DNA of 31,860 nucleotides, from IMG/VR virus record IMGVR_UViG_2778261226_000007; one strand, written 5' to 3'. Numbering within the stretch: position 1 is the stretch's first letter; the number at the start of each line of letters is the position of its first letter. Source of the stretch: a virus. Taxonomy: Duplodnaviria; Heunggongvirae; Uroviricota; Caudoviricetes. Shown here piece by piece: positions 1 through 31,860 of the stretch. The notes under the pieces are model-generated. The model searched no databases. It was not told the DNA's origin and saw nothing but the letters and a program-made list of their open reading frames with translations. The translations under genes and the position numbers were made by a program.

Positions 1-408
1 GCGCCAGCGGCTGATCACCTCCTGCTCCGGATCGGCGTCACTGTTTCCGTTGACGAAGTTCACCGCATCCAGAAAACGGGCGTAAACCTTACGCCGGACC
101 ACCGTTCCGCCGACCAGACTCTGCAGGTCTTCCGCCATCCCGGTGACCATGCCGTGCAGATTAGAGACTTTCAGCGTTGGCCTTGCACTGGCTCCTTTGC
201 CGTTCATCTCAAATCCACTTCCCTGAATGGGATAGGCCTGATACTGCCGCCCCTGCCAGGTGACTGGTTCACCTTTTTCGTTCTGCTCATTGCAGAAAAA
301 GTAACGATCTCCGCCGACCTCTGTCAGATCAATTTCCCAGAGCACGACCAGCGCGGATTGCTCCGTTTTAGTGCACTCATTGAGTGTTTCCTGCTGTATA
401 TCCTGCAT
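1..408 (-). CDS. Minor tail protein L (lambda gpL-like), 5' part only; the gene continues past the left window edge
   Basis: Minus-strand translation from the ATG at 408-406 reads MQDIQQETLNECTKTEQSALVVLWEIDLTEVGGDRY, which matches the lambda gpL N-terminus as I recall it. The start overlaps the gpM stop (TGATG). No stop in window, so it is absent from the ORF track. Confidence 0.8.
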   Translation of the reverse strand, partial: MQDIQQETLNECTKTEQSALVVLWEIDLTEVGGDRYFFCNEQNEKGEPVTWQGRQYQAYPIQGSGFEMNGKGASARPTLKVSNLHGMVTGMAEDLQSLVGGTVVRRKVYARFLDAVNFVNGNSDADPEQEVISRWR

Positions 409-764
409 CAGTGAGTGACCTCTTCAAAGGTACAGTTAAAATCGGTATACATGGCATTATCCGAAATGCTCCACTCCCTGCAGACAACCCGGACAGTCCT
501 GTTGTGTTTTGGCGGGCGCCACAAAAAAGCACGAATCCCGGCATGACGGGATAAAAAACTGTCCAGCGCGGCACGGGAGTATTCATCTGTGACACGAAAT
601 ACCGGTTTAAACGTTTTCAGATCCGCATTCAGCCCACCAGCCCGTCGCTGTTCATATCCGTCACCAAACTTTACCGTAATAACTGATGGCTTTCGTGTCG
701 TCTCCATCCCCTCACGGGGGATCCAGTTAAAAACTTCAGGCTCAGGCACTGTATAATCCTCCAT
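408..764 (-). CDS. Minor tail protein M (lambda gpM-like)
   Basis: Contains FGDGYEQRRAGGLNADLKT and SFLWRPP, resembling lambda gpM, and lies between the tape measure and gpL genes. Start is ambiguous: MEDYTV at 764 or METTRK at 707 (the latter has a GAGGGG RBS). Confidence 0.7.
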   Translation of the reverse strand: MEDYTVPEPEVFNWIPREGMETTRKPSVITVKFGDGYEQRRAGGLNADLKTFKPVFRVTDEYSRAALDSFLSRHAGIRAFLWRPPKHNRTVRVVCREWSISDNAMYTDFNCTFEEVTH

Positions 765-3700
765 CCCGACGCGATGACTGCATAATTGACACAACCCTGC
801 TGTCGATCAGATCCACCAGTCCCCTGGCTGAGCGCGTATCTATCTCGCCATTGCTCCCTTGATTCTGAATGCTAATGTGATACACGGGAGAATAAACAAA
901 TCCACCGCCACCATTCACATTGCCAATGGCTCTGACCCCAAGAGAGCCGTCCGCTGCCCGTGTCAGTGGCATGATAGCTTCAGGCCCGGCCTCGCCCATC
1001 AGCCCGGCACCTTTCGCAAAAGCAAAATACGTCGGTGTATCCACAATAGTGTTACTGTAAGCACTCAGATTTGCCGATGTGTAAACACCACCTTTTGCGT
1101 TTGCCACCGCCCCCGAAATCCATCCGCCGACCGTACCAAGCCACCCTCCGGCACCGGAGAGTGACTTCAGTCCGTTAACAATGGCCGCATTCATCAGAAT
1201 TTTTGAAACTTCCCGGAGAACTGAACTCCCCCAGTTCCTCCACTCCACAACATTCCCGGCCAGTGCATCGGAAATATTTGATACCAGCCCGTCCATCGTG
1301 GAAACAACAGCATCTGCCGCCTGTGAAGCATAATCGGTGGCACTGTCTGCCCAGTTGGTCAGTCCCTCCTGGAGTCCGGCATTCCAGTTATTACGTAAAG
1401 CATCGGCCTTTGCATAATAATCCTGCTGATCGCTGAGACGCTCTTCCAGATATTTTTTATTCAGTTCTTTCTCCTGTTTCCACAGGGCTTCTTCAATTTC
1501 TCCGGCCTGATACTGTCTCAGCAGCTCGTTATTTTTCTGCTCAAACTCATGCCGGATACTCCACATTTCCTGGAGTCGTTCACGCATCCGTGAGCCTTCA
1601 CCATATCCCAGCAACTGCGCGTCGTCAGATGCCCGGGCACTGGCATTACTGTCCGCCAGACTGCTTTCATACGCGGCAAGCTGCTCACGAATCTTTTTCT
1701 GGTCGATGAGTGCTGCATTCTGCAAAAGCGTTTTTTTCTGCGCTTCTGACAGGGTTGATAATTCGCCCTGACTGACCTGATATTTCATCTTAGCCAGTTC
1801 AGTATTCTGCCCTGCCAGTGCTATCTGTTCTTTTTGCTGTTTAATCAGCCGTTTATAAATATCTTCTGTTTTTTCCGCTTCGGTCTTTTTATGCGCTTTG
1901 GGTTTATTTGCCTGGTTATTTCGCCAGGCATCCAGTGAGTTATTGATATAATTCTGTCTGGCTGTCCGATACGCCTCTCCCACAAAGCCGAGATCATCCG
2001 CAGCATAGCCCAGTCGGGCACGCTCACGCGCTTCCCCCTTAAGGCGGGACAGAGCCAGTTCGCGCTTGCTGTTATTCAGTGCGGTCTGCTGTTTATCATC
2101 CAGAGTTGCCTGTGGTAGCCGTAACGGTACATTCACCAGCCCCTGTCGCTGCTGAAGTAATTCATTACCAAGCCCGAGAAGGCGATTAAACTCGGTATGC
2201 TTCCCATTCATGATCAACAGGGACTGATACGCTTTGTTTTGTTCCGCTGCCTGTTGACGGATCAACGCCACTCGTCGCTCCTCCAGCCCGGCAAGCACAT
2301 CCTGAATGGATTGCGCTTTGCCCTGCATTTGTGTGAGACGGGACTGTTCAACTGCCAGTTGATTTGTTGCTTCTGCAAGCCCTTTAAGGATGATTTCAGC
2401 ACCAGAACCACTCTGCGAACTTTCATCAAGCCAACGTTGATAATCAGCAATTTGATTTTTCAGTCCGCGAATTTTTCCTTCCTGTTCGTTAATCAGGCGA
2501 TTTTGTTCCTCCAGTGCCTGCCGCGTCTTTTCCTCATTATCTGACGCTTCAGGAAGCGACATTGCCGACGTTTTCTGACGAATTTCGTCGATTGTTGCGG
2601 CATACTGGCGTGCAGATTCTCTGGCCTGCTCCTGATTCTGATACATCGTGTACCAGGCCGTCGCCCCCAGCATGACGAGTCCCGGCACACCACCAACCAG
2701 CCCCAGCGCACCACTTAATAAACGACTCCCCACTGACGTGACAGTATTCAGCGTTGTCTGTGCTGCTGTTCTGGCCGCAATATTACGGGTAAGTGATGCC
2801 TGGGCAGCAGCCAGTTTCGCTTCTGCGGCTGCCTGTCTTTCAGTACCACGGGTAGCCGCGACCGCCTGTTGCGCACGATAAACCGCCGCACGCGCCCTGG
2901 CGGTTGCTATCTGCGTCCCCCGGAGCTGCGCTTCCGCAAGAGCTACTTCGTTTCTGGCTGCAGTAATTAATCCGGCAGTTGCAGATCCAGCAGAAGATGC
3001 CATATTGCCAAAATATCGGGCTACCCCGACGGCAACCAGAGCACCGGCAGCGGTTGCCACAGTGTCAATATTGCCTGCAATACCATTCAGCACACCGGAG
3101 AGCGTCTTCGTCACTCCGCTTGCTTCGTTCGCACCACCAACCCAGGCCATAAAGGCGTTTTCAACTTTGGTTGCAGAGGATGAAACCGTATCAGGCATTG
3201 CTGCATATTCATCACGCAACGCCCCAAGCTGACTAATCAGTGCAGGAACAACCTTATCGGCGGTCAACTTTCCGTTATCCGCCATGGCCTTCAGATCCTT
3301 ACGGGCAACACCCATTCCCGCAGCCAGCGCACGAATAACACGATCGCCGTTCTCATTCACAGAGTTAAATTCTTCACCGCGCAGCACTCCCTGCGCCAGT
3401 GCCTGACTGAACTGCGTGATCACCGAACTGGCTTCTGCTGCACTGGCACCGGATAATTTCAGGCCCGTGGAGATAGCCTCGGTGACTTTCAGTACCTCCT
3501 CAGAACTGTAGCCATACTCCCGCATGGAAGCTGCAGAGCGGGCAAAAAGGCTGGCGTTATCAGAAAACGCCGTTCCCGTTCTCTGGCTGATTGCCATTAA
3601 TTCACGTTGTGATACCTGAAAATCATCAGTGGACTGTGAGGCCTGCTTCAGACGGGCATTTACTGAATTCCACTCATCGGCGAGAGAAATAAGATGACCG

Positions 3701-3942
3701 GTAGCAAAAGCCCCGGCAAATGCCCCCGCCATATTCAGTGCCGAAGATTTAGCTGTATTTATCTGATCCGTCACTTCTGCCAGTGCACGCCGCATTTCAC
3801 GGGATGCAGCAGCGGACTGCCGGCCTCCGTTCTGCATGGTACGGTAGTAATCCTGCCCCATACGCGAAGCCCGGGAGATCTCTGACTGGAATGACCGGGA
3901 ATTTGCCGAGATTTTAATAATCAGCTCACGTAATGTCGCCAT
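742..3942 (-). CDS. Tail tape measure protein
   Basis: 1066-aa ORF with long Ala/Gln-rich coiled-coil stretches, located directly after the tail assembly chaperone pair as in lambda/HK97 tail modules. Confidence 0.9.
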   Translation of the reverse strand: MATLRELIIKISANSRSFQSEISRASRMGQDYYRTMQNGGRQSAAASREMRRALAEVTDQINTAKSSALNMAGAFAGAFATGHLISLADEWNSVNARLKQASQSTDDFQVSQRELMAISQRTGTAFSDNASLFARSAASMREYGYSSEEVLKVTEAISTGLKLSGASAAEASSVITQFSQALAQGVLRGEEFNSVNENGDRVIRALAAGMGVARKDLKAMADNGKLTADKVVPALISQLGALRDEYAAMPDTVSSSATKVENAFMAWVGGANEASGVTKTLSGVLNGIAGNIDTVATAAGALVAVGVARYFGNMASSAGSATAGLITAARNEVALAEAQLRGTQIATARARAAVYRAQQAVAATRGTERQAAAEAKLAAAQASLTRNIAARTAAQTTLNTVTSVGSRLLSGALGLVGGVPGLVMLGATAWYTMYQNQEQARESARQYAATIDEIRQKTSAMSLPEASDNEEKTRQALEEQNRLINEQEGKIRGLKNQIADYQRWLDESSQSGSGAEIILKGLAEATNQLAVEQSRLTQMQGKAQSIQDVLAGLEERRVALIRQQAAEQNKAYQSLLIMNGKHTEFNRLLGLGNELLQQRQGLVNVPLRLPQATLDDKQQTALNNSKRELALSRLKGEARERARLGYAADDLGFVGEAYRTARQNYINNSLDAWRNNQANKPKAHKKTEAEKTEDIYKRLIKQQKEQIALAGQNTELAKMKYQVSQGELSTLSEAQKKTLLQNAALIDQKKIREQLAAYESSLADSNASARASDDAQLLGYGEGSRMRERLQEMWSIRHEFEQKNNELLRQYQAGEIEEALWKQEKELNKKYLEERLSDQQDYYAKADALRNNWNAGLQEGLTNWADSATDYASQAADAVVSTMDGLVSNISDALAGNVVEWRNWGSSVLREVSKILMNAAIVNGLKSLSGAGGWLGTVGGWISGAVANAKGGVYTSANLSAYSNTIVDTPTYFAFAKGAGLMGEAGPEAIMPLTRAADGSLGVRAIGNVNGGGGFVYSPVYHISIQNQGSNGEIDTRSARGLVDLIDSRVVSIMQSSRRDGGLYSA

Positions 3943-3956
3943 TTACTTTACCCCAT

Positions 3957-3981
3957 AAAAAAACCGCTTCTGCGGTTTTTT
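3957..3981. terminator. Hairpin with flanking A-run and T-run (bidirectional intrinsic-terminator-like)
   Basis: aaaaaaaccgcttctgcggtttttt: stem accgc/gcggt flanked by A7 and T6, between the lipoprotein gene stop and the tape measure start. Confidence 0.5.
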
Positions 3982-3991
3982 AAGATGATAA

Positions 3992-4333
3992 TTATTGGCA
4001 AAACAACTTATATTTTTCCATACTGCTTGGATCATGATCATTAACAATTGTTACAGTCCCATGACTCTTAACTTTTCCATCCACAACTTCCAAATAAACA
4101 AAATATGGCTTTTTCCCTGTATATCCACCAAACGTGTTTTTTGAATTAACATCACCACAAACATAACCATATAAATCACCTGACTTATGAAAAAAAGAAT
4201 TAAATTTTGCACTATCAGGATCAATAAGCTTATCTTTAACTAAGTTTTCCCCTAAAGAAATAACATAATTATCTGATGGCTTACATGCACTAATAAAAAA
4301 CAAACAAGCTAATGTCACCACTGATTTTCTCAT
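3992..4333 (-). CDS. Small lipoprotein (moron-like insertion in the tail module)
   Basis: Start MRKSVVTLACLFFISAC gives a signal peptide plus lipobox Cys, with an AGGAGG RBS. The segment is visibly AT-rich compared with flanking tail genes. Confidence 0.6.
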   Translation of the reverse strand: MRKSVVTLACLFFISACKPSDNYVISLGENLVKDKLIDPDSAKFNSFFHKSGDLYGYVCGDVNSKNTFGGYTGKKPYFVYLEVVDGKVKSHGTVTIVNDHDPSSMEKYKLFCQ

Positions 4334-4391
4334 GATTAATCCTCCTGACTTTGAGTAAAGCATTCAATTTCAAAACGATTAAAAAATTATC

Positions 4392-4682
4392 TTATAGTGA
4401 AGACATTAGAGCAACCTCTAATCCAATAAATGGATCATCGCATTTATTTTCTTCTGATTCATGCTCCCACTGAAGAAGCGCATCATTCAGTGGTACTTTG
4501 ACACCCTGCGCACCGTAAACAGCTGAAACAATCTGGGCAGCCCGGATATCAGCCCGTTCGTCCCCCAGCGGGCTGAACCTGTCAAATTCTGCCCACATCA
4601 TGATTTCTGATGCGGACATTTCCCGGCGTAACTCTGACAATGTGCGCCCCATCCTGAGTGCCAGCATCATCAGAAAACGCAT
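4392..4682 (-). CDS. Tail assembly chaperone, frameshift-extension segment (lambda gpT-like part of a G-T fusion)
   Basis: ORF lies in the -1 frame relative to the upstream chaperone ORF and immediately downstream of a slippery A AAA AAG site, positioned between the major tail protein and tape measure genes. Confidence 0.65.
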   Translation of the reverse strand: MRFLMMLALRMGRTLSELRREMSASEIMMWAEFDRFSPLGDERADIRAAQIVSAVYGAQGVKVPLNDALLQWEHESEENKCDDPFIGLEVALMSSL

Positions 4683-4693
4683 CCCCGGAAGCG

Positions 4694-5080
4694 CTACTTT
4701 TTTTTAACCTCGCCGGCATCACTGATCAGTTCCAGAGACTGCCGAAGAAGCCGCGCATGCACCGGGCCATACACGGCAATCACCTGTTCACGATCATCCT
4801 CTGAAAATACAGGTTGCAGTCCGGTATCACACAGAACATCAATGAACAGTTCAACATCTGCCTCCAGATTTCGGCGGGCGCGCTCCGCAACGGATAACGG
4901 TGTCTCATCATCTTTTGCTTTAACGATCTCCTGCCAGCGCAACCAGGCTTCTGCAGAAGGTTCCCGTAATACAACCGTTGCCCCTTCCCATTCAGGCACA
5001 TCAACAGTTTTATGGCGAAACCCCGACATCGTTGCCAGAGCCAGATTACGGATATTTTTAGTCATCACACCCATCCTCAT
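4694..5080 (-). CDS. Tail assembly chaperone (lambda gpG-like)
   Basis: Sits directly downstream of the major tail protein gene and ends in the slippery run ...GEVKKK*. Its start overlaps the major tail stop (TAATG). Confidence 0.7.
   Translation of the reverse strand: MRMGVMTKNIRNLALATMSGFRHKTVDVPEWEGATVVLREPSAEAWLRWQEIVKAKDDETPLSVAERARRNLEADVELFIDVLCDTGLQPVFSEDDREQVIAVYGPVHARLLRQSLELISDAGEVKKK
4697..4703 (-). promoter_or_regulatory. Programmed -1 ribosomal frameshift slippery heptamer (A AAA AAG)
   Basis: Minus strand reads G GTT AAA AAA AAG TAG at the end of the G-like ORF. A -1 slip continues as KKVALPG into the 4392..4682 ORF. Confidence 0.65.
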
Positions 5081-5784
5081 TAACTGACGGTTACAGTGCA
5101 GGAAGTGGAGGTCACTTTGTTAACCGGGCTTGCTGAATCAGAAATCTCGCAGGTATATGCGCCCGCATCACCGGATACTGCCAATGCCTTACTGAACGTT
5201 GCCGCCGTCTGTCCGGAAACAGGAGAACTACCTTTCTTCCAGACATAAGAATAAGGCGGCACACCACCGGCAGCCTCAACCACCATTTCGAGTTTCGCTC
5301 CGGCAGAAACCTGCAGCGTGCTGTTTAAATCGACCTTCACTTTCAGCGGCTCTGTCGTCAGCACAGGTTTACCTTTCAGGCGCAGGGAAAACGTTGCAGC
5401 CACAACACCATTGGTTCCTGCAGACCAGGTATGCTGACGCACCTCTGCCATAAAGGTAAATCCGTTTCCTGACGGAAAAATAACTTTAAAGCCATACGTG
5501 GTGTCATTGTCATAGGCACTGCGCAACGCGTTCTGGGCAGCATTGAGGTAAAAGTTGCCTGACATGGAAATCTCTGACGCGGCACCAAGACCGTTAATAT
5601 TTTCCTGCTCAACAGAACACAGCGTGGTGACATCAATATCCTGCTTTTGTCCTGCGGTAAACTGCACCTCTTTGATTGTACAGCTCAGGCCAAGATAGCT
5701 GGCAGAATCCAGGGTTTCTGCTGTTACCGGTGCAGACGAAATCATAATTTTCGTCAGTTGCGAACGCTCAAAATTAGAGGACAT
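5080..5784 (-). CDS. Major tail protein with C-terminal Ig-like domain
   Basis: 234-aa ORF upstream of the chaperone pair. The C-terminal ~80 aa (PYSYVWKKGSS...AYTCEISDSASP) looks like a Big_2/Ig-like decoration domain common on phage major tail proteins. Confidence 0.75.
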   Translation of the reverse strand: MSSNFERSQLTKIMISSAPVTAETLDSASYLGLSCTIKEVQFTAGQKQDIDVTTLCSVEQENINGLGAASEISMSGNFYLNAAQNALRSAYDNDTTYGFKVIFPSGNGFTFMAEVRQHTWSAGTNGVVAATFSLRLKGKPVLTTEPLKVKVDLNSTLQVSAGAKLEMVVEAAGGVPPYSYVWKKGSSPVSGQTAATFSKALAVSGDAGAYTCEISDSASPVNKVTSTSCTVTVS

Positions 5785-5801
5785 ACTCGTCTCCTGAAAA
5801 T

Positions 5802-5823
5802 AAAAAAACCCGCCAGCGGCGGG
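5802..5823 (-). terminator. Hairpin plus U-run immediately upstream of the major tail gene RBS
   Basis: Minus strand: cccgccgctggcggg followed by ttttttta, then AGGAGA and the ATG at 5784. Confidence 0.35.
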
Positions 5824-5844
5824 TGGGTAAAATCATTAACGACC

Positions 5845-6189
5845 TCAGGCTATTACCTGAAATTCAAGCGTGGCTCTGCTCAGACGGGAATCAGGATCAT
5901 AACCCTGAGTTTTAGAAATAACGGAGGGTGCAAGTTGCCTTACCGCATCAAGCGCCTGCTCACGGATATCATCTGCGTCATCAGGTACTGTTGCCCAGAC
6001 ATCGATCTGCACGGTAATTCTGGATTCAGCCTGACCATCAAGCACATCAGACGCCGTGTCAGACACCACAGAAAACACCAGCCACGGCGGAGATACCGCA
6101 GGCTTTCCCTCCGTCAGCGGGACCACATAAGGATAAACCTGTCCTCCGGCCAACTGAGACAGCAGGGAATACAGTGTGGCTTCCCTCAT
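5845..6189 (-). CDS. Tail completion/terminator-like protein (DUF3168-like)
   Basis: Position between the head-tail joining genes and the major tail gene; size and order match an HK97-like module. Confidence 0.55.
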   Translation of the reverse strand: MREATLYSLLSQLAGGQVYPYVVPLTEGKPAVSPPWLVFSVVSDTASDVLDGQAESRITVQIDVWATVPDDADDIREQALDAVRQLAPSVISKTQGYDPDSRLSRATLEFQVIA

Positions 6190-6635
6190 TTACTTAAGAC
6201 CTCATCAATAGCCTGATTCATTCGCTGTATGGCAACCTGCGCCACCAGCTCCTCTGTCGTATCGAAAGCCGGGCGAATGAATGGATGCGCGGGCATGTTT
6301 ATCGTTCCCAGCTCCACAAAGCGCCAGTAAAACGCATTTCGGGGATCGCTGGCTTTCATGCTGTTATCACTGTTTCCGGTTCGCAGGTTCCGTCCGCGAA
6401 TGTGGACACCCGAGATAATTTCCCCCCGACGCTTTGAACGCTGCGTGAGAACAACCACATTTTTCTTCAGTTTCCCGGTTCGCTCCGGCGCACGTTCAAC
6501 AACTGCATCCCGCATAATTTCAGCACCGGCACGGGTGGCATCGCGCAGAACCTTATTGTTTTCTGCCCTGCTGAGCGTCTCCAGATCCCGTGCAATATCC
6601 GCCAGGCCGGAAAAATCAAGACTGAAATCCATCAC
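6186..6635 (-). CDS. HK97 gp10-family head-tail joining protein
   Basis: Position and size in the HK97-like order; overlapping start/stop with both neighbours. Confidence 0.6.
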   Translation of the reverse strand: MMDFSLDFSGLADIARDLETLSRAENNKVLRDATRAGAEIMRDAVVERAPERTGKLKKNVVVLTQRSKRRGEIISGVHIRGRNLRTGNSDNSMKASDPRNAFYWRFVELGTINMPAHPFIRPAFDTTEELVAQVAIQRMNQAIDEVLSK

Positions 6636-6970
6636 ACATTCCCCTTCAGGCTGCAGAGTATTTCAAGCCGGGTGGTGCGTGCATCCGGTATTGGTGGCCC
6701 TTCTATACCAAGAATGGCTCCTTTGAATGCACCGGTCAGCACTTTCAGACGTGAAGCTGCCGTCACATCGCGTCGGAATCTCATCCAGACTCTGACCGTA
6801 GCCTGAGCGGTTTCTGCACCTCCTGATATTCTCTCCCTCCCGCTGATACCCTTAACTTCTGCCCATACGGTAGCTCCCTCCGTCACCGTCTCCACCGGAT
6901 GCCCTGACGGAGAGCGGGCGGTGGTGACATTCAGAATAGTTACGCGATCACGTAATCTGCCCGCCTGCAT
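6632..6970 (-). CDS. Head closure / head-tail adaptor protein
   Basis: Position downstream of the gp6-like connector in the HK97-like order. Confidence 0.6.
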   Translation of the reverse strand: MQAGRLRDRVTILNVTTARSPSGHPVETVTEGATVWAEVKGISGRERISGGAETAQATVRVWMRFRRDVTAASRLKVLTGAFKGAILGIEGPPIPDARTTRLEILCSLKGNV

Positions 6971-6978
6971 GGTTCCTC

Positions 6979-7296
6979 CTACAAAGGAATAAAACGATAA
7001 GGCTCCAGCAGAGAAGAAAAACCAAACGGGACTGGTGCCTTGCTGACATCTGAGGAATTTTCCCGGTTTTCGTACCAGTGTCCGACCAGCAACATGAGCG
7101 CCAACAAAACATCATCAGCTATAAGCACCCCTTCAGGATCACCTTCCGGCACCATCTCCTCATAAAGCTTACGGTTGATAAAATTTTCTGCCTTGCGGCA
7201 GGCAGCCCGGAAATACAGCATCAGTAACTCATCATCAGTTGCATCATCTGTATCAATACGGCACTGCGCCCTGAGTTTTTCCACTATTGCTGCCAT
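6979..7296 (-). CDS. Head-tail connector protein (gp6-like)
   Basis: Lies immediately downstream of the major capsid gene. Start taken at MAAIVEKL, which has an AGGAG RBS. Confidence 0.6.
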   Translation of the reverse strand: MAAIVEKLRAQCRIDTDDATDDELLMLYFRAACRKAENFINRKLYEEMVPEGDPEGVLIADDVLLALMLLVGHWYENRENSSDVSKAPVPFGFSSLLEPYRFIPL

Positions 7297-7340
7297 CAGA
7301 AACTCCTGCCCGCAACACTGTGCGGGCATAAAAAACTGCA

Positions 7341-8564
7341 TTACGCAGCGGCTTTCTGGCGGGTTGCAGCACCGATCTTCATCAGCTTAATCGCCTGAGA
7401 ATCCACCAGCATACCGCCGGTTCGTTTGGTTGTATAAAAGCCCACAAACGGTTTGTTGGTGTAAGGATCGCGCAGGATGCGGGTGCCGATACGATCAACG
7501 ATGGTATAGCCGCGTTTGAAGTTACCAAACGCAATAGCTTTTGCATCGGCAGCAATATCCGGCATCTGCTCATTCTCAACGATGCCATACCCCGCCAGTG
7601 AAGAAGGCTGACCCAGCTCAATGCCCGGACGCCACAGATAATTTCCGTCGTTATCCTTCAGCAGGCGAATGGCAAACAGGCTGCTGTTATTCATCATGAA
7701 CTTCGCGCCGCTGCGATGCGCCTTGCGCAGGGTGTAAATCAGTTTAATGATCGCATCGGCAGTCACGCCAGAAGCCGCACCGGAAGCGATGTGCTGAAGT
7801 TTGCCAAACGCACGGGTCTTGTCATCTTCATCGGTGGACTCATAAGCCAGAAAACCTTTTGGTTTTTTGCTGCCGTCGCCACTGGTAAAGGCAATTTCTT
7901 CCTGTTCGGCAAATTCCAGCGCCAGCTCACTGTTGATCCAGTCTTCCACATTGAAGAAAGCGTCATCGAGCATTTTCTGGGTGGCCTGCGGGTTGCCGTA
8001 GATTTCCCCCATAAAGGGTTCAATCAGCCCCAGTTTTGAGGTGGCGGTTTCCGGACGTGCATCCGTTTCCCCCACCCATCCGGACGTTGTGCCGCCCAGA
8101 TTCACCAGTTTTTTATAATCCGAGCCCCCGAGGGTGATCACAGTGGCTTCCTGGCGCATCACCACCTCATCTTTCAGTAGCGTCAGAATGGTGCGATCCA
8201 GTTCTTCCGGAATGGCATAACCGCCATCTTCATCATTGCCCACCTGCAGCGCCTTACGCTCCAGCTCACGCAGGCCGTCTTCACGCCCCTTGCGCATAAA
8301 TCCGATAAACGCTTCTTTGTGTTCACTGGCAACTTTATTTTGCGTGCCGCCTGCCGGACGCTTGATGTCTGCCAGCTCTTTTTCCAGGTCGCTTTTCAGG
8401 TTCTCCAGCTCGCTGATTTGCCCGTTCAGGCTTTCCACCTGTTCGGCCAGCTTGCCTTTTTCCTGTTCGATCGCGTCAATGCGCTTGTCGTTTTTTGCCT
8501 TAAAATCGTCAAACTTCTGCTGCAGCTCCTGCGCGACCTGCTCCACATCTTTAATGTCAGCCAT
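7341..8564 (-). CDS. Major capsid protein, HK97 family, with N-terminal delta (scaffold) domain
   Basis: 407 aa. The N-terminal ~100 aa is a coiled coil (QELQQKFDDFKAKNDKRIDAIEQEKGKLAEQVESL...) followed by an HK97-fold body, directly after the prohead protease gene. Confidence 0.9.
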   Translation of the reverse strand: MADIKDVEQVAQELQQKFDDFKAKNDKRIDAIEQEKGKLAEQVESLNGQISELENLKSDLEKELADIKRPAGGTQNKVASEHKEAFIGFMRKGREDGLRELERKALQVGNDEDGGYAIPEELDRTILTLLKDEVVMRQEATVITLGGSDYKKLVNLGGTTSGWVGETDARPETATSKLGLIEPFMGEIYGNPQATQKMLDDAFFNVEDWINSELALEFAEQEEIAFTSGDGSKKPKGFLAYESTDEDDKTRAFGKLQHIASGAASGVTADAIIKLIYTLRKAHRSGAKFMMNNSSLFAIRLLKDNDGNYLWRPGIELGQPSSLAGYGIVENEQMPDIAADAKAIAFGNFKRGYTIVDRIGTRILRDPYTNKPFVGFYTTKRTGGMLVDSQAIKLMKIGAATRQKAAA

Positions 8565-8578
8565 TATTTTTCTCCTGG

Positions 8579-9229
8579 TTAAAATTTAAGATTTTTCAGT
8601 GCATTCAGTGCGGCATCCACATCCTCAGCATCACGCAGGGATAAAGCGCCATATCCCCCGGCCATGAATGCTTTGGCCTGGGTTCGCGAGAGTCCAACAT
8701 CGCGCAGGACTCGCTCAATAATTTTCTGATCAGGGATCTCCCCACGCGCCAGCGCATTTTTCACATCGCTGATGCGTGCCTCATCATTGGAAGGAAACGT
8801 CACCAGACTGACCTCCCACAAGTCGATCTCTTTCAGCAGGAATACCCCTTTTTCACGGTCGTACTCCCAGTCTTTCAGGATGTAGCCAATAGAAAGGCCG
8901 GTTAAAGAACCGGCCTTCATATGGGCATGTGCACGTTTTGCCAGGGGATCATCATCAACGAGTAATCGCCCCCTGACATAAAGCCCGACATCATCTTCTT
9001 TCATTTCGGTGTACACACCGATGGGCTCATCCATGCGGTGCTGCCAGAGCAACGCAGGCAGCGCCTTTTTTTCGCTCCATTTCTGGAGTGTTGTGGTAAA
9101 GGCACCGGGGACCACCACATCATCGTGGCTGTCCTTAACACCAAAAACAGAACCGTAACCTTCAAATTCCCCGGAATCACTGACGGATTTCAGGTTCAGC
9201 GGTATATCAAGACGCTGTTTTGTCTGCAT
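8579..9229 (-). CDS. Prohead protease (HK97 gp4-like)
   Basis: Located between the portal and capsid genes. Start taken at MQTKQ, which has an AAGGAG RBS; the ORF-track start at 9259 is less likely. Confidence 0.8.
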   Translation of the reverse strand: MQTKQRLDIPLNLKSVSDSGEFEGYGSVFGVKDSHDDVVVPGAFTTTLQKWSEKKALPALLWQHRMDEPIGVYTEMKEDDVGLYVRGRLLVDDDPLAKRAHAHMKAGSLTGLSIGYILKDWEYDREKGVFLLKEIDLWEVSLVTFPSNDEARISDVKNALARGEIPDQKIIERVLRDVGLSRTQAKAFMAGGYGALSLRDAEDVDAALNALKNLKF

Positions 9230-10448
9230 CTCCACTCTCCTTTTTCTTACCGTTGTCATCGCCAGCAGAGGGACTGGTGGTCATGTTCATCGGTGTCAGA
9301 TACACATCACCACCCGGTCTGGGATTCATATCTTCCAGATCACGGCAGTCATTAGGGGAATAAATCCCCCAGTTGATCCCCGTGGCATACGCTTCAAAGC
9401 GGGATTTCATGTCGCCACGCAACAATGCTCCGGCATTAAATTTGGCGTAAAACTTCCCCTGCTTGCTCTCCCTGACCAGCCCTGTATTGATCCGTTGCTC
9501 AATACGGGTCAGATACGGCACAAGGGAATAGTTAATGAAACCAAGCCCCAGCTCTTCAATATTGTTGAAGGTGGCGCGATCGGTGTTCTGCACCATATGC
9601 AGCGGCACGCGGAACAGGCGACAGATTTCTTCCAGCTGAAACTTACGGGTTTCCAGGAACTGGCTGTCCTCGGCATTCAGTGCCACCGTTTTCCAGTCCA
9701 GCCCCATTTCCAGAATCATCGGACGATGAGAATTTCCCAGCCCGACATGCCGTTCCTCAAAATCCTTTTTGATACGCGCATAAGCCTGATCAGAAAGTTG
9801 TTGATCCGTACGCAACACACCGGATGTCACTGCACCGTTGCCAAACAACCTGGCACCGTGCTCCTCGGTTGCCGCTGCCAGTGAAATGGCCTCACGCGCA
9901 TACGCAATGGGATTCAGCCCGACCAGTCCGTCCAGCGTCAGAGTACGCACATGCCAGATTTCATCCTGAGTCAGCACATCCACAGAACCATCCGGAAATG
10001 TCACCTGATAAACCGGCTGCCACTGACAGTTCAGCTTCGGCTCCACACATCCCGGATCTATAGGAAGAAGCTCCACCACTTCTCCCAGCGCCTTCACCTT
10101 GTAAGCGTAAAAATTACCCCGCAGACACAGGCAGACGATAACCAGCTCCCAGAATTCCTGCGGTGTCATGTAGCCATTGGGTTTTGCCGAAATCAGCTTA
10201 TGCAGTCGTTCATCCACTGCCCGTGTTTTAAGAGTGCCGGTGATTTTGTAGAGGCTGCAGGGCAGCATACCAACAGACTCCGCCAGCACCCTGACGCAGG
10301 AATACACCGCCGTCAGCCGCATGGCCCGCTGACTGCTGATCCGCTTTCCGGTATAGGTGTCGTATGACAACCCAAGTTCTTCCGCAAGCATCCCGGGCGT
10401 TGTGACGGGGGTATTATTTTTACGTTGAAAAAGCCCCTGGAAAAACAT
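9207..10448 (-). CDS. Portal protein (HK97 family)
   Basis: 413-aa ORF downstream of the terminase large subunit with an acidic C-terminus (GDDNGKKKESGDADKTAS). Confidence 0.85.
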   Translation of the reverse strand: MFFQGLFQRKNNTPVTTPGMLAEELGLSYDTYTGKRISSQRAMRLTAVYSCVRVLAESVGMLPCSLYKITGTLKTRAVDERLHKLISAKPNGYMTPQEFWELVIVCLCLRGNFYAYKVKALGEVVELLPIDPGCVEPKLNCQWQPVYQVTFPDGSVDVLTQDEIWHVRTLTLDGLVGLNPIAYAREAISLAAATEEHGARLFGNGAVTSGVLRTDQQLSDQAYARIKKDFEERHVGLGNSHRPMILEMGLDWKTVALNAEDSQFLETRKFQLEEICRLFRVPLHMVQNTDRATFNNIEELGLGFINYSLVPYLTRIEQRINTGLVRESKQGKFYAKFNAGALLRGDMKSRFEAYATGINWGIYSPNDCRDLEDMNPRPGGDVYLTPMNMTTSPSAGDDNGKKKESGDADKTAS

Positions 10449-10630
10449 TACTCACCTCCGGAGGCGACCCGGTGACCACGATCGAGATAACGCGCAACCA
10501 GCCACGACCAGCACAGGCACAGCCCCCCGGCAACAACAAAACCTGCCGGGGGATAAATCAGCCATGTGCCATACGACAGCAAAAGCGCCCCCAGCACGCC
10601 CACCAGTGGCGTGAGAATTATCAGAAACAT
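10448..10630 (-). CDS. Small hydrophobic protein (two predicted TM helices)
   Basis: 60-aa ORF between the terminase and portal genes; its stop overlaps the portal start. Hydrophobic throughout. Could be spurious. Confidence 0.3.
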
Positions 10631-10641
10631 AATGACCTCGG

Positions 10642-12399
10642 TTAAAGCGAGCGGATACCAACGCTGACCAGATGCTCAGACAGATCCGGCTCCGGTTCAC
10701 CGCCATTGACCAGCATCCGGCTCATTGCTGTAAACATCGCAACAGGACCGTCGATTTTGGCTTCCAGCGTGGATTTATTCGGGAAGATATTGTCGTTTTT
10801 GTCCGGTTTTACCGTAACGTTAGACATCATCCAGTTCATGACCGGATGATTGCTGTGATGGAAACGCCCGGCATAGACCAGTGATTCCGTTTCCTTCATG
10901 GCCTCTGACAGATTGCGAACCGTCTGCGGAACCTCCACCAGCGGTATCCCTTCTTCAGCCAGTGCCAGGCTGAACTGCATCGCGCTCCACGGGTCAAATC
11001 CCAGTTCCCTGAGGTTTTCACCACCAATCCATTCCAGTAAGTCACTTTTTATCTGAGCATGATCGATAACATCACCATCCGTCAGAATCAGCTTATCCAT
11101 CTCCGCCCACTTCCGGTAAAGTTCTGCCTGCTGCCGCGAGCATCGTTCCAGCCGTCCTTCCGGAAGCCAGAATTTAAAATCGGCATGAACATGCCCGTTA
11201 TCCGTTCGCCAGAGTTTTGCCGCCGCACAGATATCAATCTTATGAGCAAGGTCAACGCCGACCCACATGGGATACGTTTTCAGCTCATGTCGTGGGGCAA
11301 TGTATTCGCACTTCTCCCACTTAATCATGTCCATCCAGGCAGACTCTGCTGTTACCCACACATTCATGTGTTTGGTAAAAAAATTCACCCGTGCAGAGAC
11401 CTGTTCTTTCGCTTTTTTCGCCAAGCGACGCAGATCATCCCAGCGTTTACAGATGCCCAGGCCGGGATTCGCTTTCTGCCAGACCGTTTCATCAAACGGA
11501 TCATCTCCCTCATCGAGGGTGTAAATAATCGCAAAGTAGGAGTCGTCTTTTACCGCGCCCTCCACGTCGCTGTTATAGCCACGCAATACCTTGATGGCGT
11601 AATCACGCTGCTCGTAACAAATCCCTTCCTTGTTAAACCCTGCCGTGGTGATACCAAATAAAAGGGACTGCAGACGAGCACCGGTTGCCGTTTCCAGAAC
11701 GTCCCACACGTCACGGGTTTTATGTGCATGCAGCTCATCAATAATGGCGCAGTGGATGTTCAGACCATCCAGGTTGTTTGCATCCGAAGAAAGCGGTTCA
11801 AATTTTGATGCGCTCTGCTCCTGGTAAATCGCCAGCTTGTTGAAATCAAACAACCGCCCGAGTGTCGACCGGGCTTTTCTGACCATATTTTTGGCGTCTT
11901 CAAACACGATTCTGGCCTGGTCACGCGTGGTTGCGGCTGAATACACCTCAGCTCCGCCTTCACCATCTGCCCCCGTCATATACAGGCCGATACCCGATGA
12001 CAGAGTTGATTTTGCGTTTTTACGGGCGACTTCGTTGTACGCCGTCCGGAACCGGCGCACCATCACCGGACGTCCGCTGCCATCGCTGCGCATGACAACT
12101 TCCCCGGTCTCTTCATTGACCAGCGGAATGACAAAACCAAAAATATTAATGAGGATAAATACATGCCAGTCCATCAACTCAATGGGCTGGCCTGCCAGCG
12201 CCCCTTTTACATGAGGCACAAATTTGTAGAAATTCAGGATGTGCTGCGCACGGGGTTCACTGAAATAAATCCCCCGCTCTTCGCCGTACTTCAGATCATC
12301 AAGAAAACGCTGGCAGGCCAGGCGGACAAATTCGCCAGCAACAATTTCTCCTGCAACAACACGTTCGGCGTAGCGGATCCCGTCAGCCACTTTTGCCAT
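10642..12399 (-). CDS. Terminase large subunit
   Basis: 585-aa ORF; its start overlaps the small-subunit stop; position in the packaging module. Confidence 0.9.
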
Positions 12400-12881
12400 C
12401 AGTCTCTCGCTTTTAAAAGCTCCGCCAGCGGATCAACATCATCCGGTCCGGCGATATTTACTTTAGCCCGGCTTGCCGGTGACATACCAAACTCTGCAAG
12501 CATTGCCCGGATCCGCTTCCAGGCATCCGCTTTCATTGCCGCCGCGGGGTGCGCCTTAATCAGTACATCACCGCTCTGCGTTTCCGTGCGGTAAGTATAC
12601 CCCTCAACATCGAGTGTTTCGCAGTGATGCCGATATTCGGTGTAGGCTTCCACCAGCAACTCGAGCGCACGTGCATCAAGCTGAGAAATGATCCCTTCCG
12701 CATTCAGCTCTTCCGCCATTCGCCTGAACCAGTACTTCCCCTGAGCCCCTAAATGCTGCGGAATTTTAGGAAGACCTTTTTCATCCTTTTTAGCGGTTTT
12801 TTTGTGGTCTTTAACGGGACGCTTTGAGGGGTTGCCTCGTATCAAATGCAGGCGTGGCGGGGTTTTCGGAGGTCCTGACAT
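12399..12881 (-). CDS. Terminase small subunit
   Basis: 160-aa basic protein immediately upstream of the large subunit. Confidence 0.75.
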   Translation of the reverse strand: MSGPPKTPPRLHLIRGNPSKRPVKDHKKTAKKDEKGLPKIPQHLGAQGKYWFRRMAEELNAEGIISQLDARALELLVEAYTEYRHHCETLDVEGYTYRTETQSGDVLIKAHPAAAMKADAWKRIRAMLAEFGMSPASRAKVNIAGPDDVDPLAELLKARD

Positions 12882-13029
12882 AATCGGTCTTACCTATCAA
12901 TCGTTTGTTCACATTTCCAAAAAAAAGTTTTCGAACCTGCGGCGATGTGAGGAAGGGTCAGGCGGCGGTACTGAGCAGCCAGGGTTGCAGAGATTTGACC
13001 CGCCCCTCCCTTACAGATGAGAACGATTA

Positions 13030-13380
13030 TCAGTTGATGCGTTCACGCGCTGTTTTCTCTTTGTGGCAGGGCCAGCACAGACTCTGCAGGTTGCTGTTTG
13101 CGTCTGTTCCGCCATGCGCTTTCGGGATGATGTGGTCGACAGTTTTCGCCTCGCTCACCACACCGACACGCAGACACAACTGACACAGACCTTTATCGCG
13201 CTTCAGAATACGGGCACGAATCACCGTCCATTTTGAGCCATAGCCACGCTGGTGGCGGCTCAGTCCGCGCTGGTGCTGCACCCAGCCTTCACCGCGATGC
13301 TTATCGCAGTAACCCGAACTGTCTGTTGTTGTGCCTGCACATCCACGCTTACGACAGGCGCGGGGTATTCGTGATGGCAT
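13030..13380 (-). CDS. HNH endonuclease
   Basis: Cys-rich ORF with HNH-type motifs (CQLC...DHIIPKAHGG...N...CWPCH), in the usual HK97-like position just upstream of the terminase genes. Confidence 0.85.
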   Translation of the reverse strand: MPSRIPRACRKRGCAGTTTDSSGYCDKHRGEGWVQHQRGLSRHQRGYGSKWTVIRARILKRDKGLCQLCLRVGVVSEAKTVDHIIPKAHGGTDANSNLQSLCWPCHKEKTARERIN

Positions 13381-13441
13381 TGGAATCTCCTTAATACCGG
13401 CATTATCGCAGCCCCTCGCTGAAGGGCTGCTGTAATGCCTG

Positions 13442-13744
13442 TTACTCAGTAACGACTGCGCCTTCCGGTAATTTCATACCTGCAAATACCGGACAACCAG
13501 GATGACGAGCATCTTCTGTTGCTTCCAGCATTGACTCACCAAACCACTCCGTCGTGGCGCGACCATCAGCAGCTTTGTAGTGGAGTAAGTACTGGTTTTC
13601 GCCATCCGCATACTGCGCGCGGGCTTTAACCTCACCCCATTCATCACTGATGCGCATCTCCACCAGTTGAGACAACTCAAACTTAAACGGAACAGCAGCG
13701 GCACCAATTGCAACCGGTTTGTTTTCTGTTTTTTCCATCATCAT
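13442..13744 (-). CDS. Hypothetical phage protein
   Basis: 100-aa ORF with a GGAG RBS, preceded by a terminator-like hairpin. Confidence 0.45.
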   Translation of the reverse strand: MMMEKTENKPVAIGAAAVPFKFELSQLVEMRISDEWGEVKARAQYADGENQYLLHYKAADGRATTEWFGESMLEATEDARHPGCPVFAGMKLPEGAVVTE

Positions 13745-13754
13745 CTCCAGATAT

Positions 13755-13778
13755 AAAAAAGCCCCGCATTTGCGGGGC
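13755..13778 (-). terminator. Intrinsic-terminator-like hairpin
   Basis: Minus strand: gccccgcaaatgcggggc followed by tttttt. Confidence 0.5.
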
Positions 13779-13800
13779 TACAAACAGGCATCACAGCCAG

Positions 13801-14016
13801 TTAGCTAAGTCCGACAGACATAAAATCATCACTACCTAAACGATGGGAACCATAACGAACTTCATACTCCCCATTCAATTCAGAGCGTTTAGACTTTGCG
13901 CCATCCTCCGTTGCATAAATGCCGACCAGATGCCAGGGTTTGTCACGTACTACAGCCCAACCAAGAACCCATCCCTGATTATCAGGATCAGCCTTCAGGT
14001 TATTTTCTACAAACAT
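13801..14016 (-). CDS. Hypothetical protein
   Basis: Start taken at MFVENN, which has an AGGAGA RBS. Confidence 0.4.
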   Translation of the reverse strand: MFVENNLKADPDNQGWVLGWAVVRDKPWHLVGIYATEDGAKSKRSELNGEYEVRYGSHRLGSDDFMSVGLS

Positions 14017-14056
14017 AGTGTTCTCCTTTTGGGTACCCAGAGACATTCTATGTCAT

Positions 14057-14281
14057 TCATGAAACAGGCAACAACGTGGCCGTTACAATCCCCGCCATAT
14101 TTGCGTTCAGATCACATTCAACAGAAATTTCTTCATCCGTGGCATCCACTTCATATGTCCGGGAATAACACTCCGTGCATTTACCACTGAAGATATCCTT
14201 AACCAGAACACGTCCACGCTGCAAAACCCTGAATGGAATCGTTCCGTTAAAGGGCTTTACGGTTACCAGTAATCTCTTCAT
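14057..14281 (-). CDS. Hypothetical small protein
   Basis: Start taken at MKRLLVTV, which has a GGAGGGG RBS. The longer ORF-track version is probably an upstream extension. Confidence 0.35.
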   Translation of the reverse strand: MKRLLVTVKPFNGTIPFRVLQRGRVLVKDIFSGKCTECYSRTYEVDATDEEISVECDLNANMAGIVTATLLPVS

Positions 14282-14454
14282 ATCCCCTCCGGATAAAAAT
14301 GCCCCTTGCCGCCCGGGCTGTTGTTCAAAGTTCATCCTGATTCGGCAAGATTCAGAATGTATAAGACAAATTGGCACACACAGCAGAATTTCATGCTTTC
14401 TGGACGCTGGCGCATCCTTCATTTTTCAGCGAAATATTCTGCTCTTACGGGCGA

Positions 14455-14637
14455 TCAGCTCTGCAGACACTGTCGAACACCGTCGACAATTTCGCAGACC
14501 TGAGAAGCCGTATCGAAAAGCTGGCGCGCCTTATCCAGGCTGACGCACCCCACCAATAAAAAAGGCACCAGTATCGCTACCAGTGCCCATTTTGCCGCCG
14601 CTCGCGGCATTCTGTGTGTCCGGTGTTTTCGGCTCAT
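14455..14637 (-). CDS. Small putative lipoprotein
   Basis: Signal peptide plus lipobox (ALVAILVPFLLVGC). Immediately preceded by an unlisted 36-aa hydrophobic ORF at about 14638..14748. Confidence 0.3.
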   Translation of the reverse strand: MSRKHRTHRMPRAAAKWALVAILVPFLLVGCVSLDKARQLFDTASQVCEIVDGVRQCLQS

Positions 14638-14884
14638 ATCACCACCAACGCACAGCCCAAATCAGAACAGCGACCGCCACAAGGCGAATTGCAAAGGCCG
14701 CAGCCCTTGTCAAATCAAGGCTCGCGGGAGTTTCCACTTCAATACCTTTCATAATGGACAACCTCAAAAAGAATCTTTTATACTTTCCCACGAGGATTTT
14801 CTCCGTACTCACTACTCACAATTTCCTCTTTGACGTGAAAACTAAAAACCCCGGACTGTTCCAGCAGCTGGGGTTTTGTTTTTT

Positions 14885-15166
14885 TTATTTACTGGTATGA
14901 GTACGGCATTTAGCTATTTCATCCCGGGCTTTACTGTCTCCGCGACAGATACAACGAACCGTGTCACCCGCCAGCGTGGTGATGTAGGCTTCATCCGTTT
15001 TTTCCACCGAAATGCATGGTACATTGCCATCCCGGCAATACTCCACTTGGGCAGCAAGGTGAGTGTTGCGCGGGTAAAATTCCAGGCGATACATATTCCC
15101 CAGAACATGCACTTCTTCAACCTGACGCCCATCTTCCATTACCGTGATTTTTTTCAGTGCGTACAT
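14885..15166 (-). CDS. Hypothetical protein
   Basis: Start taken at MYALKK with a GGAGGT RBS; flanked by terminator-like hairpins on both sides. Confidence 0.4.
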   Translation of the reverse strand: MYALKKITVMEDGRQVEEVHVLGNMYRLEFYPRNTHLAAQVEYCRDGNVPCISVEKTDEAYITTLAGDTVRCICRGDSKARDEIAKCRTHTSK

Positions 15167-15197
15167 ACGTACCTCCGTTCTTTCGTTTTTTGAGCAA

Positions 15198-15219
15198 TAA
15201 AAAAGCCGCTCATGGCGGC
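15198..15219 (-). terminator. Intrinsic-terminator-like hairpin after the endolysin gene
   Basis: Minus strand: gccgccatgagcggc followed by tttttt. Confidence 0.5.
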
Positions 15220-15236
15220 CCTGTATGTTCTGCAAG

Positions 15237-15620
15237 CTATCGTTTCAACTGAAAGTGAGGCCCATCCTTTAATGACCGCCACTCACCGCCCCATTCGATG
15301 GGGGTATTCAGCTCTTTCGCTGCCTGCTTAAATGCCTGCGCGATTTTCTCGTACAGAGGCCAGTCCCATGACACCTGGCTGCCAACCCAGGCAACAACAT
15401 CCACCGCATCACCGGTCAGGTGGCGGCTGTTCATGGTCTGGCTTTTCCCTTCCGCGACCAGCTGTTTCTGGCGTTCTTTCGTGCGCAGCCCTTCCGTAAT
15501 ACCGAAATCAACCTCCGTCAGCTCCAGCGCACGGCGAACGACAGCAACCAGCTGTGGTTTAACGCCCTCCAGATTCTTTTCGCTGCGACGACTGAATCTG
15601 AATTTACCCGACATATTCAC
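15237..15620 (-). CDS. Endolysin, peptidase M15 family (L-alanyl-D-glutamate peptidase type)
   Basis: 127 aa; SRHLTGDAVDVV looks like an M15 zinc-binding motif. Last gene of the lysis cassette, with its start overlapping the upstream membrane protein stop. Confidence 0.7.
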   Translation of the reverse strand: MNMSGKFRFSRRSEKNLEGVKPQLVAVVRRALELTEVDFGITEGLRTKERQKQLVAEGKSQTMNSRHLTGDAVDVVAWVGSQVSWDWPLYEKIAQAFKQAAKELNTPIEWGGEWRSLKDGPHFQLKR

Positions 15621-15892
15621 CTCAACAATGGAAAGATTTTTGTGACGTTCCCGCGTGCGCGTATCACCAGCACGCAGAACAGCAGGTTAAAAAACACTTC
15701 CAGCCAGCCCGTTGCTAACGGGCGACCACACAGATAGCTGAGGGGCGCAAAGGCATACAGCAGCATCAGCAACCAGGCCAGCCATGACATCAGCGGTTTA
15801 TGTCTGGAATCACGACGACGATAAAAAAAGAGCGTCAGCACGATAACCGTGCATAACGCCACATTCAGCAATCCGGGAAGGTTACTTAACAT
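15617..15892 (-). CDS. Small membrane protein in the lysis cassette (holin/antiholin-like)
   Basis: 91 aa, two or three hydrophobic segments, GGAGGAGG RBS. Overlaps the upstream holin-like ORF and is ATGA-coupled to the endolysin. Confidence 0.5.
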   Translation of the reverse strand: MLSNLPGLLNVALCTVIVLTLFFYRRRDSRHKPLMSWLAWLLMLLYAFAPLSYLCGRPLATGWLEVFFNLLFCVLVIRARGNVTKIFPLLR

Positions 15893-16274
15893 TGCCGCCT
15901 CCTCCACCCCGCAGGCGGGAGAACAGGCCGGACACCAGCGATGCAATATCCTGCTGGTGGATGAACGAGAGAATCTTCACCGACACCACGGCCACCAGCA
16001 CCGCACACAGTGCATCCGCCGATGTACCGTCATAACCTGTTTTTGATGCAATCCAGGCTGACAGCACATGCGCACCCAGCACGCCAACGATAAACGACAC
16101 CAGAAAATGCGCCGCCACACGCCAGGCTGAAAGCGCCTGCGGCATCGTTGCCACAAATAACGCCCCAGCGAACGCCCCAAACACAATCCCGAAATCCGTT
16201 CCGGTAAACAGCCCGAATACCGTCGCCCCGCCGAGCGCCGCAGCCGTACCGGAACCGGACAAGGGTTCAGACAT
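15882..16274 (-). CDS. Putative holin
   Basis: 130 aa with several Gly/Ala-rich hydrophobic helices. Start taken at MSEPLSG with an AGGAGA RBS. First gene after a terminator hairpin. Confidence 0.5.
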   Translation of the reverse strand: MSEPLSGSGTAAALGGATVFGLFTGTDFGIVFGAFAGALFVATMPQALSAWRVAAHFLVSFIVGVLGAHVLSAWIASKTGYDGTSADALCAVLVAVVSVKILSFIHQQDIASLVSGLFSRLRGGGGGNVK

Positions 16275-16292
16275 ACTTTTTCTCCTGTAAAT

Positions 16293-16314
16293 AAAAAAGG
16301 GCCACTGTCGGCCC
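16293..16314 (-). terminator. Intrinsic terminator immediately upstream of the lysis cassette (tR'-like position)
   Basis: Minus strand: gggccgacagtggccc followed by tttttt, about 20 nt before the holin RBS. Confidence 0.55.
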
Positions 16315-16404
16315 GTAAAAAAACAACACCCCGTCAAAGGCACCCGCAGATACCTTTTGTGTGGTGTTATCTGATGTGATGTGCGCCGGACGTGGCGCGG
16401 ATAT

Positions 16405-16428
16405 AAAAAAGGCCCGCCGCAGCGAGCC
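16405..16428 (-). terminator. Terminator-like hairpin after the AraC-family gene
   Basis: Minus strand: ggctcgctgcggcgggcc followed by tttttt. Confidence 0.45.
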
Positions 16429-16453
16429 TGTTTTCAATGAGTGCAAAATTCAA

Positions 16454-17197
16454 TTATTCTTGAGTAACACTTAAACTCATCTCATTGAATGCAGCCATCC
16501 TGTAACCTGCCGGTGTAACACCAAAATAACTCCTGAATACGCTGATAAAATAAGATGTAAAATTATAGCCACACTGAGCAGCGATTCTGTTGATGGCGCA
16601 ACGAGATTGATTCAACAGCATTGCTGCCATTCTCATTCTCTCTGTAAGCAACAACTCACTGAAACAGGTGCCTTCTTCTTTCAGTCTTTTTTTTAACAAA
16701 CTTTCACTGATACATAACCGCGAAGACACATCTCTCAGAGTCCAGTTTGCTGCAATGTCCGTACGAAACAATGCACTAAGCCTGTCACTAATATTGCCAA
16801 TACACGCGGTCAGAAACGACGAAAACATTTTCTCTGATGAGAAAAACGCCAGACACGAAAAGGAAAGCATTTCCGCTAAATTGTCCGTATGAATCTTTTC
16901 CTCACAAAGATAATCAATCAGGATGCCCATCAATTCTGCCTTGGGAAAACTCACGCAAAGATATCGTGGTATTTGCCGGACTAAAACTACATCCTGTTTT
17001 TCGTCTCCACACAACAGGTAACGGATAATTGTCGATTCACTGAGACTTATTCGCCGAAAACATTCCGAAAAGGGCAATAACGATCCAGCTCCCCCCCTGA
17101 CAAGAAGTGCACTACCACTTTCCAGAGAGAGCTCTTTTCCTTCAAAGAGCACAACAAACGGGGAATGAACAAAAACAACAGAACAAGCTTCATTCAT
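16454..17197 (-). CDS. AraC-family transcriptional regulator (AT-rich cargo gene between Q and lysis genes)
   Basis: C-terminal AraC-type double HTH region. Segment is visibly AT-rich; start taken at MNEACSVV. Confidence 0.8.
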   Translation of the reverse strand: MNEACSVVFVHSPFVVLFEGKELSLESGSALLVRGGAGSLLPFSECFRRISLSESTIIRYLLCGDEKQDVVLVRQIPRYLCVSFPKAELMGILIDYLCEEKIHTDNLAEMLSFSCLAFFSSEKMFSSFLTACIGNISDRLSALFRTDIAANWTLRDVSSRLCISESLLKKRLKEEGTCFSELLLTERMRMAAMLLNQSRCAINRIAAQCGYNFTSYFISVFRSYFGVTPAGYRMAAFNEMSLSVTQE

Positions 17198-17319
17198 ATC
17201 AATTGCCCTGACATTACTGGTCACAAGATAAGTATATATCGATTTACAAAAATACAAGCCGAAAGACCAGTATTCGCAACCACCAGCGCGTTTAACGTCC
17301 TGTACCGTTTTTCAGGCAT

Positions 17320-17342
17320 AAAAAAACCCGCTCAGTGGCGGG
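17320..17342 (-). terminator. Intrinsic-terminator-like hairpin between the ORF6N gene and the AraC-family gene
   Basis: Minus strand: cccgccactgagcggg followed by ttttttt. Confidence 0.5.
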
Positions 17343-17420
17343 TTTAAGCTGTTTGGCGTAGTAACCACTCTTAACAGGATATTCAACTTTTTACGATCGT
17401 AAAGCGTTCGGGGAAAATTT

Positions 17421-17909
17421 TTAAAACCGTTCCAGAGTGCATACCATCGCATCGGCGGGTAGTTTTTCCGTGAAGTCGACCTGACCGTGTTTATCGAAGT
17501 GGATCAGTAATGCGCATCCATCATTTTGGGTTGGGGTGTTTTGTGCTGCTGGTGGTTGTTTTTGGCTGAAATAACAGTCTTCCAGTTTTTCGAACACTTC
17601 CCACGCCTGATCGGTTTCCAGCATTTTGGCGTGACGGGCTGCTCCGCGTTCTGTCCAGAGGATGAGGTGCTTTGTACGCGGTGCAACTAAGTTACTTTGA
17701 GTAACCTTGTTCTTAAATTCCCGCAACTCAGCCCCTTCCAATTTGAAGTAGTGTTTCCCACAAACAAAACGCTCGGCATTGCGTGTATAGTTCACTTTGA
17801 TGTTATTAGTTTCGGTGCCATAAAGTTGTGCCAAAAGCTCGGTAGTAATGACAGGGATTTGGTTATGGGTGATCGGGGAAAGAGTTTCAACTGAGATTTG
17901 AATAGCCAT
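17421..17909 (-). CDS. ORF6N-domain protein (antirepressor-like)
   Basis: N-terminal block (...NYTRNAERFVCGKHYFKLEG...LILWTERGAARHAKML...) is clearly paralogous to the N-terminus of the 24402..25256 protein. Confidence 0.7.
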   Translation of the reverse strand: MAIQISVETLSPITHNQIPVITTELLAQLYGTETNNIKVNYTRNAERFVCGKHYFKLEGAELREFKNKVTQSNLVAPRTKHLILWTERGAARHAKMLETDQAWEVFEKLEDCYFSQKQPPAAQNTPTQNDGCALLIHFDKHGQVDFTEKLPADAMVCTLERF

Positions 17910-18182
17910 AGGATGATCCTTTTTCTATGTGAATCATCACCACTGCTGACGCCAATCAGTATGGTGGTGAACTGTGCAGGGTTGGCGTAACCGGGAAAAA
18001 GGAACCGGCGCGGATCGCTCCGCCCCCACACAGCCCACCATTGAGATGTGACAGTGCAAACGACAATAAAAAAGACGCTGGCGCGTCTGTTGTCGCCTTT
18101 TTCATCCGGGACGCCAATCCCGACGCCAGATTTTGCTGGCGCGTGAGGAATATAGCCCCGGACAATGTGTCTGGTCAAGCTC
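17910..18182 (-). promoter_or_regulatory. Leader module C: promoter, short terminated transcript and structured region upstream of the ORF6N gene, directly after Q
   Basis: Minus strand has TTGACC (18178-18173), an 18-nt spacer and TATATT (18154-18149); a hairpin plus U6 (gacgcgccagcgtcTTTTTT, 18066-18087); and a GCGA tetraloop hairpin (18010-18023). Homologous at nucleotide level to modules A and B. Confidence 0.55.
18067..18141 (-). ncRNA. Candidate short leader RNA C (~75 nt, promoter to intrinsic terminator)
   Basis: Inferred from the promoter and terminator positions; predicted internal hairpins (gccag/cuggc, cggga/ucccg). Start and end are approximate. Confidence 0.35.
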
Positions 18183-18578
18183 CTACATGATTCGTTCTAC
18201 GTATCTGTCCATCTCCAGTCGGATATCAAGCATCATCAACATGCCATCAATAACCCCTTCCGCTTTCTGCAGGCGCTTGCCAATACAGGTATCCGAACAC
18301 CCATGCTTTCGTGCCAACCCCATAAAAGTCATTCCACCTACGTAATAATCCACCAACAAATCGTGCAAATCCTGATTTTTCTTGTTCAACCGGGCCATAC
18401 AGCCACAAATTATCATTGCATCATCATCAGAACACTGAGGGCGTGATTTCACTTTCGGCGGGATTAATCCTTTAAAACCAGCAGCGATTGACGCCCATGA
18501 CACATCTTCGTGATTGTTCGCAGCCCATGATCCCCACCGCTCCATAACCTGCTGAATATCACGCACCATCGTTATCAC
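18183..18578 (-). CDS. Late-gene antitermination protein Q family
   Basis: 131 aa, Cys-containing, in the lambdoid position after RusA and before the late region. Assignment by recalled similarity to Q-family proteins. Confidence 0.65.
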
Positions 18579-18933
18579 CTGTAATTTCGTAAATCTTCAC
18601 GCCCAACCGCCCACCAGGAACAGGCAGTCCGCGCACAATATTGATTTCATCAAACTGCTCGTCGTCTATAAGTAGTCCGGCATGCGTCAGCGCATCCAGT
18701 GGTGCTTTCAGAATATTGTCCAGGTCACGACGGCGCTTATCCGGCGGCTCTGCAATAATTTTTATTGCCAGCCTTCCGGACAGATTTAATTTCAGTCGCT
18801 GCTGGCGAACAATAAGCGCCACATCCCGGCGATAACGCTCCCCTGCTTTTGATACAAAATATGTGCTGCCACGACGACGCCAGTAGGTGTTCACCGTCGG
18901 TGGGTAAGGTAAAACACACTCTAAGCGCATCAA
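18559..18933 (-). CDS. rusA: RusA-family Holliday junction resolvase
   Basis: [10 protein letters not shown]...[29 protein letters not shown] matches the conserved RusA core (catalytic Asp cluster). Confidence 0.85.
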
Positions 18934-19172
18934 CGCAGTACCCCCTGCACCAATTTTTCAAATTTTCCAACTTTTGTTTCCAGCTCTGCCACACAATCCA
19001 CCAGCTCATCCACCGCTTTTTGTGCGCGGTGTTTTGCCTGCATCAGTTCTCTGAGCGCGGGTACCATATCCCGACGAATGGCATCTTTTGTTACGCCTGT
19101 CTTTTCCAGTTGTTCCGCCTGTCGTAACATTTCCTGTGCCTGTTTACGTAATTGTTCAGGCGTAAAAGTCAT
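18930..19172 (-). CDS. Hypothetical small coiled-coil protein
   Basis: Start taken at MTFTPEQL; the ORF-track start is a TTG. Lies between the helicase and RusA genes. Confidence 0.4.
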   Translation of the reverse strand: MTFTPEQLRKQAQEMLRQAEQLEKTGVTKDAIRRDMVPALRELMQAKHRAQKAVDELVDCVAELETKVGKFEKLVQGVLR

Positions 19173-19183
19173 GGTCTGGTTGT

Positions 19184-20575
19184 TCAAAAGAAACGCTCCA
19201 TCTTACTGCTGTCGGTTCGCTTATTGCTGTATCTGCGCGGCTGGGGCTGCTGCATTGGGGTGGAAAGAATCTGTGCGCTTTCCTGGTCTACGGGCAGAAA
19301 ATGTCCGTTATAAAAACGCCGGTAAATCGTCCCCAGAGAACCGTTACGTTGTTTCGTGATATTGATTTCTGCAATGCCTCTGGCCTGCGTATCCGGGTTG
19401 TACACTTCATCCCTGTAAAGCATCAGAATGATGTCTGCATCCGCCTCTATTTCTCCGGAATTTTTCAGGTCTGAGTTCATAGGTCGTTTATTGGGTCTGG
19501 ACTCAACTCCACGGGAAAGTTGGCTCAGCGCAACCACCGGTAATCCGCCGGATTTTGCCAGGCCTTTAAGCCCTTTTGATATTTCCCCCACGGCAAGGTC
19601 ATGACGTCCTATGGTACGGGTTTTTATCAGCCCGAGATAATCAACCACCACCAGCGCCGTTTCCGGGTGTTTAATCAGATGGTGTTTCGTTGTTGCGCAT
19701 ATTTCATCAATGGTCAGGTTCGCCTGGTCCACCATCCAGATATTGCGTCCGGTCATCAGCTCCACCCCCTTAATGAAACGCGCCCAGTCTTCGTCACCAA
19801 AGTGAGAGACAGATTTCAGGCGCGATACAGGCATTCCTCCGGCAGCAGACACCATGCGTTCACCGATCTGAATGTTCGCCATTTCCATTGTGAACAGAAG
19901 AACACCATGCCCCTGCTCAGTCACCTTGTCGATGATATCCAGCGCCAGTTCGGTTTTGCCCATTGACGGACGAGCCGCAATAAATACCAGATCGCCGGGC
20001 TCCATGCCGCCTGTTTTTGCGTCCAGTTCATCAATACCGGTCATCAACGTTCTGGATTTTTCCAGTCCCTGATTCCGGCATTCAACACGGTCAACCACCT
20101 CCGGAAGCACATCATCAATATGTACCGGCTGAATAATGCCCTTTTCCGTCGACAATGAAGCCATCATGTTCTGCGCATCCTTCAGGACATCTTCAGCTGC
20201 TTCACAGGTATGCGCATCACGTAATTTCTGCAGCGCCTCATTCAGTGTTTTTTCTGCATCACGCAATGCAGCATTGCGCCGCAACGCTGCAACATAGTGC
20301 TCCAGTGAAGACTTCACCCAGGTTTTACGCCCGGTATCAGTAATCACCGGAGCAAGTTCCGGCATTTCATTACACAGCAGCACAGGATCAATCACACCTG
20401 AAACACGAGCCTGTCGGCAGATGCCTGTGTAGATATCCCTATACGCTCGTACAGAAAAAACGTCCGCTGGCAGTGTGGCCAGAATATCCATCACTTCATG
20501 ATCTGCCCCACGCAGAAAAAACGCGCCAATGACAGCGCCTTCCAGATCATCGTTACGCCATACTGGAGTGGTCAT
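19184..20575 (-). CDS. Replicative DNA helicase (DnaB-like)
   Basis: 463 aa with Walker A (ARPSMGKT) and the overall DnaB C-terminal RecA-like organisation. Confidence 0.85.
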   Translation of the reverse strand: MTTPVWRNDDLEGAVIGAFFLRGADHEVMDILATLPADVFSVRAYRDIYTGICRQARVSGVIDPVLLCNEMPELAPVITDTGRKTWVKSSLEHYVAALRRNAALRDAEKTLNEALQKLRDAHTCEAAEDVLKDAQNMMASLSTEKGIIQPVHIDDVLPEVVDRVECRNQGLEKSRTLMTGIDELDAKTGGMEPGDLVFIAARPSMGKTELALDIIDKVTEQGHGVLLFTMEMANIQIGERMVSAAGGMPVSRLKSVSHFGDEDWARFIKGVELMTGRNIWMVDQANLTIDEICATTKHHLIKHPETALVVVDYLGLIKTRTIGRHDLAVGEISKGLKGLAKSGGLPVVALSQLSRGVESRPNKRPMNSDLKNSGEIEADADIILMLYRDEVYNPDTQARGIAEINITKQRNGSLGTIYRRFYNGHFLPVDQESAQILSTPMQQPQPRRYSNKRTDSSKMERFF

Positions 20576-21459
20576 GCAGCCACACCTCCAATATGCGCAC
20601 GATAGCTGGGCCAGTTAAACGACAACCAGTTGCGTCCCCCGTCTGTGATCCTGTCGGCAATGCGGGGGCTGATGAACGCCCACAACTCTTCCGGTGAAAG
20701 GTTGCTGATCAGGATGGTGGGCAGGATGCTTTCGTACCGGGCATTGATAATTTCCTGCAAAATAGCCATTTCAGCCGCGCTGCCAAACTGAACGCCGACT
20801 TCGTCGATGATCAGCAAATCCAATGACGCATAATGCTCAATAACTTCATCCGCTGTTTTTTCGCTGTCATTCCGCCAGCAGTTTTTCACAGCACGGGTAA
20901 GGCGCATCACATCAGTAATCTCCACACTGGCCAGATGGTTACGGATGATGTGTTTTGCCATAGCCACAGCCAGATGATTTTTTCCGGTACCACAACTGCC
21001 TGTCAGAACAAGACTGGTACCGTTAGCCAGAACATCCTCCCAGCTCTCTGCATAGCGGCGGCAGGCAGCAAGATTTCTGGCTGCATCAGAGTTAATCTCC
21101 TGATAGTTTTCAAACTCACAGTCGCGAAACCTACAGGCAACACCAGCATTCTCAATCAGCACATCAGCTTTCATTGCAACCAGAGTCCGATGTGTCACAT
21201 CCATTTCATCCACCAGACACTCCGGACAGCGGGAAATTTTTGAGACAGCGCCCCCCTGCCGATCATCCCACACCAGTATATGCGTACGATATTTACCGTG
21301 TTTTTCGCAGCATCCAACCCCTTCAGATTCCCGGCAGGCGCGGTAAGGCCATGGCTTTTCGCCATTCTGAGCAAATGCAATCTCTGCCCGTAACTCATCC
21401 ATTCGCGCCTGTAGTCTTGTTTGTTTCTCACGTTGGTTAATCGTCATCATCGCTGTCAC
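20572..21459 (-). CDS. DnaC/IstB-like AAA+ helicase loader with N-terminal Cys-rich region
   Basis: Walker A GSCGTGKNHLA and Walker B LLIIDEVG; N-terminal Cys cluster; start overlaps the upstream gene's stop. Confidence 0.75.
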   Translation of the reverse strand: MTAMMTINQREKQTRLQARMDELRAEIAFAQNGEKPWPYRACRESEGVGCCEKHGKYRTHILVWDDRQGGAVSKISRCPECLVDEMDVTHRTLVAMKADVLIENAGVACRFRDCEFENYQEINSDAARNLAACRRYAESWEDVLANGTSLVLTGSCGTGKNHLAVAMAKHIIRNHLASVEITDVMRLTRAVKNCWRNDSEKTADEVIEHYASLDLLIIDEVGVQFGSAAEMAILQEIINARYESILPTILISNLSPEELWAFISPRIADRITDGGRNWLSFNWPSYRAHIGGVAA

Positions 21460-21460
21460 C

Positions 21461-22453
21461 TCAGAATGTCAGTTTGTCACTGGATTTACCGAATTTGTCA
21501 GACATGGCTCCCAGGCCAGCCAGGACATCGACCTGTCGCTGTCGCCCACCTCCGGGAGCGGCTGGCTGTTGCCAAGATTCGTCAAAGTGCCGATCGGGGC
21601 CAAAGAACGTCGCAGCCTGCTTCACGAACTGTGTGCCGGTATTTCCTGTAGCACGTACCCAGGCTGCATACCGCCTTACGCCATTAAGCATGGTCTCCGG
21701 TTTTATTCCCTCCCTGATACGAGCTTTCCAGGCTTTGAAGGCTGCTGACTTGGAATTACCACCAGCACGTTTGGGATATTCCTGCCAGGCCTGTTCAAAT
21801 TCCGGTGAATATTCCTGTCGGGCAGAACGCGCTGGTGCAGACGCGTCAGCGGATGCGCCAATAGTGTTTTTAGTCTCCGTTGTAATCTCTGTAGTAATCT
21901 CTGTATTTGTATCAACATTCGGCGTATCCCCTGTTCCGTTATGACGTTGGGGGGTGTTCCGTTTTAACGTAATAGCTGTATCGCTGATTGAGTTATTGCT
22001 GTTACTTTCTGGCGAAACAGAAGAAGGTGTGGTGATGGCAGCAATTGCCTGTGGGTTGATCCCGACAAACAAAATATTGCTGCATTTCACCCCGTCTAGC
22101 ATTTCCACCGTACGTAAATCCAGAGTAATAAACCCAGCATCACGAAGACGCTTCAGCGCATCTGCGGTTTCCCTTTTCCCAAAGCCAAACTGTTCAGCAA
22201 ACGCCTGATAGCTTCTTTGCAGCTTGTCACCCTGAAAACGCTTGCGATATCCCAGTAAAGCCCCGGTATGCTCATCCCTGACTTCTGTCGGGCGGTACCA
22301 GTAAACAATCTCTGAAAGCAGCGCAATGGCAGTCGCATCCGGACGACCACTTGGTAGCCGAATATGTTTCCACCAGTTCGCTGGTGTGACATTGCCAGAA
22401 ATATTGAGTTGGCCAATAGCCATAACTTCAGGTGTAGGAGCGTAACGGCTCAC
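21461..22453 (-). CDS. Replication initiation protein (O-like / replisome organiser)
   Basis: Immediately upstream of the loader and helicase genes. Contains an internal tandem repeat (TEITTEITTE) like the ori iterons inside lambda O. Confidence 0.6.
   Translation of the reverse strand: MSRYAPTPEVMAIGQLNISGNVTPANWWKHIRLPSGRPDATAIALLSEIVYWYRPTEVRDEHTGALLGYRKRFQGDKLQRSYQAFAEQFGFGKRETADALKRLRDAGFITLDLRTVEMLDGVKCSNILFVGINPQAIAAITTPSSVSPESNSNNSISDTAITLKRNTPQRHNGTGDTPNVDTNTEITTEITTETKNTIGASADASAPARSARQEYSPEFEQAWQEYPKRAGGNSKSAAFKAWKARIREGIKPETMLNGVRRYAAWVRATGNTGTQFVKQAATFFGPDRHFDESWQQPAAPGGGRQRQVDVLAGLGAMSDKFGKSSDKLTF
21882..21905. repeat. Exact 12-bp tandem direct repeat (gtaatctctgta x2), candidate origin iterons
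   Basis: Read directly: tgtaatctctgtagtaatctctgtatttgtatc inside the initiator gene, with partial copies adjacent. Confidence 0.45.
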
Positions 22454-22674
22454 ACGGCACCTCCCAGACGCTTAAACATTTTTCCAGACAGAAATACCGC
22501 CAGCGGGTAACTGATGGTGTAGCTACGCCCCTGTAGTTCGCACACGACTTTCTGGCTTTCAGCGTTGACTAGGCAACCCCGCAGAACGTGACCGTTGCTG
22601 GTGGCGAACCACTGCCCCACACGGGGGCAACGGTTGTATCGGTGATACAGGGAATTAACGATGCGGCGAATCAT
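22450..22674 (-). CDS. Hypothetical small Cys-containing protein
   Basis: 74-aa ORF whose first ~20 nt (GGAGGCGCACCCATGATTCGC) nearly duplicate the 5' end of leader module B. ATGA-coupled to the initiator gene. Confidence 0.4.
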   Translation of the reverse strand: MIRRIVNSLYHRYNRCPRVGQWFATSNGHVLRGCLVNAESQKVVCELQGRSYTISYPLAVFLSGKMFKRLGGAV

Positions 22675-23222
22675 GGGTGCGCCTCCTTGTCAGAACCATT
22701 AAGTCTGGAATCAACAAGTGCAGCGCCAAAAACAGCATCTCCTACACGGTCATACAGCTTGCTCGCCAGCGGAGATTCAACGGCCTTAAGCATGGGGTAA
22801 AGCTGGCTTTTCCAGATTTGATGGATTTCACGCAAATGCAGGTATACGCCTCTGGCGTTTCGTGCAACAGCTGACATATCAACCGCGTCAGCACCAGATA
22901 AATTCTTCTCCATCTGGTTAAAGGCGTTGATGTATGCCTCTTTGAACCTGGCTGCACGTTTGCCAGTGAAGCCCATGGCAAGAAACGCAAAACCGTCGCG
23001 GGTGATTTGGTAGCAGGGAAGTTTGCGGCCTGATGCGTCGGTGTATTCACTTAACACAAAATTGTGTTCAGTAAATTCAGCGGAACATTCGAGGTTTCGA
23101 ATTCTGTCTAAAACCCGCTCATGCCGTTTAGTAAAGTAATTAGAAACTGCAAGAGATGTGGTGACAACACGACCATTGATAATCGTGATTTCAGGGTGAG
23201 ATTGGGTTGGGAGAGTAGTCAT
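22671..23222 (-). CDS. Rha-family phage regulatory protein (copy B)
   Basis: Start taken at MTTLPTQ. The N-terminal region (...VSNYFTKRHERVLDRIRNL...YQITRDGFAFLAMGFTGKRAARFKEAYINAF) looks like a Rha domain. The ORF-track N-terminal extension is the leader. Confidence 0.65.
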   Translation of the reverse strand: MTTLPTQSHPEITIINGRVVTTSLAVSNYFTKRHERVLDRIRNLECSAEFTEHNFVLSEYTDASGRKLPCYQITRDGFAFLAMGFTGKRAARFKEAYINAFNQMEKNLSGADAVDMSAVARNARGVYLHLREIHQIWKSQLYPMLKAVESPLASKLYDRVGDAVFGAALVDSRLNGSDKEAHP

Positions 23223-23534
23223 GGTGACAGCCCCTATGTTGAATTCAATGAACTCACCACCAAGGCTTTCCACGACCATATAGGTGGTGAGACGTACAGG
23301 GGTGGAAATACCGGTCAACATAGAACCCGGCCCAACCGAAGTTGGCCCTGCACGCCCCACCATAATTTGGGCGTAACGATGCTCATGACACGAAAAAACC
23401 GCATGAGCGCGGTTGTGCTCTATATTGAATTTCGGGTTTCCACGCCCGGCCCCCGCTTTATAAGGTGCAGAGACAGTGTAACGTCCCAAAAGTGCAGAAT
23501 CAATATGTTGGCGAATCATGGGCGCACCTCCCAT
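23223..23534 (-). promoter_or_regulatory. Leader module B: promoter, short terminated transcript and structured region upstream of Rha copy B
   Basis: Minus strand has TTGATT (23503-23498), a 17-nt spacer and TACACT (23480-23475); a hairpin plus U6 (ccgcgctcatgcggTTTTTT, 23393-23412); and a UUCG-loop hairpin (23329-23347). Confidence 0.55.
23393..23468 (-). ncRNA. Candidate short leader RNA B
   Basis: Inferred from promoter and terminator positions; approximate ends. Confidence 0.35.
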
Positions 23535-23877
23535 TGATTACGACGGAAAACAGTGTGATTCAGGTTGGTTTCAGCCTCATGGAATGCTTCAATACAGCTC
23601 TCGTAGTACCGCATTGTGCGCAGACTTAACCCAAGCTGAAGCATCATCAGGCCATCAAGGGTGATGTAATAACCACGCAGGGAATCGCCATACACGTGGT
23701 AAGTACCCGGTATGAAATTACGGGAGAAGAATTCACGCGAGCAGTTCAGATACTCGATTTTGTCGACGATATTCTGGTGCATGCGCTTGAAGTGGCAGGC
23801 AACATGCAGGGAGAAAATAACAGCCTTACCGTTGACGATCTCAATTTTGAGGAATGGGGAAGTTGGGATCGTAGCCA
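23516..23877 (-). CDS. Rha-family phage regulatory protein (copy A)
   Basis: Start taken at MATIPTS. Contains KRMHQNIVDKIEYL...YYITLDGLMMLQLGL, resembling a Rha domain. Its stop is ATGA-overlapped with the start of leader B. Confidence 0.6.
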
Positions 23878-24192
23878 TGATGGCAGCCTCCGTATGCAAT
23901 GGATAACTTCCACCACCGGAAACGCCAATTTCGCTGGTGGTGAACTGAGCAGGGTTGGCGTAACCGGCGCATACGGAAACCGGCGCACCTTTCGGTGCCC
24001 CCACCCAGCCCACCATAATTTGGGTATAGCTGAGTTGTAGCAACAAAAAAGACGCTAACGCGCCAATTGTCGCCGTATGCAATTCCAGGACGCCAATCCC
24101 GGCACCCGCTTTATAAGGTGCTGGAACAGTGTAACGTCCCGAAATTGCAGAATCAATATGTTGGTTGCGGATCATTTTGTACCTACTCGCCG
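23878..24192 (-). promoter_or_regulatory. Leader module A: promoter, short terminated transcript and structured region upstream of Rha copy A
   Basis: Minus strand has TTGATT (24156-24151), a 17-nt spacer and TACACT (24133-24128); a hairpin plus U6 (24044-24064); and a GAAA tetraloop hairpin gcaccGAAAggtgc (23985-23998). Confidence 0.55.
24045..24120 (-). ncRNA. Candidate short leader RNA A
   Basis: Inferred from promoter and terminator positions; approximate ends. Confidence 0.35.
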
Positions 24193-24402
24193 TCAATCCG
24201 CGTTTTCGCGCTGATTCCAGTCATGAACAGCACGTTCTTTCGAATCAGGGATCTGGTTTGCGTTACAGCAAGTACATGCGACGTAATAACCATCATCGCC
24301 ATCCAGAAAATATTTCACCTCAATGAGTTGTACTTCCGGATTTCCGCAGAACGGGCAAGGTTTCAGATCGACATCACCAGTTACACACGTCTTGGTTTGC
24401 AT
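24193..24402 (-). CDS. Lar-family restriction alleviation protein (zinc ribbon)
   Basis: 69 aa with CPFCG...CTCC zinc-ribbon spacing typical of the Lar family found in Rac-type prophages. Confidence 0.65.
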   Translation of the reverse strand: MQTKTCVTGDVDLKPCPFCGNPEVQLIEVKYFLDGDDGYYVACTCCNANQIPDSKERAVHDWNQRENAD

Positions 24403-25256
24403 TATTTGTTCTCCTGTAAAAGATTCGCGAGCTCAGTGTTATGGGTAAACAGCCCATCCCATGTTTTCTTCATCGGTAGTTCACCGTTCAGATAATGGCG
24501 ATATAACCAGGCGGCACCTTTTTTCTTCAGGAGTGGTTTGAAAATCTCGCGCATTTCCCCGTTTTCCTGCTCAACCTGCCCAGAACGCTCAGTCAGGTAT
24601 TGGTCACGTGCATACGCTTTTACACGCCAGCGCGGATACATAGCCTCCGGACGGTCGTCATACAGCCAGTTACGCTCTTCAAGGAACGCATTAATCTGAC
24701 GAGTGTTTACACCGTTGAGTTGTTTGCAGAACTGCACAGGAGTGATGCCATCGGCGAGATGGCTTTCGAGTTTGCTGATGTAGCGAGCCTGACGCTCTGC
24801 ATACCCGAGAGCAAGGCGTTCGGATTTTTTGGCTTCAATCCACGCTTCAGCAGCAGCGATCGGATCGTCAAAGTCTGGAATAGTGTTTGAAGAAGGCGTT
24901 GCTTTACGAAAATACGCCTGCTCCATTTTTTCGAAGAACGACCAGGCCTCGTCTGTATCGACGATTTTTGACATGCGGGCAGCGCCGCGTTCTGTCCAGA
25001 GGACAAGTGATGTTGTATGTTTATTAACCGACTCGCTAAAAGATAGTCGGAAAGATTTCAGCTCATCACCGCTGATTTTGAAAAAGTGTTTACCCTCAAC
25101 GAAACGATCTTCGTTTCGAATGTAGTTCTGTTGTATACGGATTGGCGTTGTTCCATATCCCGCCGCCAACGTTTCGGTGGTAACTACACGTACTCCCTGC
25201 CACTCAATAACTGGCAAGTTTTCAGGGTTGACTAATTTTTGTTTATTGATCATCAT
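24402..25256 (-). CDS. Antirepressor-like protein with N-terminal ORF6N domain and a C-terminal extension (KilA-C-like)
   Basis: The N-terminal ~110 aa is paralogous to the 17421..17909 product. First large gene downstream of cro. Confidence 0.7.
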   Translation of the reverse strand: MMINKQKLVNPENLPVIEWQGVRVVTTETLAAGYGTTPIRIQQNYIRNEDRFVEGKHFFKISGDELKSFRLSFSESVNKHTTSLVLWTERGAARMSKIVDTDEAWSFFEKMEQAYFRKATPSSNTIPDFDDPIAAAEAWIEAKKSERLALGYAERQARYISKLESHLADGITPVQFCKQLNGVNTRQINAFLEERNWLYDDRPEAMYPRWRVKAYARDQYLTERSGQVEQENGEMREIFKPLLKKKGAAWLYRHYLNGELPMKKTWDGLFTHNTELANLLQENK

Positions 25257-25281
25257 GAAATCCCCTTACTAATCAGAATAA

Positions 25282-25318
25282 GTCGGGCTGACGGAGTGCG
25301 GCCCGGCTTTTCTTTTTT
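25282..25318. terminator. GC-rich hairpin with adjacent T-rich tract between cro and the next early gene (tR1-like position)
   Basis: gtcgggctgacggagtgcggcccggc followed by ttttctttttt on the plus strand. Minus-strand function is uncertain (weak U-tract). Confidence 0.3.
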
Positions 25319-25332
25319 CGTTCAGTAACCGT

Positions 25333-25632
25333 TCATCGCGTGGACATTTCTGATGAATCACTCTGCCCATCTTCCGTGCGCGCTAGGCTTGGATTTGAAA
25401 TTTTGCGTAACGAATCAGGAATTCCATCTTCAGGGTGAGGATAAAGATCTGGCCTTAAGCCATGTGGCGTGACCTTCCATGCAACTACTTCACATACGCG
25501 TAAAACAAAACGAGCAGGAATTGTGTTTTTTGAAAACCACTGATTCACCGCTTGCGGAGTTACACCAAGGTTTCGTGCAATGGCATTTTGCGCAATTAAT
25601 GCGCGAAGTACGTCGTAATCATTTCCTTTCAT
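25333..25632 (-). CDS. Cro-like HTH regulator
   Basis: Small HTH protein (NAIARNLGVTPQAVNQWFSKNTIPARFVLRV) transcribed divergently from the CI-type repressor. Confidence 0.6.
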   Translation of the reverse strand: MKGNDYDVLRALIAQNAIARNLGVTPQAVNQWFSKNTIPARFVLRVCEVVAWKVTPHGLRPDLYPHPEDGIPDSLRKISNPSLARTEDGQSDSSEMSTR

Positions 25633-25765
25633 AGCAAAACACCAATATTAACTTGATAACACAAGAATACATCAAGATTAAATTAACATGCAAGTTGCAA
25701 AAGGATCGAATACACTAAAATCAAGTAAAGATTTATCCTTGTAAAGAAACCCACAGGACCTGGTC
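25633..25765. promoter_or_regulatory. Divergent immunity control region (operators and promoters)
   Basis: AT-rich intergenic region with a perfect dyad CTTGAT-N13-ATCAAG (25652-25676), a second near-dyad ATCAAG-N12-CTTGTA (25720-25743) and an 11-bp palindrome TGCAAGTTGCA (25689-25699). Confidence 0.5.
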
Positions 25766-26455
25766 ATGAAGAACGTCAAAAACACGGAAAATCGAATAGC
25801 CGCGATGCTGAAAGCAAAAGGATGGACTCAGGCTCAACTGGCCCGCAAGTTAGGTGTGAGTGCGCAATCAGTGCAGTACTGGACAACAGGAAAGACATTT
25901 CCACGGAGTGATAAGCTTGCGCAGTTATCAGAGATTAGCGGTTATCCACAATCCTGGTTCTTAGGTGAAGACCCCTCACCGACCTTCTCCTCGCCAGAGA
26001 AACACCAGACAAGAACAGATAGCGTCGTGTTTAATGTCCTTGATGTTGAGTTCAGTTGCGGTGATGGAACTCATGTCCGTGGTGACTTGATAGATGTAGT
26101 GCGCTCAATAGAACTTGATCCTGAATATGCCCGACGTCTTGTTGGAAATCGGGCATTCAAAAATATAGAAATAGGTAACGCCAGAGGAGACAGTATGGCT
26201 CCCACAATCTCACCTGGCGACCTTCTTTTTCTCGATAAGACAGTAACTTATTTTGATGGAGATGGCATTTATGCATTTTGTTTTGATGGAGAATGCTACG
26301 TGAAAAGACTTCAAAAAATTGGAAGCAAAATCATGGTGTTATCTGATAACCCCAATTATCAACCATGGAGCATCGAAAAAGAGGGTTTAGCTCTGCTTTA
26401 TATCCAGTCTAAAGTGATCTCATCTGTACCATTCAATATAAACAGATTTGGTTAG
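25766..26455 (+). CDS. CI-type prophage repressor (HTH plus S24 LexA-like autopeptidase domain)
   Basis: N-terminal HTH (GWTQAQLARKLGVSAQSVQYW); C-terminal domain with the catalytic Ser in GDSMAP and Lys in YVKRL. Confidence 0.85.
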   Translation: MKNVKNTENRIAAMLKAKGWTQAQLARKLGVSAQSVQYWTTGKTFPRSDKLAQLSEISGYPQSWFLGEDPSPTFSSPEKHQTRTDSVVFNVLDVEFSCGDGTHVRGDLIDVVRSIELDPEYARRLVGNRAFKNIEIGNARGDSMAPTISPGDLLFLDKTVTYFDGDGIYAFCFDGECYVKRLQKIGSKIMVLSDNPNYQPWSIEKEGLALLYIQSKVISSVPFNINRFG

Positions 26456-26467
26456 TCTTTGATTTTA

Positions 26468-26489
26468 ACGGGCTTTGCCCGTTTTTTTC
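26468..26489 (+). terminator. Intrinsic terminator after the repressor gene
   Basis: acgggctttgcccgt followed by ttttttt. Confidence 0.6.
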
Positions 26490-26518
26490 TGCCTAAAATA
26501 CACGATATCAATTTTTTC

Positions 26519-26547
26519 TTGACAGCCTATTTCGCAAAGCATAATAT
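26519..26547 (+). promoter_or_regulatory. Strong sigma70-type promoter (pL-like)
   Basis: TTGACA (26519-26524), a 17-nt spacer and TAATAT (26542-26547); CTTGAT/ATCAA operator-like half-sites lie just downstream (26554-26575). Confidence 0.6.
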
Positions 26548-26600
26548 CGCGCCATCAACTATAACTTGATTTGATTCAATTTAAAATTGTTGGTGGGTAT

Positions 26601-27053
26601 ATGAAGACACTAAACGCAACTCCAGAAACAACTAATTTTATCAACTGCGGCTGTGTTACGCTTGAAGGCTTAGAACTTGATTCCTTTGCATTAAATATTG
26701 CAAATTTGCTAAGTGCTGTACGCACATTCCATCTTCTTGATTGTGCTCGCTCAAAGGAACTAGGCATTGAGGTAATGGAATTTATCCATGAATATGCTCT
26801 ATCTGCGGCTTCTCCTGCACGACAAAAACAATCCTTCCCTAAAAGCTGGCTGGTTAACCTTCACACCCAACGCGAAGCCTGCGGCTTAACAACCGCCGAA
26901 CTCGCCAGGCTGCTCGATCTCGATGAAGAAATCATCATCCAGTGGGAGAGCGGAGAGTATGAACCAACTATCAGTATGCTTATCCCACTGGCAAATATTC
27001 TTGGCTGCGATCCGATGTGGTTATTGACTGGTAGCAATGCTACAAAGGAGTAA
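26601..27053 (+). CDS. Uncharacterised protein with C-terminal XRE-type HTH
   Basis: Start taken at MKTLNAT with a GGTGGG RBS (ORF-track start is a TTG). C-terminal HTH (LTTAELARLLDLDEEIIIQWESGEYEPTISMLIPLANILG). The N-terminal domain is paralogous to the next gene's product. Confidence 0.6.
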   Translation: MKTLNATPETTNFINCGCVTLEGLELDSFALNIANLLSAVRTFHLLDCARSKELGIEVMEFIHEYALSAASPARQKQSFPKSWLVNLHTQREACGLTTAELARLLDLDEEIIIQWESGEYEPTISMLIPLANILGCDPMWLLTGSNATKE

Positions 27054-27058
27054 CAGCA

Positions 27059-27259
27059 GTGAATAGTAATATCCATGACAATTTCGAAGGTATTTGTCTG
27101 GCATCGGATTCATTTGCAATAAACATTCATAGTCTGTTGTGCGCTGCGCAAGTTTTACAGATGTCAAATAATCAGAATGCAAAAACATTAGGTGATGAAA
27201 TCCTGTCTTTTGCATGTGAATATTCGAAAGCTGCAGTCAAAAAAGAATTAGCGCAATAA
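27059..27259 (+). CDS. Small protein paralogous to the N-terminal domain of the preceding HTH protein
   Basis: GTG start with an AAGGAG RBS 8 nt upstream. Alignable to the upstream product (EG..L.SFA.NI..LL.A......K.LG.E...F..EY). Confidence 0.5.
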   Translation: MNSNIHDNFEGICLASDSFAINIHSLLCAAQVLQMSNNQNAKTLGDEILSFACEYSKAAVKKELAQ

Positions 27260-27455
27260 CAATAAATATTCACTGAATGTTTATTACGGTTTTATCGCCG
27301 GGGATTGTTGCAACCTTTATTCGCAGGAGATTATGTTATGACTTTCCTGAAACATAAGGCATCGTATAAAACTGCCTGCCTCATTGCACAACATGGAGAT
27401 TCTTATCTTCATATAGCCAACCTGTATTTGCGCAAAGCATATGGGAGATAAATAA

Positions 27456-27644
27456 ATGAAAGAAAAACAACAAAACATAACACATAAAAAAGTAAGAGTG
27501 TTGCTAACCATTGAAAATGGTGAAGTAATTTACTCAAAACATCTGTTGGATAATGAATTCGTTGGCTGCATGGATACATTTCTGTGGATGGCAAAAAGAG
27601 CTGGCTACACGATTATTCCACCAGCAAAGGAGCAAACATTATGA
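27456..27644 (+). CDS. Hypothetical small protein (62 aa)
   Basis: GGGAG RBS; stop overlaps the next gene's start (ATGA). Confidence 0.45.
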   Translation: MKEKQQNITHKKVRVLLTIENGEVIYSKHLLDNEFVGCMDTFLWMAKRAGYTIIPPAKEQTL

Positions 27645-28222
27645 ATCATTCAGATTTCCGACCAGAAGTTACGCCACATGGCATAAAAATTGGCAATACA
27701 ACCATTAATTTTGTTGATGCCGTACAGCGACTTAATGATGGTGAATACGACAATCCATACTGGCACGGCTTAAGAATCATGCAATGTATTGCTGAAGCCG
27801 ATGATGCAGGGTTGCTGGGACGATTTTCAGTCGATATGAAGGTTGCTCAGTGGCGATGGCTGTATGTGACTACGTTTATAAATGAAGAGAAAGACAAGAA
27901 CGGTACCGTTGATATCCCTAACGATAACGGAACTACAGATCACGCGGTTATTTACAAGGGCAAACATGGTTGCCTGAGTATCTACCCCGGACCACTTCGT
28001 ATTGCCCTGCAAAACCACGTCGAATGGGGATTTATTGAAAAATATGGCGAAGCTGAAGGCATGGGGCGAGTTCTGTTTCTCTATCAAAAAATGCTCATCG
28101 CAGATCCTGATAATGGTTTCATTATTTCTGCTATGGGGCGCGAAGGGCTTGAACTCCTTCTGGATGAAATGATGAACGACCTGAATACTCATGGTATGCC
28201 AGAAGCGCCAGTGACACATTAA
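27641..28222 (+). CDS. Hypothetical protein (193 aa), no recognisable motif
   Basis: AAGGAG RBS; start taken at MNHSDF; translationally coupled to the upstream 62-aa ORF. Confidence 0.55.
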   Translation: MNHSDFRPEVTPHGIKIGNTTINFVDAVQRLNDGEYDNPYWHGLRIMQCIAEADDAGLLGRFSVDMKVAQWRWLYVTTFINEEKDKNGTVDIPNDNGTTDHAVIYKGKHGCLSIYPGPLRIALQNHVEWGFIEKYGEAEGMGRVLFLYQKMLIADPDNGFIISAMGREGLELLLDEMMNDLNTHGMPEAPVTH

Positions 28223-28398
28223 ATATTAAGAAGAATATAATTCTTCCATCTTTTACCAACCGTTTATATGAAAAGCAACCGTGAATTAAACAGAGTAAAA
28301 CTGATTTTAATCCTTGCCACAGTACTGACACTAACTGAAATCATTATTCTCTTTATTGCGCTGTCAGTCGGTTAAAAATATCGGGATACCACAGACCA

Positions 28399-28587
28399 AT
28401 GAGACTGTATTTCACAATAGTAATTTTACTGGCAATTATCGCATGCATTTACGGATTACTCGTTCCGTTCCTTATATCCATGAAGGATACGATAGCAGTT
28501 ATTTCTGGCTTTGCACTGGCGTTTCTGACCCCGCCCTGCATTTATGCCATTTACAAGGGTCTTTCTTTCACTAAGGATAAAAGATGA
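28399..28587 (+). CDS. Small membrane protein (two predicted TM helices)
   Basis: Hydrophobic 62-aa ORF whose stop overlaps the SPFH gene start (ATGA). Confidence 0.5.
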   Translation: MRLYFTIVILLAIIACIYGLLVPFLISMKDTIAVISGFALAFLTPPCIYAIYKGLSFTKDKR

Positions 28588-29411
28588 AAAAAATTATTTT
28601 TGCTTTAGCCATTGTTCTGCCGACTATTGGCCTTGTCGGTTGCGATCGCGTTGAACCAGGTAATGTTGGCATCAAGGTAAATAAACTGGGCGACGACAAA
28701 GGCGTCGGTGAGGTGGTCGGTGTTGGTCGCTACTGGACTGGCTGGAATACTGAAGTTTATATCTTCCCCACCTTCAAACAAATGAAGACCTACGATGAAC
28801 CGTTCAGTTTCCAGATGAGTGACGGTACAACCATCGGCTATCACATTGGCGTGGCCTACAAAGTTGATCCATCCAAAGTTACCACGGTGTTTCAGACCTA
28901 CCGCAAAGGCGTGGATGACATTACCGACACTGACCTGCGCCAGAAGATCGCCGACGCACTCAACCGACTGGCCAGCAAAATGACCACTGACAAATTTATC
29001 GACGGCGGCAAGTCTGAGCTGCTGGATGAAGCTCTTAAAGACATTCAGGCAGAGATGACACCTATCGGTATTCAGGTAATGAGCCTCTCATATGTGGGTA
29101 AGCCGGAGTACCCGCCAACCGTTATCGACAGCATTAATGCCAAAGTCACGGCAAACCAGAAAACCCTGCAGCGCGAGCAGGAAGTCAAGCAACGTGAAGC
29201 GGAGGCCAACATGCTACGTGCGGAAGCTGCCGGACAGGCTGATGCCATTCGAACAAAAGCCCAGGCAGAAGCCGATGCCATTCGTTTACGCGGCGAAGCT
29301 CTACGCCAGAACCCAGGCGTCATGGAGCTGGAAGCCATCAACAAGTGGAACGGTACACTGCCGCAATACATGACCAGTGGTGCCAATACACCATTTATCC
29401 AGATTAAATAA
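28584..29411 (+). CDS. SPFH/band-7 domain lipoprotein
   Basis: Signal peptide with lipobox (LPTIGLVGC); SPFH-like core; C-terminal Ala/Glu/Gln-rich coiled coil (REQEVKQREAEANMLRAEAAGQADAIRTKAQAEADAIRLRGEA). Confidence 0.8.
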   Translation: MKKIIFALAIVLPTIGLVGCDRVEPGNVGIKVNKLGDDKGVGEVVGVGRYWTGWNTEVYIFPTFKQMKTYDEPFSFQMSDGTTIGYHIGVAYKVDPSKVTTVFQTYRKGVDDITDTDLRQKIADALNRLASKMTTDKFIDGGKSELLDEALKDIQAEMTPIGIQVMSLSYVGKPEYPPTVIDSINAKVTANQKTLQREQEVKQREAEANMLRAEAAGQADAIRTKAQAEADAIRLRGEALRQNPGVMELEAINKWNGTLPQYMTSGANTPFIQIK

Positions 29412-29450
29412 CTTATATGCCCGGCAGGCGCCGGGCTAAGGGAAATGCAG

Positions 29451-29822
29451 ATGAACACCCAGAATACTCAACCGCAAATAATGAACTATGACCCGAATCT
29501 GACGTCATGCGGACGCATGGCAAACCAAACCGTTCGATTAACTTTCGGACTATGGGAATACCGCGAAACATTCGAAGTTACTGTCGGCGGCAATCTGACC
29601 GGACTGGATGTTATCAGTTGCGCTATTGAAAGCCTGTACGCAACGCTGCCTTATGAAGAAGTCAAGGATGAGCGCACAGGGGAAACAGATATCATGGCCA
29701 CCATTAATATTGGCGAACTGATATGTCAGGATGAAGACCTGTCCGGAGAACTCTGGCTTGCCGGGATGCTTATCTCAGCAGAAATTATCAGTATTGAACC
29801 CGCTACAAACATACGGCTCTGA
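29451..29822 (+). CDS. Hypothetical protein
   Basis: AAGGGA RBS before the second ATG; no recognisable motif. Confidence 0.4.
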   Translation: MNTQNTQPQIMNYDPNLTSCGRMANQTVRLTFGLWEYRETFEVTVGGNLTGLDVISCAIESLYATLPYEEVKDERTGETDIMATINIGELICQDEDLSGELWLAGMLISAEIISIEPATNIRL

Positions 29823-29853
29823 AGTTCTCACTATTCAGAGAGCAGGAGAAAAA

Positions 29854-30096
29854 ATGTTTGCTTTGATTAATCAGGGACAACTGTATACCGACAGTGCCGG
29901 TTACCCGGTAAAAATTATTCGCTGCATAAATAACACCGTGTTGTACAGAAGAATGGATGGGCGAACACAATCGGTAAAAATGAACGATTTTAATGAATCG
30001 TTTGAACGGATCGATCACCAGGAATACCGACAAATTCTGGCAGAAACAGAGCAGGAAGCTCATCTGAAAAAATTACGAGCCATGAAAAGGAAGTAG
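29854..30096 (+). CDS. Hypothetical small protein
   Basis: Start taken at MFALINQ with a GGAG RBS. Confidence 0.4.
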   Translation: MFALINQGQLYTDSAGYPVKIIRCINNTVLYRRMDGRTQSVKMNDFNESFERIDHQEYRQILAETEQEAHLKKLRAMKRK

Positions 30097-30099
30097 CGA

Positions 30100-30246
30100 A
30101 TGAATAAAGCGTTTGAGCTATGGGTACGCCAGCGTTACGGCAATCGTTATGACCTGACGCGAGATGTTGACGGTTTCTACTGCCGTGAAGTTGTGAAACG
30201 AATGTTTGAAGTGTGGTGCCACTGCCGTGGGCTGAGTGTTGTGTGA
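30100..30246 (+). CDS. Hypothetical small protein (48 aa, below the ORF-track size cutoff)
   Basis: ATG at 30100, 3 nt after the previous stop; reads MNKAFELWVRQRYGNRYDLTRDVDGFYCREVVKRMFEVWCHCRGLSVV. Confidence 0.3.
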   Translation: MNKAFELWVRQRYGNRYDLTRDVDGFYCREVVKRMFEVWCHCRGLSVV

Positions 30247-30254
30247 GGTAATAC

Positions 30255-30491
30255 ATGGGCAATGTGATTCAACTGGCTCCCAATGAATGGGTTTGTGAAA
30301 GCGTTCTTATCGCAATTACCGGGCTCAAACCTGGCACAATTCTCCGAGCCCGGAAAGAATGCTGGATGGTAGGAAGAGAGTATATTCACGTATCGCCAGA
30401 CGGTAATCCAAAACCTTCCAGTGAATGTATGTATAACAGAAAAGCAATAGATGCCTGGGTCTCTTCAATGAAAAACAAACAACCTGGGTGA
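30255..30491 (+). CDS. Putative excisionase-like protein
   Basis: 78-aa protein immediately upstream of the integrase; resembles small excisionase-like proteins of E. coli cryptic prophages. Confidence 0.5.
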   Translation: MGNVIQLAPNEWVCESVLIAITGLKPGTILRARKECWMVGREYIHVSPDGNPKPSSECMYNRKAIDAWVSSMKNKQPG

Positions 30492-30546
30492 TTTAATACC
30501 ATGAAATATGTAAGCTCGTATCGCTCTTGGGCGTCTGGAGGTATCA

Positions 30547-31860
30547 ATGGATAAAGTCAAATATCCAACAGGCGTCGAAAACCACGGCGGCACATTACGC
30601 ATCTGGTTTAATTTTAAAGGTAAACGTGTCAGGGAAAATCTTGGTGTCCCTGACACTGTCAAGAACAGGAAGATCGCCGGAGAGCTGCGGACATCTGTAT
30701 GTTTTGCCATTCGTACAGGAAACTTTGATTATGCTGCGCAGTTCCCTGACTCTCCTAACCTCAAGGCTTTTGGGGTAAATAAAAAAGAAATTACGGTGAA
30801 AGAACTTGAAGAAAAGTGGCTGGATCTGAAACGCATGGAAATCTCTGCAAATGCATTCAATCGCTATAAATCCGTTGCAAGAACGATGGTTCCGAAAATT
30901 GGAGATAGCAGACTGGTGTCAACGGTGACCAAAGAGGAATTGCTGTATATCAGGAAAGATTTGCTGACCGGATACCAAAATCCAACAAAAGGTAAAGCTC
31001 GAGTAAAAGGACGAAGCGTTGTCACAGTAAATTATTACATGACGACAATCGCTGGAATGTTCCAGTTTGCTGCAGATCACGGTTACTTAGAAGCAAATCC
31101 CTTCGAGAGAATTAAGCCTCTTAAAAAAGCCAGGGCAGAGCCAGATCCGCTAACTCGTGACGAATTTATTCGCCTGATAGATGCTTGCCGGCATCAGCAG
31201 ACAAAAAACCTGTGGTCATTGGCTGTGTACACAGGAATGCGTCATGGTGAACTGGTCTCCCTGGCCTGGGAAGATATCGATCTGAAAGCAGGAACAATTA
31301 CTATCAGGCGCAATTATACGAAACTCGGTGAGTTCACTCTACCTAAAACTGAAGCAAGTACAAACAGGGTTGTGCATCTTATCCAGCCCGCTATCAGTGT
31401 CCTGAAAAATCAGGCTGAAATGACAAGACTGGGTAAGCAGCACCACATCAAGGTGCAACTACGTGAATATGGACGTTCAGTGAATCATGAATGTACTTTC
31501 GTATTTAACCCCCAGGTGGTTAGAAAAAGCAAACAGGTAGGTTTTATCTACAAGGTAGATTCCATTGGCGACTCATGGGAAACAGCCATTAAGCGTGCTG
31601 GCATCAGGTATCGAAAGGCATACCAGTCACGACACACTTATGCGTGCTGGTCATTATCTGCCGGAGCAAATCCAAGCTTCATTGCCAGCCAGATGGGCCA
31701 TGCAAGTGCCCAGATGGTGTTCAATGTATACGGAGCATGGATGACTGACAGCAATGCAGAACAGATCGCCATGCTGAATCAGAAGCTGGCAGATTATGTC
31801 CCAATGATGTCCCATAGTCACCAAAGTGACACAAGAGGTCTATTAAAATCAGTAAGTTAG
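30547..31860 (+). CDS. Tyrosine integrase (phage integrase family)
   Basis: 437 aa with the C-terminal catalytic region (SRHTYACWSL...HASAQMVFNVYGAWM; His, Arg and Tyr). Complete: the TAG stop occupies the last three bases of the window. Confidence 0.9.
   Translation: MDKVKYPTGVENHGGTLRIWFNFKGKRVRENLGVPDTVKNRKIAGELRTSVCFAIRTGNFDYAAQFPDSPNLKAFGVNKKEITVKELEEKWLDLKRMEISANAFNRYKSVARTMVPKIGDSRLVSTVTKEELLYIRKDLLTGYQNPTKGKARVKGRSVVTVNYYMTTIAGMFQFAADHGYLEANPFERIKPLKKARAEPDPLTRDEFIRLIDACRHQQTKNLWSLAVYTGMRHGELVSLAWEDIDLKAGTITIRRNYTKLGEFTLPKTEASTNRVVHLIQPAISVLKNQAEMTRLGKQHHIKVQLREYGRSVNHECTFVFNPQVVRKSKQVGFIYKVDSIGDSWETAIKRAGIRYRKAYQSRHTYACWSLSAGANPSFIASQMGHASAQMVFNVYGAWMTDSNAEQIAMLNQKLADYVPMMSHSHQSDTRGLLKSVS

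What the first reader, a model, noticed from the sequence alone, without database searches (positions are those of the whole stretch)
3957..4390. AT-rich lipoprotein gene inserted between the tail assembly chaperone and tape measure genes
A 113-aa lipoprotein with a strong RBS and a downstream terminator hairpin interrupts the normally contiguous G/GT-H tail gene order, and its composition contrasts with the GC-rich tail genes. Phage lipoproteins in tail modules can mediate superinfection exclusion by masking receptors (for example Cor or Llp), which is a candidate role here.
Basis: partly seen in the sequence, partly recalled or inferred. Interest (0 to 1): 0.5.

Follow-up and report, generated by a model that had tools for sequence, protein, structure and literature searches.

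The report
Prophage lipoprotein moron beside tape-measure gene
A small, AT-rich accessory gene for an outer-membrane lipoprotein of unknown function sits in a known "add-on" slot of an E. coli prophage tail operon; it belongs to a very large uncharacterised phage family that is often encoded next to tape-measure genes, and it is a testable candidate for blocking infection by other phages.

Summary
On the minus strand, a 113-aa lipoprotein gene (3992-4333; AGGAGG 7 nt upstream; lipobox ISAC) lies between tail chaperone G/GT and the tape measure gene of an HK97-like E. coli prophage. GC is 0.30 against about 0.52 in the flanks, and a hairpin plus U-run follows (3958-3981). The gene is real: dN/dS is 0.08 between two alleles.

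The AT-rich mosaic segment (3942-4448) is missing from closely related phages. It occurs in 18 of 902 E. coli genomes that share the backbone. This is the archetypal moron slot of HK97 gp15, with the same layout.

The protein is not a Cor/Llp relative by sequence, PHROG family or fold. It belongs to phrog_2320, along with ES18 gp20 ("possible moron"). This is a cystatin/NTF2-like periplasmic domain with about 9,900 cluster representatives and no Pfam family or known function.

Members are lipoproteins, AT-rich and terminator-followed. They sit mostly beside tape measure genes (47 of 80 viral loci, also in Campylobacter). Others lie in K|I, P2 ogr|int, Mu-like and integrase-proximal sites.

The most likely role is an envelope-located superinfection-exclusion factor. 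This is inferred, not shown. I rate it a new member of a known kind, of moderate interest.

The parts
3992..4333 (-). 113-aa lipoprotein gene (moron cargo). It consists of a signal peptide (residues 1-16), lipid-modified Cys17, and a mature 97-aa domain of about 90 folded residues with a cystatin/NTF2-like fold.
4283..4294 (-). Lipobox I14-S15-A16-C17. Lys at +2 and Pro at +3 (no Asp) predict Lol sorting to the outer membrane.
   Evidence: Read directly from the sequence. A16-C17-K18-P19-S20 are nearly invariant. A lipobox is present in 78 of 80 viral-contig homologs. The +2 rule is established knowledge and was not tested here.
4341..4346 (-). Shine-Dalgarno AGGAGG, 7 nt upstream of the ATG at 4333.
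   Evidence: Read directly from the sequence.
3958..3981 (-). Hairpin (AAAAAACCGC-AGAA-GCGGUUUUUU) followed by a further U. It looks like an intrinsic terminator and lies 15 nt before the TMP start.
   Evidence: Folding gives -15.3 kcal/mol, z -4.4 and -11.7 kcal/mol, z -3.5. Equivalent hairpins occur at the same junction in HK97 (annotated terminator), Citrobacter loci and the empty site of phage Evi.
3942..4448 (-). AT-rich mosaic segment that replaces 104 nt of the 'empty' junction in phage Evi. It carries the last 19 codons of T (a diverged allele), the intergenic leader, the lipoprotein gene and the hairpin. Its left boundary is at the TMP start codon.
   Evidence: blastn of the window against Evi shows homology at window 4700-4449 (95%) and 3941-3801 (99%), with nothing between them.
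4386..4414 (-). Weak candidate promoter (TTGCTC, 17 nt, GATAAT; 8 of 12 matches) overlapping the T stop codon. Speculative.
   Evidence: Found by manual reading. It falls below the threshold of the scanner and of my own scan.
4392..4682 (-). Tail assembly protein T, the downstream part of the G/GT frameshift product.
   Evidence: PF06223 at 3.4e-18. phrog_337 and phrog_14766.
4694..5080 (-). Tail assembly chaperone G. The slippery run GTT AAA AAA AAG TAG lies at 4708-4694.
   Evidence: PF06222 at 2.8e-58. Sequence.
742..3942 (-). Tail length tape measure protein (1066 aa), immediately downstream of the moron.
   Evidence: PF06120, PF20155 and PF09718. phrog_339.

Best explanation
This is a moron: a self-contained accessory cassette lodged in the T|H (chaperone|tape measure) slot of an HK97-like, Q-antiterminated E. 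coli prophage.

Shown:
- A 507-bp AT-rich mosaic segment is absent from close relatives. Because it includes a diverged 3' end of T, it probably arrived by recombination within T and at the TMP start, not by a clean insertion.
- It carries one constrained gene for a lipoprotein of the phrog_2320 / ES18 gp20 family.

Predicted:
- The Sec and Lgt/LspA pathway lipidates Cys17, and Lol delivers the protein to the inner leaflet of the outer membrane, since there is no Asp at +2.
- There it displays a roughly 90-residue cystatin/NTF2-like domain in the periplasm. Two nearly invariant cysteines (C59, C112) probably form a disulfide.

Inferred:
- The gene is transcribed with the late tail operon and possibly from a weak promoter of its own in the lysogen. 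The hairpin would stop such transcripts before the TMP gene.
- The protein acts on the cell envelope to keep out superinfecting phages. The most probable step is periplasmic: the incoming tail tip and tape-measure/ejection apparatus crossing the peptidoglycan and periplasm. Masking of an outer-membrane receptor is less likely.
For: Moron anatomy:
- The segment is absent from 11 related phages and present in only 18 of 902 E. coli genomes that carry the backbone.
- GC is 0.30 against 0.52.
- A hairpin plus U-run lies downstream.
- HK97 gp15 has the identical layout, annotated as moron plus terminator. It was described as the first moron, lying between the chaperone and tape measure genes, expressed from the prophage and blocking genome entry (PMC3594210).
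- The same slot on the same backbone holds another envelope protein in one strain.

Real gene: omega is 0.083.

Lipoprotein: the lipobox is conserved.

Periplasmic domain:
- The model is confident.
- Some family members are fused to SPOR, SH3_3 or TonB_2 domains.

Lysogeny or defence type of cargo, judged from where family members sit:
- P2-like ogr|int.
- Next to integrases or S24 repressors.
- After a Mu-like repressor.
- At the ends of M. abscessus prophages.
- Beside HsdR and a Cap4 nuclease.

Link to the entry apparatus:
- 47 of 80 viral loci lie just upstream of a TMP gene and 9 just downstream.
- 15 of 80 species-representative genome loci are TMP-adjacent. The TMP-adjacent genome loci include Pseudomonas, Janthinobacterium and Campylobacter.
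- One member follows the internal virion (ejection) proteins of a T7-like element.
Against: - No experiment or characterised homolog supports any function. There are no Pfam, NCBIfam, PADLOC or PDB sequence matches.
- The fold is generic.
- No consensus promoter lies upstream in this window. Expression in the lysogen is therefore unproven, and the gene may be purely late.
- The terminator-like hairpin also exists at empty sites.
- Adjacency to TMP genes could simply reflect a permissive, non-overlapping junction and inheritance by linkage. Many of the 80 viral loci are near-duplicates of a few lineages.
- The defence-island neighbours number only two.
Confidence: 0.45

Rival explanations
1. 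Cor/Llp-type receptor masking. The outer-membrane lipoprotein binds the periplasmic face of an outer-membrane receptor such as FhuA, LamB or OmpC and locks it in a state that phages cannot use. This would protect lysogens and spare progeny from adsorbing to debris.
For: The protein is of the same general kind: a small phage-encoded outer-membrane lipoprotein with a disulfide-capable periplasmic domain. Cor and Llp are established examples (annotation; PMC11436027; PMC3594210). Late co-transcription would suit a lytic-conversion role.
Against: It is not homologous to Cor or Llp. Its fold is not among the top matches to Llp. Cor and Llp lie beside receptor-binding or fibre genes, whereas this family clusters beside TMP genes and occurs in phages with very different tail tips and hosts. 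That distribution is hard to reconcile with one receptor.
Confidence: 0.15
2. A host-fitness or virulence conversion factor unrelated to phage exclusion, for example serum or complement resistance like lambda Bor, envelope-stress buffering, adhesion, or immunity to a periplasm-acting toxin such as a colicin or T6SS effector.
Against: There is no similarity to Bor or any annotated family. The family lives overwhelmingly in phage contexts across many phyla and lifestyles, including environmental bacteria. That argues against an animal-host-specific role. The structural similarities are generic.
Confidence: 0.2
3. A late-phase helper of the phage's own cycle. It would be an accessory periplasmic factor made with the tail proteins that modulates lysis or peptidoglycan hydrolases, or that conditions the envelope for release, with no benefit to the lysogen.
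For: The gene is on the same strand as the late tail operon and inside it, with a strong ribosome-binding site and no detectable own promoter. Fusions to SPOR, SH3 and TonB-C domains point to peptidoglycan proximity.
Against: It is dispensable, being absent from 98% of prophages with the same backbone. Other family members sit at prophage ends or next to repressors and integrases, outside late operons. It is followed by a terminator, as are morons expressed from prophages.
Confidence: 0.15
4. It is not a functional gene but a chance ORF in AT-rich junk DNA or a decaying insertion.
For: It is annotated only as a hypothetical protein and has no family name.
Against: Omega is 0.083 with dS 0.29. 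The full-length profile match is 2e-33. There are 9,877 related cluster representatives. The signal peptide, cysteines and motif are conserved. The model is confident.
Confidence: 0.01

Closest known systems
HK97 gp15 moron (superinfection exclusion; Juhala et al. 2000; Cumby et al. 2012, as summarised in PMC3594210)
   Same: The genomic slot and layout are the same. Reading along the gene strand: T stop, about 57 nt, a small AT-rich gene (GC 0.37), a hairpin plus U-run, about 12-15 nt, then the TMP start. The product is an envelope protein. The TMP is of the same HK97 type (PF06120).
   Different: The proteins are unrelated. gp15 is a 62-aa inner-membrane protein like YebO (phrog_5031), and BLASTP finds no alignment. 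This product is a 113-aa outer-membrane lipoprotein with a folded periplasmic domain. The function of gp15 is shown experimentally; the function here is not.
Salmonella phage ES18 gp20 and the rest of phrog_2320
   Same: It is a true homolog: phrog_2320 at 3.2e-35, tblastn 1e-7 with 41% identity over the core. It is a lipoprotein lying directly upstream of the tape measure gene, followed by an annotated terminator, and annotated 'possible moron; function unknown'.
   Different: gp20 is longer (151 aa, with an N-terminal linker) and lies in a distantly related tail module. No function is known for it, so homology does not give a mechanism.
Cor (phi80, N15, HK022) and T5 Llp, the FhuA-inactivating lipoproteins (phrog_1119)
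   Same: They are small phage-encoded outer-membrane lipoproteins that act from the periplasmic side, and they are moron or lytic-conversion genes.
   Different: There is no sequence similarity. The PHROG family differs. Llp structures are not among the best fold matches. The genes lie next to receptor-binding or fibre genes, not the TMP gene.
Ltp of Streptococcus thermophilus phage TP-J34
   Same: It is a prophage lipoprotein that excludes superinfecting phages. Its reported target is the tape measure protein (Bebeacua et al. 2013, cited in PMC3952083). This is the mechanism I favour here.
   Different: Its host is Gram-positive and the protein is surface-exposed. The protein was not compared with Ltp here; Ltp's helical-repeat fold is from my own knowledge. 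The gene lies in the lysogeny module, not the tail operon.
Lambda Bor
   Same: It is a prophage-encoded outer-membrane lipoprotein moron of E. coli.
   Different: There is no match to the Bor Pfam family at E<=0.1. Bor lies near the lysis genes and confers serum resistance.

Membership tests
Moron (sense of Juhala et al. 2000) | Extra DNA relative to otherwise closely related phages | tested here: met
   Flanks are 95-99% identical to phage Evi and others, but 3942-4448 is replaced there by 104 nt. Only 18 of 902 E. coli genomes with the backbone carry it.
Moron (sense of Juhala et al. 2000) | Nucleotide composition different from neighbouring genes | tested here: met
   GC is 0.30 against 0.51-0.52. 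70 of 80 homologs are also AT-richer than their flanks.
Moron (sense of Juhala et al. 2000) | Own terminator | tested here: met
   A hairpin plus U-run lies at 3958-3981. A similar hairpin is also present at empty sites, so it may belong to the slot.
Moron (sense of Juhala et al. 2000) | Own promoter | tested here: inconclusive
   No consensus sigma-70 site lies upstream. There is only a weak 8/12 candidate at 4386-4414. Across homologs, 15 of 66 upstream regions have a site against 6.8 expected.
Moron (sense of Juhala et al. 2000) | Expression from the repressed prophage | not testable with these tools
   Needs RNA-seq or reporter data from a lysogen.
Bacterial lipoprotein (SPase II substrate) | Basic n-region, hydrophobic h-region and lipobox [LVI][ASTVI][GAS]C | tested here: met
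   MRK-SVVTLACLFF-ISAC. The motif is conserved in the alignment and in 78 of 80 viral homologs.
Bacterial lipoprotein (SPase II substrate) | Actual lipid modification and outer-membrane localisation | not testable with these tools
   Predicted only from the +2 Lys under the Lol avoidance rule.
phrog_2320 / ES18 gp20 family | Full-length profile match and the conserved DPxSAxF ... VCGxVNxKNxxGGYxG motif with two cysteines | tested here: met
   phrog_2320 at 2e-33 over residues 1-113. ES18 gp20 and the Fraca homolog fall in the same PHROG.
Cor/Llp superinfection-exclusion lipoproteins (phrog_1119) | Sequence homology to Cor or Llp | tested here: not met
   BLASTP gives no alignment to Cor and E 9.6 to Llp. 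phrog_1119 is not among the hits, while Cor and Llp both hit it.
Cor/Llp superinfection-exclusion lipoproteins (phrog_1119) | Llp-like fold | tested here: not met
Cor/Llp superinfection-exclusion lipoproteins (phrog_1119) | Gene adjacent to receptor-binding or tail-fibre genes | tested here: not met
   llp lies next to oad (pb5) and cor lies after J and the fibre region. This gene lies between T and the TMP gene.
Cor/Llp superinfection-exclusion lipoproteins (phrog_1119) | Receptor-dependent exclusion phenotype | not testable with these tools
   Needs adsorption and plating assays.
HK97 gp15 / YebO-like exclusion proteins | Sequence homology to gp15 | tested here: not met
   BLASTP gives no alignment. 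gp15 is phrog_5031.
HK97 gp15 / YebO-like exclusion proteins | Location in the T|H slot with a terminator before H | tested here: met

The most novel reading that the evidence does not exclude
This gene is a member of a very large family (about 10,000 clusters at 50% identity) of phage-borne periplasmic lipoproteins that has no name and no known function. The family would form a new class of superinfection-exclusion factors that neutralise the incoming tape-measure/ejection apparatus in the periplasm. On this reading, the genes are kept next to TMP genes, from Enterobacteria to Pseudomonas and Campylobacter, because linkage to the entry machinery they target is selected.
Probability: 0.25. Interest if true: 0.7.

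Novelty: new member of a known kind. Interest (0 to 1): 0.42.

Why it matters
The slot and the anatomy are textbook (the HK97 gp15 moron), so the insertion itself is ordinary. What may matter is the cargo. Its domain is found in thousands of phages and prophages across Proteobacteria, Campylobacterota and Actinobacteria. It has no Pfam family and no known function, and it is repeatedly encoded beside the genes for the DNA-ejection apparatus.

If it proves to be an entry-blocking factor, it would add a widespread class of prophage defence that current defence catalogues do not hold (no PADLOC hit). It would also give a genetic handle on how tape-measure proteins cross the periplasm. The experiment is cheap: one small gene and standard E. 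coli phages.

Tried and rejected
- Known families: Pfam, NCBIfam and PADLOC scans of the protein gave no family. PDB sequence searches with the single protein and with a 58-member profile gave nothing even at E<=10.
- Pfam scan of 58 family members: only sporadic fused domains (SPOR in 2, SH3_3 in 1) and weak noise.
- Literature: searches on ES18 gp20, phrog_2320, and lipoprotein with moron and tape measure found no study of this family. Three papers were checked and found irrelevant to this gene: the Tai tail-assembly-interference paper, the LF82 moron transcriptome paper and the 'window into lysogeny' paper. Cumby et al. 2012 could not be read.
- Promoter search: nothing upstream in the window.
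- Rejected: the longer 123-aa ORF starting at 4363. It has no ribosome-binding site, homologs start at MRK/MKK, and PGAP uses 4333.
- Rejected: a clean insertion event. The replaced segment includes a diverged 3' end of T.
- Rejected: an o-spanin. The gene is not in the lysis cassette and the product is a folded 97-aa domain.

Full report
**1. What is there**

The window is an E. coli prophage. It is 100% identical to NZ_CP076272 (strain E21845/O/A) and four other genomes over the region. It has HK97-type head genes, a lambda-like tail and a Q antiterminator, all on the minus strand.

The ORF at 3992-4333 (-) encodes 113 aa, MRKSVVTLACLFFISAC|KPSDNY.... An AGGAGG box (4341-4346) lies 7 nt before the ATG. 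The N-terminus is a textbook lipoprotein signal: a basic MRK, a hydrophobic core and the lipobox I-S-A-C17. The motif A16-C17-K18-P19-S20 is nearly invariant in homologs.

Upstream lie G (PF06222, 2.8e-58) and T (PF06223, 3.4e-18), with the slippery run GTT AAA AAA AAG TAG at 4708-4694. Downstream lies the 1066-aa tape measure protein (PF06120, PF20155, PF09718).

The gene has GC 0.304 against 0.51-0.52 in its flanks. It is the most AT-rich stretch of the window.

A 10-bp hairpin followed by a U-run (3958-3981) ends 15 nt before the TMP ATG. Its MFE is -11.7 to -15.3 kcal/mol and z is -3.5 to -4.4. The simple scanner did not call it, probably because the A/U pairs absorb the T-run.

**2. It is a real gene**

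Two alleles occur in E. coli (>=99% and 92.5% nucleotide identity). Between them dS is 0.29 and dN is 0.024. Omega is 0.083 overall and 0.045 for the mature part. This is tighter than for the neighbouring TMP (0.18).

The exact protein is on 698 contigs of the public collection, always named 'hypothetical protein'.

**3. It is extra DNA, and the slot is a known one**

Eleven sequenced Escherichia phages (Evi, phi467 and others) match the flanks at 96-99% but lack the middle.

blastn against Evi places homology at window 4700-4449 and 3941-3801. The window segment 3942-4448 (507 nt) replaces 104 nt in Evi. The segment includes the last 19 codons of T. These are protein-homologous but diverged at the DNA level and are also AT-rich. 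It ends exactly at the TMP start codon, which is ATG here and GTG in Evi. This points to acquisition by recombination with a phage that already carried the cassette, not a clean insertion.

Of 5,426 complete E. coli genomes, 902 carry this tail backbone. Only 18 carry the cassette, always in this slot.

In a spread sample of 60 of the 902 matching genomes, the junction was almost always empty. One strain holds a different cargo there: a 113-aa two-TM zinc-ribbon membrane protein whose C-terminus resembles the HK022 gp20 moron.

The junction is the archetypal moron site. [quoted passage not shown] It is expressed from the prophage and blocks genome entry (PMC3594210).

The HK97 record shows the same layout: T stop, 57 nt, gp15, an annotated terminator, 12 nt, then H. 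Its GC is 0.37 against 0.51-0.53.

Hairpin plus U-run elements precede the TMP start in HK97, in Citrobacter loci, in the window and also in the empty site of Evi. The terminator is therefore best seen as part of the slot.

**4. What the protein is**

There is no Pfam, NCBIfam or PADLOC family and no PDB sequence relative.

The protein matches phrog_2320 (unknown function) at 2e-33 over its whole length. Salmonella phage ES18 gp20 matches the same PHROG. gp20 is annotated 'possible moron; function unknown', lies directly upstream of the ES18 tape measure gene and is followed by an annotated terminator. A 55%-identical protein of phage Fraca also falls in phrog_2320.

An exhaustive profile search finds 9,877 cluster representatives at E<=1e-3 and 551 at E<=1e-10. 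The core is conserved: DPxSAxF ... (G)YVCGxVNxKNxxGGYxG, plus a C-terminal Cys.

Some members carry C-terminal SPOR, SH3_3 or TonB_2 domains. This fits a domain that works in the periplasm near the peptidoglycan.

With Lys at +2, the E. coli sorting rule predicts outer-membrane localisation. The two nearly invariant cysteines suggest a disulfide. Both points are inferences.

**5. It is not Cor or Llp**

- HK022 Cor and T5 Llp were retrieved. BLASTP finds no alignment to Cor and E 9.6 to Llp.
- Both fall in phrog_1119, which the query does not hit.
- Their genes sit next to receptor-binding or fibre genes, not the TMP gene.
- The protein is also unrelated to gp15.

**6. Where the family lives**

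Homologs at 48-58% identity in Citrobacter, Enterobacter and Salmonella prophages occupy the same T|TMP slot. Those prophages have different tail-tip modules. The homologs have GC 0.35-0.36 against about 0.53 and a hairpin plus U-run before the TMP gene.

I classified the 80 best IMG/VR loci by tblastn with reference tail proteins.

| Position of the family gene | Loci (of 80) |
|---|---|
| Immediately upstream of a TMP gene (43 with a recognisable chaperone upstream) | 47 |
| Between K and I | 10 |
| Between TMP and M | 9 |
| P2-like D/ogr\|int position | 6 |
| Unclassified | 8 |

Among the same 80 loci:
- 78 have a lipobox.
- 70 are at least 0.05 AT-richer than their flanks.
- 62 have a T-run within 60 nt downstream.

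These loci are redundant: the 79 usable loci give 66 distinct upstream regions, drawn from a handful of lineages. The counts therefore overstate independence.

In a sample with one genome per species, 15 of 80 loci have the family gene next to a recognisable TMP gene. The TMP-adjacent genome loci include Pseudomonas, Janthinobacterium, Pantoea, Xenorhabdus and Campylobacter concisus. Sensitivity for TMPs was limited.

Other contexts:
- After the repressor region of a Mu-like element.
- After the internal virion proteins of a T7-like element.
- Next to an integrase or an S24 repressor.
- At the ends of M. abscessus prophages.
- Twice beside defence genes, HsdR and a Cap4 nuclease.

HK97 gp15-like proteins occupy the same two slots as this family: T|H in HK97 and K|I in HK022 gp20. 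The slots therefore exchange envelope-directed cargo.

**7. Mechanism**

Shown:
- The cassette is dispensable, mobile by recombination and under purifying selection.
- It encodes a protein with a conserved lipoprotein signal and a folded periplasmic domain.

Inferred:
- It is an accessory (moron) function that acts on the cell envelope.
- Its recurrent placement at lysogeny-type positions in other phage types argues for a benefit to the lysogen.
- Its recurrent placement beside the genes of the DNA-ejection apparatus supports superinfection exclusion at the periplasmic entry step. So do the precedents of gp15 in the same slot and of the Ltp lipoprotein, whose reported target is the TMP.
- I put this at about 0.45. 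Receptor masking, an unrelated host-fitness role and a purely late phage-cycle role are at about 0.15-0.2 each.

Weak points:
- No consensus promoter lies upstream in this window. Only an 8/12 candidate at 4386-4414 was found. Across homologs, promoter-like sites are only about twofold enriched (15 of 66 against 6.8 expected).
- Adjacency to TMP genes may reflect a permissive junction and linkage.
- The fold is uninformative.

**8. Verdict**

The finding is real and is correctly described as an AT-rich lipoprotein gene interrupting G/GT-H. It is a new member of a known kind: a moron in the classic gp15 slot. Its proposed kinship with Cor and Llp is not supported.

The interest lies in the cargo family. 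It is very large, phage-borne, unnamed and repeatedly linked to tape measure genes, which makes it a cheap and well-defined candidate for a new class of exclusion proteins.

Noticed in passing
L107 592-933 (E. coli QA-1986 630, NZ_CP101920.1), equivalent to window slot 3943-4391: The same T|TMP slot on the same backbone carries a different cargo. It is a 113-aa protein with two TM helices and a zinc ribbon (GC 0.39). Its C-terminus (EYLQEARRKAGLL) resembles the HK022 gp20 moron. The Evi-type hairpin follows it.
   Followed up: partly
L002 4355-4690 (phage Fraca): In the K|I slot of Fraca, the family homolog is followed directly by a second lipoprotein-like ORF (MKKIILPIFIFLLMGC..., phrog_914, unknown function). 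The slot therefore holds a two-gene lipoprotein cassette.
   Followed up: no
window 3940-3942, against L001 about 1747-1749: The TMP start codon is ATG in the window and GTG in phage Evi. The mosaic boundary falls exactly there, so the cassette also changes the initiation codon and ribosome-binding region of the tape measure gene.
   Followed up: partly
window 4694-4708 (-): The G gene ends in GTT AAA AAA AAG TAG. This A-run is the expected -1 slippery site for the G/GT fusion. The T frame reads ...KVALPGMRFLMML after the slip, matching HK97 GT.
   Followed up: partly
L007/L008 about 5955-5990: The Enterobacter and Citrobacter homologs have a 9-bp inverted repeat (CCCTATGAG ... CTCATAGGG) just upstream of the ribosome-binding site. 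It may be a regulatory or terminator hairpin in front of the moron gene.
   Followed up: no
L004 about 3990-4003, L005 about 3835-3847, L002 about 3990-4003: The homologs in SEN5 (P2-like), ES18 and Fraca share the leader TAGGGATATG immediately before the start codon, although they sit in different slots and phage types. The mobile unit may therefore include the translation-initiation region.
   Followed up: no
L113 (Isosphaeraceae MAG) 2283-5000 and L130 (Sphingomonas yabuuchiae) 4110-5318: Two distant family members lie beside defence genes, a type I restriction R subunit and a Cap4 dsDNA endonuclease, and not in recognisable prophage tail modules.
   Followed up: partly
L164 5899-6231 (Campylobacter concisus): A family member (signal peptide; no lipobox cysteine evident) lies 115 nt upstream of a TMP gene (PF20155, 7e-59). 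The TMP-adjacent placement therefore extends to Campylobacterota.
   Followed up: partly
L104 6001-6576 (Acinetobacter venetianus): A 191-aa family member follows the large internal virion proteins (Phage_lysozyme2, then an 854-aa protein) of a T7-like element and precedes its terminase. It is therefore next to the podovirus ejection proteins.
   Followed up: no
window 26400-27600: This is a second AT-rich stretch (GC 0.35-0.36) in the early/immunity part of the prophage. It was not examined.
   Followed up: no

Follow-up and report, generated by a model that had tools for sequence, protein, structure and literature searches.

The 31,860-nucleotide stretch of Caudoviricetes DNA that we analyzed (IMG/VR virus record IMGVR_UViG_2778261226_000007; hereafter, the window) carries on its minus strand, between the genes for the major tail protein and the tape measure protein, two short open reading frames (ORFs) that lie in different frames, the upstream one ending in lysine codons that directly abut its stop codon. 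The question raised by this locus is whether the two ORFs encode separate proteins or whether some of the products are joined by programmed frameshifting, as in the G-T arrangement that is widely conserved in long-tailed phages and that in lambda yields G and GT in a ratio of about 30:1 (PMC5009743). The initial annotation had favored a G-T-like fusion of a tail chaperone pair. Position, the homology of both the G and the T part, frame, motif, and conservation all fit this proposal, and we conclude with high confidence that the locus is the G/GT tail assembly chaperone pair of an HK97-like Escherichia coli siphovirus prophage, using a -1 frameshift on A AAA AAG.

The G and T parts and the junction between them

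To characterize the two parts, we used a virtual fusion of both ORFs as a query. The G part was recovered by the Pfam profile PF06222 (Phage_TAC_1; E = 9.3e-58), and it also matched PHROG 344 (tail assembly chaperone; 1.8e-45) and the solved HK97 tail assembly chaperone (PDB code 2OB9; 4.9e-49). The T part matched PF06223 (Phage_tail_T; 1.2e-17) over nucleotides of about 4616 to 4413 with 64.5 bits, the cutoff of this family being 25.9 bits. The T frame was further matched by PHROG 337 and by PHROG 14766 (tail protein), the latter a 224-position profile that spans both halves of the fusion in order. Scanning G, T, and the product of the AT-rich gene downstream of them (the moron; see below) against NCBIfam gave no matches. 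The genes are arranged in the order tail tube, G, T, (moron), and tape measure, within an intact and complete HK97-type head and tail module (Table 1).

Table 1. Coordinates of the G/GT locus and its neighbors in the window
Feature	Coordinates	Strand	Evidence or remark
Major tail (tube) protein with C-terminal Ig-like domain	5080..5784	-	PHROG 158 major tail protein, 1.2e-107; Pfam Ig_2, weak tail tube matches
G-like tail assembly chaperone ORF, 123 aa + TAG	4694..5065	-	PF06222, PHROG 344, PDB 2OB9
TAA of the -1 frame	4704..4706	-	5' limit of the zone for a productive shift
A8 run enclosing the heptamer	4698..4705	-	RNA polymerase slippage here is a secondary possibility
Slippery heptamer A AAA AAG	4697..4703	-	In the X XXY YYZ phase of the G ORF; proposed -1 shift site
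TAG, 0-frame stop abutting the heptamer	4694..4696	-	Terminates gpG
Linker V-A-L-P-G	4683..4697	-	Would be made only after the shift; precedes ATG 4682, the first of the T frame
T part of the fusion, 101 codons + TAA	4392..4697	-	-1 frame; PF06223, PHROG 337, PHROG 14766
Predicted GT fusion, 224 aa	5065..4697 joined to 4697..4392	-	...GEVKKK-VALPGMRFLM...
AT-rich moron, 113-aa lipoprotein-like protein	3992..4333	-	GC content, N terminus, PHROG 2320
Tape measure protein, 1,066 aa	742..3942	-	PF06120, 6e-83; PF20155, 1.5e-57; PF09718, 3.5e-13; PHROG 339

The feature had at first been delimited as positions 4392 to 5080. The junction and the end of T within this span are upheld by our analysis, and the start of G is more likely the ATG at 5065 than that at 5080. 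The upstream ATG is the one implied by the ORF list (4694..5080) and would give a 128-aa G ending in DAGEVKKK. We favor ATG 5065 because it is preceded by GAGGA 7 nucleotides upstream (Shine-Dalgarno [SD] duplex of -9.0 kcal/mol), because the Pfam profile and all homologs begin there, and because the RefSeq annotation and that of phage Evi use the same start.

Read on the minus strand, the junction is ...GCC GGC GAG GTT AAA AAA AAG TAG CGC TTC CGG GGA TGC GTT..., with the 0-frame codons GTT at 4708-4706, AAA at 4705-4703, AAA at 4702-4700, AAG at 4699-4697, and TAG at 4696-4694; the end of G as originally described, with the heptamer at 4697-4703, thus agrees with it base for base. A slip of -1 places GTA GCG CTT CCG GGG ATG after the heptamer (V A L P G M R F L M M L A L R...), and this frame joins the 4682..4392 ORF, running for 101 codons past the slip up to the TAA at 4394-4392. 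The proposed passage through KKVALPG into the downstream ORF therefore holds in frame. From 4703 the -1 frame continues to 4392; the +1 frame extends only 37 codons beyond the stop. As the -1 frame is closed on its 5' side by a TAA at 4706-4704, a productive shift is possible only on the A run or heptamer itself, which fills the 10-nucleotide zone in which both frames are open. The predicted fusion would have a mass of ~25 kDa and hold the peptide ...EVKKKVALPGMR, with VKKKVALPGMRF as the peptide spanning the junction, whereas a free T would be of ~10 kDa.

We gauged how far the motif could have arisen by chance. The window contains 21 copies of AAAAAAG, against about 8.6 expected, and the bare motif therefore means little. 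The copy at 4703-4697 is the sole one of these 21 that combines the phase of a long ORF, 0 codons to the stop, and a -1 continuation of at least 100 codons. Within the window's 31 long open frames, an in-phase A_AAA_AAG occurs at 2 of 8,782 codon positions (~2e-4 per codon) and any canonical heptamer in phase at 19 of them, so that the chance of a heptamer at the single permissive position is on the order of 1e-4 to 1e-3.

Conservation of the frame offset and the slippery motif

Searches with the fusion using TBLASTN recovered 226 phage records, in which the match is split into two pieces wherever both G and T are covered. We compared 10 diverse junctions, including that of the window, from phages of hosts ranging from Escherichia to Burkholderia (36 to 100% identity). 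In all 10, T lies in the -1 frame, which extends for 91 to 102 codons versus 19 to 44 in the +1 frame, and all 10 have a slippery motif with a Lys AAG codon at the homologous site, in the form A AAA AAG, G GGA AAG, G GAA AAG, or A AAG. The junction of the window, GTT AAA AAA AAG TAG, is shared with phage Evi; the others read AGA AAA AAG TAG (Stx2a_1447), CGG GAA AAG (HK446 and LAU1, and also HK97), GTG GAA AAG (ENT39118), GCG GGA AAG (mEp390), GCA AAG TAA (Klebsiella P7641), GGA AAA AAG (Bcep176), and GCA AAA AAG (phiE125). A stop directly after the slip motif is also found in Stx2a_1447 and Klebsiella P7641, and the A run of most relatives comprises 3 to 6 A's. The slippery motif thus drifts within one protein family (A AAA AAG, G GGA AAG, G GAA AAG, and A AAG plus stop) while the -1 relation is kept.

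The same picture emerged from 80 IMG/VR loci, of which 78 keep T in the -1 frame with a Lys AAG motif at the equivalent site: A8G precedes the TAG in 57 and A9 in 2, and the motif of the other 19 is of the HK97 type. The remaining two have an A7 run that places T in the +1 frame. Taking the diverse phages and the IMG/VR loci together, 88 of the 90 sequences show the -1 offset, and every junction carries a slippery Lys motif. Both sets fit the view that this is the conserved chaperone frameshift of long-tailed phages. Among close relatives, the Lys codons are AAA AAA AAG in 57 loci and AAA AAA AAA in 2, and the flanking codons vary both synonymously and nonsynonymously (e.g., GGC/GGA/GGT and GAG GTT/GAA GTT ATT). 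Certain loci with unusually strong E values appeared to hold in-frame fusions; in fact, their run is A7 and T lies in the +1 frame.

These data bear first on whether the frame break could be a mutation or a homopolymer sequencing error in what is really one continuous gene. Homopolymers are error prone, and a scan of 80 IMG/VR contigs with flanks identical to those of the window found A7, which places T in the +1 frame, in 3 of them. The same scan found the A8 junction in the other 77 independent contigs, and it is also present in several complete E. coli chromosomes with 100% identity; moreover, the -1 offset is kept across genera with differing junction sequences. An in-frame fusion would also remove the short G product, and lambda tails are stated to assemble only when G and GT are in a balanced ratio (Xu et al. 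2013; cited in PMC5009743). The recurrence of the junction in independent assemblies and its conservation across genera therefore exclude a pseudogene or artifact for practical purposes, and we regard this as a scarcely credible explanation.

A second alternative is that there is no recoding and that T is a separate protein initiated at ATG 4682 or ATG 4670. This corresponds to the RefSeq/PGAP annotation, which shows G and T as two separate coding sequences (CDSs) with T starting at ATG 4670, and most phage records likewise give two CDSs. The Met of the FLM motif is invariant in the aligned fusions, as this alternative would lead one to expect. ATG 4682 lacks an SD sequence (-1.0 kcal/mol), and ATG 4670 has a weak SD-like GGGGA 11 nucleotides 5' of it (-5.7 kcal/mol), restricted to this lineage, from which some independent initiation is possible. 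In the relatives, however, the SD before the T start is absent or negligible (+0.7 to -3.5 kcal/mol). Furthermore, in an alignment of nine diverse fusions, conservation in the -1 frame starts directly 3' of the slip site, and the linker 5' of the first T-frame Met retains a K-V/A-x-x-P(-G) pattern with an invariant Pro. In the Burkholderia phages, the last 11 to 12 codons of G are also covered by conserved T-frame sequence, and the stop of the 0 frame is located at the FLM/LEM-LALRLGR motif of the T frame or inside it. Neither the offset seen in 88 of 90 sequences nor the slippery Lys motif at every junction is needed by independent genes. The existing records of some relatives also point to a fusion: that of HK97 describes gp14 as "translated due to a -1 frameshift," and those of HK446 and Bcep176 carry joined CDSs. 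Lambda, for its part, is said from work by Levin and colleagues in 1993 to yield only gpG and gpGT, with free T not detected, which also counts against a separate T. Taken together, these points make independent initiation a very unlikely account of how T is made.

Proposed route of the slip and comparison with known systems

Under the frameshift reading, most ribosomes would read the G ORF (5065..4694) and stop at the TAG to give a 123-aa gpG, or HK97 gp13-like protein, and a minority would move one nucleotide back while tRNA-Lys is on A AAA AAG (4703-4697) and go on to make the 224-aa G-T fusion. We infer that the fusion is produced in this way, by the ribosome and at a low ratio to G. By one route, the tRNA-Lys molecules in the P and A sites would re-pair in tandem, from AAA AAG to AAA AAA. 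By another, peptidyl-tRNA-Lys in the P site would slip from AAG to AAA before release factor 1 (RF1) has acted on UAG. Because UAG directly follows the heptamer, P-site slippage is an equally possible subroute, and the slip could be favored if this stop is decoded slowly in the A site; "shifty stop" effects are the basis for this subroute. The heptamer itself suits a ribosomal slip: few -1 sites in E. coli are as prone to shift as A_AAA_AAG, which is also the site used in dnaX, and the single tRNA-Lys of E. coli pairs better with AAA than with AAG (PMC5009743).

The A8 run raises the further possibility that RNA polymerase slips on the T8/A8 tract and adds one A, so that the message reads GTT AAA AAA AAA GTA GCG... 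and is translated into the same fusion. The site is an 8-A homopolymer, and the resulting product would be indistinguishable from the ribosomal one (...EVKKKVALPG...). In two related loci the run is A9 and AAA stands where AAG is found here, which makes a poorer ribosomal site in E. coli and a better slippage tract, and bacterial cases of such slippage are described on runs of nine A's or T's (PMC5009743). The run here is 8, one below the 9 that is efficient (PMC5009743), and so falls short of a length of ~9 or more. The motifs of several relatives are too short for slippage of this kind (G GGA AAG in mEp390, CGG GAA AAG in HK97 and HK446, GCA AAG TAA in P7641, and A6G in the Stx and Burkholderia phages). 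As these relatives without long homopolymers keep the -1 relation, the conserved element is the tRNA-Lys AAG slip site and not the length of the run. In 57 of the 59 close relatives, moreover, the 3' codon is AAG and not AAA, which fits the ribosomal preference for A_AAA_AAG over A_AAA_AAA (PMC5009743). We therefore consider polymerase slippage unlikely as the main source of the fusion; it could make a contribution.

One could also imagine a more elaborate role for the junction, in which an A8 run abutting UAG combines a ribosomal -1 slip, an RF1-dependent "shifty stop" slip, and stuttering of RNA polymerase, with the GT:G ratio, and through it tail assembly, tracking host physiology, or in which the A7, A8, and A9 variants act as a heritable on/off switch for prophage tail production; this is a long shot, to which we attach little credence.

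Returning to the ribosomal -1 shift, we looked for elements that might stimulate it by folding 131 nucleotides around the site and, for the window and nine relatives, the 75 nucleotides that follow it, against dinucleotide-shuffled controls. The initial annotation had proposed a search for a stimulatory structure downstream of 4697; in the window and the nine relatives, no significant or conserved structure was found at a spacing of 5 to 9 nucleotides. The predicted hairpin of the window begins 16 nucleotides downstream of the heptamer (z-score of -1.1 to -1.7), and the folds of the relatives have z-scores of -0.1 to -2.8, with structures that are not common to them. A recurrent GC hairpin ~34 nucleotides downstream was rejected as a stimulator, as it lies in the codons of the invariant LALRxGR and is too distant. 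On the upstream side, no correctly spaced SD sequence was found, the sole SD-like element being GAGG (4711-4708). This, too, was rejected: it lies 4 nucleotides before the heptamer, compared with about 10 to 14 nucleotides for the upstream SD of dnaX, and is variable among close relatives. The signal thus appears to be the heptamer (with the adjacent stop) alone, as in lambda, with no conserved stimulatory RNA structure. With no stimulator at the canonical spacing and a GAGG that is too near and not conserved, the efficiency of the shift is not predictable from the sequence.

We then compared the locus with characterized systems. It is an ortholog of HK97 gp13/gp14 and a functional analog of lambda G/GT that has the T family in common with it. 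The G proteins of the window and HK97 are about 61 to 63% identical, and both loci match PF06222 and PF06223. They have the same gene order, T in the -1 frame, a Lys AAG slip near the end of G, and a moron slot before the tape measure gene. As a frameshift locus, it departs from HK97 in two respects only, the slippery motif and the directly adjacent stop: in HK97 and HK446, CGG GAA AAG is followed by five more 0-frame codons up to a TAA, whereas here A AAA AAG lies within A8 and the TAG is adjacent. Outside the G/T pair, the cargo of the moron slot is gp15 in HK97 and a 113-aa lipoprotein-like protein here.

The founding example, lambda gpG/gpGT, has the slippery site G GGA AAG and resembles the locus in the placement of the pair between the genes for the major tail protein (V) and the tape measure protein (H), in the codon phase of the heptamer with a slip of tRNA-Lys from AAG to AAA, and in a T domain that matches PF06223. 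Neither shows an evident stimulatory structure; in lambda, the heptamer suffices and the level of shifting is low. The G parts, in contrast, belong to different sequence families; a pairwise BLASTP comparison of the GT of the window with that of lambda was not significant, and the two are linked only through the Pfam T profile. At about 144 aa, the lambda T is also longer, several of its codons overlap G, and no gene lies between lambda T and H.

Bcep176 gp69/gp69' and phiE125 gp13/gp14 belong to the same protein family as the locus (36 to 38% identity) and have A AAA AAG in phase, and the joined product of Bcep176 is already annotated as the "lambda T equivalent." In these phages, the 0-frame runs 11 to 12 codons past the heptamer, so that G and T overlap, whereas here the stop adjoins it. 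The host gene dnaX of E. coli has the identical heptamer, A AAA AAG, and is decoded in the same host by the single tRNA-Lys (PMC5009743). It differs in having a cassette with SD and stem-loop stimulators, which are absent here, and in a shifted frame that stops almost at once and gives a shorter product, whereas the shift here would add 101 residues.

In lambda, the partner of G is the tape measure protein and that of T is the major tail protein, and both chaperones are needed for assembly (Xu et al. 2014; summarized in PMC5009743). By analogy, the tape measure protein here would be the partner of the G domain, coated by many copies of G and by the G part of GT, and the T domain would recruit the major tail protein, which would polymerize into a tube of the measured length. 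As in lambda, both G and GT would be absent from the finished virion. A single-sequence AlphaFold2 model had a pLDDT of 41.5 and was unusable.

Annotation, distribution, and the gene between T and the tape measure

The feature is thus real, its first interpretation was correct, and it is of a kind that is already known, an ordinary G/GT pair embodying no new principle. Biologically, it is one more instance of textbook recoding, and its importance lies mainly in annotation. RefSeq/PGAP and most phage records of the lineage present G and T as separate genes and give T an internal start that is arbitrary. As a consequence, the 224-aa GT fusion is missing from the protein databases for this widespread prophage family, a related G-T region of which occurs in about 900 of 5,426 complete E. 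coli genomes. Several complete E. coli chromosomes contain prophages with 100% identity to the window; E. coli E21845/O/A (NZ_CP076272) is one carrier at this identity.

The moron is not part of the frameshift device; it breaks the usual adjacency of T to the tape measure gene. Its GC content is 28 to 34%, against about 50 to 55% in the flanks, and its product begins with MRKSVVTLACLFFISAC.... It was found in just 18 of the 5,426 E. coli genomes, and its family (PHROG 2320), which is uncharacterized, is scattered over temperate phages of several genera. A PADLOC scan of the moron gave no matches, and a link to the Tai tail-assembly-interference systems (PMC11364771) was considered and dropped, no connection having been found. 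The moron sits, between T and the tape measure gene, in the slot occupied in HK97 by gene 15, the first described moron, whose product is a superinfection-exclusion protein (PMC3594210).

Mosaic joint in T and the adjoining moron

DNA comparison with the closest phages (the close relative Evi and others) gave a match of about 97% that ends near 4449, within the T coding region, and the last ~20 residues of the T product read EHESEENKCDDPFIGLEVALMSSL in the window versus EQEQTEGASDPFAGLENALLIVSQ in Evi, the two ends sharing a DPFxGLExAL motif despite their differing residues. This break in similarity, taken with the differing T end, indicates a mosaic recombination joint inside T, which on the sequence comparison came in together with the moron, the gene inserted beyond T. 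The latter is AT-rich (GC, 28 to 34%), lies in a low-GC tract (about 3900-4450), is preceded by a strong GGAGG Shine-Dalgarno sequence, and encodes a product in which a lipoprotein-type signal is combined with a lipobox (MRKSVVTLACLFFISAC).

Scans of this protein against Pfam, NCBIfam, and PADLOC returned no match; it was assigned to PHROG 2320 (function unknown). Its homologs are dispersed among temperate phages of Escherichia, Salmonella (ES18 gp20 and SEN4/5), Klebsiella, Pseudomonas, Acinetobacter, and Mycobacterium, and only 18 of 5,426 complete E. coli genomes carry the gene at the T/tape measure position. Because the gene sits in the same classic slot as HK97 gp15, a superinfection-exclusion or envelope function would be a reasonable guess for the protein.

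Features located in the window
Feature	Coordinates	Strand	Context
Moron gene (113-aa protein)	3992-4333	-	Between T and tape measure gene
3' end of T frame, divergent from closest phages	About 4392-4449	-	DNA comparison
Second in-phase A AAA AAG	9065-9071	-	Within ORF 8579..9259

Variation at the slippery site among related loci

The length of the slippery run, A8 in the window, differs among the related IMG/VR loci (L025 and L063, also L098, L108, and L140; L069 and L070). Three IMG/VR contigs have an A7 run with identical flanks, which places T in the +1 frame and lengthens G by about 37 codons; these cases may stem from sequencing errors in the homopolymer, from inactivating mutations, or from variants that shift in the +1 direction. 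An A9 run (A AAA AAA TAG) is present at two related loci, where T is still in the -1 frame.

In Klebsiella phage P7641 (L006), the junction equivalent to window positions 4694-4703 reads GCA AAG TAA AAA TGC..., so that the sole slip site ahead of the stop is the tetranucleotide A AAG. Since a T-frame ATG also overlaps the stop region (TAAAAATG), this phage may use single-tRNA slippage or termination-reinitiation in place of a heptamer.

Other copies of the heptamer

The second in-phase heptamer falls in the gene for a 226-aa HK97-family prohead protease and is probably incidental, because a -1 slip there would gain merely 12 codons before a stop. A further AAAAAAG occurs on the + strand at 14558-14564, and around it each of the three forward frames runs >60 codons without a stop (109, 118, and 64).

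What the first reader, a model, noticed from the sequence alone, without database searches (positions are those of the whole stretch)
14455..14748. No recognisable spanin pair; a tiny TM peptide plus small lipoprotein lie downstream of the lysis cassette
I found no Rz/Rz1-type embedded or adjacent pair after the endolysin. An unlisted 36-aa hydrophobic ORF (about 14638-14748, MKGIEVETPASLDLTRAAAFAIRLVAVAVLIWAVRWW) is followed within 1 nt by a 60-aa lipoprotein. These might be a divergent spanin-like pair or an unrelated small-protein module.
Basis: inference. Interest (0 to 1): 0.4.

Follow-up and report, generated by a model that had tools for sequence, protein, structure and literature searches.

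The report
Partnerless lysis lipoprotein plus conserved microprotein
Behind the cell-wall-degrading enzyme of this prophage lie two real small genes: a 60-residue outer-membrane lipoprotein that fills the slot where phages normally keep their two-part outer-membrane disruptor (spanin) but has no inner-membrane partner, and a separate 37-residue membrane protein that in about a quarter of E. coli genomes sits in front of ordinary spanin genes.

Summary
The window has no Rz/Rz1-like gene. Both ORFs are under purifying selection.

They are not an obligate pair. The lipoprotein (lipobox LVGC; 30-aa mature part with a C-x16-C-x8-C pattern) belongs to a narrow family of Enterobacterales phages. In 123 non-redundant contexts it follows an M15 or GH108 endolysin, often within 0-18 nt and with no membrane ORF between them. 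This holds across P27-like, lambda-like, Q/holin_3_1 and Mu-like backbones. It is the protein catalogued by computation as the phiP27 'o-spanin'. The 'i-spanin' catalogued with it occurs only in P27 and lies antisense to another ORF. Intact copies never had Rz upstream; the two Rz-containing contexts held a broken copy.

The 37-aa protein (dN/dS 0.03) precedes Rz, with the identical junction, in roughly 1,200 complete E. coli genomes, including O157:H7 EDL933. It is not an i-spanin.

A conserved terminator-like hairpin lies inside the lipoprotein's signal-peptide codons.

Best reading: a partnerless lipoprotein in the spanin slot, plus an independent microprotein. The lysis function is inferred from context and is untested.

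The parts
14455..14637 (-). Lpp60: 60-aa lipoprotein precursor. It has a very basic n-region (6 K/R and 2 His in 16 residues), the h-region ALVAILVPFLLVG, and the lipobox LVGC with Cys31 (codon at 14547-14545). Val at +2 means no inner-membrane retention signal. The mature part is 30 aa with invariant Cys48 and Cys57.
   Evidence: ORF and lipobox. (conservation, invariant Cys). (pN/pS 0.24 in the mature part). (phrog_7528, E 1e-34, function unknown). (only 23 clusters among 1.84 billion representatives; C-x16-C-x8-C pattern conserved). (AlphaFold, low confidence: helix 12-45, beta-hairpin 49-56).
14639..14752 (-). TM37: 37-aa tail-anchored membrane microprotein, MKGIEVETPASLDLTRAAAFAIRLVAVAVLIWAVRWW. 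The hydrophobic segment covers about residues 17-34. An SD (GAGG) lies 9 nt before the ATG.
   Evidence: (pN/pS 0.18). (dN/dS 0.03 against EDL933 and GER2). (phrog_4493 and phrog_1115, function unknown). (same gene in front of Rz in lambdoid prophages).
14638..14650 (-). Junction CGTTGGTGGTGAtATG. The last TM37 codons (R-W-W-stop) double as an SD-like GGTGGTGAT for whichever gene follows. That gene is Lpp60 here and Rz in EDL933, GER2 and AR_451.
   Evidence: The junction is identical in both contexts. It is also kept upstream of Lpp60 in Citrobacter braakii (L165), where TM37 itself is missing.
14553..14588 (-). Intrinsic-terminator-like RNA hairpin inside Lpp60 codons 17-28: GGGCACUGGUA-GCGA-UACUGGUGCCU followed by UUUUUUAUU. 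The two G-U pairs make it specific to the sense strand.
   Evidence: scan. (centroid hairpin -17.6 kcal/mol; MFE of the 61-nt stretch -22.2). (almost no synonymous variation; pi 0.009). (97.9% of cells paired; 6 pairs vary on one side only, mostly staying paired; 2 pairs change on both sides in L176). The hairpin is kept in the GER2 pseudogene.
14753..14800 (-). Conserved TM37 leader. 32 of the 33 nt before the ATG are identical between this window and EDL933, although synonymous sites are saturated. On the + strand it contains a promoter-like TGGACA-18 nt-TATACT (14755-14784).
   Evidence: pi 0.010-0.014. (40 of 48 nt identical, 32 of the proximal 33). (promoter-like site; one found against 2.8 expected by chance in the region, so not significant on its own).
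14840..14885 (.). Bidirectional terminator (A-run, CCCCGG...CYGGGG stem, T-run) between the moron ORF and TM37. It travels with TM37 in both the Lpp60 and the Rz contexts.
14885..15166 (-). Cys-rich 93-aa ORF (phrog_33497, function unknown; the likely start is Met24 of the 116-aa ORF). It is an optional insert between endolysin and TM37, has no membrane segment, and is not a spanin.
   Evidence: (present in only part of the related loci). (no membrane segment).
15237..15620 (-). Endolysin, an M15-family peptidase (Peptidase_M15_4, phrog_465).
15617..15892 (-). Holin-family protein (PF05449, Phage_holin_3_7), three membrane segments.
15882..16274 (-). Holin-family protein (PF16931, Phage_holin_8).

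Best explanation
**Overview.** The locus holds two independent small membrane-targeted genes at the distal end of a phiP27-type lysis cassette (holin_8, holin_3_7, M15 endolysin).

**1. Lpp60 (14637..14455).**
- Shown: it is a lipoprotein precursor with no inner-membrane retention residue, so it is predicted to reach the outer membrane.
- Shown: its family is found only directly behind endolysin genes.
- Shown: no conserved inner-membrane partner gene accompanies it.
- Shown: intact copies were never found with Rz/Rz1 upstream, and the copies that lie behind Rz/Rz1 are broken.
- Inferred: it occupies the functional slot of the spanin and carries out or assists the outer-membrane step of lysis as a single phage component, alone or with a host partner.
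- Inferred: the mature 30-residue lipopeptide is an amphipathic helix followed by a C-x8-C loop that is probably closed or cross-linked by a disulfide.

**2. TM37 (14752..14639).**
- Shown: it is a highly constrained 37-residue tail-anchored membrane protein.
- Shown: it is the gene that precedes the spanin slot, whichever gene fills that slot. Here that is Lpp60; in about 1,200 E. coli genomes it is Rz/Rz1. Its last codons supply the SD of the following gene.
- Inferred: it is a lysis-cassette accessory or modulator whose translation feeds into the next gene. It is not an i-spanin.

**3. Expression (inferred).** Both genes lie behind a bidirectional terminator, and Lpp60 carries a terminator-like hairpin in its signal-peptide codons. 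Full-length mRNA should therefore come mainly from Q-antiterminated late transcription. That would act as a fail-safe against making an envelope-active protein in the lysogen.
For: **Coding.**

**Lipoprotein features.**

**Linkage to endolysin.**
- In 37 non-redundant M15 contexts Lpp60 starts a median of 18 nt after the endolysin stop, with no ORF between them.
- In Lelliottia it overlaps the end of a GH108 endolysin next to an unrelated holin.
- In a Mu-like phage it overlaps the GH108 stop (ATGA).
- In a Q-antiterminator phage with a holin_3_1 holin it starts 4 nt after an M15 endolysin.
- In another holin_3_1 context it starts 11 nt after a GH108 endolysin.
- It also sits in a prophage with lambda-type head genes.

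**No partner.**
- No type II membrane ORF flanks it in any of these contexts.
- The phiP27 'i-spanin' of the published catalogue is a TTG ORF antisense to a 90-aa phrog_36812 ORF. Among about 175 loci it is found only in P27 itself.

**Mutual exclusion with Rz.**
- In 123 non-redundant contexts every intact copy lacks Rz upstream.
- The GER2/ML35-type arrangement S-R-TM37-Rz/Rz1-moron-Lpp carries a frameshift plus a TAG at codon 39.
- In a published survey, the Rz gene family was present in 277 of 279 Stx phages (PMC8136144).

**TM37 with Rz.**

**Hairpin.**
Against: - No experiment exists. The lysis role rests on gene position and on one lineage of pseudogenisation, which is a single evolutionary event even though about 40 genomes carry it.
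- A 30-residue mature lipoprotein cannot span the periplasm or reach the inner membrane, so it cannot work by the membrane-fusion mechanism of known spanins. The mechanism is therefore open.
- The region between lysis and packaging genes is also a known hotspot for unrelated inserted genes (morons).
- There is no significant sequence match to any annotated spanin family. The only hint is the Lelliottia homologue against phrog_1275 'Rz-like spanin' at E = 0.008, and the aligned stretch (residues 21-61) begins in the signal peptide.
- The AlphaFold model is low confidence (pLDDT 66 overall, about 55 for the C-terminal half of the mature part).
- Only part of each prophage was inspected, so a distant partner gene cannot be excluded.
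- The evidence for the hairpin beyond conservation is modest. In the shuffle control, 28-33 of 500 shuffles matched the observed covariation, and both double-sided changes come from one sequence.
Confidence: 0.55

Rival explanations
1. TM37 and Lpp60 form a minimal two-component spanin. TM37 would be the inner-membrane subunit and Lpp60 the outer-membrane subunit.
For: The two genes are adjacent and 1 nt apart in this window and in 154 complete E. coli genomes. One is a membrane peptide and the other an outer-membrane-type lipoprotein. Kongari et al. note that an inner-membrane protein with a C-terminal membrane segment could in principle serve as an i-spanin.
Against: - Lpp60 lacks TM37 in about 40% of contexts and in all distant family members.
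- TM37 stands in front of a complete Rz/Rz1 in roughly 1,200 genomes.
- TM37 has at most 3 residues after, or 16 before, its membrane segment. With a 30-aa mature lipoprotein that cannot bridge the periplasm.
- Other loci replace TM37 with different small peptides (phrog_1115, phrog_4906) or with a 28-aa version.
Confidence: 0.06
2. Lpp60 is a true o-spanin whose inner-membrane partner is encoded elsewhere. The partner could be in a part of the phage outside the inspected stretches, one of the holin-family proteins, or a host envelope protein.
For: It meets the o-spanin features other than the partner: lipobox, outer-membrane sorting, periplasmic Cys residues and lysis-cassette position. It is catalogued as such for P27. 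In 31 genomes of that census a lipoprotein was found without a linked i-spanin.
Against: The family occurs with three unrelated holin types, two endolysin types and at least four phage backbones, which share no other obvious gene. The mature part is only 27-32 aa, helical and free of proline, unlike Rz1.
Confidence: 0.15
3. Lpp60 is a late-expressed accessory lipoprotein that does not disrupt the outer membrane. It might mask a receptor to protect progeny, exclude superinfection (as T5 Llp or Cor do), or modulate lysis timing. It would sit after the endolysin only because that site tolerates inserted genes.
For: The interval between lysis and packaging genes is rich in inserted genes in these phages (o116, a KilA-N protein, an Ais-like phosphatase, PerC). 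Small disulfide-containing outer-membrane lipoproteins with such roles are known from general knowledge.
Against: - The gene has no promoter space of its own. It overlaps the endolysin stop or follows it by 0-18 nt in many phages.
- It follows the endolysin rather than the tail or receptor-binding genes, across siphovirus-like, lambda-like and Mu-like backbones.
- It never co-occurs intact with Rz/Rz1.
Confidence: 0.2
4. TM37 is the toxin of a type I toxin-antitoxin-like unit, or is otherwise controlled by an antisense RNA. A roughly 90-nt RNA would start at the + strand promoter-like site (14755-14784) and end at the bidirectional terminator (about 14885), antisense to the TM37 leader.
For: - TM37 is a small hydrophobic peptide under strong constraint.
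- The lowest-diversity island of the locus coincides with the promoter-like hexamers, which are identical in EDL933 and GER2.
- A + strand terminator lies about 90 nt downstream, and the predicted RNA folds at -29 kcal/mol, z = -3.4.
- Convergent small RNAs at bidirectional terminators are documented in the moron sites of EHEC prophages (PMC4104026).
Against: - The promoter-like match is not significant by itself (one found, 2.8 expected).
- There is no match to any type I toxin model in NCBIfam or Pfam and no Rfam family above threshold.
- The predicted RNA would not cover the SD or ATG of TM37.
- The conserved leader could equally be a sense-strand translation signal.
Confidence: 0.12

Closest known systems
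o-spanins of two-component spanins (lambda Rz1; census of Kongari et al. 2018, PMC6139136)
   Same: A small lipoprotein with a lipobox, no Asp at +2, periplasmic cysteines, and a position at the distal end of the lysis cassette. The phiP27 homologue (51-aa form, 30-aa mature part) is listed there as a 'separated' o-spanin.
   Different: No credible i-spanin accompanies it. The one listed for P27 is specific to P27 and antisense to another ORF. The mature part is helical and proline-free, whereas Rz1 is proline-rich and unstructured. It is too short to bridge the periplasm. There is no significant sequence similarity to annotated spanin families.
Unimolecular spanins (T1 gp11 type)
   Same: A single phage gene in the spanin slot with an N-terminal lipobox.
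   Different: u-spanins have a C-terminal membrane segment that anchors them in the inner membrane as well. Lpp60 ends in a polar C-x8-C loop and has no second hydrophobic segment.
Colicin lysis proteins / bacteriocin release proteins (Pfam PF02402)
   Same: Very small lipoprotein precursors with a mature part of about 30 aa and an LxGC-type lipobox. They are produced at the end of an SOS-induced operon and act on the outer membrane without an inner-membrane partner. This comparison rests on general knowledge.
   Different: No match to PF02402, even at E up to 10. The mature sequence and Cys pattern differ, and the context is a phage lysis cassette rather than a colicin operon.
Disruptin (phage phiKT gp28, bioRxiv 10.1101/515445)
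   Same: A precedent for a spanin-less phage that uses one small peptide for the outer-membrane step.
   Different: From memory, gp28 is a cationic antimicrobial-type peptide without a lipobox. Lpp60 is lipidated and its mature part has a net charge of -1 to +2.
Small prophage membrane peptides and type I toxins (Hok, Ldr, TisB and the like), as a comparison for TM37
   Same: A size of 28-48 aa, one hydrophobic helix, an aromatic or basic end, and possible antisense transcription.
   Different: No family match. TM37 is fixed in front of spanin-slot genes and is translationally linked to them.

Membership tests
o-spanin (outer-membrane subunit of a two-component spanin) | N-terminal lipoprotein signal with a lipobox and a lipidated Cys | tested here: met
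   LVGC with Cys31, a basic n-region and a hydrophobic h-region. The lipobox Gly and Cys are invariant in the family. Lipidation itself was not tested.
o-spanin (outer-membrane subunit of a two-component spanin) | Outer-membrane sorting (no Asp at +2) | tested here: met
   The +2 residue is Val, Ala, Thr, Ser or Gly (Glu in one distant member, P0178), never Asp.
o-spanin (outer-membrane subunit of a two-component spanin) | Encoded with the lysis genes | tested here: met
   All intact copies in the 123 non-redundant contexts have an M15 or GH108 endolysin within 1.5 kb upstream, often 0-18 nt away.
o-spanin (outer-membrane subunit of a two-component spanin) | A cognate i-spanin gene (type II inner-membrane protein with a periplasmic coiled coil) that is embedded, overlapping or adjacent | tested here: not met
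   There is none in the window or next to any family member. The catalogued P27 i-spanin is not conserved.
o-spanin (outer-membrane subunit of a two-component spanin) | At least one periplasmic Cys for an intermolecular disulfide | tested here: met
   Cys48 and Cys57 are invariant. Whether the disulfide is within or between molecules is unknown. AlphaFold places the two Cys at the base of a beta-hairpin (low confidence).
o-spanin (outer-membrane subunit of a two-component spanin) | Required for outer-membrane disruption (spherical-cell arrest in Mg2+ when mutated; complements Rz1) | not testable with these tools
   This needs genetics.
i-spanin (as a candidate identity for TM37) | N-terminal membrane segment (N-in, C-out) followed by a periplasmic, mostly helical domain of tens of residues | tested here: not met
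   The hydrophobic segment covers about residues 17-34 of 37 and only R-W-W follows it. A 28-aa variant is little more than the membrane segment.
i-spanin (as a candidate identity for TM37) | Co-inheritance with its o-spanin | tested here: not met
   TM37 occurs in front of a complete Rz in roughly 1,200 genomes, and Lpp60 occurs without TM37 in about 40% of contexts.
u-spanin (T1 gp11 type) | Lipobox at the N-terminus and a membrane segment at the C-terminus | tested here: not met
   Lpp60 and its homologues have no second hydrophobic segment.
Colicin lysis protein (PF02402) | Match to the family profile | tested here: not met
   No Pfam hit at E up to 10 for the precursor or the mature part.
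Type I toxin-antitoxin (as a candidate identity for TM37) | A small toxic membrane peptide with a cis- or trans-encoded antisense RNA that controls it | tested here: inconclusive
   The peptide features are present. A promoter-like site and a terminator on the opposite strand are conserved. There is no transcript evidence and no family match.

The most novel reading that the evidence does not exclude
The Lpp60 family would be a new class of phage outer-membrane lysis effector. It would be a lipid-anchored peptide of about 30 residues that replaces the spanin complex without any inner-membrane anchor, so it would not work by membrane fusion. Its production would be gated by an intrinsic terminator embedded in its own signal-peptide codons. 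TM37 would be a widespread, unrecognised fourth component of lambdoid and Stx-phage lysis cassettes.
Probability: 0.3. Interest if true: 0.8.

Novelty: new variant of a known kind. Interest (0 to 1): 0.55.

Why it matters
**Lpp60.** Outer-membrane disruption is the least understood step of phage lysis. About 13% of the phages in the spanin census have no identified spanin (PMC6139136). Here a lipoprotein stays in the spanin slot across four phage backbones, three holin types and two endolysin types, with no inner-membrane partner. That is a concrete and easily testable candidate for a non-fusogenic route. It also suggests that the published 'two-component' entry for phiP27 should be revised.

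**TM37.** This microprotein is under extreme constraint (dN/dS 0.03). It sits in front of Rz in about a quarter of complete E. coli genomes, including the O157:H7 reference strain, and is annotated only as hypothetical. It may affect the lysis that releases Shiga toxin.

**The hairpin.** A terminator inside a signal-peptide coding region would be an unusual regulatory arrangement.

Tried and rejected
- **Family libraries.** Pfam, NCBIfam and PHROGs gave no functional name for either ORF, even at E up to 5-10.
- **Rfam.** Nothing reached threshold in 13300-16600.
- **Longer starts for the hydrophobic ORF.** The 57-aa and 50-aa versions were considered because PHROG profiles align from residue 8-9. 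They were rejected because of frame-breaking indels and the lack of a coding signal upstream of the ATG.
- **51-aa start for the lipoprotein.** Rejected: Met10 is not conserved while residues 1-9 are.
- **Species-representative genomes.** The scan gave only 3 loci. The profile search of 1.84 billion representatives gave only 23 clusters. The family is therefore narrow, and no remote link to known spanins was found.
- **Structure prediction.** Confidence was too low (pLDDT 66) to justify a fold search.
- **Literature.** Searches for P27 with spanin, for small RNAs in lysis cassettes and for orphan o-spanins found no experimental work on either gene.
- **Signal-peptide conservation.** I first considered that the unusually conserved signal peptide might itself be the functional part, as in colicin lysis proteins. 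Distant homologues have different signal peptides but keep the mature Cys pattern. The conservation is better explained by the embedded RNA hairpin.
Full report
**Context.** The genes in this part of the window run on the - strand. In order they are a Phage_holin_8 protein (16274..15882), a Phage_holin_3_7 protein (15892..15617), an M15 peptidase endolysin (15620..15237), and a Cys-rich ORF of unknown function (about 15166..14885). A terminator follows, then the two ORFs of the finding, three small ORFs of unknown function, an HNH endonuclease, and the small and large terminase subunits. DNA searches place the region among phiP27-like prophages of E. coli at 90-96% identity, including phiSTEC1575-Stx2k and phiP27 itself.

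**Observation.** The lipoprotein ORF (14637..14455, 60 aa) and the hydrophobic ORF are there. The hydrophobic ORF is 37 aa rather than 36 and runs 14752..14639. One base separates its TGA from the next ATG.

Both ORFs look like coding sequence:
- Across 39 unique related sequences the 37-aa ORF has pN/pS 0.18 in frame, against 0.63 and 2.34 in the other frames.
- The mature part of the lipoprotein has 0.24 in frame, against 1.30 and 2.24.
- Against its homologue in E. coli O157:H7 EDL933, the 37-aa ORF has 18.5 synonymous and 4.5 conservative non-synonymous differences (dS 1.7, dN 0.056, dN/dS 0.03).

Start codons were checked. The longer in-frame versions of the hydrophobic ORF (GTG at 14812 or 14791) are not supported. 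The sequence upstream of the ATG differs between lineages by 5- and 11-nt indels and shows no coding signal. For the lipoprotein the 60-aa form is the conserved one. Residues 1-9 are nearly invariant, whereas Met10, the start of the 51-aa form used in many annotations, is often Thr, Ile or Val.

The window has no Rz/Rz1-like gene by three tests: lipobox scanning of all ORFs and starts, a search for ORFs with an N-terminal membrane segment, and tblastn with lambda and GER2 Rz/Rz1.

**The lipoprotein family.** Lpp60 matches phrog_7528 (function unknown) and nothing in Pfam or NCBIfam, even at E up to 5-10. Homologues are confined to Enterobacterales: E. coli, Salmonella, Citrobacter, Cronobacter, Yersinia and Lelliottia. 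A profile search of 1.84 billion representative proteins returned only 23 clusters.

Two subfamilies share these features: a lipobox, a +2 residue that is never Asp, a mature part of 27-32 residues, and a fixed pattern of Cys(lipid)-x16-Cys-x8-Cys. The mature part is proline-free and amphipathic (helical moment 0.53-0.59 over 18 residues). AlphaFold models it, at low confidence, as a helix followed by a small beta-hairpin with the two invariant Cys at its base.

**Position of the lipoprotein gene.** This is the main result. I compiled 123 non-redundant contexts from viral contigs, species-representative genomes, phage records and E. coli genomes. Every intact copy has an M15 or GH108 endolysin within 1.5 kb upstream.
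- In 37 contexts the gene starts a median of 18 nt after the M15 stop, with nothing in between.
- In Lelliottia it overlaps the 3' end of a GH108 endolysin next to an unrelated holin.
- In a Mu-like phage (GemA, Mor, Mu-type portal) it overlaps the GH108 stop by ATGA.
- In a phage with a Q antiterminator and a holin_3_1 (PF05106) holin it starts 4 nt after an M15 endolysin.
- In another holin_3_1 context it starts 11 nt after a GH108 endolysin.
- It also sits in a prophage with lambda-type head genes.

In none of these places is there a neighbouring ORF with an N-terminal membrane segment and a periplasmic domain. The gene therefore follows the endolysin, whatever the holin, endolysin type or phage backbone.

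**Relation to the published spanin census.** The supplements of Kongari et al. 2018 list phiP27 as a 'separated' two-component system. The i-spanin is given at 20348-20542 (64 aa, 32-aa periplasmic part). The o-spanin is given at 20706-20861 (51 aa, 30-aa mature part, 83% helix).

Mapping these coordinates onto the P27 record shows that the o-spanin is the 51-aa form of this lipoprotein. The GenBank gene L32 at that place is in a different frame. The 'i-spanin' is a TTG-initiated ORF that lies antisense to a 90-aa ORF matching phrog_36812 (E 5e-20), and it has no PHROG match itself. Among about 175 related loci it is found only in P27 and not in this window.

So the lipoprotein is already catalogued as a putative o-spanin, by computation only. 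The two-component assignment does not survive comparison with relatives.

**Exclusion with Rz/Rz1.** No intact Lpp60 gene has Rz upstream. The two contexts with Rz are phage GER2 and E. coli ML35 (about 40 E. coli records fall in the same 60-80% identity band). Their order is S, R, the 37-aa ORF, Rz/Rz1, an Ais-like phosphatase gene on the other strand, then an Lpp60 copy with a frameshift and a TAG at codon 39. This is what one expects if Rz/Rz1 made the lipoprotein dispensable. It is, however, one lineage and so one event. A published survey found the Rz gene family in 277 of 279 Stx phages (PMC8136144).

**The 37-aa protein.** It is not a partner specific to Lpp60. In 1,471 of 5,426 complete E. 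coli genomes some part of the 306-nt query (TM37 plus Lpp60) is found. Only 154 genomes have both genes. About 1,200 records fall in the 80-90% identity band. All 44 sampled rows of that band cover only the TM37 part, and 40 of them are annotated 'hypothetical protein | lysis protein', that is TM37 followed by Rz. In EDL933 the order is class II holin, lysozyme, TM37 (114 nt), Rz.

The junction CGT TGG TGG TGA t ATG is identical whether Rz or Lpp60 follows. Its GGTGGTGAT is an SD-like sequence for the downstream gene. It is kept upstream of Lpp60 in Citrobacter braakii, where TM37 itself is gone.

Related loci carry other small membrane ORFs instead: phrog_1115 (48 aa), phrog_4906 (44 aa), or a 28-aa version that is little more than the membrane segment. 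The window's TM37 looks like a deletion fusion of the first two.

TM37 has its hydrophobic segment at the C-terminal end and no periplasmic domain, so it fails the definition of an i-spanin. Its function is unknown. The strong constraint and the fixed position in front of the spanin slot argue for a role in or around lysis, or in delivering ribosomes to the next gene.

**Regulatory signals.** TM37 travels with a bidirectional terminator (14840-14885) and a leader. 32 of the 33 nt before the ATG are identical between this window and EDL933, although synonymous sites are saturated. On the + strand this leader contains TGGACA-18 nt-TATACT (14755-14784), pointing at the terminator about 90 nt away. 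That would give a small antisense RNA, an arrangement described for the moron sites of EHEC prophages (PMC4104026). The promoter match alone is not significant, so this is only a lead.

Inside Lpp60, codons 17-28 form GGGCACUGGUA-GCGA-UACUGGUGCCU followed by U6. The centroid hairpin is -17.6 kcal/mol. Two G-U pairs make it specific to the sense strand. This is the second low-diversity island (pi 0.009), and synonymous sites there are almost frozen, including a rare ATA codon.

In 17 distinct versions 97.9% of cells pair. Six pairs vary on one side only, mostly staying paired, and two pairs change on both sides in one distant member (G-C to A-U and U-A to C-G). The loop variants GCGA, GUGA and GCAA are all GNRA; GCGG, UUGA and UUAA also occur. 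The shuffle control is only moderately convincing, with 28-33 of 500 shuffles matching the observed values.

The hairpin and U-tract survive in the GER2 pseudogene. They are absent from the Mu-like member and reduced in another. I read this as an intrinsic terminator that stops non-antiterminated transcripts inside the gene. That reading is inference.

**Best explanation.** Lpp60 is the last gene of the lysis cassette and fills the spanin slot as a single phage component. TM37 is an independent microprotein that precedes that slot.

How a 30-residue outer-membrane lipopeptide could breach the outer membrane is open, because the fusion mechanism of spanins needs an inner-membrane anchor. Three possibilities are direct destabilisation of the inner leaflet by disulfide-linked amphipathic helices, activation of a host enzyme as colicin lysis proteins do, or binding to a host envelope protein. 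None of these was tested.

The main rival is that the lipoprotein is a late accessory protein with another role. The tight coupling to endolysin genes and the independence from tail modules argue against that, but do not exclude it.

Noticed in passing
window 14755-14885 (+ strand): A promoter-like TGGACA-18 nt-TATACT is followed about 90 nt later by a + strand terminator. This is a candidate antisense small RNA opposite the TM37 leader. The hexamers are identical in EDL933 and GER2, and the predicted RNA folds at -29 kcal/mol (z = -3.4).
   Followed up: partly
window 13753-13888 (- strand): A sub-threshold Rfam match to GcvB (25.4 bits against a gathering score of 42, E = 0.008) ends at a strong terminator (13779-13760) between two small ORFs. 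It may be a prophage small RNA. EHEC prophages are known to encode RNAs that act on GcvB.
   Followed up: no
L002 (phiP27 NC_003356) 3453-3684, i.e. record 20630-20861: The annotated P27 gene L32 (record 20630-20785) is in a different frame from the conserved lipoprotein ORF (record 20673-20861). The 'i-spanin' of the published census (20348-20542) is a TTG ORF antisense to a 90-aa phrog_36812 ORF and is found only in P27.
   Followed up: yes
L034 3662-3996, L049, L065, L170 1975-2061: Related loci carry one or two other small membrane ORFs (phrog_1115, 48 aa; phrog_4906, 44 aa; a 28-aa version) in front of Lpp60 or Rz. The window's TM37 looks like a deletion fusion of the first two.
   Followed up: partly
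window 3992-4333 (- strand): A 113-aa lipoprotein ORF (lipobox ISAC) lies immediately upstream of the 1066-aa ORF at 742-3942, which is probably the tape-measure gene. It has no C-terminal membrane segment and is far from the lysis genes. It may be an inserted gene or an exclusion protein.
   Followed up: no
window 28399-29411 (+ strand): A 62-aa ORF with two membrane segments overlaps by 4 nt the start of a 275-aa lipoprotein ORF (lipobox LVGC). This pair is unrelated to the lysis cassette.
   Followed up: no
window 16454-17257 (- strand): A 267-aa ORF lies just upstream of the holin genes, with a terminator-like site at 16429-16410. By eye its C-terminal part resembles an AraC/XylS-type regulator. 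This was not tested.
   Followed up: no
protein P0009 (E. coli, 70 aa): One Lpp60 homologue carries a perfect 10-residue tandem duplication (QLFDTASQVC twice) in the mature part. This adds a fourth Cys.
   Followed up: no
L168 (PP818812.1, 'Actinobacillus phage vB_Apl-pPE4'): A phage record assigned to Actinobacillus pleuropneumoniae carries the E. coli P27-type cassette, with proteins 87-94% identical, and an unannotated Lpp60 gene. The host assignment looks doubtful.
   Followed up: no

Follow-up and report, generated by a model that had tools for sequence, protein, structure and literature searches.

Prophages of E. coli carry several AraC/XylS-family regulators, and for PatE, PsrA/PsrB and AppY it is established that they rewire core circuits of the host, those of acid resistance and of type III secretion. 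PatE is an activator of gadE, gadBC and hdeAB that also reduces LEE transcripts, while PsrA and PsrB raise GadE/YhiF, with the result that type III secretion is repressed, and PsrB binds the hdeA and gadE promoters (PMC10877973). Regulation by AppY and by the relatives YdeO, GadW and GadX meets at gadE and the AR2 genes in every case (PMC10057817). For PatE, PsrA, PsrB and AppY, gadE/hdeA activation and LEE repression were both seen in uninduced lysogens (PMC10877973, PMC10057817). The psrA gene is itself raised by a prophage sRNA, HnrS (PMC13502914); we dropped this RNA as a lead because we found no link between it and the locus described here.

We compared with these systems a gene carried by a phiP27-like lambdoid prophage, contained in a window of 31,860 nucleotides (the whole stretch of DNA that was analysed; all positions refer to it). 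The initial annotation had described this gene as an AT-rich AraC-family regulator, bracketed by terminator hairpins and carried as cargo, with Q on one side and the lysis cassette on the other; the interval it gave, 16293-17342, is bounded by the T-run of the terminator next to the holin and by the stem of the upstream one. Our analysis bears out this description (Table 1): an intact product carries both AraC-type Pfam domains, its gene has 41.7% GC against 49.1% for the whole window, a Q protein of family PF06530 is encoded upstream, two holins and an M15 peptidase are encoded downstream, and intrinsic terminators lie on both sides. The longest open reading frame of the gene spans 16454-17257 on the minus strand (267 aa, from a TTG at 17257). 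We discarded the TTG in favor of the ATG at 17197, because the RefSeq counterpart (WP_001345622.1, a 744-nt CDS) starts there and because the resulting N-terminus carries the motif MxxxCSV, which is common to the relatives of the clade except GadX; ATG 17197 is thus the likely start, giving a protein of 247 aa. The literature that we searched makes no mention of WP_001345622.1.

Table 1. Features of the region from Q to the lysis cassette in the window.
Feature	Position	Strand	Evidence or properties
Late-gene antiterminator Q, QuuD type	18183-18566	-	Pfam Phage_antitermQ PF06530 5.6e-52; RefSeq annotation in matching genome
Sigma-70-like promoter TTGACC-18-TATATT	18149-18178	-	Promoter scan, 10/12 matches
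isrK-like short RNA, overlapping c4-a1b1 target element	18068-18142	-	Rfam RF01394 79.4 bits (gathering 50); RF03163 52.2 bits
C4-type antisense RNA	17960-18045	-	Rfam RF01695 74 bits (gathering 45)
ORF6N-domain anti-repressor-like gene, 162 aa	17421-17909	-	Pfam ORF6N 1.2e-21; PHROG 2379
Conserved late-region junction element incl. terminator 17345-17324; left edge of cargo slot	17255-17403	-	Homology and terminator scan
Upstream intrinsic terminator	17345-17324	-	8-bp stem, -12.4 kcal/mol, z -3.2
126-bp leader accompanying AraC gene	17198-17323	-	Kept together with CDS in four backbones
AraC/XylS-family regulator, PatE/PsrA/YdeO/GadW/AppY clade	16454-17197	-	247 aa; GC 41.7%
Intrinsic terminator of AraC cassette	16410-16429	-	8-bp stem and T-run, -17.8 kcal/mol, z -4.3
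Second downstream intrinsic terminator, immediately 5' of holin	16299-16314	-	-10.8 kcal/mol, z -2.7
Lysis cassette, two holins and M15 endolysin	15237-16274	-	Pfam and annotation; holin families PF16931, PF05449
Holin	15882-16274	-	Pfam Phage_holin_8 / Phage_holin_3_7 among cassette matches
Second holin	15617-15892	-	Pfam holin match
M15 endolysin	15237-15614	-	Pfam Peptidase_M15_4

The C-terminal ~100 aa of the product contain the two helix-turn-helix motifs that define the AraC/XylS family: Pfam HTH_18 (1.4e-13, 51.3 bits, cutoff 33.6) and HTH_AraC (4e-13, 49.6 bits, cutoff 26.6) match residues 178-253 of the 267-aa frame, and all invariant residues of the family are present. Structure prediction by AlphaFold from an 8-sequence alignment gave a mean pLDDT of 64.9, with values of 38-62 in the N-terminal domain (below 50 for residues 71-133), and the model was left out of fold searches; because of this poor model we assigned the N-terminal domain from sequence profiles only, in a search of PDB sequences. 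The best PDB match is the DNA-binding domain of GadX, which aligns at residues 135-237 (2e-22, or 3.6e-43 with a clade profile), and the clade profile covers CsvR (15-234) and ToxT (23-233) almost end to end. Judged from these alignments, the product is a two-domain protein, with an N-terminal domain of the ToxT/Rns/CsvR type and a C-terminal double helix-turn-helix.

To place the regulator within the family we used full-length comparisons, which included the homology check against prophage AraC regulators proposed in the initial annotation. BLASTP alignments to clade members cover residues 1-232, N-terminal domain included, at 30-39% identity; full-length identity is 39% to PatE, 36.5% to YdeO, 36% to GadW, 35% to PsrA and 30% to AppY. 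The best full-length family match is YdeO (protein 2-230 against profile 2-228 of 253, 7.9e-43), but the score against the YdeO equivalog NCBIfam NF007407 is 146.9 bits, below the curated cutoff of 348, so the regulator is a relative of YdeO rather than its orthologue. Nor is it an orthologue of PsrA/PsrB or PatE, given the identities above and its position on a separate branch of the tree. The clade is small: of 1.84 billion cluster representatives searched, just 8 score at E≤1e-30. By sequence, the regulator is a separate lineage within the YdeO/GadW/AppY/PatE/Psr clade. A chromosomal relative that is 39% identical (P0014) lies ~1.1 kb from an HdeA-family gene.

The shared N-terminal architecture raises a different functional reading, in which the protein would be a virulence activator like Rns, CsvR and ToxT, with adhesin, fimbrial or toxin targets in livestock ETEC/STEC and perhaps a fatty-acid ligand. 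Consistent with this reading, the PDB sequence matches include Rns (1.8e-17) as well as CsvR and ToxT, and the gene is AT-rich, like the genes of such regulators. The population data also lean this way: two diverged alleles exist, one found mostly in isolates from cattle, sheep and farms and the other almost only in porcine ETEC/O139. We nevertheless consider this reading unlikely, since the proteins nearest to it over the full length are YdeO, GadW and PatE rather than Rns, and none of the contexts examined has an adhesin operon linked to the gene. The recognition helices point in the same direction: SESLLKKRLKEEG and TSYFISVFRSYFG match PatE at 11/13 and 9/13 positions, YdeO at 10/13 and 9/13, and AppY at 10/13 and 8/13 (8-12/13 for the acid-resistance clade overall), compared with just 6/13 and 6/13 for Rns.

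The gene is carried by about 1% of complete E. coli genomes, and it is under purifying selection, as dN/dS is 0.30 in the comparison with the 90.7% allele and 0.11 in that with the 99% allele. These values bear on the possibility that the gene is a decaying remnant without function, and with it on the statement of the initial annotation that a pseudogene would contradict its proposal. Decay is indeed visible in places: two of the 65 complete genomes that carry the gene (strains C3 and C7) have a frameshifted copy, and truncated versions occur in the protein database (P0006-P0011). However, the gene is intact in the other 63, the 247-aa frame is found in at least five phage backbones, and every family-invariant residue is present. 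The remnant reading is thus already largely refuted, and we regard it as highly improbable.

The mobility of the gene is revealed by comparison of the flanking DNA. At least four further lambdoid backbones carry, behind the Q position, the same cassette of ~970 bp, consisting of terminator, leader, AraC gene and terminator, and its neighbors differ in each: the Q position encodes a QuuD-type Q in the window and in L008, whose counterpart is a divergent Q in L007, a DUF1133 protein in L009 and a lambda-type Q, PF03589, in L014. Phage phiP27 resembles the window in the types of its replication modules, in its Q (same family, 48% identical) and in its lysis-region DNA (92% identical), but it lacks the AraC gene: homology to the window stops sharply at 17255 and starts again at 16370, and the interval in phiP27 holds a methyltransferase, tRNAs and stx2eAB. 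In O157 Sakai the same slot holds psrA, behind an 83%-identical Q (that of Sp4) and the same upstream junction element. This junction element is 85% identical in phiP27, 76.5% in Sakai Sp4 (5' of psrA) and 85% in DLP12 (5' of essD), and a hairpin matching the cassette terminator of the window is found 3' of the psrA-tRNA cargo in Sp4. The shared junction terminators show that one slot can take either toxin (stx2e) or regulator cassettes interchangeably; most likely, the AraC cassette has been exchanged among lambdoid phages by recombination at these conserved sites. The window contains no tRNA genes, although the same slot has them in phiP27, Sp4 and the pig-ETEC prophages. What we took for a duplication of the cassette terminator around a tRNA-Gly insertion in a pig-ETEC prophage proved to be two diverged copies, one with a T-run.

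Thus the gene has several properties of a moron, and its cargo status is well supported: it is present or absent among closely related phages, lies at a module boundary, and differs in composition from the adjoining phage genes (GC3 is 39.5%, and 200-bp windows give 40-45% GC across the gene against 55-58% across the neighboring holin). It also has its own terminator. The hairpin at 16429-16410, with its T-run, moves along with the gene and forms the right edge of the mobile module, as homology to other backbones stops at 16377-16417, while the terminator at 16299-16314 belongs to the conserved lysis-cassette leader common to phiP27. We found six terminator-like sites in 2.8 kb, compared with 3.3±1.4 in shuffled sequences, a count that is weak by itself; the three that flank the AraC gene are strong hairpins followed by T-runs, each exactly at an intergenic junction.

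This arrangement leads to the question raised by the initial annotation: is the regulator made on induction, so that expression of host genes is tied to the lytic cycle? On that account the gene would be transcribed mainly by Q read-through, lacking a useful promoter of its own, and would reprogram the host during lytic growth, for example by maintaining acid protection or metabolism until lysis. The gene does follow the post-Q promoter and precede the holin, flanked on both sides by intrinsic terminators, and its leader has no promoter match of at least 9/12 at the scan threshold (a relaxed scan gave two 8/12 matches with non-optimal spacers, TTGTAT-15-TATACT and TTGCGA-19-TATTTT). The stx genes of the same slot are reported to be expressed by Q read-through (PMC8065619). 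Moreover, in each of the eight contexts that we examined, three of which represent independent subfamilies, the regulator gene points the same way as the late genes. Such co-orientation would fit mainly induction-driven expression equally well; however, for three independent lineages its chance probability is 0.125, which is not significant. Further evidence stands against this account. The 126-bp leader is conserved and moves with the cassette even into contexts in which everything upstream differs, which suggests that the leader carries signals belonging to the gene itself, and a terminator that travels with its gene is typical of morons. PsrA, PsrB, PatE and AppY act in uninduced cultures (PMC10877973, PMC10057817), and if a transcription factor is produced within minutes of lysis, hardly any time is left for it to work. 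We therefore think it unlikely that induction is the main route of expression.

From Q to the holin, the scan gave a single sigma-70-like promoter, at 18149-18178. Its predicted transcript start, near 18142, falls on the base at which the isrK match begins, making it a candidate isrK/late promoter that may also serve as the Q-loading late promoter. The isrK-like RNA ends in an intrinsic terminator (18088-18073), and the ORF6N gene downstream matches the PHROG 2379 profile, "anti-repressor", at 2.6e-78 over positions 1-163 of 187; PGAP labels a homologue of this gene partial. The order of Q, isrK-like RNA with terminator and anti-repressor-like gene is that of antQ-isrK-anrP in Gifsy-1 (PMC4825925). 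Q and the AraC gene are therefore not adjacent, being separated by the isrK-like RNA, the C4 RNA and the ORF6N gene, a point on which the initial annotation was silent. At a larger scale, we considered whether the window is the E21845/O/A prophage at mlrA and rejected this identification: identity is only 98-99% over most of the length, and the window has an additional ~1.2 kb between HNH and endolysin and another integrase end, for which reason we did not assign the mlrA integration site to the window.

Because the AraC gene adjoins the isrK-C4-ORF6N module and lies just 5' of the holin, its product might be directed at the phage itself, controlling this module, the timing of lysis or superinfection exclusion. 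We regard a phage-directed role as quite improbable. The cassette also occurs without the isrK-C4-ORF6N module, next to DUF6731, ompC, DUF1133 or lambda-type Q genes; it precedes different lysis cassettes; and related phages such as phiP27 do without the AraC gene. The PADLOC defence-system models gave no match for the regulator, and we dropped a defence reading on that ground.

The account that we favor, and hold to be probable, is that the AraC gene is a moron in the Q-lysis cargo slot whose product acts in trans on host promoters; by analogy, the targets are probably gadE and hdeA. The comparisons above establish the gene with its composition and terminators, the slot, mobility, selection and family placement; for its promoter, targets and timing of expression we infer the following mechanism. 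From the Q-to-lysis slot of the phiP27-like lambdoid prophage into which the self-contained cassette has been inserted, the regulator would be expressed in the lysogen from a weak, probably H-NS-silenced promoter inside its own leader. It would then activate genes of the acid fitness island (gadE, hdeAB), as every characterized member of the clade does, and in strains that carry the LEE it would indirectly repress type III secretion. Indirect support for these targets comes from the similarity of the recognition helices and from the HdeA-family gene close to P0014. At 30-39% sequence identity, however, the regulon of the relatives can be transferred to this protein only tentatively. In a secondary mode, polymerase modified by Q would also transcribe the gene on induction, as expected from its orientation with the late operon and its position between the terminators of that operon. 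It is doubtful, but conceivable, that placement after Q in different phages has been selected because it combines a low level in the lysogen with a Q-driven burst, giving a phage-timed reprogramming of acid stress or virulence; if so, the ruminant/farm and pig-ETEC alleles would be adaptations to host species. If the regulator raises acid resistance, it bears on the stomach survival of livestock-associated and food-borne E. coli and on the spread of regulators as phage cargo. None of this overturns current understanding.

It is instructive to compare the locus with the known systems individually. PatE (Z0321 / ECs0287, of prophage CP-933H / Sp1) is the closest characterized relative, with 39% identity over 234 aa: it too is prophage-borne and 247 aa long, and the first recognition helix is identical at 11 of 13 positions, but it belongs to a different subfamily of the tree, and its gene, rather than following Q, is located at the tail-fibre end of a degraded prophage. 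PsrA and PsrB, which are 90% identical to each other, are AraC/XylS proteins of the same clade that align over their full length; PsrA is more similar to the window regulator in the DNA-binding domain (48%) than in the N-terminal domain (27%). The psrA gene (ECs1087 in Sakai Sp4, Z1789 in EDL933) is followed by the tRNAs ileZ-argN-argO in a prophage that carries effectors and pch, whereas the phage that carries the window gene is phiP27-like and belongs mostly to livestock strains other than O157. YdeO, GadW, GadX and AppY share clade and architecture with the window regulator at 30-36.5% identity and differ in location, the first three being chromosomal and appY lying at the far end of DLP12. 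Rns, CsvR and ToxT have the same two-domain architecture by profile alignment but are more distant, are encoded on plasmids or islands, and regulate pili and toxins. With respect to the slot, the nearest counterpart is the stx2e cargo of phiP27 (other Q-to-S cargo includes stx, nmpC/ompC porins and tRNAs), in the same type of phage and the same interval: phiP27 and the window share both flanks, namely the junction upstream (17392-17255) and the leader of the holin (from 16370), and between these flanks the cargo has been swapped, a toxin of 3.4 kb in one case and a regulator of 0.9 kb in the other. With respect to both slot and product, the counterpart is gp67 of phage 1H12, which lies in the same orientation between an 82%-identical Q and a holin and is 37% identical to the window regulator; gp67 and the homologues in PHROG 1450, which the window regulator matches end to end (1.8e-55), are uncharacterized. 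The window gene thus adds an uncharacterized and clearly separate lineage to the AraC-like regulators carried by prophages.

The initial annotation described an AT-rich AraC-family gene, flanked by terminator hairpins, between Q and the lysis cassette. That observation is confirmed in every element: the gene, its composition and the terminators were all found (see table). Two Pfam helix-turn-helix domains score above cutoff (HTH_18 at 51.3 bits, where the cutoff is 33.6, and HTH_AraC at 49.6 bits). Translation almost certainly begins at the ATG at 17197 and yields a protein of 247 aa, since RefSeq annotates the identical gene (WP_001345622.1, 744 nt) from this codon and the resulting N-terminus, MNEACSV, aligns with the MxxxCSV that opens every relative. 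The coding sequence has a GC content of 41.7% (GC3 39.5%), compared with 49.1% for the whole window, and 200-bp windows give 40-45% over the gene versus 55-58% over the neighbouring holin. All three hairpin/T-run terminators on the gene's strand, one upstream and two downstream, are strong.

Features of the AraC-family locus and of other regions of the prophage
Feature	Position	Strand	Evidence
Q antiterminator	18183-18566	-	PF06530, 5.6e-52
Sigma-70-like promoter, TTGACC-18-TATATT	18178-18149	-	Promoter scan; sole match between Q and holin
isrK-like RNA	18142-18068	-	Rfam, 79.4 bits; ends in terminator 18088-18073
C4 antisense RNA	18045-17960	-	Rfam, 74 bits
ORF6N-domain gene, 162 aa	17909-17421	-	Pfam; PHROG 2379 "anti-repressor", almost end to end
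Intrinsic terminator 5' of AraC gene	17345-17324	-	Hairpin and T-run, -12.4 kcal/mol, z -3.2
AraC-family ORF	16454-17257	-	ORF listing; two Pfam HTH domains in C-terminal 100 residues
Intrinsic terminator 3' of AraC gene	16429-16410	-	Hairpin and T-run, -17.8 kcal/mol, z -4.3
Second intrinsic terminator 3' of AraC gene	16314-16299	-	Hairpin and T-run, -10.8 kcal/mol, z -2.7
Two holins and M15 endolysin	Downstream of AraC cassette	-	PF16931, PF05449 (holins)
Early-region isrK-like / C4 RNA pair	24045-24121 / 23933-24020	-	Rfam, above gathering score
Early-region isrK-like / C4 RNA pair	23392-23468 / 23280-23367	-	Rfam, above gathering score
Very AT-rich ORF, 123 aa, lipoprotein-like signal (…LFFISAC)	3992-4363	-	PHROG 2320 (unknown function)

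Transcription runs toward lower coordinates and passes, in turn, a DnaC-like loader, a DnaB-like helicase, RusA, Q, the AraC cassette, the holins and the M15 endolysin. Between Q and the AraC gene lie an isrK match, a C4 RNA and an ORF6N gene, which the initial annotation overlooked. The isrK RNA may be a short terminated late transcript in this type of phage, because the sole promoter between Q and the holin has its predicted start (∼18142) at the exact first base of the isrK match. Its counterpart would then be lambda 6S RNA or StxS. The window holds three isrK-like/C4 pairs, all above the Rfam gathering score: one directly after Q and 5' of the ORF6N gene, and two in the early region 5' of ash/Rha-type genes, where RefSeq coding sequences appear to overrun the RNAs. 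The phage thus seems to carry three RNA-controlled anti-repressor modules of the P1-immI/Gifsy-1 type. The order Q, isrK, ORF6N is the antQ-isrK-anrP arrangement of Salmonella Gifsy-1, in which part of the transcription from the isrK promoter continues past the isrK terminator into the anti-repressor gene (PMC4825925).

A 1050-bp query matched E. coli chromosomes at 100%, and in the best-matching chromosome the copy lies inside a phiP27-family prophage. In phiP27 the Q-to-holin interval contains a GIY-YIG nuclease, a small regulator, a methyltransferase, two tRNAs and stx2eAB. The window is homologous to phiP27 across the upstream terminator and ∼70 bp beyond (17392-17255); the homology then breaks and restarts at 16370, before the holin, so that ∼0.9 kb with the AraC gene replaces ∼3.4 kb with the toxin. 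The cassette alone (∼17377 to 16406) recurs in other backbones: in two pig-associated prophages (88-89% identity), in a ground-beef isolate (98%), and after a lambda-type Q in a further assembly (88%). Its neighbours vary each time (DUF6731 genes, the ompC porin, a DUF1133 protein or a PF03589 Q), and the proteins at the Q position 5' of the cassettes form at least three unrelated groups. This recurrence, together with the toxin in the same interval of phiP27, bears out the description of the gene as cargo. The left junction is a conserved ∼150-bp element with a terminator, present also 5' of psrA in prophage Sp4 of O157 Sakai and 5' of essD in DLP12, and the terminator-like hairpin after the psrA-tRNA cargo of Sp4 matches the cassette terminator at 16429-16410. 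These shared elements indicate that terminators mark the edges of a common cargo slot. The locus is valuable chiefly because it shows cleanly how cassettes, here toxin versus regulator, are exchanged between conserved junction terminators. A role directed at the phage itself is unlikely, because the cassette works in many different backbones with many neighbours and a defence-system model search found no defence-system signature for the regulator.

The full gene is present in 65 of 5426 complete E. coli genomes, as alleles at ≥98% identity in 42 carriers and at ∼91% in 23. The frame is shifted in only two of the 65 copies. Pairwise comparison by the Nei-Gojobori method gives a dN/dS of 0.30 with the 91% allele, from 31.5 synonymous and 37.5 non-synonymous differences, and of 0.11 with a 99% allele. 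Intact frame and purifying selection exclude a dead gene, the contrary case raised in the initial annotation. In a tally of complete genomes, uncorrected for sampling or phylogeny, 27 of the 42 carriers of the ≥98% allele come from cattle, buffalo, sheep meat or farm environments and six from humans; in the same tally, uncorrected for clonality as well, the ∼91% allele occurs almost wholly in pig ETEC/O139 strains.

Among curated families, YdeO matches best (full length, 7.9e-43), with a score of 147 bits that falls far below the equivalog cutoff of 348; among solved structures, the GadX DNA-binding domain is closest in sequence, ahead of Rns, CsvR and ToxT. Over ∼230 residues, identity is 39% to PatE, 36.5% to YdeO, 36% to GadW, 35% to PsrA and 30% to AppY. 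Neighbour joining places the protein on a separate branch with its 75-86% relatives, next to the phage-borne group of PatE, PsrA and 1H12-gp67. The clade is small: HMMER, run exhaustively over 1.84 billion cluster representatives, yielded only eight clusters at E≤1e-30, and the window lineage is a single 50%-identity cluster. The clade profile can be aligned to CsvR and ToxT over almost their full lengths, which identifies the N-terminal half as a regulatory domain of ToxT/Rns type. This shared architecture, and the occurrence of the gene in ETEC and livestock strains, would allow for an Rns-like activator of adhesins; kinship, however, is closer to the acid-resistance regulators, and the presumed recognition helices (SESLLKKRLKEEG and TSYFISVFRSYFG) point to the same group, with 8-12 of 13 positions in common compared with only 6 of 13 for Rns. 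A chromosomal relative, P0014 (39% identical; 5001-5729 of its locus, L017), lies ∼1.1 kb from an HdeA-family gene (6834-7094), which fits a link of the clade to acid-stress chaperone genes.

We propose that the cassette is a moron whose expression does not depend on the phage programme, because the gene travels with its own terminator and with a 126-bp leader that is conserved. Weak, H-NS-silenced, condition-dependent promoters are known for this regulator family; such a promoter in the leader would drive the gene, in keeping with its AT-richness and with the weak promoter-like matches that are all the leader contains. The regulator would bind AT-rich sites at host promoters, most probably those of gadE and hdeAB by analogy with every characterised relative, and so increase acid resistance; where the host carries the LEE, type III secretion would be damped as well. 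The link to induction suggested in the initial annotation is a possibility, since the gene lies inside the late unit, between terminators, where Q-modified polymerase should transcribe it on induction. Expression on induction only is likewise possible, but the leader moves with the cassette and relatives show phenotypes in lysogens. The gene is also a candidate livestock-associated modulator of acid resistance.

Along most of its length the window shares 98-99% identity with the annotated genome of E. coli E21845/O/A, the best-matching genome and the one that supplied the genomic context, and it differs at the integrase end. In that genome the prophage integrase adjoins mlrA (34169-36177 of locus L001), which is where the Stx1 phage of O157 integrates; the window copy may be integrated elsewhere, because its integrase end (30249-31860) has no megablast match to the E21845/O/A genome. 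Relative to that prophage, the window has ∼1.2 kb extra between the HNH gene and the endolysin (13380-15237), containing several small ORFs, one of which (14455-14637) has a lipoprotein-like signal and is possibly a spanin. The very AT-rich ORF (31.6% GC in a 500-bp window), flanked by the tape-measure gene (742-3942) on one side and the tail chaperone genes on the other, looks like a second moron.

Prophage-borne AraC-like regulators of the PatE/PsrA/AppY clade are already well described: PatE activates gadE, gadBC and hdeAB; PsrA and PsrB repress the LEE type III system by raising GadE, and PsrB binds at the promoters of hdeA and gadE; and AppY of DLP12 is a direct gadE activator (PMC10877973, PMC10057817). 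The lineage of the window regulator has no mention in the searchable literature, and it is in the lineage that the novelty lies. In Sakai, psrA (ECs1087) occupies the same place as the AraC gene, preceded by an 83%-identical Q and by the same upstream junction element; its annotated coding sequence (ECs_1087, 195 aa; 13678-14391 of the Sp4 locus, L010) starts too far downstream, and the full frame (237 aa, opening MVVVCSV) aligns with the whole family. Sequenced lambdoid phages, 1H12 among them, carry a further subfamily between Q and holin. Direct precedents thus exist for this kind of gene as well as for its location, and the window encodes a new, uncharacterised prophage-borne host regulator of known kind, in a known slot.

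Follow-up and report, generated by a model that had tools for sequence, protein, structure and literature searches.

An RNA-based immunity mechanism has been known in phage P1 since 1990, in P4 since the 1990s and in Gifsy-1 since 2016. In P1 and P4, the C4 RNA is excised by RNase P and is stable, and the untranslated transcript undergoes premature termination. The immI region of P1/P7 carries, in order, the P1c4 promoter, a1 b1, c4, a2 b2, icd and ant1/2. The same order of parts is seen in three modules, termed A, B and C, of the window analysed here, which is a stretch of 31,860 nucleotides from a virus of the Caudoviricetes. The likeness extends to the C4 fold, with a' in an internal loop and b' in an apical loop, to the placement of a1 in a hairpin loop, to the terminator-like hairpin before C4 and to the position of b2 over a ribosome-binding site. 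The annotated a1, b1, c4, a2 and b2 sites of P1 map to equivalent places, and the loop sequences would set the specificity, as in the heteroimmunity of P1 and P7. However, in P1, b2 lies over the Shine-Dalgarno of the small icd ORF, to which ant is coupled, whereas in the window it lies over that of the ORF6N or Rha gene itself. P1 also differs in being a plasmid prophage, in having a C1 operator at its promoter and in carrying a single module, while three are present here.

The immunity region of the satellite phage P4 (PLE, seqA, CI RNA, seqC, eta, kil) is similar as well, and the isrK and C4 models detect its seqA and CI RNA. In the alignment, the start codon of kil falls on that of Rha, directly past b2, and the C4 AUG is found 138 nt upstream, in phase. 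The eta ORF (199 codons, MMM start) opens ahead of the internal promoter, beside the stop codon of the gene before it. This nested eta/kil layout recurs in modules B and C and in 73 of 74 related Rha-type leaders, but is absent from A. According to PMC10111431, which summarises Forti 1999, translation of the long ORF in P4 prevents premature termination. The downstream protein differs, being a Rha-family regulator here and the Icd-like Kil in P4; a BLASTP comparison of P4 Kil with the window Rha protein gave no similarity, and by eye only the first ~12 residues look alike. The setting differs too: here a lambdoid early operon holds the modules, ahead of the O/P-type replication genes, and they form a tandem series in which the addresses differ.

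For Gifsy-1, the order antQ-isrK-orf45(STnc1160)-anrP-isrJ has been described (Hershko-Shalev 2016), and IsrK activates anrP translation >100-fold in trans (PMC4825925), a trans activation of the read-through mRNA that is known for Gifsy-1 only. In both position and sequence, module A corresponds to this locus: in Gifsy-1, Q is followed by a 273-nt leader and then by the antirepressor, with 72% DNA identity to module A, and STnc1160 corresponds to C4. The Q protein is 82-like there and of the PF06530 type here, and no match to isrJ was given by the Rfam scan of the window. The Gifsy-1 model requires the translation of orf45, whereas a search for a conserved orf45-like ORF in the ORF6N-type leaders found none. 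Their ORFs are of 14-64 codons with variable ends, and the equivalent in module A, of 34 codons, is not conserved among its relatives. In the sar/ant system of P22, a small RNA likewise blocks antirepressor translation; sar, however, is a cis-encoded antisense RNA from the opposite strand, is unrelated in sequence and structure, and has no Rfam match in the window.

Three modules of the C4/isrK type

The modules are located on the minus strand (A 18178-17907, B 23503-23220, C 24156-23876) and are about 240 nt each. In every one of them, a sigma70-like promoter is followed by an isrK-type RNA (~77 nt, intrinsic terminator) and then by the C4 antisense RNA. They are very probably RNA immunity cassettes of the P1/P4 type, as known from P1 immI, P4 immunity and Gifsy-1 isrK. 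Their parts are as follows.

18183..18578, minus strand: antiterminator Q gene (Pfam PF06530, 175 bits), directly upstream of module A
18149..18178, minus strand: module A promoter, TTGACC-18-TATATT (scan, 10/12 consensus matches), beginning 5 nt past the Q stop codon at 18183
18068..18142, minus strand: module A isrK-type RNA (Rfam RF01394, 79.4 bits); a1 18117-18111, in the loop of hairpin 2; b1 18103-18096; terminator 18088-18073, then U6
17960..18045, minus strand: module A C4 antisense RNA (Rfam RF01695, 74.0 bits; MFE fold equal to the consensus); b' CCUUUUUC (18002-17995, apical loop); a' ACGCCAA (17988-17982, internal loop)
17907..17959, minus strand: module A target leader; a2 17955-17949, GGUGAUG, b2 17925-17917 spanning the AAGGA Shine-Dalgarno; gene ATG 17909-17907
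17421..17909, minus strand: ORF6N-domain antirepressor-like gene, the putative target of module A (Pfam PF10543, 77 bits), then a terminator at 17345-17324
23475..23503, minus strand: module B promoter, TTGATT-17-TACACT (read from sequence, 8/12, conserved in alignments)
23392..23468, minus strand: module B isrK-type RNA (RF01394, 57.7 bits); a1 23443-23437; b1 23428-23417; terminator 23414-23397
23280..23367, minus strand: module B C4 antisense RNA (RF01695, 82.4 bits); b' GUUCUAUGUUGA (23326-23315); a' UUUCCAC (23308-23302)
23220..23279, minus strand: module B target leader; a2 23273-23267, GGUGGUG, b2 23242-23232 spanning the GGGG Shine-Dalgarno; gene ATG 23222-23220
22671..23519, minus strand: eta-like long ORF of module B, with the short Rha gene nested at 22671-23222; its ATG (23519) has a GGGAGG Shine-Dalgarno and shares an ATGA with the stop codon of the Rha gene before it
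24128..24156, minus strand: module C promoter, TTGATT-17-TACACT (read from sequence, 8/12, conserved in alignments)
24045..24121, minus strand: module C isrK-type RNA (RF01394, 61.2 bits); a1 24096-24090; b1 24081-24073; terminator 24064-24051
23933..24020, minus strand: module C C4 antisense RNA (RF01695, 80.7 bits); b' UUUCCGUAUGCG (23979-23968); a' ACGCCAA (23961-23955)
23876..23932, minus strand: module C target leader; a2 23928-23922, GGUGGUG, b2 23898-23887 spanning the GGAGG Shine-Dalgarno; gene ATG 23878-23876
23516..24175, minus strand: eta-like long ORF of module C, with the short Rha gene nested at 23516-23878; its ATG (24175) is 54 nt ahead of the beginning of isrK

The ORF6N gene is 84% identical to the 'anti-repressor Ant' of Stx phages and 72% identical to the Gifsy-1 anrP locus. 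For both Rha and ORF6N, the antirepressor label is taken from the family name only. The resident CI is encoded at 25766-26455. Modules B and C come after early genes other than Q, and the Q-isrK-leader-antirepressor layout is seen in A only.

An earlier, sequence-only reading had noticed three regions of extended similarity before ORF6N or Rha genes, each with a sigma70-like promoter, a hairpin with a U-run ~75 nt further on, and a tetraloop hairpin at the same place. All of these features were borne out. The modules align over their full length with a mean column identity of 74%, and the genes downstream on the minus strand are ORF6N after A and Rha after B and C. The promoter of A was recovered by scan, those of B and C by eye (their 8/12 matches are under the scan threshold), and the hairpin with its U-run was given by the terminator scan in all three. 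The tetraloops are at equal relative positions on different stems, being GCGA in A, UUCG in B and GAAA in C. The indels between A and C, correctly described as not being multiples of three, are of 1, 2, 3 and 7 nt; the indels that separate B from C in the alignment of the modules keep to multiples of three, which had gone unremarked.

The suspected C4/IsrK kinship of these leaders is established by the Rfam covariance models. All six RNAs, at about 58-82 bits and with E-values from 1e-10 to 1e-15, exceed the gathering thresholds of 45 bits (RF01695, C4) and 50 bits (RF01394, isrK). The RF01695 matches in A, B and C cover model positions 1-87 of 87, and the RF01394 matches are full length. The c4-a1b1 model (RF03163) reaches its threshold of 46.7 bits in A only (18155-18103, 52.2 bits); the a1/b1 sites of B and C still co-vary with a'/b'. 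Structure is established as well: the MFE folds of the three C4 copies all match the family structure, and the CACCACC at the C4 3' end is conserved in the alignments.

Pairing of the C4 loops with their targets

In each module, the C4 loops a' and b' match the sites a1 and b1 in their own isrK RNA and the sites a2 and b2 before the gene. Within the window, b' forms cognate runs of 8-12 nt and a' runs of 7 nt, and their positions are conserved. All four complementarities together were given by 0/2000 shuffles per module, which, like the E-values of the Rfam matches, excludes chance. When all pairings among the three modules were compared, b' was found to match its cognate targets only. It is different in A, B and C, with corresponding changes in b1 and b2, and the three modules are therefore expected to form largely separate control channels; a' is common to A and C, so some cross-talk between these two is possible. 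Site b2 contains the Shine-Dalgarno and ends 7-9 nt before the ATG in A, B and C, which places the target on the ribosome-binding site in all three.

Related modules (n=93) were collected via three downstream proteins, a choice that is unbiased as to the leader. They contain 36 loop combinations, and the targets match in each. The covariation alignment was made from 36 modules with distinct loop combinations along with P1 and P4. In this alignment, 93-95% of the loop-target cells are paired; with the partners slid, the share is 39-45%. Pairs that show double changes amount to 5/6 for a'-a1, 5/5 plus 1/2 for a'-a2, 8/9 for b'-b1 and 8/12 for b'-b2. The four C4 helices are 99-100% paired, with double changes of 5/5 in the tetraloop hairpin, 3/11 and 2/6 in the closing-stem helices, and 1/5 in the near-invariant second hairpin stem. 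Covariation, one of the checks that the sequence-only reading had put forward, thus speaks for the structure as well as for the antisense pairing with the targets.

An exact C4 pattern (GCCGG..CCGGT..CCANCCC..CACCACC) was tried as a locus finder and rejected. It gave 2 loci among viral contigs and 58 among genome contigs, the latter being mostly chance matches in G+C-rich actinobacteria with ~8 in Enterobacterales. The idea that distinct addresses are selected for within one prophage was also dropped. Among 36 co-resident module pairs, b' is shared in 3, a' in 6 and both in 1, while the random expectation for sharing is 0.13 and 0.16 per pair; as this is close to random, no extra avoidance can be claimed.

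Reading frame of the leaders and the Ash domain

The long ORFs over the leaders had been dismissed as not being conserved proteins. This holds for their amino-acid sequence, which is unconstrained, but not for the frame of the Rha-type leaders (B and C), which is stop-free, in phase with the gene and kept open by selection. Stops in the phase of the gene occur at 2 distinct positions, as against 29 and 36 for the two other frames (P about 1e-9). Of these leaders, which measure 249 or 252 nt, 73/74 can be read through in phase into the gene. A conserved ATG is located at -54/-57 relative to the beginning of isrK, with other in-frame starts in some variants; it is often preceded by a Shine-Dalgarno and overlaps the gene before it in an ATGA. 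In module A, the corresponding frame is out of phase with the ORF6N gene, and related leaders have stops in all frames. Leader translation had been named as a finding that would speak against an RNA element. It does not do so, since in P4 the eta ORF is translated and contains the same RNAs (PMC10111431). Nor could the translation of the B and C leaders be kept as a new observation, the arrangement being equal to that of P4 eta/kil.

An open frame in phase with Rha is also what would be seen if the leaders coded for a real N-terminal domain of Rha proteins ('Ash', PF10554) and the RNA structures were incidental. The translations of all three leaders are indeed over the Pfam gathering threshold of 26 bits (27.7, 30.9 and 53.5 bits), and PGAP labels such leaders as ash family or Rha fusion CDS. 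The substitutions, however, are spread evenly over the codon positions, with a third-position share of 0.30-0.38, while the adjacent Rha-type CDS show 0.56-0.66 in 3/4 sets (0.38 in the remaining set, of 3 sequences). Amino-acid identity of the leaders is 0.742 in the 'coding' frame versus 0.743 and 0.714 in the others, as compared to 0.891 vs 0.71 for the adjacent CDS. The stems co-vary as RNA, and the peptide meanwhile changes completely; the Ash frame of module A does not even lead into its gene. The founding Ash member is the old P4 'cI' ORF, which overlaps the CI RNA, the established immunity factor. A genuine Ash domain is therefore hardly credible: Pfam 'Ash' and the PGAP 'ash family protein' are translations of the C4/isrK leader.

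Proposed mechanism and its alternatives

Processing, repression in trans, decoy action and override by translation are carried over from P1, P4 and Gifsy-1, and the modules would work in the following manner. The constitutive internal promoter would give mainly the ~77-nt RNA that ends at the intrinsic terminator (IsrK, the equivalent of seqA in P4 and a1b1 in P1), and the read-through transcripts would contain the C4 RNA. C4 exposes a' in its internal loop and b' at the apex of its second hairpin, and through these two segments may then pair with sites a2 and b2 of the downstream gene's leader. Because b2 overlaps the Shine-Dalgarno, this is proposed to block the translation of ORF6N or Rha. 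The decoy copies a1 and b1 would allow the isrK RNA to hold or titrate C4, so that the gene is released, as was shown for IsrK in Gifsy-1 (PMC4825925). Modules B and C, in the early operon, are enclosed by an eta-like ORF whose start precedes the internal promoter. On the precedent of P4, transcription from an upstream early promoter may bring ribosomes across the leader, and both the terminator and C4 would be overridden.

It may be asked whether such leaders act in cis only, as attenuators with alternative structures and without a stable trans-acting C4 or IsrK. When the whole leader is folded by RNAalifold, cis pairing of a1b1 with a'b' is preferred, and an alternative helix between the C4 3' strand and the conserved downstream GGUGGUG is found, with covariation present; Weinberg et al. 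also consider it possible that C4 sometimes acts in cis. Trans action, on the other hand, has been shown experimentally for P1/P7 C4, P4 CI and Gifsy-1 IsrK, the tRNA-like closing stem of C4 and the conserved CACCACC at its 3' end are consistent with a processed stable RNA, and the two modes can coexist, so that a purely cis-acting role is improbable. Still less probable is that the copies are decaying relics of duplication that have lost their function. Duplication does generate tandem arrays, a fourth copy is present in the closest relative, and one related leader (U025) is frameshifted. Nevertheless, every part is intact in A, B and C, from promoter and terminator through the C4 helices and the two target pairs to the overlap with the Shine-Dalgarno, and the changes in loops and targets are compensated three ways.

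For the post-Q modules (A and Gifsy-1 isrK), a further role is conceivable though rather doubtful, in which the isrK promoter is the Q-dependent late promoter pR' and IsrK the terminated late-leader transcript. This suggestion arises because the promoter begins right after the Q stop, 29/34 related ORF6N-type modules come after a Q gene (with Q from two unrelated families), and the module A promoter is the sole sigma70-like promoter found by scan from Q to the lysis genes, where several terminators are present. Deletion of PisrK in Gifsy-1, moreover, abolished phage production (PMC4825925). If true, IsrK would be the counterpart of lambda 6S RNA, and Q antitermination would lead to read-through into C4, the antirepressor gene and the late genes. 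Late transcription would thus be tied to the IsrK:C4 balance.

Distribution and significance

Leader matches are present in 57% of complete E. coli genomes, at a median of 2 places and up to 7. The element is thus common in E. coli prophages, and the finding of three modules is correct but ordinary. With the mechanism long known from P1, P4 and Gifsy-1, the C4/IsrK modules are not new as a discovery; the three are additional copies of an established RNA immunity system. Genome pipelines, however, call these transcribed C4/IsrK regulators 'ash family protein' or over-long Rha proteins, and in a 2022 study of Stx-phage regulatory regions, Ash is still handled as a protein domain of unknown function. 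Recognition of the C4/IsrK cassette would lead to correct gene starts. The two-part address, a' plus b', predicts which co-resident prophages can silence each other's regulator genes, and could thus help explain cross-immunity and cross-induction among them, Shiga-toxin phages included.

Parts of the modules and their setting

The window represents a lambdoid prophage of E. coli, with NZ_OU342919 as its nearest relative (97.6% identity). Its three leader modules lie within the following arrangement:

25766-26455, plus (divergent): CI-type repressor
25632-25333, minus: Cro-like gene
25256-24402, minus: ORF6N+KilAC gene
24402-24193, minus: Lar
to 23516, minus: module C and its Rha gene
to 22671, minus: module B and its Rha gene
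22453-19184, minus: replication genes
18933-18559, minus: RusA
18578-18183, minus: antiterminator Q
17909-17421, minus: ORF6N gene, preceded by module A
17345-17324, minus: terminator after the module A gene
17257-16454, minus: AraC-family gene
downstream of 16454, minus: lysis and structural genes

Leaders A, B and C align over their full extent, with a mean column identity of 74%. Each carries a sigma70-like promoter (10 of 12 consensus positions matched in A; TTGATT-17-TACACT, as read off the sequence, in B and C), an intrinsic terminator about 75 nt 3' of it and, at an equal relative position, a tetraloop hairpin with the loop GCGA (A), UUCG (B) or GAAA (C). At Rfam gathering thresholds (isrK RF01394, 50 bits; C4 RF01695, 45 bits; c4-a1b1, 46.7 bits), the 31.9-kb window gave exactly seven matches, all within the modules.

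Rfam matches at gathering threshold, in bits
Module A: isrK 79.4; C4 74.0; c4-a1b1 52.2
Module B: isrK 57.7; C4 82.4; c4-a1b1 not listed
Module C: isrK 61.2; C4 80.7; c4-a1b1 not listed

The C4 family structure was also recovered in single-sequence MFE folds of all three copies. Thus, the sequence-only reading had described the three similar leaders and their parts accurately, and its proposal of C4 and IsrK was right; the element it found is real and of an already known, widespread kind. The module C leader matches 3096 of 5426 complete E. coli genomes, at a median of 2 and a maximum of 7 places, and 281 phage records, mostly of Stx phages.

The ORF6N+KilAC gene, directly 3' of the cro-like gene, is a fourth antirepressor-like gene, at which the Rfam scan of the window found no C4/IsrK module; Lar, a restriction-alleviation gene, comes next. 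A junction, GGAGGYGCRCCCATGATTCGCC, is repeated at 22665-22686 and 23510-23531 (91% identity between sites) and gives an ATGA stop/start overlap at each Rha gene's end. It is likely a module boundary or recombination joint, as well as a site of translational coupling.

Recognition loops and their targets

The modules are arranged as the P1 immI region, whose annotation assigns a' to the 3' internal loop, b' to the apical loop of the second hairpin, a1 and b1 to sites 5' of c4, and a2 and b2 to sites 3' of it, b2 adjoining a ribosome-binding site. In modules A-C, isrK hairpin 2 holds a1 in its loop and the single-stranded linker 5' of the terminator contains b1, while a2 starts about 5-7 nt past C4 and b2 ends 7-9 nt 5' of the ATG, with the Shine-Dalgarno included.

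Recognition loops of C4
Module A: a' ACGCCAA; b' CCUUUUUC
Module B: a' UUUCCAC; b' GUUCUAUGUUGA
Module C: a' ACGCCAA; b' UUUCCGUAUGCG

Complementary runs of b' span 8-12 nt with cognate sites against 4-8 nt with non-cognate ones, and shuffling each module 2000 times never gave all four complementarities at once. The Shine-Dalgarno is covered by b2, and the b' addresses differ in all three modules. Conservation from P1 and P4 to modules A-C extends to the loop of isrK hairpin 1 (18128-18136 in A, 23456-23462 in B, 24109-24115 in C), which has no part in a or b pairing and reads GCAAAAUC, or UUAUAAAG in B/C.

Covariation among relatives

Through the three downstream proteins, 240 viral contigs were gathered, a sampling unbiased with respect to the leader, and nhmmer found 94 unique full-length modules on them. 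The 93 that could be parsed hold 36 distinct (a', b') combinations, among which no fewer than 13 alleles of b' and no fewer than 7 of a' are freely re-assorted; in every combination a1, a2, b1 and b2 change to fit the loops while their positions stay fixed. When one representative per combination was aligned with P1 and P4, 93-95% of cells were paired, against 39-45% with partners slid, and the covariation score was 0.41 against 0.05-0.11. Double changes were seen in 5/6 of the a'-a1, 5/5 (plus 1/2) of the a'-a2, 8/9 of the b'-b1 and 8/12 of the b'-b2 target pairs. Both the structure and the target pairing show covariation.

Without a supplied structure, RNAalifold returned two of the expected elements, isrK hairpin 1 and the tetraloop hairpin; elsewhere, cis a1b1:a'b' pairing took the place of isrK hairpin 2, the terminator, the second C4 hairpin and the closing stem of C4. 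A helix between the C4 3' strand and a conserved GGUGGUG downstream was predicted as well. This GGUGGUG, located a few bases past a2, has a possible pairing partner in the 3' strand of the closing stem, UUCACCAC (17966-17973 with 17935-17942 in module A, with equivalents in B and C; columns 270-277 with 302-309 of alignment A2). Two pairs of the helix carry 11 double changes each. The predicted helix looks like an alternative structure, comparable to those termed A and B in the Gifsy-1 study.

Tandem arrays of two or three Rha-type modules (those like B and C) occur at 34 of 189 loci. Co-resident modules differ in at least one loop in 35 of 36 pairs, which is no more than random pairing predicts. 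NZ_OU342919 carries four modules (8421-9975 and 3108-3343), of which three are Rha-type and in tandem; in its additional copy the module B version of b' is joined to the module C version of a', which shows that the address loops re-assort.

Leader translation and the Ash family

It could be argued that the leaders code for a protein, as the translations of all three exceed the threshold of Pfam PF10554 'Ash' and PGAP labels such leaders 'ash family protein' or long Rha proteins. The translations concerned are:

23223-23534, minus: Ash translation, module B
23879-24196, minus: Ash translation, module C
17792-18178, minus: Ash translation, module A
L302 (P4) 8168-8584: P4 counterpart

However, among the related leaders third codon positions take a share of only 0.30-0.38 of the substitutions, against 0.56-0.66 in three of four adjacent Rha-type CDS sets (the fourth, of only 3 sequences, gave 0.38). 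The supposed frame has an amino-acid identity (0.742) equal to that of the others (0.743, 0.714), whereas the adjacent CDS control gave 0.891 against 0.71. There is, therefore, no selection at the amino-acid level. The Ash family was founded on the old P4 'cI' ORF (59.7 bits), which itself overlaps the P4 CI RNA, where the C4 model scores 74.9 bits, and P4 seqA is matched by the isrK model at 60.8 bits. PF10554 and the PGAP 'ash family protein' are in-frame translations of promoter, isrK, C4 and target leader.

The reading frame of B/C-type leaders nevertheless stays open, so the earlier statement that the long ORFs are 'not conserved proteins' holds for the amino acids and fails for the frame. 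In 74 unique Rha-type leaders, distinct stop positions number 2 in the phase of the Rha ATG against 29 and 36 in the other frames (binomial P ~1e-9). Their lengths are 249 or 252 nt, and all have the C4 AUG in phase, at -138 or -141. Most have an ATG 54-57 nt 5' of the isrK start in differing upstream contexts, which often has a Shine-Dalgarno and shares an ATGA with the gene before it; some variants start at other in-frame codons. ORF6N-type leaders, including A, show no frame maintenance (27, 28 and 25 stop positions in the three frames), and their lengths are not multiples of three.

This open arrangement is the known one of P4 eta/kil. PMC10111431 places the constitutive promoter, seqA, CI and seqC inside ORF eta, with kil as its 3' part, and reports (from Forti 1999) that eta is translated only from an upstream promoter and that its translation blocks termination. 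Read from the P4 sequence, eta has no stop after its MMM start; in the alignment, the ATG of kil falls at the position of the Rha ATG. Leader translation, which the sequence-only reading would have counted against the RNA, thus complements it, since P4 has a translated eta over the same RNAs. P4 Kil (L302 8168-8365) is recognised by the NCBIfam Icd-like model NF033153 (73 bits), which makes P1 icd and P4 kil homologues. Both occupy the slot after b2, which in the window is taken by a Rha gene.

Module A and the post-Q promoter

Taken with its gene, module A has 84% identity to loci annotated 'anti-repressor Ant' in many Stx phages and 72% to the isrK-anrP locus of Gifsy-1, with which it shares the order Q, leader, antirepressor. 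The short IsrK of Gifsy-1 acts in trans to switch on anrP translation, and the read-through transcript is processed to give STnc1160, the counterpart of C4 (PMC4825925).

The module A promoter begins 5 nt past the Q stop codon (18149-18183), and a Q gene, of one of two families, lies upstream in 29 of 34 related ORF6N-type modules. The promoter scan of the window found no further sigma70-like promoter between Q and the late genes, and terminators lie in between (17345-17324; 16429-16410; 16314-16299). Because of these features, the isrK promoter may double as the late promoter pR'. The AraC-family regulator gene (16454-17257), flanked by the module A antirepressor gene and the lysis genes, is probably a moron, as it sits where Stx phages carry their toxin genes.

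Proposed mechanism and significance

While the parts, the family membership and the frame maintenance in B and C were established here, their working can be proposed from P1, P4 and Gifsy-1. Most transcripts would end as IsrK, a probable decoy; a read-through transcript would be processed to stable C4, which would block translation and promote termination. In modules B and C, this block may be overridden by translation of transcripts initiated upstream. The residual value of the finding lies in a catalogue of combinatorial (a', b') addresses, in the possible second role of the post-Q isrK promoter as the late promoter, and in an annotation fix, by which Ash is a translated RNA leader.

Follow-up and report, generated by a model that had tools for sequence, protein, structure and literature searches.

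The minus-strand replication initiator gene of this E. coli prophage carries near its middle a 12-bp sequence repeated in tandem, and the locus raises the question of whether an origin of replication lies here and, if it does, what the 12-mers contribute to it. The first-pass annotation had taken the repeats for a lambda-type iteron array inside the initiator gene, and hence for the likely origin. Since lambda, it has been clear that origins can lie inside initiator genes, and in that respect the locus would be an ordinary member of its kind. We analyzed the whole 31,860-nucleotide stretch of DNA (hereafter the window) and compared the repeat region with that of its relatives.

The initiator gene and the position of the candidate origin

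The gene fits the O-like/DnaD-like winged-helix phage initiators (phrog_270 and relatives) by profile, by its winged helix-turn-helix N-domain and by the loader gene downstream (Table 1), and it is annotated as 'replication protein' in an identical E. coli record (NZ_OU342919.1). The gene order is initiator, then DnaC-like, then DnaB-like downstream. AlphaFold2 modeled the N-domain, whose family comprises 2,797 clusters at 50% identity, as a helix-turn-helix with a beta-hairpin wing (pLDDT 87–98). Foldseek comparison of this model returned weak, generic winged-helix folds, including the DnaD N-domain, with none at E ≤ 1e-3, and searches with the initiator sequence gave no relative in the PDB and no match in Pfam. 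Residues 149–152 and 154–215, in the linker, had pLDDT values below 50, and all of the repeats described here (21870–21973, corresponding to amino acids 161–195) are located in this linker between the folded domains.

Table 1 Features of the initiator locus and its replication operon
Feature	Position	Strand	Description
Replication initiator gene	21461–22453	-	330 aa, broadly lambda-O-like; phrog_270 'replication initiation protein', E = 3.5e-78
N-terminal winged-helix domain	22031–22453	-	aa 1–141; presumed origin-binding
Inter-domain linker, disordered (predicted)	21809–22030	-	aa 142–215; its DNA holds the candidate origin
Candidate iteron 1	21951–21973	-	ATTACGTTAAAACGGAACACCCC; imperfect dyad TTACGTT-AA-AACGGAA, 6/7
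Candidate iteron 2	21928–21950	-	CCAACGTCATAACGGAACAGGGG; mostly half-site
Candidate iteron 3	21905–21927	-	ATACGCCGAATGTTGATACAAAT; degenerate, in 23-bp register
Two exact 12-mer units	21882–21905	-	TACAGAGATTAC twice in gene orientation; central finding
Degenerate third 12-mer unit	21870–21881	-	AACGGAGACTAA in gene orientation; 8/12 match
Near-palindrome	21837–21850		GCAGACGCGTCAGC; start of the GC-rich conserved C-terminal module
C-terminal module	21461–21808	-	aa 216–330; PHROG matches to DnaD-like loader and primosomal families
DnaC/IstB-like helicase loader gene	20572–21459	-	PF01695, E = 1.4e-15; phrog_50, E = 5e-83
DnaB-family replicative helicase gene	19184–20575	-	PF03796, E = 4.8e-72; phrog_19

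The comparative anatomy of the locus resembles that of oriLambda in several respects. The candidate and the known origin each occupy the part of the initiator gene that encodes the linker joining the N- and C-terminal domains; repeats, which in the window are candidate iterons, are placed ~20–24 bp apart (the lambda iterons start at 39034, 39054, 39078 and 39101); and a low-stability tract is found on the C-terminal side of the repeats in lambda and in the window alike. An origin is thus very probably present in the linker-coding DNA of the initiator gene, and to this extent the first-pass assignment stands; the part of it that did not hold up is the role of the 12-mers as iterons. A search for a second origin elsewhere in the window gave only two small two-copy direct-repeat families.

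Two repeat systems in the linker DNA

The tandem duplication itself was recovered exactly as annotated, with GTAATCTCTGTA occurring twice at 21882–21905 (reading gtaatctctgta gtaatctctgta on the plus strand) and encoding, in frame in the minus-strand gene, the peptide TEITTEITTE. The partial copies said to adjoin it were present on one side only, as the degenerate unit at 21870–21881. Tandem Repeats Finder ranked 21874–21905 as the best tandem repeat of the 31.9-kb window (period 12, 2.7 copies, score 50), and by hand arithmetic 31,860 random bases would contain an exact tandem duplication of 12 bp with a probability of ~31860 × 4^-12 = 0.002. The exact 12-mer does not occur again in the window; with up to two mismatches, six matches were obtained where 1.38 were expected, a number reached by 1 of 100 shuffles. 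We found no inverted repeat or dyad symmetry in the 12-bp unit, and folding of either strand as single-stranded DNA gave no indication of a hairpin or cruciform (z = −0.3 and −0.7).

A second set of repeats (21905–21973) directly precedes the 12-mers on their 5′ side, as the gene is read. In this window it consists of no more than two good candidate iterons plus a degenerate copy, and the 12-mer array starts where the last of them ends. Candidate iteron 1 shares its 23-bp register with the iterons of two relatives, L466 (Xenorhabdus) and L173. Candidate iteron 2 contains an exact 9-mer, AACGGAACA, at a distance of 23 bp from the copy in iteron 1 and in another reading frame, and candidate iteron 3 agrees at 15 of 23 positions with the last iteron of L466 (hand count). 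In L466 itself, four clean copies of TTACGTT-GA-AACGTAA are followed by the array, and in another relative, L177, five copies of TGTCCAnnGGTATGGACA at 22–23 bp spacing precede it. In this family, the lineage-specific repeats measure ~18–20 bp, are often dyad-symmetric and are spaced ~23 bp apart. Across 59 loci, repeats covered a mean of 52 bases upstream of the array vs 9 downstream; the upstream side was the richer at 52 loci and the downstream side at 2 (p = 1e-9). Repeat spacings peaked at 23 bp. Chains of at least three copies of a locus-specific 10-mer were detected at 45/59 loci, ending a median of 17 bp before the array. We consider the 23-bp-phased repeats to be better iteron candidates in the window than the 12-mers.

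That the 12-mers are nonetheless iterons, i.e., duplex sites for the DNA-binding domain of the initiator, appears quite unlikely. As tandem repeats they occupy the appropriate part of the initiator gene, a degenerate copy (TACAGCTATTAC at 21969–21980) overlaps candidate iteron 1, and the word accompanies one broad superfamily of winged-helix initiators, so that a conserved N-domain surface could recognize it. However, the word remains constant among genes whose N-domains diverge to less than 50% identity and whose upstream repeats change completely, being unrelated between lineages; because it recurs with differing upstream repeats, it does not co-vary with initiator specificity. The replicon-specific co-variation and the unit length and spacing of ~17–24 bp seen in iterons, and the internal dyad of lambda-type iterons, are all lacking in the 12-mers, whose 12-bp period without a dyad differs from the ~18–20-bp, 23-bp-spaced pattern of the lineage-specific repeats, and near-identical genes carry anywhere from 2 to 11 copies. 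It is the upstream repeats, and not the word, that differ by lineage; the assignment of the 12-mers as lambda-type iterons was therefore not borne out, and judging from these sequence comparisons the 12-mer is probably not the binding site of the initiator.

An AT-rich unwinding element had been expected next to the 12-mers, and the least stable stretch proved to be the 12-mer array itself, at the position where such an element should adjoin. Whether computed over 30, 40 or 60 bp, the lowest duplex stability within 19184–22674 falls on the array (rank 1 of ~3,450); the segment concerned starts between 21860 and 21883 depending on its size and has a GC content of 0.30. The identical calculation, applied to lambda as a control, finds the known AT-rich tract just 3′ of iteron 4. 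Among the five N-domain types found in E. coli (A to E), the least stable segment of the gene coincides with the array in types C and E and lies elsewhere in types A, B and D. The GC content of the array is fixed at ~0.36 in any host, and the array is therefore GC-richer than its flanks in low-GC hosts (L453, 0.39 vs 0.27 and 0.16), which argues that easy melting is not the whole reason for its conservation.

On balance we lean towards a lambda-type origin with two repeat systems, the 23-bp candidate iterons and a 12-mer array for unwinding or loading. We infer the latter role because the array occupies the position of the lambda AT-rich tract and is the stretch of the operon that is easiest to melt. 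In such an origin, the N-terminal winged-helix domain would bind the three 23-bp lineage-specific repeats (21905–21973), and the iteron-bound initiator would open the duplex at the 12-mers (21870–21905), on the C-terminal side of the iterons. One strand would probably be held sequence-specifically, in the manner of the oriC and RK2 13-mers, and the DnaC-like loader would place the phage DnaB-like helicase on the opened DNA. The word could be recognized by a conserved single-strand-binding surface of the initiator, or by universal machinery such as the DnaB-family helicase, the loader or the primase.

The number of 12-mers is variable. Two copies are present in the window and in 66 of 80 IMG/VR relatives, with three copies in 10 further loci, four in 1, one in 1 and none detected in 2, and E. 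coli STEC2018-553 has 11. The array thus behaves as a variable-number tandem repeat, consisting of perfect copies whose number differs among near-identical alleles. A tolerance of 2 to 11 copies is unusual for a precisely built element and counts against the unwinding-element model.

Conservation of the 12-bp word

We scanned for TEITTEIT with IUPAC DNA patterns covering all 9,216 possible codings. The coding ACA GAG ATT/ATC AC(T/A) was used in 86 of the 87 matches, and in 25 of 26 sequence contexts. Nine lineages selected by protein (GC 0.32–0.61) used GAG for Glu at a ratio of 20:1 in arrays vs 83:68 elsewhere (p = 2e-4), and ACW for Thr at 49:4 vs 81:100 (p = 7e-11), although these counts overstate independence because slippage homogenizes the units within an array. 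Codon choice is almost invariant in array-bearing hosts that span 22–61% GC. The residue at position 3 of the unit varies freely (I, T, N, S) and T is also replaced by S, while the flanking bases are fixed. By these comparisons, the conserved entity is the DNA word of the array, ACAGAGAnTACW, and not the peptide.

The converse, a functional (T-E-x-T)n peptide that serves, e.g., as a linear motif for a partner or protease, with the constraint on the DNA being secondary, is highly improbable. The T-E-x-T reading frame is kept in 75/80, a near-constancy that leaves room for a role of the peptide, and half of the family representatives have the array near residue 180. Against this, chemically unlike residues are exchanged at position 3 over fixed bases, and synonymous positions are constrained. 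The predicted disorder of the linker makes a structured TEIT peptide unlikely, and in lambda the peptide encoded by this region is dispensable for O function (PMC6022878).

The tandem word is present in at least 120 bacterial species genomes from many phyla, where ~1 would be expected by chance, and in at least 120 viral contigs. It is mostly positioned mid-gene in O-like or DnaD-like initiators, and 47/64 and 46/63 of its host ORFs matched initiator PHROGs, such that a search with DNA alone strongly enriches for initiator genes. A clear array is carried by only about half of the N-domain family. Two accounts of this distribution were considered. The idea that the array travels with the C-terminal module was rejected, given that array-bearing C-domains vary (Phg_2220_C, DUF6017, DnaB_2, DnaT and lambda-O-like), and the idea that it marks one narrow N-domain family was weakened by the overlapping O-like PHROG matches of lambda O and of the five N-domain types in E. 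coli, without exception.

These data also bear on the proposal that the array has no DNA-level function and is a slippage-prone microsatellite that encodes a flexible, Thr/Glu-rich linker and is tolerated on account of the disorder of that linker. The number of perfect copies varies as such a proposal would have it (apparently 0–4 in IMG/VR relatives, 11 in one E. coli), frameshifted alleles occur around the array, the linker is predicted to be disordered, and similar ACAGAG-based T/E repeats are also found outside the initiators in a few proteins, among them a major head protein and LRR/Big_2 surface proteins. The near-invariant codon choice, the fixed position of the word relative to the 23-bp repeats and the strong enrichment of initiator genes in the DNA-only search nevertheless render it very unlikely.

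The word might instead be conserved as a recognition site with no part in melting, whether as the entry point of helicase, loader or primase, as a site for a conserved host factor or mainly as a short homology patch for recombination between initiator modules. Its invariant G and C positions and its GC content of 0.36 even in low-GC hosts are in line with this, as is the wide variation of C-terminal domains among array-bearing genes. Furthermore, type-A and type-C phages cease to be homologous precisely at the array, with the mosaic junction of the window vs type-A phages at 21904/21905, and the recombination point annotated in the lambda record (39165^39166) falls inside its single CAGAGA unit. 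On the other hand, DnaA-box and IHF consensus sequences were unmatched by eye, a sigma-70-like internal promoter was absent from 21400–22800, and no RNA element was recognized, with no Rfam match at E ≤ 1 across 21400–22500; selection for recombination alone, moreover, would not keep the word constant across phyla. We regard a pure recognition site as rather unlikely, with the caveat that it overlaps the two-repeat origin set out above, since a single element can serve both unwinding and loading.

Returning to that origin, the repetition of the word beside lineage-specific repeats in initiator genes of many phyla makes ACAGAGAnTACW look like a shared, previously unremarked part of replication origins. 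A literature search for the word or the peptide, with subscription journals outside its coverage, retrieved nothing but primers, OCR noise and author names. Unusually, a specific 12-bp word is kept across phyla, over host GC contents of 22–61%, while the adjoining candidate initiator-binding repeats differ in nearly every lineage. Tentatively, the tandem word may be an undescribed cross-phylum origin element of O-like winged-helix replicons (phages, prophages and perhaps further mobile elements) that stays constant alongside diversifying iterons because it would be read sequence-specifically. Were this so, the word beside 23-bp-period repeats could constitute a general origin signature for unannotated genomes. 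If the word is functional, the replicon-specific part of the origin (the iterons) would be separable from a universal part, a conserved molecular reader would be implied, and a simple sequence-only route to the origins of thousands of prophages and phages would be at hand.

Comparison with known origins

The lambda AT-rich tract, whose position the array shares, provides a precedent: in-frame deletions of 12 or 15 bp in it kill the origin, while the O protein still complements (PMC6022878), and two iterons plus the tract are enough for unwinding (PMC7466680). Lambda has one TCAGAGAATTCT unit, just right of this tract, and the N-domains match overlapping O-like PHROGs. In contrast to the 12-mer with its invariant G and C positions, however, the lambda tract is a non-repetitive, strongly purine/pyrimidine-asymmetric A+T run. 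The C-terminal domain encoded in the window is not lambda-like, and the initiator here has a DnaC-like loader and a phage-encoded DnaB-like helicase as partners, whereas lambda uses P with the host DnaB. Overall homology to the lambda origin DNA was considered and rejected, the Smith-Waterman score of 24 being equaled by 41–57 of 200 local shuffles (lambda O vs the initiator gene described here and a type-A gene).

In oriC and RK2 oriV, tandem 13-mers form the unwinding element, the initiator binds a single strand, and exact sequence, number and arrangement matter (PMC5043065). The window similarly has short, A+T-biased tandem repeats of the 12–13-bp class adjoining initiator sites, which are candidate sites here. 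The word differs in its unrelated sequence, its location inside a coding region and its conservation across phyla; the 13-mers of RK2 and oriC, by contrast, cannot replace one another (PMC5043065). By its description, SPP1 is likewise comparable: oriL lies within initiator gene 38 and combines direct repeats with an AT-rich unwinding element, and the genes follow in the order initiator, loader, DnaB-family helicase (G38P, G39P, G40P; PMC6316719).

Among phages with other N-domains, Stx phages and phiP27 share the C-terminal module at 88–96% DNA identity and have the same loader and helicase genes, but differ in their upstream repeats (GGGAAAC-type in type A; CCTTCAAAATCTGAA/TCAGAATCTGA in phiP27). 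A survey of replication regions (PMC8044961) does not discuss the origin, and the terms 'iteron' and 'origin of replication' are absent from its text. Four degenerate 12-mers are present in the Stx1a phage Stx1_14040, whereas phiP27 is without the word and carries a 24-mer twice at the array position; types B and D have other tandem repeats there. In all five N-domain types, GC climbs to 0.65 at the start of the C-terminal module.

The 12-mer repeat and its gene

An earlier claim of the first-pass annotation, that an exact 12-bp tandem inside the initiator gene encodes TEITTEITTE, was borne out: gtaatctctgta occurs twice in exact tandem on the + strand, in frame with a minus-strand gene matching phrog_270, and a search of the whole window yielded no further exact copy outside these positions. 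The best tandem-repeat score in the window (50; period 12, 2.7 copies; Tandem Repeats Finder) fell on the same spot, with a degenerate third unit (8/12 positions matching) alongside. No Pfam family matched the initiator gene, which is followed by genes for a loader and a helicase. A prophage of E. coli UR21/11-869 is 100% identical to the window, with a lambdoid gene order (regulator, Rha/Ash, replication, RusA, Q). AlphaFold2 modelled the initiator with a confident winged-helix N-domain (aa 1-141), a helical C-domain and a disordered linker (149-215) that holds all the origin-candidate repeats; fold matches of the model were weak and generic.

Features of the replication region and its surroundings
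Feature	Position	Strand	Sequence or annotation
Initiator gene, 330 aa	21461-22453	-	phrog_270 'replication initiation protein', E = 3.5e-78
DnaC/IstB-like loader gene	20572-21459	-	next after initiator gene
DnaB-family helicase gene	19184-20575	-	after loader gene
Exact tandem repeat	21882-21905	+	gtaatctctgta x2
Best-scoring tandem repeat	21874-21905		
Degenerate third unit	21870-21881		
Candidate iteron 1	21973-21951	-	ATTACGTTAAAACGGAACACCCC
Candidate iteron 2	21950-21928	-	CCAACGTCATAACGGAACAGGGG
Candidate iteron 3, degenerate	21927-21905	-	ATACGCCGAATGTTGATACAAAT
12-mer array	21904-21869	-	ACAGAGATTACT ACAGAGATTACA ACGGAGACTAAA
GC-rich conserved C-module	directly after array in gene orientation	-	
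71-aa ORF, other frame	21703-21918	-	MLIQIQRLLQRLQRRL...
9-bp tandem repeat, small hypothetical gene	18952-18975		AATTTTCCA x2.7
Rha family or ash family gene	22671-23534		
Rha family or ash family gene	23516-24196		
Rha family or ash family gene	~24169-24828		derived from L001 6709-7368

In gene orientation the 71-aa ORF begins a little 5' of the array and continues across it, and several database relatives (P0006, P0045, P0052) have the N-domain fused to its frame. The annotation calls one E. coli allele (L007) 'frameshifted', its shift lying upstream of the array. These fusions and frameshifted alleles are probably pseudogenes or assembly errors. The gene with the 9-bp repeat is the one immediately downstream of that for the helicase. 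The three Rha/ash genes stand in a row upstream of the replication genes; an Ash-type N-terminal segment (IDSA..GRYTV.APYKAGAG) recurs in at least two of them, and they represent an apparent tandem amplification of regulator genes.

Conservation and spread of the word

We compared the word, ACAGAGAnTACW in gene orientation, and its tandem arrays across relatives. Distant N-domain relatives recovered by protein search (45-72% identity; contigs of 32-58% GC) carry it in the same place, as TACAGAGATTAC / TACAGAGACTAC, TACGGAGATTAC or TTCAGAGAATTC, with a constant CAGAGA core and varying amino acids (TEIT, TETT, SENS). When IMG/VR was scanned with ACNGARATHACNACNGARATHACN, which covers all 9,216 codings of TEITTEIT, 86/87 matches and 25/26 distinct upstream contexts used ACA GAG ATT/ATC AC(T/A). 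Codons pooled from nine lineages picked by protein alone were skewed in the arrays relative to the rest of the genes, both for Glu (GAG 20:1 vs 83:68, p = 2e-4) and for Thr (ACA/ACT 49:4 vs 81:100, p = 7e-11); slippage homogenises the units of an array, so these counts overstate independence, but every lineage is skewed the same way. On a 61% GC contig, all array Thr codons are ACA or ACT, against a preference for ACC/ACG in the rest of the gene. Judged by these sequence comparisons, it is the DNA word that is conserved, not the peptide. A role for the encoded peptide is unlikely, since I, N, T and S all occur at unit position 3, although the reading frame xCA GAG Axx, conserved in 75/80 of the viral arrays listed, speaks for one.

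Genes with the window's N-terminal domain differ in how many perfect TACAGAGATTAC units (gene orientation) they carry: there are two in the window and in 66/80 IMG/VR relatives, three in 10, four in 1 and one in 1, with none detected in 2/80, and E. coli STEC2018-553 has 11. Slippage clearly alters copy number, and similar repeats occur in a few non-initiator proteins; the array as a mere slippage-prone linker nevertheless fails the codon and context tests, and we consider it quite unlikely. Outside initiators, ACAGAG-based 12-bp repeats (L179, L421, L481, L201) turn up as (PTET)n in a major head protein, as (TETT)10 and (TEST)9 in LRR/Big_2 surface proteins, and as (DYNR)n in a giant-virus MAG whose array is read in a different frame, so initiators are not the only carriers of the word.

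CAGAGA-N6-CAGAGA-N6-CAGAGA occurs in at least 120 viral contigs against about 2 expected. Among 63 viral ORFs with a true 12-bp period, 46 match phrog_428, 44 phrog_6493 and 33-39 other O-like initiator families. Fourteen of the 80 viral matches listed have a 6-bp period instead: their (CAGAGA)n encodes TETETE, and in these ORFs, ~150-460 aa long, a '...QVA.PETETETE...' context recurs (L189, L209, L219, L222, L233, L242, L246 and others in IMG/VR). In species genomes, ACAGAGANTACNACAGAGANTAC was found in at least 120 against about 1 expected, and the matches listed (locus GC 0.22 to 0.61) span Gamma-, Beta-, Alpha- and Deltaproteobacteria, Firmicutes, Cyanobacteria, Chloroflexi, Gracilibacteria (L415 and L420, CPR, as binned), Saprospirales, Fibrobacteres, Nitrospirae and one DPANN archaeon MAG (Candidatus Iainarchaeum, L473, as binned). 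Of their host ORFs, 47/64 match phrog_428 and 47/64 phrog_270, with varied C-terminal domains (Phg_2220_C, DUF6017, DnaB_2, DnaT, DnaA_N); in one E. coli phage type the C-domain attached to the array is lambda-O-like. The window's N-domain family comprises 2,797 clusters at 50% identity, and a strong three-unit T-E-x-T array stands at about residue 180 in 71/141 representatives vs 0/141 shuffled controls, so the array is common in the family, not universal. Our literature search found no description of the conserved word, with most subscription journals outside its coverage and an earlier description possible; a survey of Stx-phage replication regions (PMC8044961) does not discuss origins.

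Repeats beside the array and the lambda-like layout

In 59 of the ACAGAGANTACNACAGAGANTAC loci listed, direct repeats crowd the 170 bp that flank the array on its N-terminal side: repeats covered on average 52 nt upstream vs 9 downstream, 52 loci had more of them upstream and 2 had more downstream (Wilcoxon p = 1e-9), and spacing peaked at 23 bp with harmonics at 46 and ~69. A locus-specific 10-mer, its sequence differing between loci, recurs 3-7 times at ~22-23 bp in 45/59 loci, with a median of 17 bp between its last copy and the array. In the Xenorhabdus relative L466, four clean copies of the dyad repeat TTACGTT-GA-AACGTAA run into the array in the same 23-bp register, and L177 has five TGTCCAnnGGTATGGACA repeats. 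Phasing the window against relatives in gene orientation placed its three candidate iterons in this register (table); the 9-mer AACGGAACA recurs exactly in the first two, at a distance of 23 bp and in another reading frame, which makes it a DNA repeat, not a peptide repeat. That the 12-mers themselves are the iterons, as the first-pass annotation had proposed, is unlikely, having failed tests of covariation, size and symmetry.

Within the replication operon, duplex stability over 30-, 40- and 60-bp windows is lowest at the 12-mer array (rank 1 of ~3,450). As a control, the same calculation placed the minimum of lambda at 39122-39161, its known AT-rich tract, just 3' of iteron 4. Array GC is fixed at ~0.36, and the array is therefore not the most meltable spot in low-GC hosts; this, the invariance of four G/C positions, though fixed by the search pattern, and stability minima elsewhere in the gene in initiator types A, B and D make it doubtful that composition alone is what matters.

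Origins inside initiator genes have long been known, and this locus is very probably a new member. As in lambda, the initiator-gene linker holds lineage-specific repeats about two helical turns apart and, C-terminal to them, a meltable tract. The lambda origin comprises iterons and an AT-rich tract in mid-O (PMC7466680, PMC3349717); two iterons and the tract are enough for unwinding (PMC7466680), and removing 12 or 15 bp of the tract in frame inactivates the origin while O still complements (PMC6022878). The unwinding elements of oriC and RK2 are tandem 13-mers whose sequence and number matter, and the initiator binds their single strand (PMC5043065). Given this layout and these precedents, the observed anatomy and sequence conservation are best read as those of an origin in which the 23-bp repeats would serve as iterons and the 12-mer array as a sequence-specifically read unwinding or loading element, onto which the DnaC-like loader would place the phage helicase. 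We infer that some reader recognises the word.

The mosaic junction

Megablast matches to phages and many E. coli genomes cover only 21461-21904, the C-terminal half of the initiator gene with the repeat included. Searching with this C-terminal module revealed five unrelated-looking N-terminal types joined to it, the linker DNA of each having its own array of longer repeats (A, GGGAAAC-type; B, that of phiP27, CCTTCAAAATCTGAA and TCAGAATCTGA; D, ATTCACCAGGTGGTGCA-type; E, TGTGGAAACCCCGCAAAC x5). In every type a short tandem repeat lies directly 5' of the conserved module, a CAGAGA-type 12-mer in A, C (the window) and E, a 24-mer x2 in B and ~2.3 copies of GAACCAGTCAAW in D. The array as a recombination patch fits the junction at 21904/5 and the placing of an annotated recombination point within the single unit of lambda, but alone would not explain conservation across phyla.

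The lambda record (L172) gives two recombination points without notes, 39157^39158 and 39165^39166; the latter falls within the TCAGAGAATTCT unit (39163-39174), just right of the AT-rich tract and in the same relative place as the window's junction. HTH_36-like N-domain initiators (phiP27, L003, ~2905-3080, and L095; L103 of type D) are without the CAGAGA word and have the 24-mer (AAAACATGATCCGCAAG...) or the type D repeat at the array position, and the number of 15-bp CCTTCAAAATCTGAA repeats differs among phiP27-type alleles. The names P27 and phiP27 are easily confused: biochemical work on the lambda-like O protein and six-iteron origin of a 'phage P27' (PMC7466680) appears to concern 'Enterobacteria phage 27' (FJ655934.1), not phiP27 (AJ298298), whose initiator L17 is of the non-lambda type B.

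Follow-up and report, generated by a model that had tools for sequence, protein, structure and literature searches.

A conserved Shine-Dalgarno/ATGA junction that probably doubles as a module boundary beside the replication genes of a family of Escherichia coli prophages

Introduction

The modular model of Susskind and Botstein and the boundary sequences of lambdoid phages, as both are cited in PMC3029335 (its refs 21 and 22), form the background against which a short sequence recurring at the edges of phage modules has to be read. [quoted passage not shown] A second point of reference is the isrK locus of Gifsy-1, in which orf45 and anrP have been found by experiment to be coupled through an AUGA overlap (PMC4825925). 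In the literature on Stx phages, 'Ash' is treated as a protein domain of unknown function (PMC8951638).

Here we describe a 21-bp junction sequence that occurs twice in a 31,860-nucleotide stretch of DNA from a virus of the Caudoviricetes (IMG/VR record IMGVR_UViG_2778261226_000007); this whole stretch is referred to below as the window. Comparison of the two copies with each other and with related prophages suggests that the 21-mer is a Shine-Dalgarno (SD)/ATGA joint that heads a conserved gene, orf74, travels with orf74 and the replication module behind it, and has been reused as a boundary for the in-register exchange or insertion of modules. We put the probability of this reading at roughly 0.78.

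Results

The motif lies in the early rightward operon, here encoded on the minus strand, of an E. coli prophage of lambdoid type. A CI-type repressor gene on the plus strand (25766-26455) faces a Cro/YdaS-like gene (25333-25632), and genes for an ORF6N/KilAC antirepressor and for Lar lie at 24402-25256 and 24193-24402, respectively. Past Lar the gene order is leader A and rhaA, leader B and rhaB, orf74, an O/DnaD-like initiator, a DnaC/IstB-like loader and a DnaB-like helicase. The rhaA gene (23516..23878, minus strand) encodes a 120-aa protein with a Rha-family N-terminal domain and matches phrog_995 (1.5e-57) and the Rha-like phrog_518; the 226-aa open reading frame made up of leader A and rhaA (23516-24196) scored 28.7 bits against Pfam Phage_pRha, slightly under the 29.9-bit cutoff. 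The rhaB gene (22671..23222, minus strand) encodes a 183-aa Rha-family regulator (Phage_pRha, E = 3.5e-30; phrog_821; TIGR02681). The first gene of the replication module, encoding the O-like/DnaD-like replication initiation protein, occupies 21461..22453 on the minus strand (phrog_270, E = 3.5e-78).

An exact search of the window for GGAGGYGCRCCCATGATTCGC returned two matches, both on the minus strand, and no further copies at up to three mismatches; about 0.01 chance matches are expected, and none of 100 shuffles reached two. Copy 1 (GGAGGTGCGCCCATGATTCGC, 23511..23531), which begins GGAGGTGCGCCC, holds the last four codons of rhaA (E-V-R-P) and its TGA stop, with GGAGG 7 nt ahead of an ATG at 23519-23517. 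Copy 2 (GGAGGCGCACCCATGATTCGC, 22666..22686), which begins GGAGGCGCACCC, holds the last four codons of rhaB (E-A-H-P) and its TGA stop together with the SD and ATG (22674-22672) of orf74. Both copies are laid out as GGAGG, a 7-nt spacer and ATGA, the TGA being the end of a Rha-family gene and the ATG the start of the next frame. In the frame of the upstream gene they read G GAG GTG CGC CCA TGA (E-V-R-P-stop) or G GAG GCG CAC CCA TGA (E-A-H-P-stop), and in the downstream frame GGAGG and the spacer are followed by ATG ATT CGC (M-I-R). The rhaA stop at 23516-23518 thus lies on the ATG at 23517-23519, and the rhaB stop at 22671-22673 on the ATG of orf74 at 22672-22674. The first-pass annotation had described an ATGA stop/start junction with the upstream gene at two minus-strand sites, 23510-23530 and 22660-22680; the motif and the overlap are present at both sites, displaced from those coordinates by 1 and 6 bases, respectively.

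Leader B and rhaB lie between the two copies, which stand 845 bp apart. They differ by two transitions (19/21 identical), and the next base, C, is also common to both, which extends the agreement to 20 of 22 positions; the 60-nt flanks beyond them are unrelated when global alignments are compared with shuffles (z = -0.35 upstream, -0.76 downstream). A third junction of like style, GGAGGTGCCGTGTGA (22450..22464, minus strand), can be read from the sequence at the far end of orf74, where the TGA stop of that gene overlaps the GTG start of the replication initiator (GTGA). When the motifs were folded locally, no hairpin that would obviously sequester the SD was seen at copy 2, and predicted RNA duplexes between the C4/IsrK RNAs described below and the motif had energies no better than those of non-cognate pairs, a comparison made without a proper control.

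The gene behind copy 2, orf74 (22450..22674, minus strand), is a conserved phage gene of 74 aa that matches phrog_1153 over its full length (E = 4e-40) and has 174 homologues in viral contigs; Pfam and NCBIfam hold no family for it, nor for the 64-aa and 77-aa genes that take its neighbouring positions in relatives. Across 49 distinct alleles of orf74, codon-position entropy is 0.13/0.13/0.42, that is, variability is concentrated in the third position, and pooled pN/pS is 0.19. By the phrog_1153 match, the third-position variability and the low pN/pS, orf74 is a real protein-coding gene under purifying selection. Copy 2 is its native start, and orf74, which travels with the replication module headed by the O-like/DnaD-like initiator, is the native owner of the junction. 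Homology between the N terminus of orf74 (MIRRIVNSLYHRY) and the start of the leader frame (MIRQHIDSALLGRY) was also considered and was rejected, as nucleotide similarity past the 22-mer does not rise above that of shuffles.

Related prophages were searched for the motif at gene boundaries, as the first-pass annotation had proposed. The exact pattern was found in 41 IMG/VR viral contigs and a slightly relaxed form, invariably located at a gene boundary, in many more. A pair of copies with the 845-bp spacing of the window occurred in one of the 41 contigs (L007) and in one complete E. coli chromosome examined (L003), the other contigs having one copy. In most exact-match contigs a rhaA-type 3' end (...CGTAATCAATG GGAGGTGCGCCC ATGATTCGC) leads directly into orf74 (MIRRVVNS...), and in others a rhaB-type 3' end (...GGTTCTGACAA GGAGGCGCACCC) does so. 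When junction loci gathered by orf74 homology in viral contigs were aligned, orf74 was found to be preceded by at least four unrelated ends, namely those of the rhaA type, the rhaB type, a 64-aa gene (MISYEIII...AEVRP*) and a 77-aa gene (MCNNHYSD...QEVRP*).

Breakpoints compared between these relatives coincide with the edges of the motif, which is neither absent from related phages nor randomly placed. Upstream, homology always ends precisely where GGAGG begins: the majority-base frequency is 30-70% ahead of GGAGG, and about 100% in GGAGG and CCATGAT across 36 unique orf74 junction contexts. Downstream, divergence sets in after ATGAT(T/C)CGC for orf74 and the leaders, and after ATGATT for the 64-aa gene. 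Of the 77 unique contexts of the junction found in related viral contigs, those that lead into orf74 come from rhaA (24), the 64-aa gene (13), rhaB (11) and the 77-aa gene (6), and other pairings are rhaB to the 64-aa gene (8), rhaA to a leader (7) and rhaA to the 64-aa gene (5). A rha 3' end with its junction is seen to continue into any one of three partners: orf74 (ATGATTCGC CGC), the 64-aa gene (ATGATTAGT) or an IsrK/C4 leader. The 64-aa gene is flanked on both sides by junction copies, 191 bp apart, and the 77-aa gene of E. coli STEC309 is flanked by GGAGGCGCGTC-ATG and GGAGGTACGTCCATGATTCGC; all of these inserts, that is, the 64-aa gene, the 77-aa gene and the leader-rha cassettes, share the boundary core GGAGG-N5-CC-ATGAT. 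Joints between rhaA and a leader take four distinct forms (ATGATTCGC-CAA, ATGATCCGC-CACCAG, ATGATCCGC-TACCTG and ATGAAGCGC-CACCAG), and leaders have therefore been joined to the junction more than once.

Within the motif, the spacer takes the forms TGCGC, CGCAC, TGCGT, TGCAT, TTCGC, TGTAC and TACGT, mostly single transitions apart, and its changes alter the tail of the upstream protein (R, H, Y or C; EVRP, EAHP, EVHP, EVYP). The C/A spacer variant accompanies rhaB-type upstream genes in 8 of 11 unique contexts. Because GGAGG and CCATGAT are near-invariant while spacer changes alter the protein tail, the constraint acts on the translation signal and not on the tail of the upstream protein. Strict conservation of just the functional positions is also what would be seen if efficient coupled gene pairs had converged on GGAGG-N7-ATGA, with neither shared ancestry nor a part in recombination, and the relaxed pattern GGAGG-N5-CCATGATYCGY does turn up in many unrelated bacteria among the matches listed: a search of 185,579 species genomes, which is uninformative on taxonomic range, gave Hoeflea, Caulobacter and Acidobacteriota among those matches, with about 1100 chance matches estimated for the 596 Gb. 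We nevertheless consider convergence by itself highly improbable. The window copies are alike at 19/21 positions including the spacer and codons 2-3, against a chance expectation of 0.01 matches; across loci, single transitions connect the spacer variants; and the occurrence of an identical 51-nt stretch of rhaA tail plus junction on either orf74 or leader B, to which we return below, is direct evidence of common descent.

Leader module B (23223..23519, minus strand), a 99-codon open frame in frame with rhaB, is not a protein leader but an RNA-regulator cassette with an IsrK-like and a C4-like element (Rfam isrK 57.7 bits, C4 82.4 bits). Its IsrK-like RNA lies at 23392-23468, with a terminator at 23397-23414, and its C4-like antisense RNA at 23280-23367. 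Leader module A (23879..24175, minus strand), likewise of 99 codons and in frame with rhaA, has its IsrK-like element at 24045-24121 and its C4-like element at 23933-24020, and its 5' end, ATGATCCGC (24167-24175), differs by one transition from the ATGATTCGC of the motif. Rfam also places an IsrK-like RNA (18068-18142) and a C4 RNA (17960-18045) in a third module, C, which is preceded by an antitermination-Q gene (18183-18578). The IsrK-like and C4 matches in all three modules exceed the Rfam gathering score, an intrinsic terminator stands at the end of each IsrK-like element, and TTGATT-17 nt-TACACT stands ahead of each; in leader B this is a putative -35 (TTGATT, 23498-23503) and -10 (TACACT, 23475-23480) on the minus strand. 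From position and homology to the Gifsy-1 promoter PisrK (PMC4825925), we infer that TTGATT-17 nt-TACACT is the equivalent of PisrK. A consensus promoter scan did not call the leader promoters, since the element scores 8/12 against a threshold of 9. Copy 1 (23511-23531) lies upstream of the putative -35 of leader B and outside the Rfam matches, so the motif is not part of the C4/IsrK RNAs. Leader B belongs to the C4/IsrK family; the 21-mer does not, and is the seam next to the cassette.

To trace copy 1, an 80-nt probe centred on it was searched against 5426 complete E. coli genomes. The whole tandem joint was found in only 6 of them. In about 70 other E. coli genomes the match to the probe (up to 100% identical) runs through the rhaA tail, stops at window base 23510, so taking in the 21-mer plus C, and gives way to orf74; the annotation there, 'ash family protein / hypothetical protein', corresponds to rhaA directly before orf74. 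Because these genomes match as far as base 23510 and then run into orf74, copy 1 is the ordinary rhaA/orf74 junction, cut after ATGATTCGCC and continued by leader B, and the identical 51-nt rhaA tail plus junction does occur joined to either partner. Elsewhere the leader has a 5' end of its own, ATGATCCGC-AAC-CAA-CATATTG, for example after Lar in module A and in several contigs. The start of orf74 (ATGATTCGCC) and this leader 5' end (ATGATCCGC...), as the candidate crossover partners, have 9-10 bp in common.

The same arrangement could in principle have come about by tandem duplication in situ of a single c4-rha cassette, with the 21-mers marking the boundary of the duplicated unit and diverging later: the architecture is that of a direct repeat, two like cassettes (leader, rha and junction) stand head to tail, and leaders A and B are each 99 codons long. 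The cassettes are not, however, each other's closest relatives. Cassette B (leader B plus rhaB) shares 99-100% identity with its counterparts in three contigs (L013, L037 and L007), and leader A shares 99% with that of another (L012), whereas leaders A and B are only about 91% identical over their first 66 nt and rhaA and rhaB have no nucleotide match within the window. Moreover, A-only, B-only and A+B forms all occur in the same Lar...orf74 backbone, and in most relatives rhaA is joined directly to orf74. Duplication in place, which we rejected on these cassette identities, is thus very unlikely.

Direct repeats around an 845-bp insert might also be the marks of a mobile element, with the 21-mers as its target-site duplication, or they might reflect an operator or recombinase site centred on the near-palindromic GGYGCRCC, given that GGTGCGCC in copy 1, as read from the sequence, is the reverse complement of GGCGCACC in copy 2. 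The palindrome is not conserved, however, as relatives show GGTTCGCC, GGTACGTC, GGTGTACC and GGGGCGTC; the insert codes only for RNA regulators and Rha, with neither a transposase nor a recombinase among its products; and it is the upstream gene, not the insert, with which the repeat variants segregate. We know of no transposon class that a 21-bp target duplication would match. A binding site or element end is scarcely credible, and the operator and target-site readings were both rejected on the unconserved palindrome and the lack of a recombinase.

The ATG of copy 1 opens a 282-codon frame that runs through leader B into rhaB, PGAP annotates exactly that frame as one protein in a relative, and the leader translation has hits to Pfam Ash (PF10554) and several PHROG profiles. 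No stop interrupts this frame in 61 of 61 distinct leaders, and it stays in register with rha, whose ATG lies 279, 282 or 285 nt away, whereas column-resampled leaders are stop-free in only 48% of cases; codon periodicity is absent from the frame (entropy 0.52/0.53/0.52). Stop avoidance lies mainly in the 3' half of the leader, the counterpart of Gifsy-1 orf45, which is here fused in frame to rha, and the 5' half, stop-free in 84% of resamples, is close to expectation. We also considered the ATGA at the leader 5' end as a general stop/start overlap and rejected this, as such an overlap is confined to leaders that follow rha genes or the phiP27 Ant gene; in the commonest non-tandem leader contexts the TGA closes only a 14-23-codon frame, no Shine-Dalgarno sequence stands before the 5' ATG and no upstream gene ends there. 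For copy 1 itself, a hand-off of ribosomes from rhaA into the leader B frame is possible but weakly supported.

Discussion

If the 21-mer is a coupling joint that has been reused as a module boundary, whatever gene adjoins it upstream would take its last four codons and its stop from the joint, and modules that start with ATGAT... and end with ...GGAGG-N5-CC would be exchangeable or insertable there in register. In the window, a cassette of IsrK/C4 leader and rhaB would have been inserted between rhaA and orf74, and a crossover within the 9-10 bp common to the orf74 start and the leader 5' end would have left one copy of the junction on each side of the insert. The first-pass annotation had offered a recombination joint of modular exchange and a shared translational coupling signal as two possible readings of the motif, which has the sequence-level features of both a mosaic boundary linker and an AUGA coupling junction; we take them to be two aspects of one object and not alternatives. 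The former is supported by the breakpoints at the motif edges and by the unrelated partners that abut GGAGG. Coupling is well founded at copy 2, ahead of orf74, and only plausible at copy 1. From the strong SD inside the upstream gene, the optimal spacing, the codon overlap, the real downstream gene and the conserved signal positions, we infer that ribosomes ending rhaB reinitiate on orf74 by standard AUGA coupling.

Because unrelated inserts have the same sequence at both ends and the breakpoints coincide with it, the joints are more likely products of short-homology recombination than of random joining with later selection. Under illegitimate joining, only in-register products that keep coupling would survive, and the motif would be a selected outcome and not a substrate of recombination. 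Such a history would sit well with the length of the shared sequence, 17-22 bp, which falls short of the minimum of approximately 30 bp given for Red-beta recombination (PMC3945230), so that homology-driven exchange there would be inefficient; it would also agree with the finding of no Rad52-like recombinase gene in the scanned part of the window, and with the absence of conserved boundary sequences from most phage mosaic joints (PMC3029335). It does not predict, however, that inserts as unrelated as the 64-aa gene, the 77-aa gene and the leader-rha cassettes should have the same sequence at both ends, and the window crossover falls inside the 9-10 bp identity of the two partners. We therefore judge illegitimate joining unlikely as the explanation, while selection for in-register products probably contributes to the pattern. 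Since the spacer variant tends to stay with the upstream gene, most crossovers may have taken place at the ATG or beyond it, without spanning the entire motif.

A more far-reaching proposal, which we hold tentatively and regard as doubtful, is that the junction is a functional plug-in socket: a portable SD-ATGA linker that would allow in-register insertion of cassettes between antirepressor genes and the replication module and would also, at copy 1, pass ribosomes from rhaA into the RNA-regulator leader, with translation through the IsrK-like terminator and the C4 structure on operon-length (PR) transcripts. If this were so, translation through the leader would prevent termination and polarity on the replication genes, and transcripts from internal promoters would still yield the regulatory RNAs. 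The proposal would explain why the leader is always open and in frame (61/61), why its length varies only by multiples of three and why amino-acid-level constraint is absent, and the 'Ash domain' would then be a translated RNA gene rather than a protein domain.

Returning to the joint as a reused module boundary, the motif is a clean but ordinary case of phage mosaic evolution; the phenomenon is already known, and this is not a new kind of system. In the literature searched, we found no description of this linker or of its recurrence beside rha, orf74 and small accessory genes of E. coli prophages. For short conserved boundary sequences where phage modules join, it offers an example that is well replicated and resolved to the base, and that the boundary is predicted to be a coupling signal as well suggests why exchanges there yield viable operons. 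It also marks the interval from the rha/antirepressor genes to the replication genes as an insertion hot spot in a common E. coli prophage family that includes Stx-phage relatives, and it draws attention to 'ash family protein' and 'Ash domain' annotations that overlie IsrK/C4 RNA genes.

The leader modules themselves have well-described counterparts. Leaders A, B and C match the RNAs of the P1/P7 immI c4-icd-ant system (Rfam C4, RF01695; c4-a1b1, RF03163) and IsrK (RF01394), and precede Rha/ORF6N antirepressor-type genes, so that their architecture is the same as that of P1/P7 immI and of Gifsy-1 isrK-orf45-anrP; module C, furthermore, follows the antitermination-Q gene as Gifsy-1 isrK follows antQ. 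The 21-mer, in contrast, lies outside those RNAs and upstream of the leader promoter. As a coupling junction it resembles Gifsy-1 orf45-anrP in its ATGA overlap, in an SD inside the upstream coding sequence and in its place within the family of IsrK/C4-regulated Rha/antirepressor operons. In Gifsy-1, however, the overlap couples a leader open reading frame to the antirepressor, whereas the junction described here is on the other side, between rha and orf74 or between rha and the next leader; and the Gifsy-1 leader ends in AUGA, whereas the leader frame here is fused in frame to rha. As a boundary, the motif behaves like the linkers of phage mosaics, in that a short sequence recurs at the edges of unrelated modules and breakpoints coincide with it, and, as with Island3 gene 68, the inserted gene ends with the tail of the upstream gene (here EVRP*). 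It differs from those linkers in that it is predicted to be itself an SD plus ATGA translation signal, and in that it is found in at least seven upstream/downstream combinations.

Leader RNA and protein-family annotations

Translating the IsrK-like plus C4-like RNA leader in silico (minus strand; 23223-23519 and 23879-24175 in the window, and the leaders of relatives L001-L124) gives the sequence to which the Pfam 'Ash' domain (PF10554), the N-terminal regions of PHROG 'transcriptional regulator' entries and the PGAP 'ash family protein' calls all correspond. Codon periodicity is absent from the leader (entropy 0.52/0.53/0.52), in contrast to orf74, the 74-aa gene (phrog_1153) upstream of the replication-initiator gene (0.13/0.13/0.42). 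All 61 distinct leader variants, which measure 279, 282 or 285 nt, are nevertheless free of stops and share the reading frame of the Rha-family gene rha; after column resampling of leaders, the stop-free share was only 48%. The leader is an RNA gene that has been mis-annotated or, alternatively, a sequence under selection to be translatable, with no constraint on its amino acids.

In some relatives (L022, L103 and L104, with the leader at ~1264-1711, and L037), the leader frame remains open 300-400 codons upstream, which fuses rha and its RNA leader with a large gene ahead of them into a single ORF of >500 codons. Leaders are also paired with several kinds of downstream gene: other E. coli prophages (H62-H71) carry the same leader type ahead of DUF4222 or Icd-like genes, not rha. 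A DUF4222 gene lies elsewhere in the window (29731-30096, plus strand).

Gene junctions

Within GGYGCRCC, the two differences between junction motif copies 1 and 2 are placed symmetrically, and the copy 1 octamer GGTGCGCC (23520-23527, minus strand), when reverse-complemented, gives exactly the copy 2 octamer GGCGCACC (22675-22682, minus strand). This symmetry is probably a coincidence because it is not kept in relatives. The boundary between orf74 and the replication-initiator gene, GGAGGTGCCGTGTGA (22450-22464, minus strand), is a GTGA overlap that resembles the junction motif, with GGAGGTGC common to both; the same style of coupling joint recurs at three successive cistron boundaries of the operon.

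The slot between rha and orf74 is occupied in relatives by two small accessory genes, one of 64 aa (MISYEIII...; L055, 2298-2505) and one of 77 aa (MCNNHYSD...; L245, 1688-1950). The tail EVRP* is supplied by the junction in both genes, and neither has a family in Pfam or NCBIfam.

A third cassette

Module C, a third IsrK/C4 cassette (17960-18155, minus strand), also matches c4-a1b1. No junction motif occurs at its 5' end, where the promoter, TTGACC-17-TATATT, differs from that of the other leaders. It is flanked by an antitermination-Q gene (18183-18578) and a 162-aa ORF6N protein (17421-17909), and this order of Q gene, module C and ORF6N protein is the same as that of antQ-isrK-anrP in Gifsy-1.
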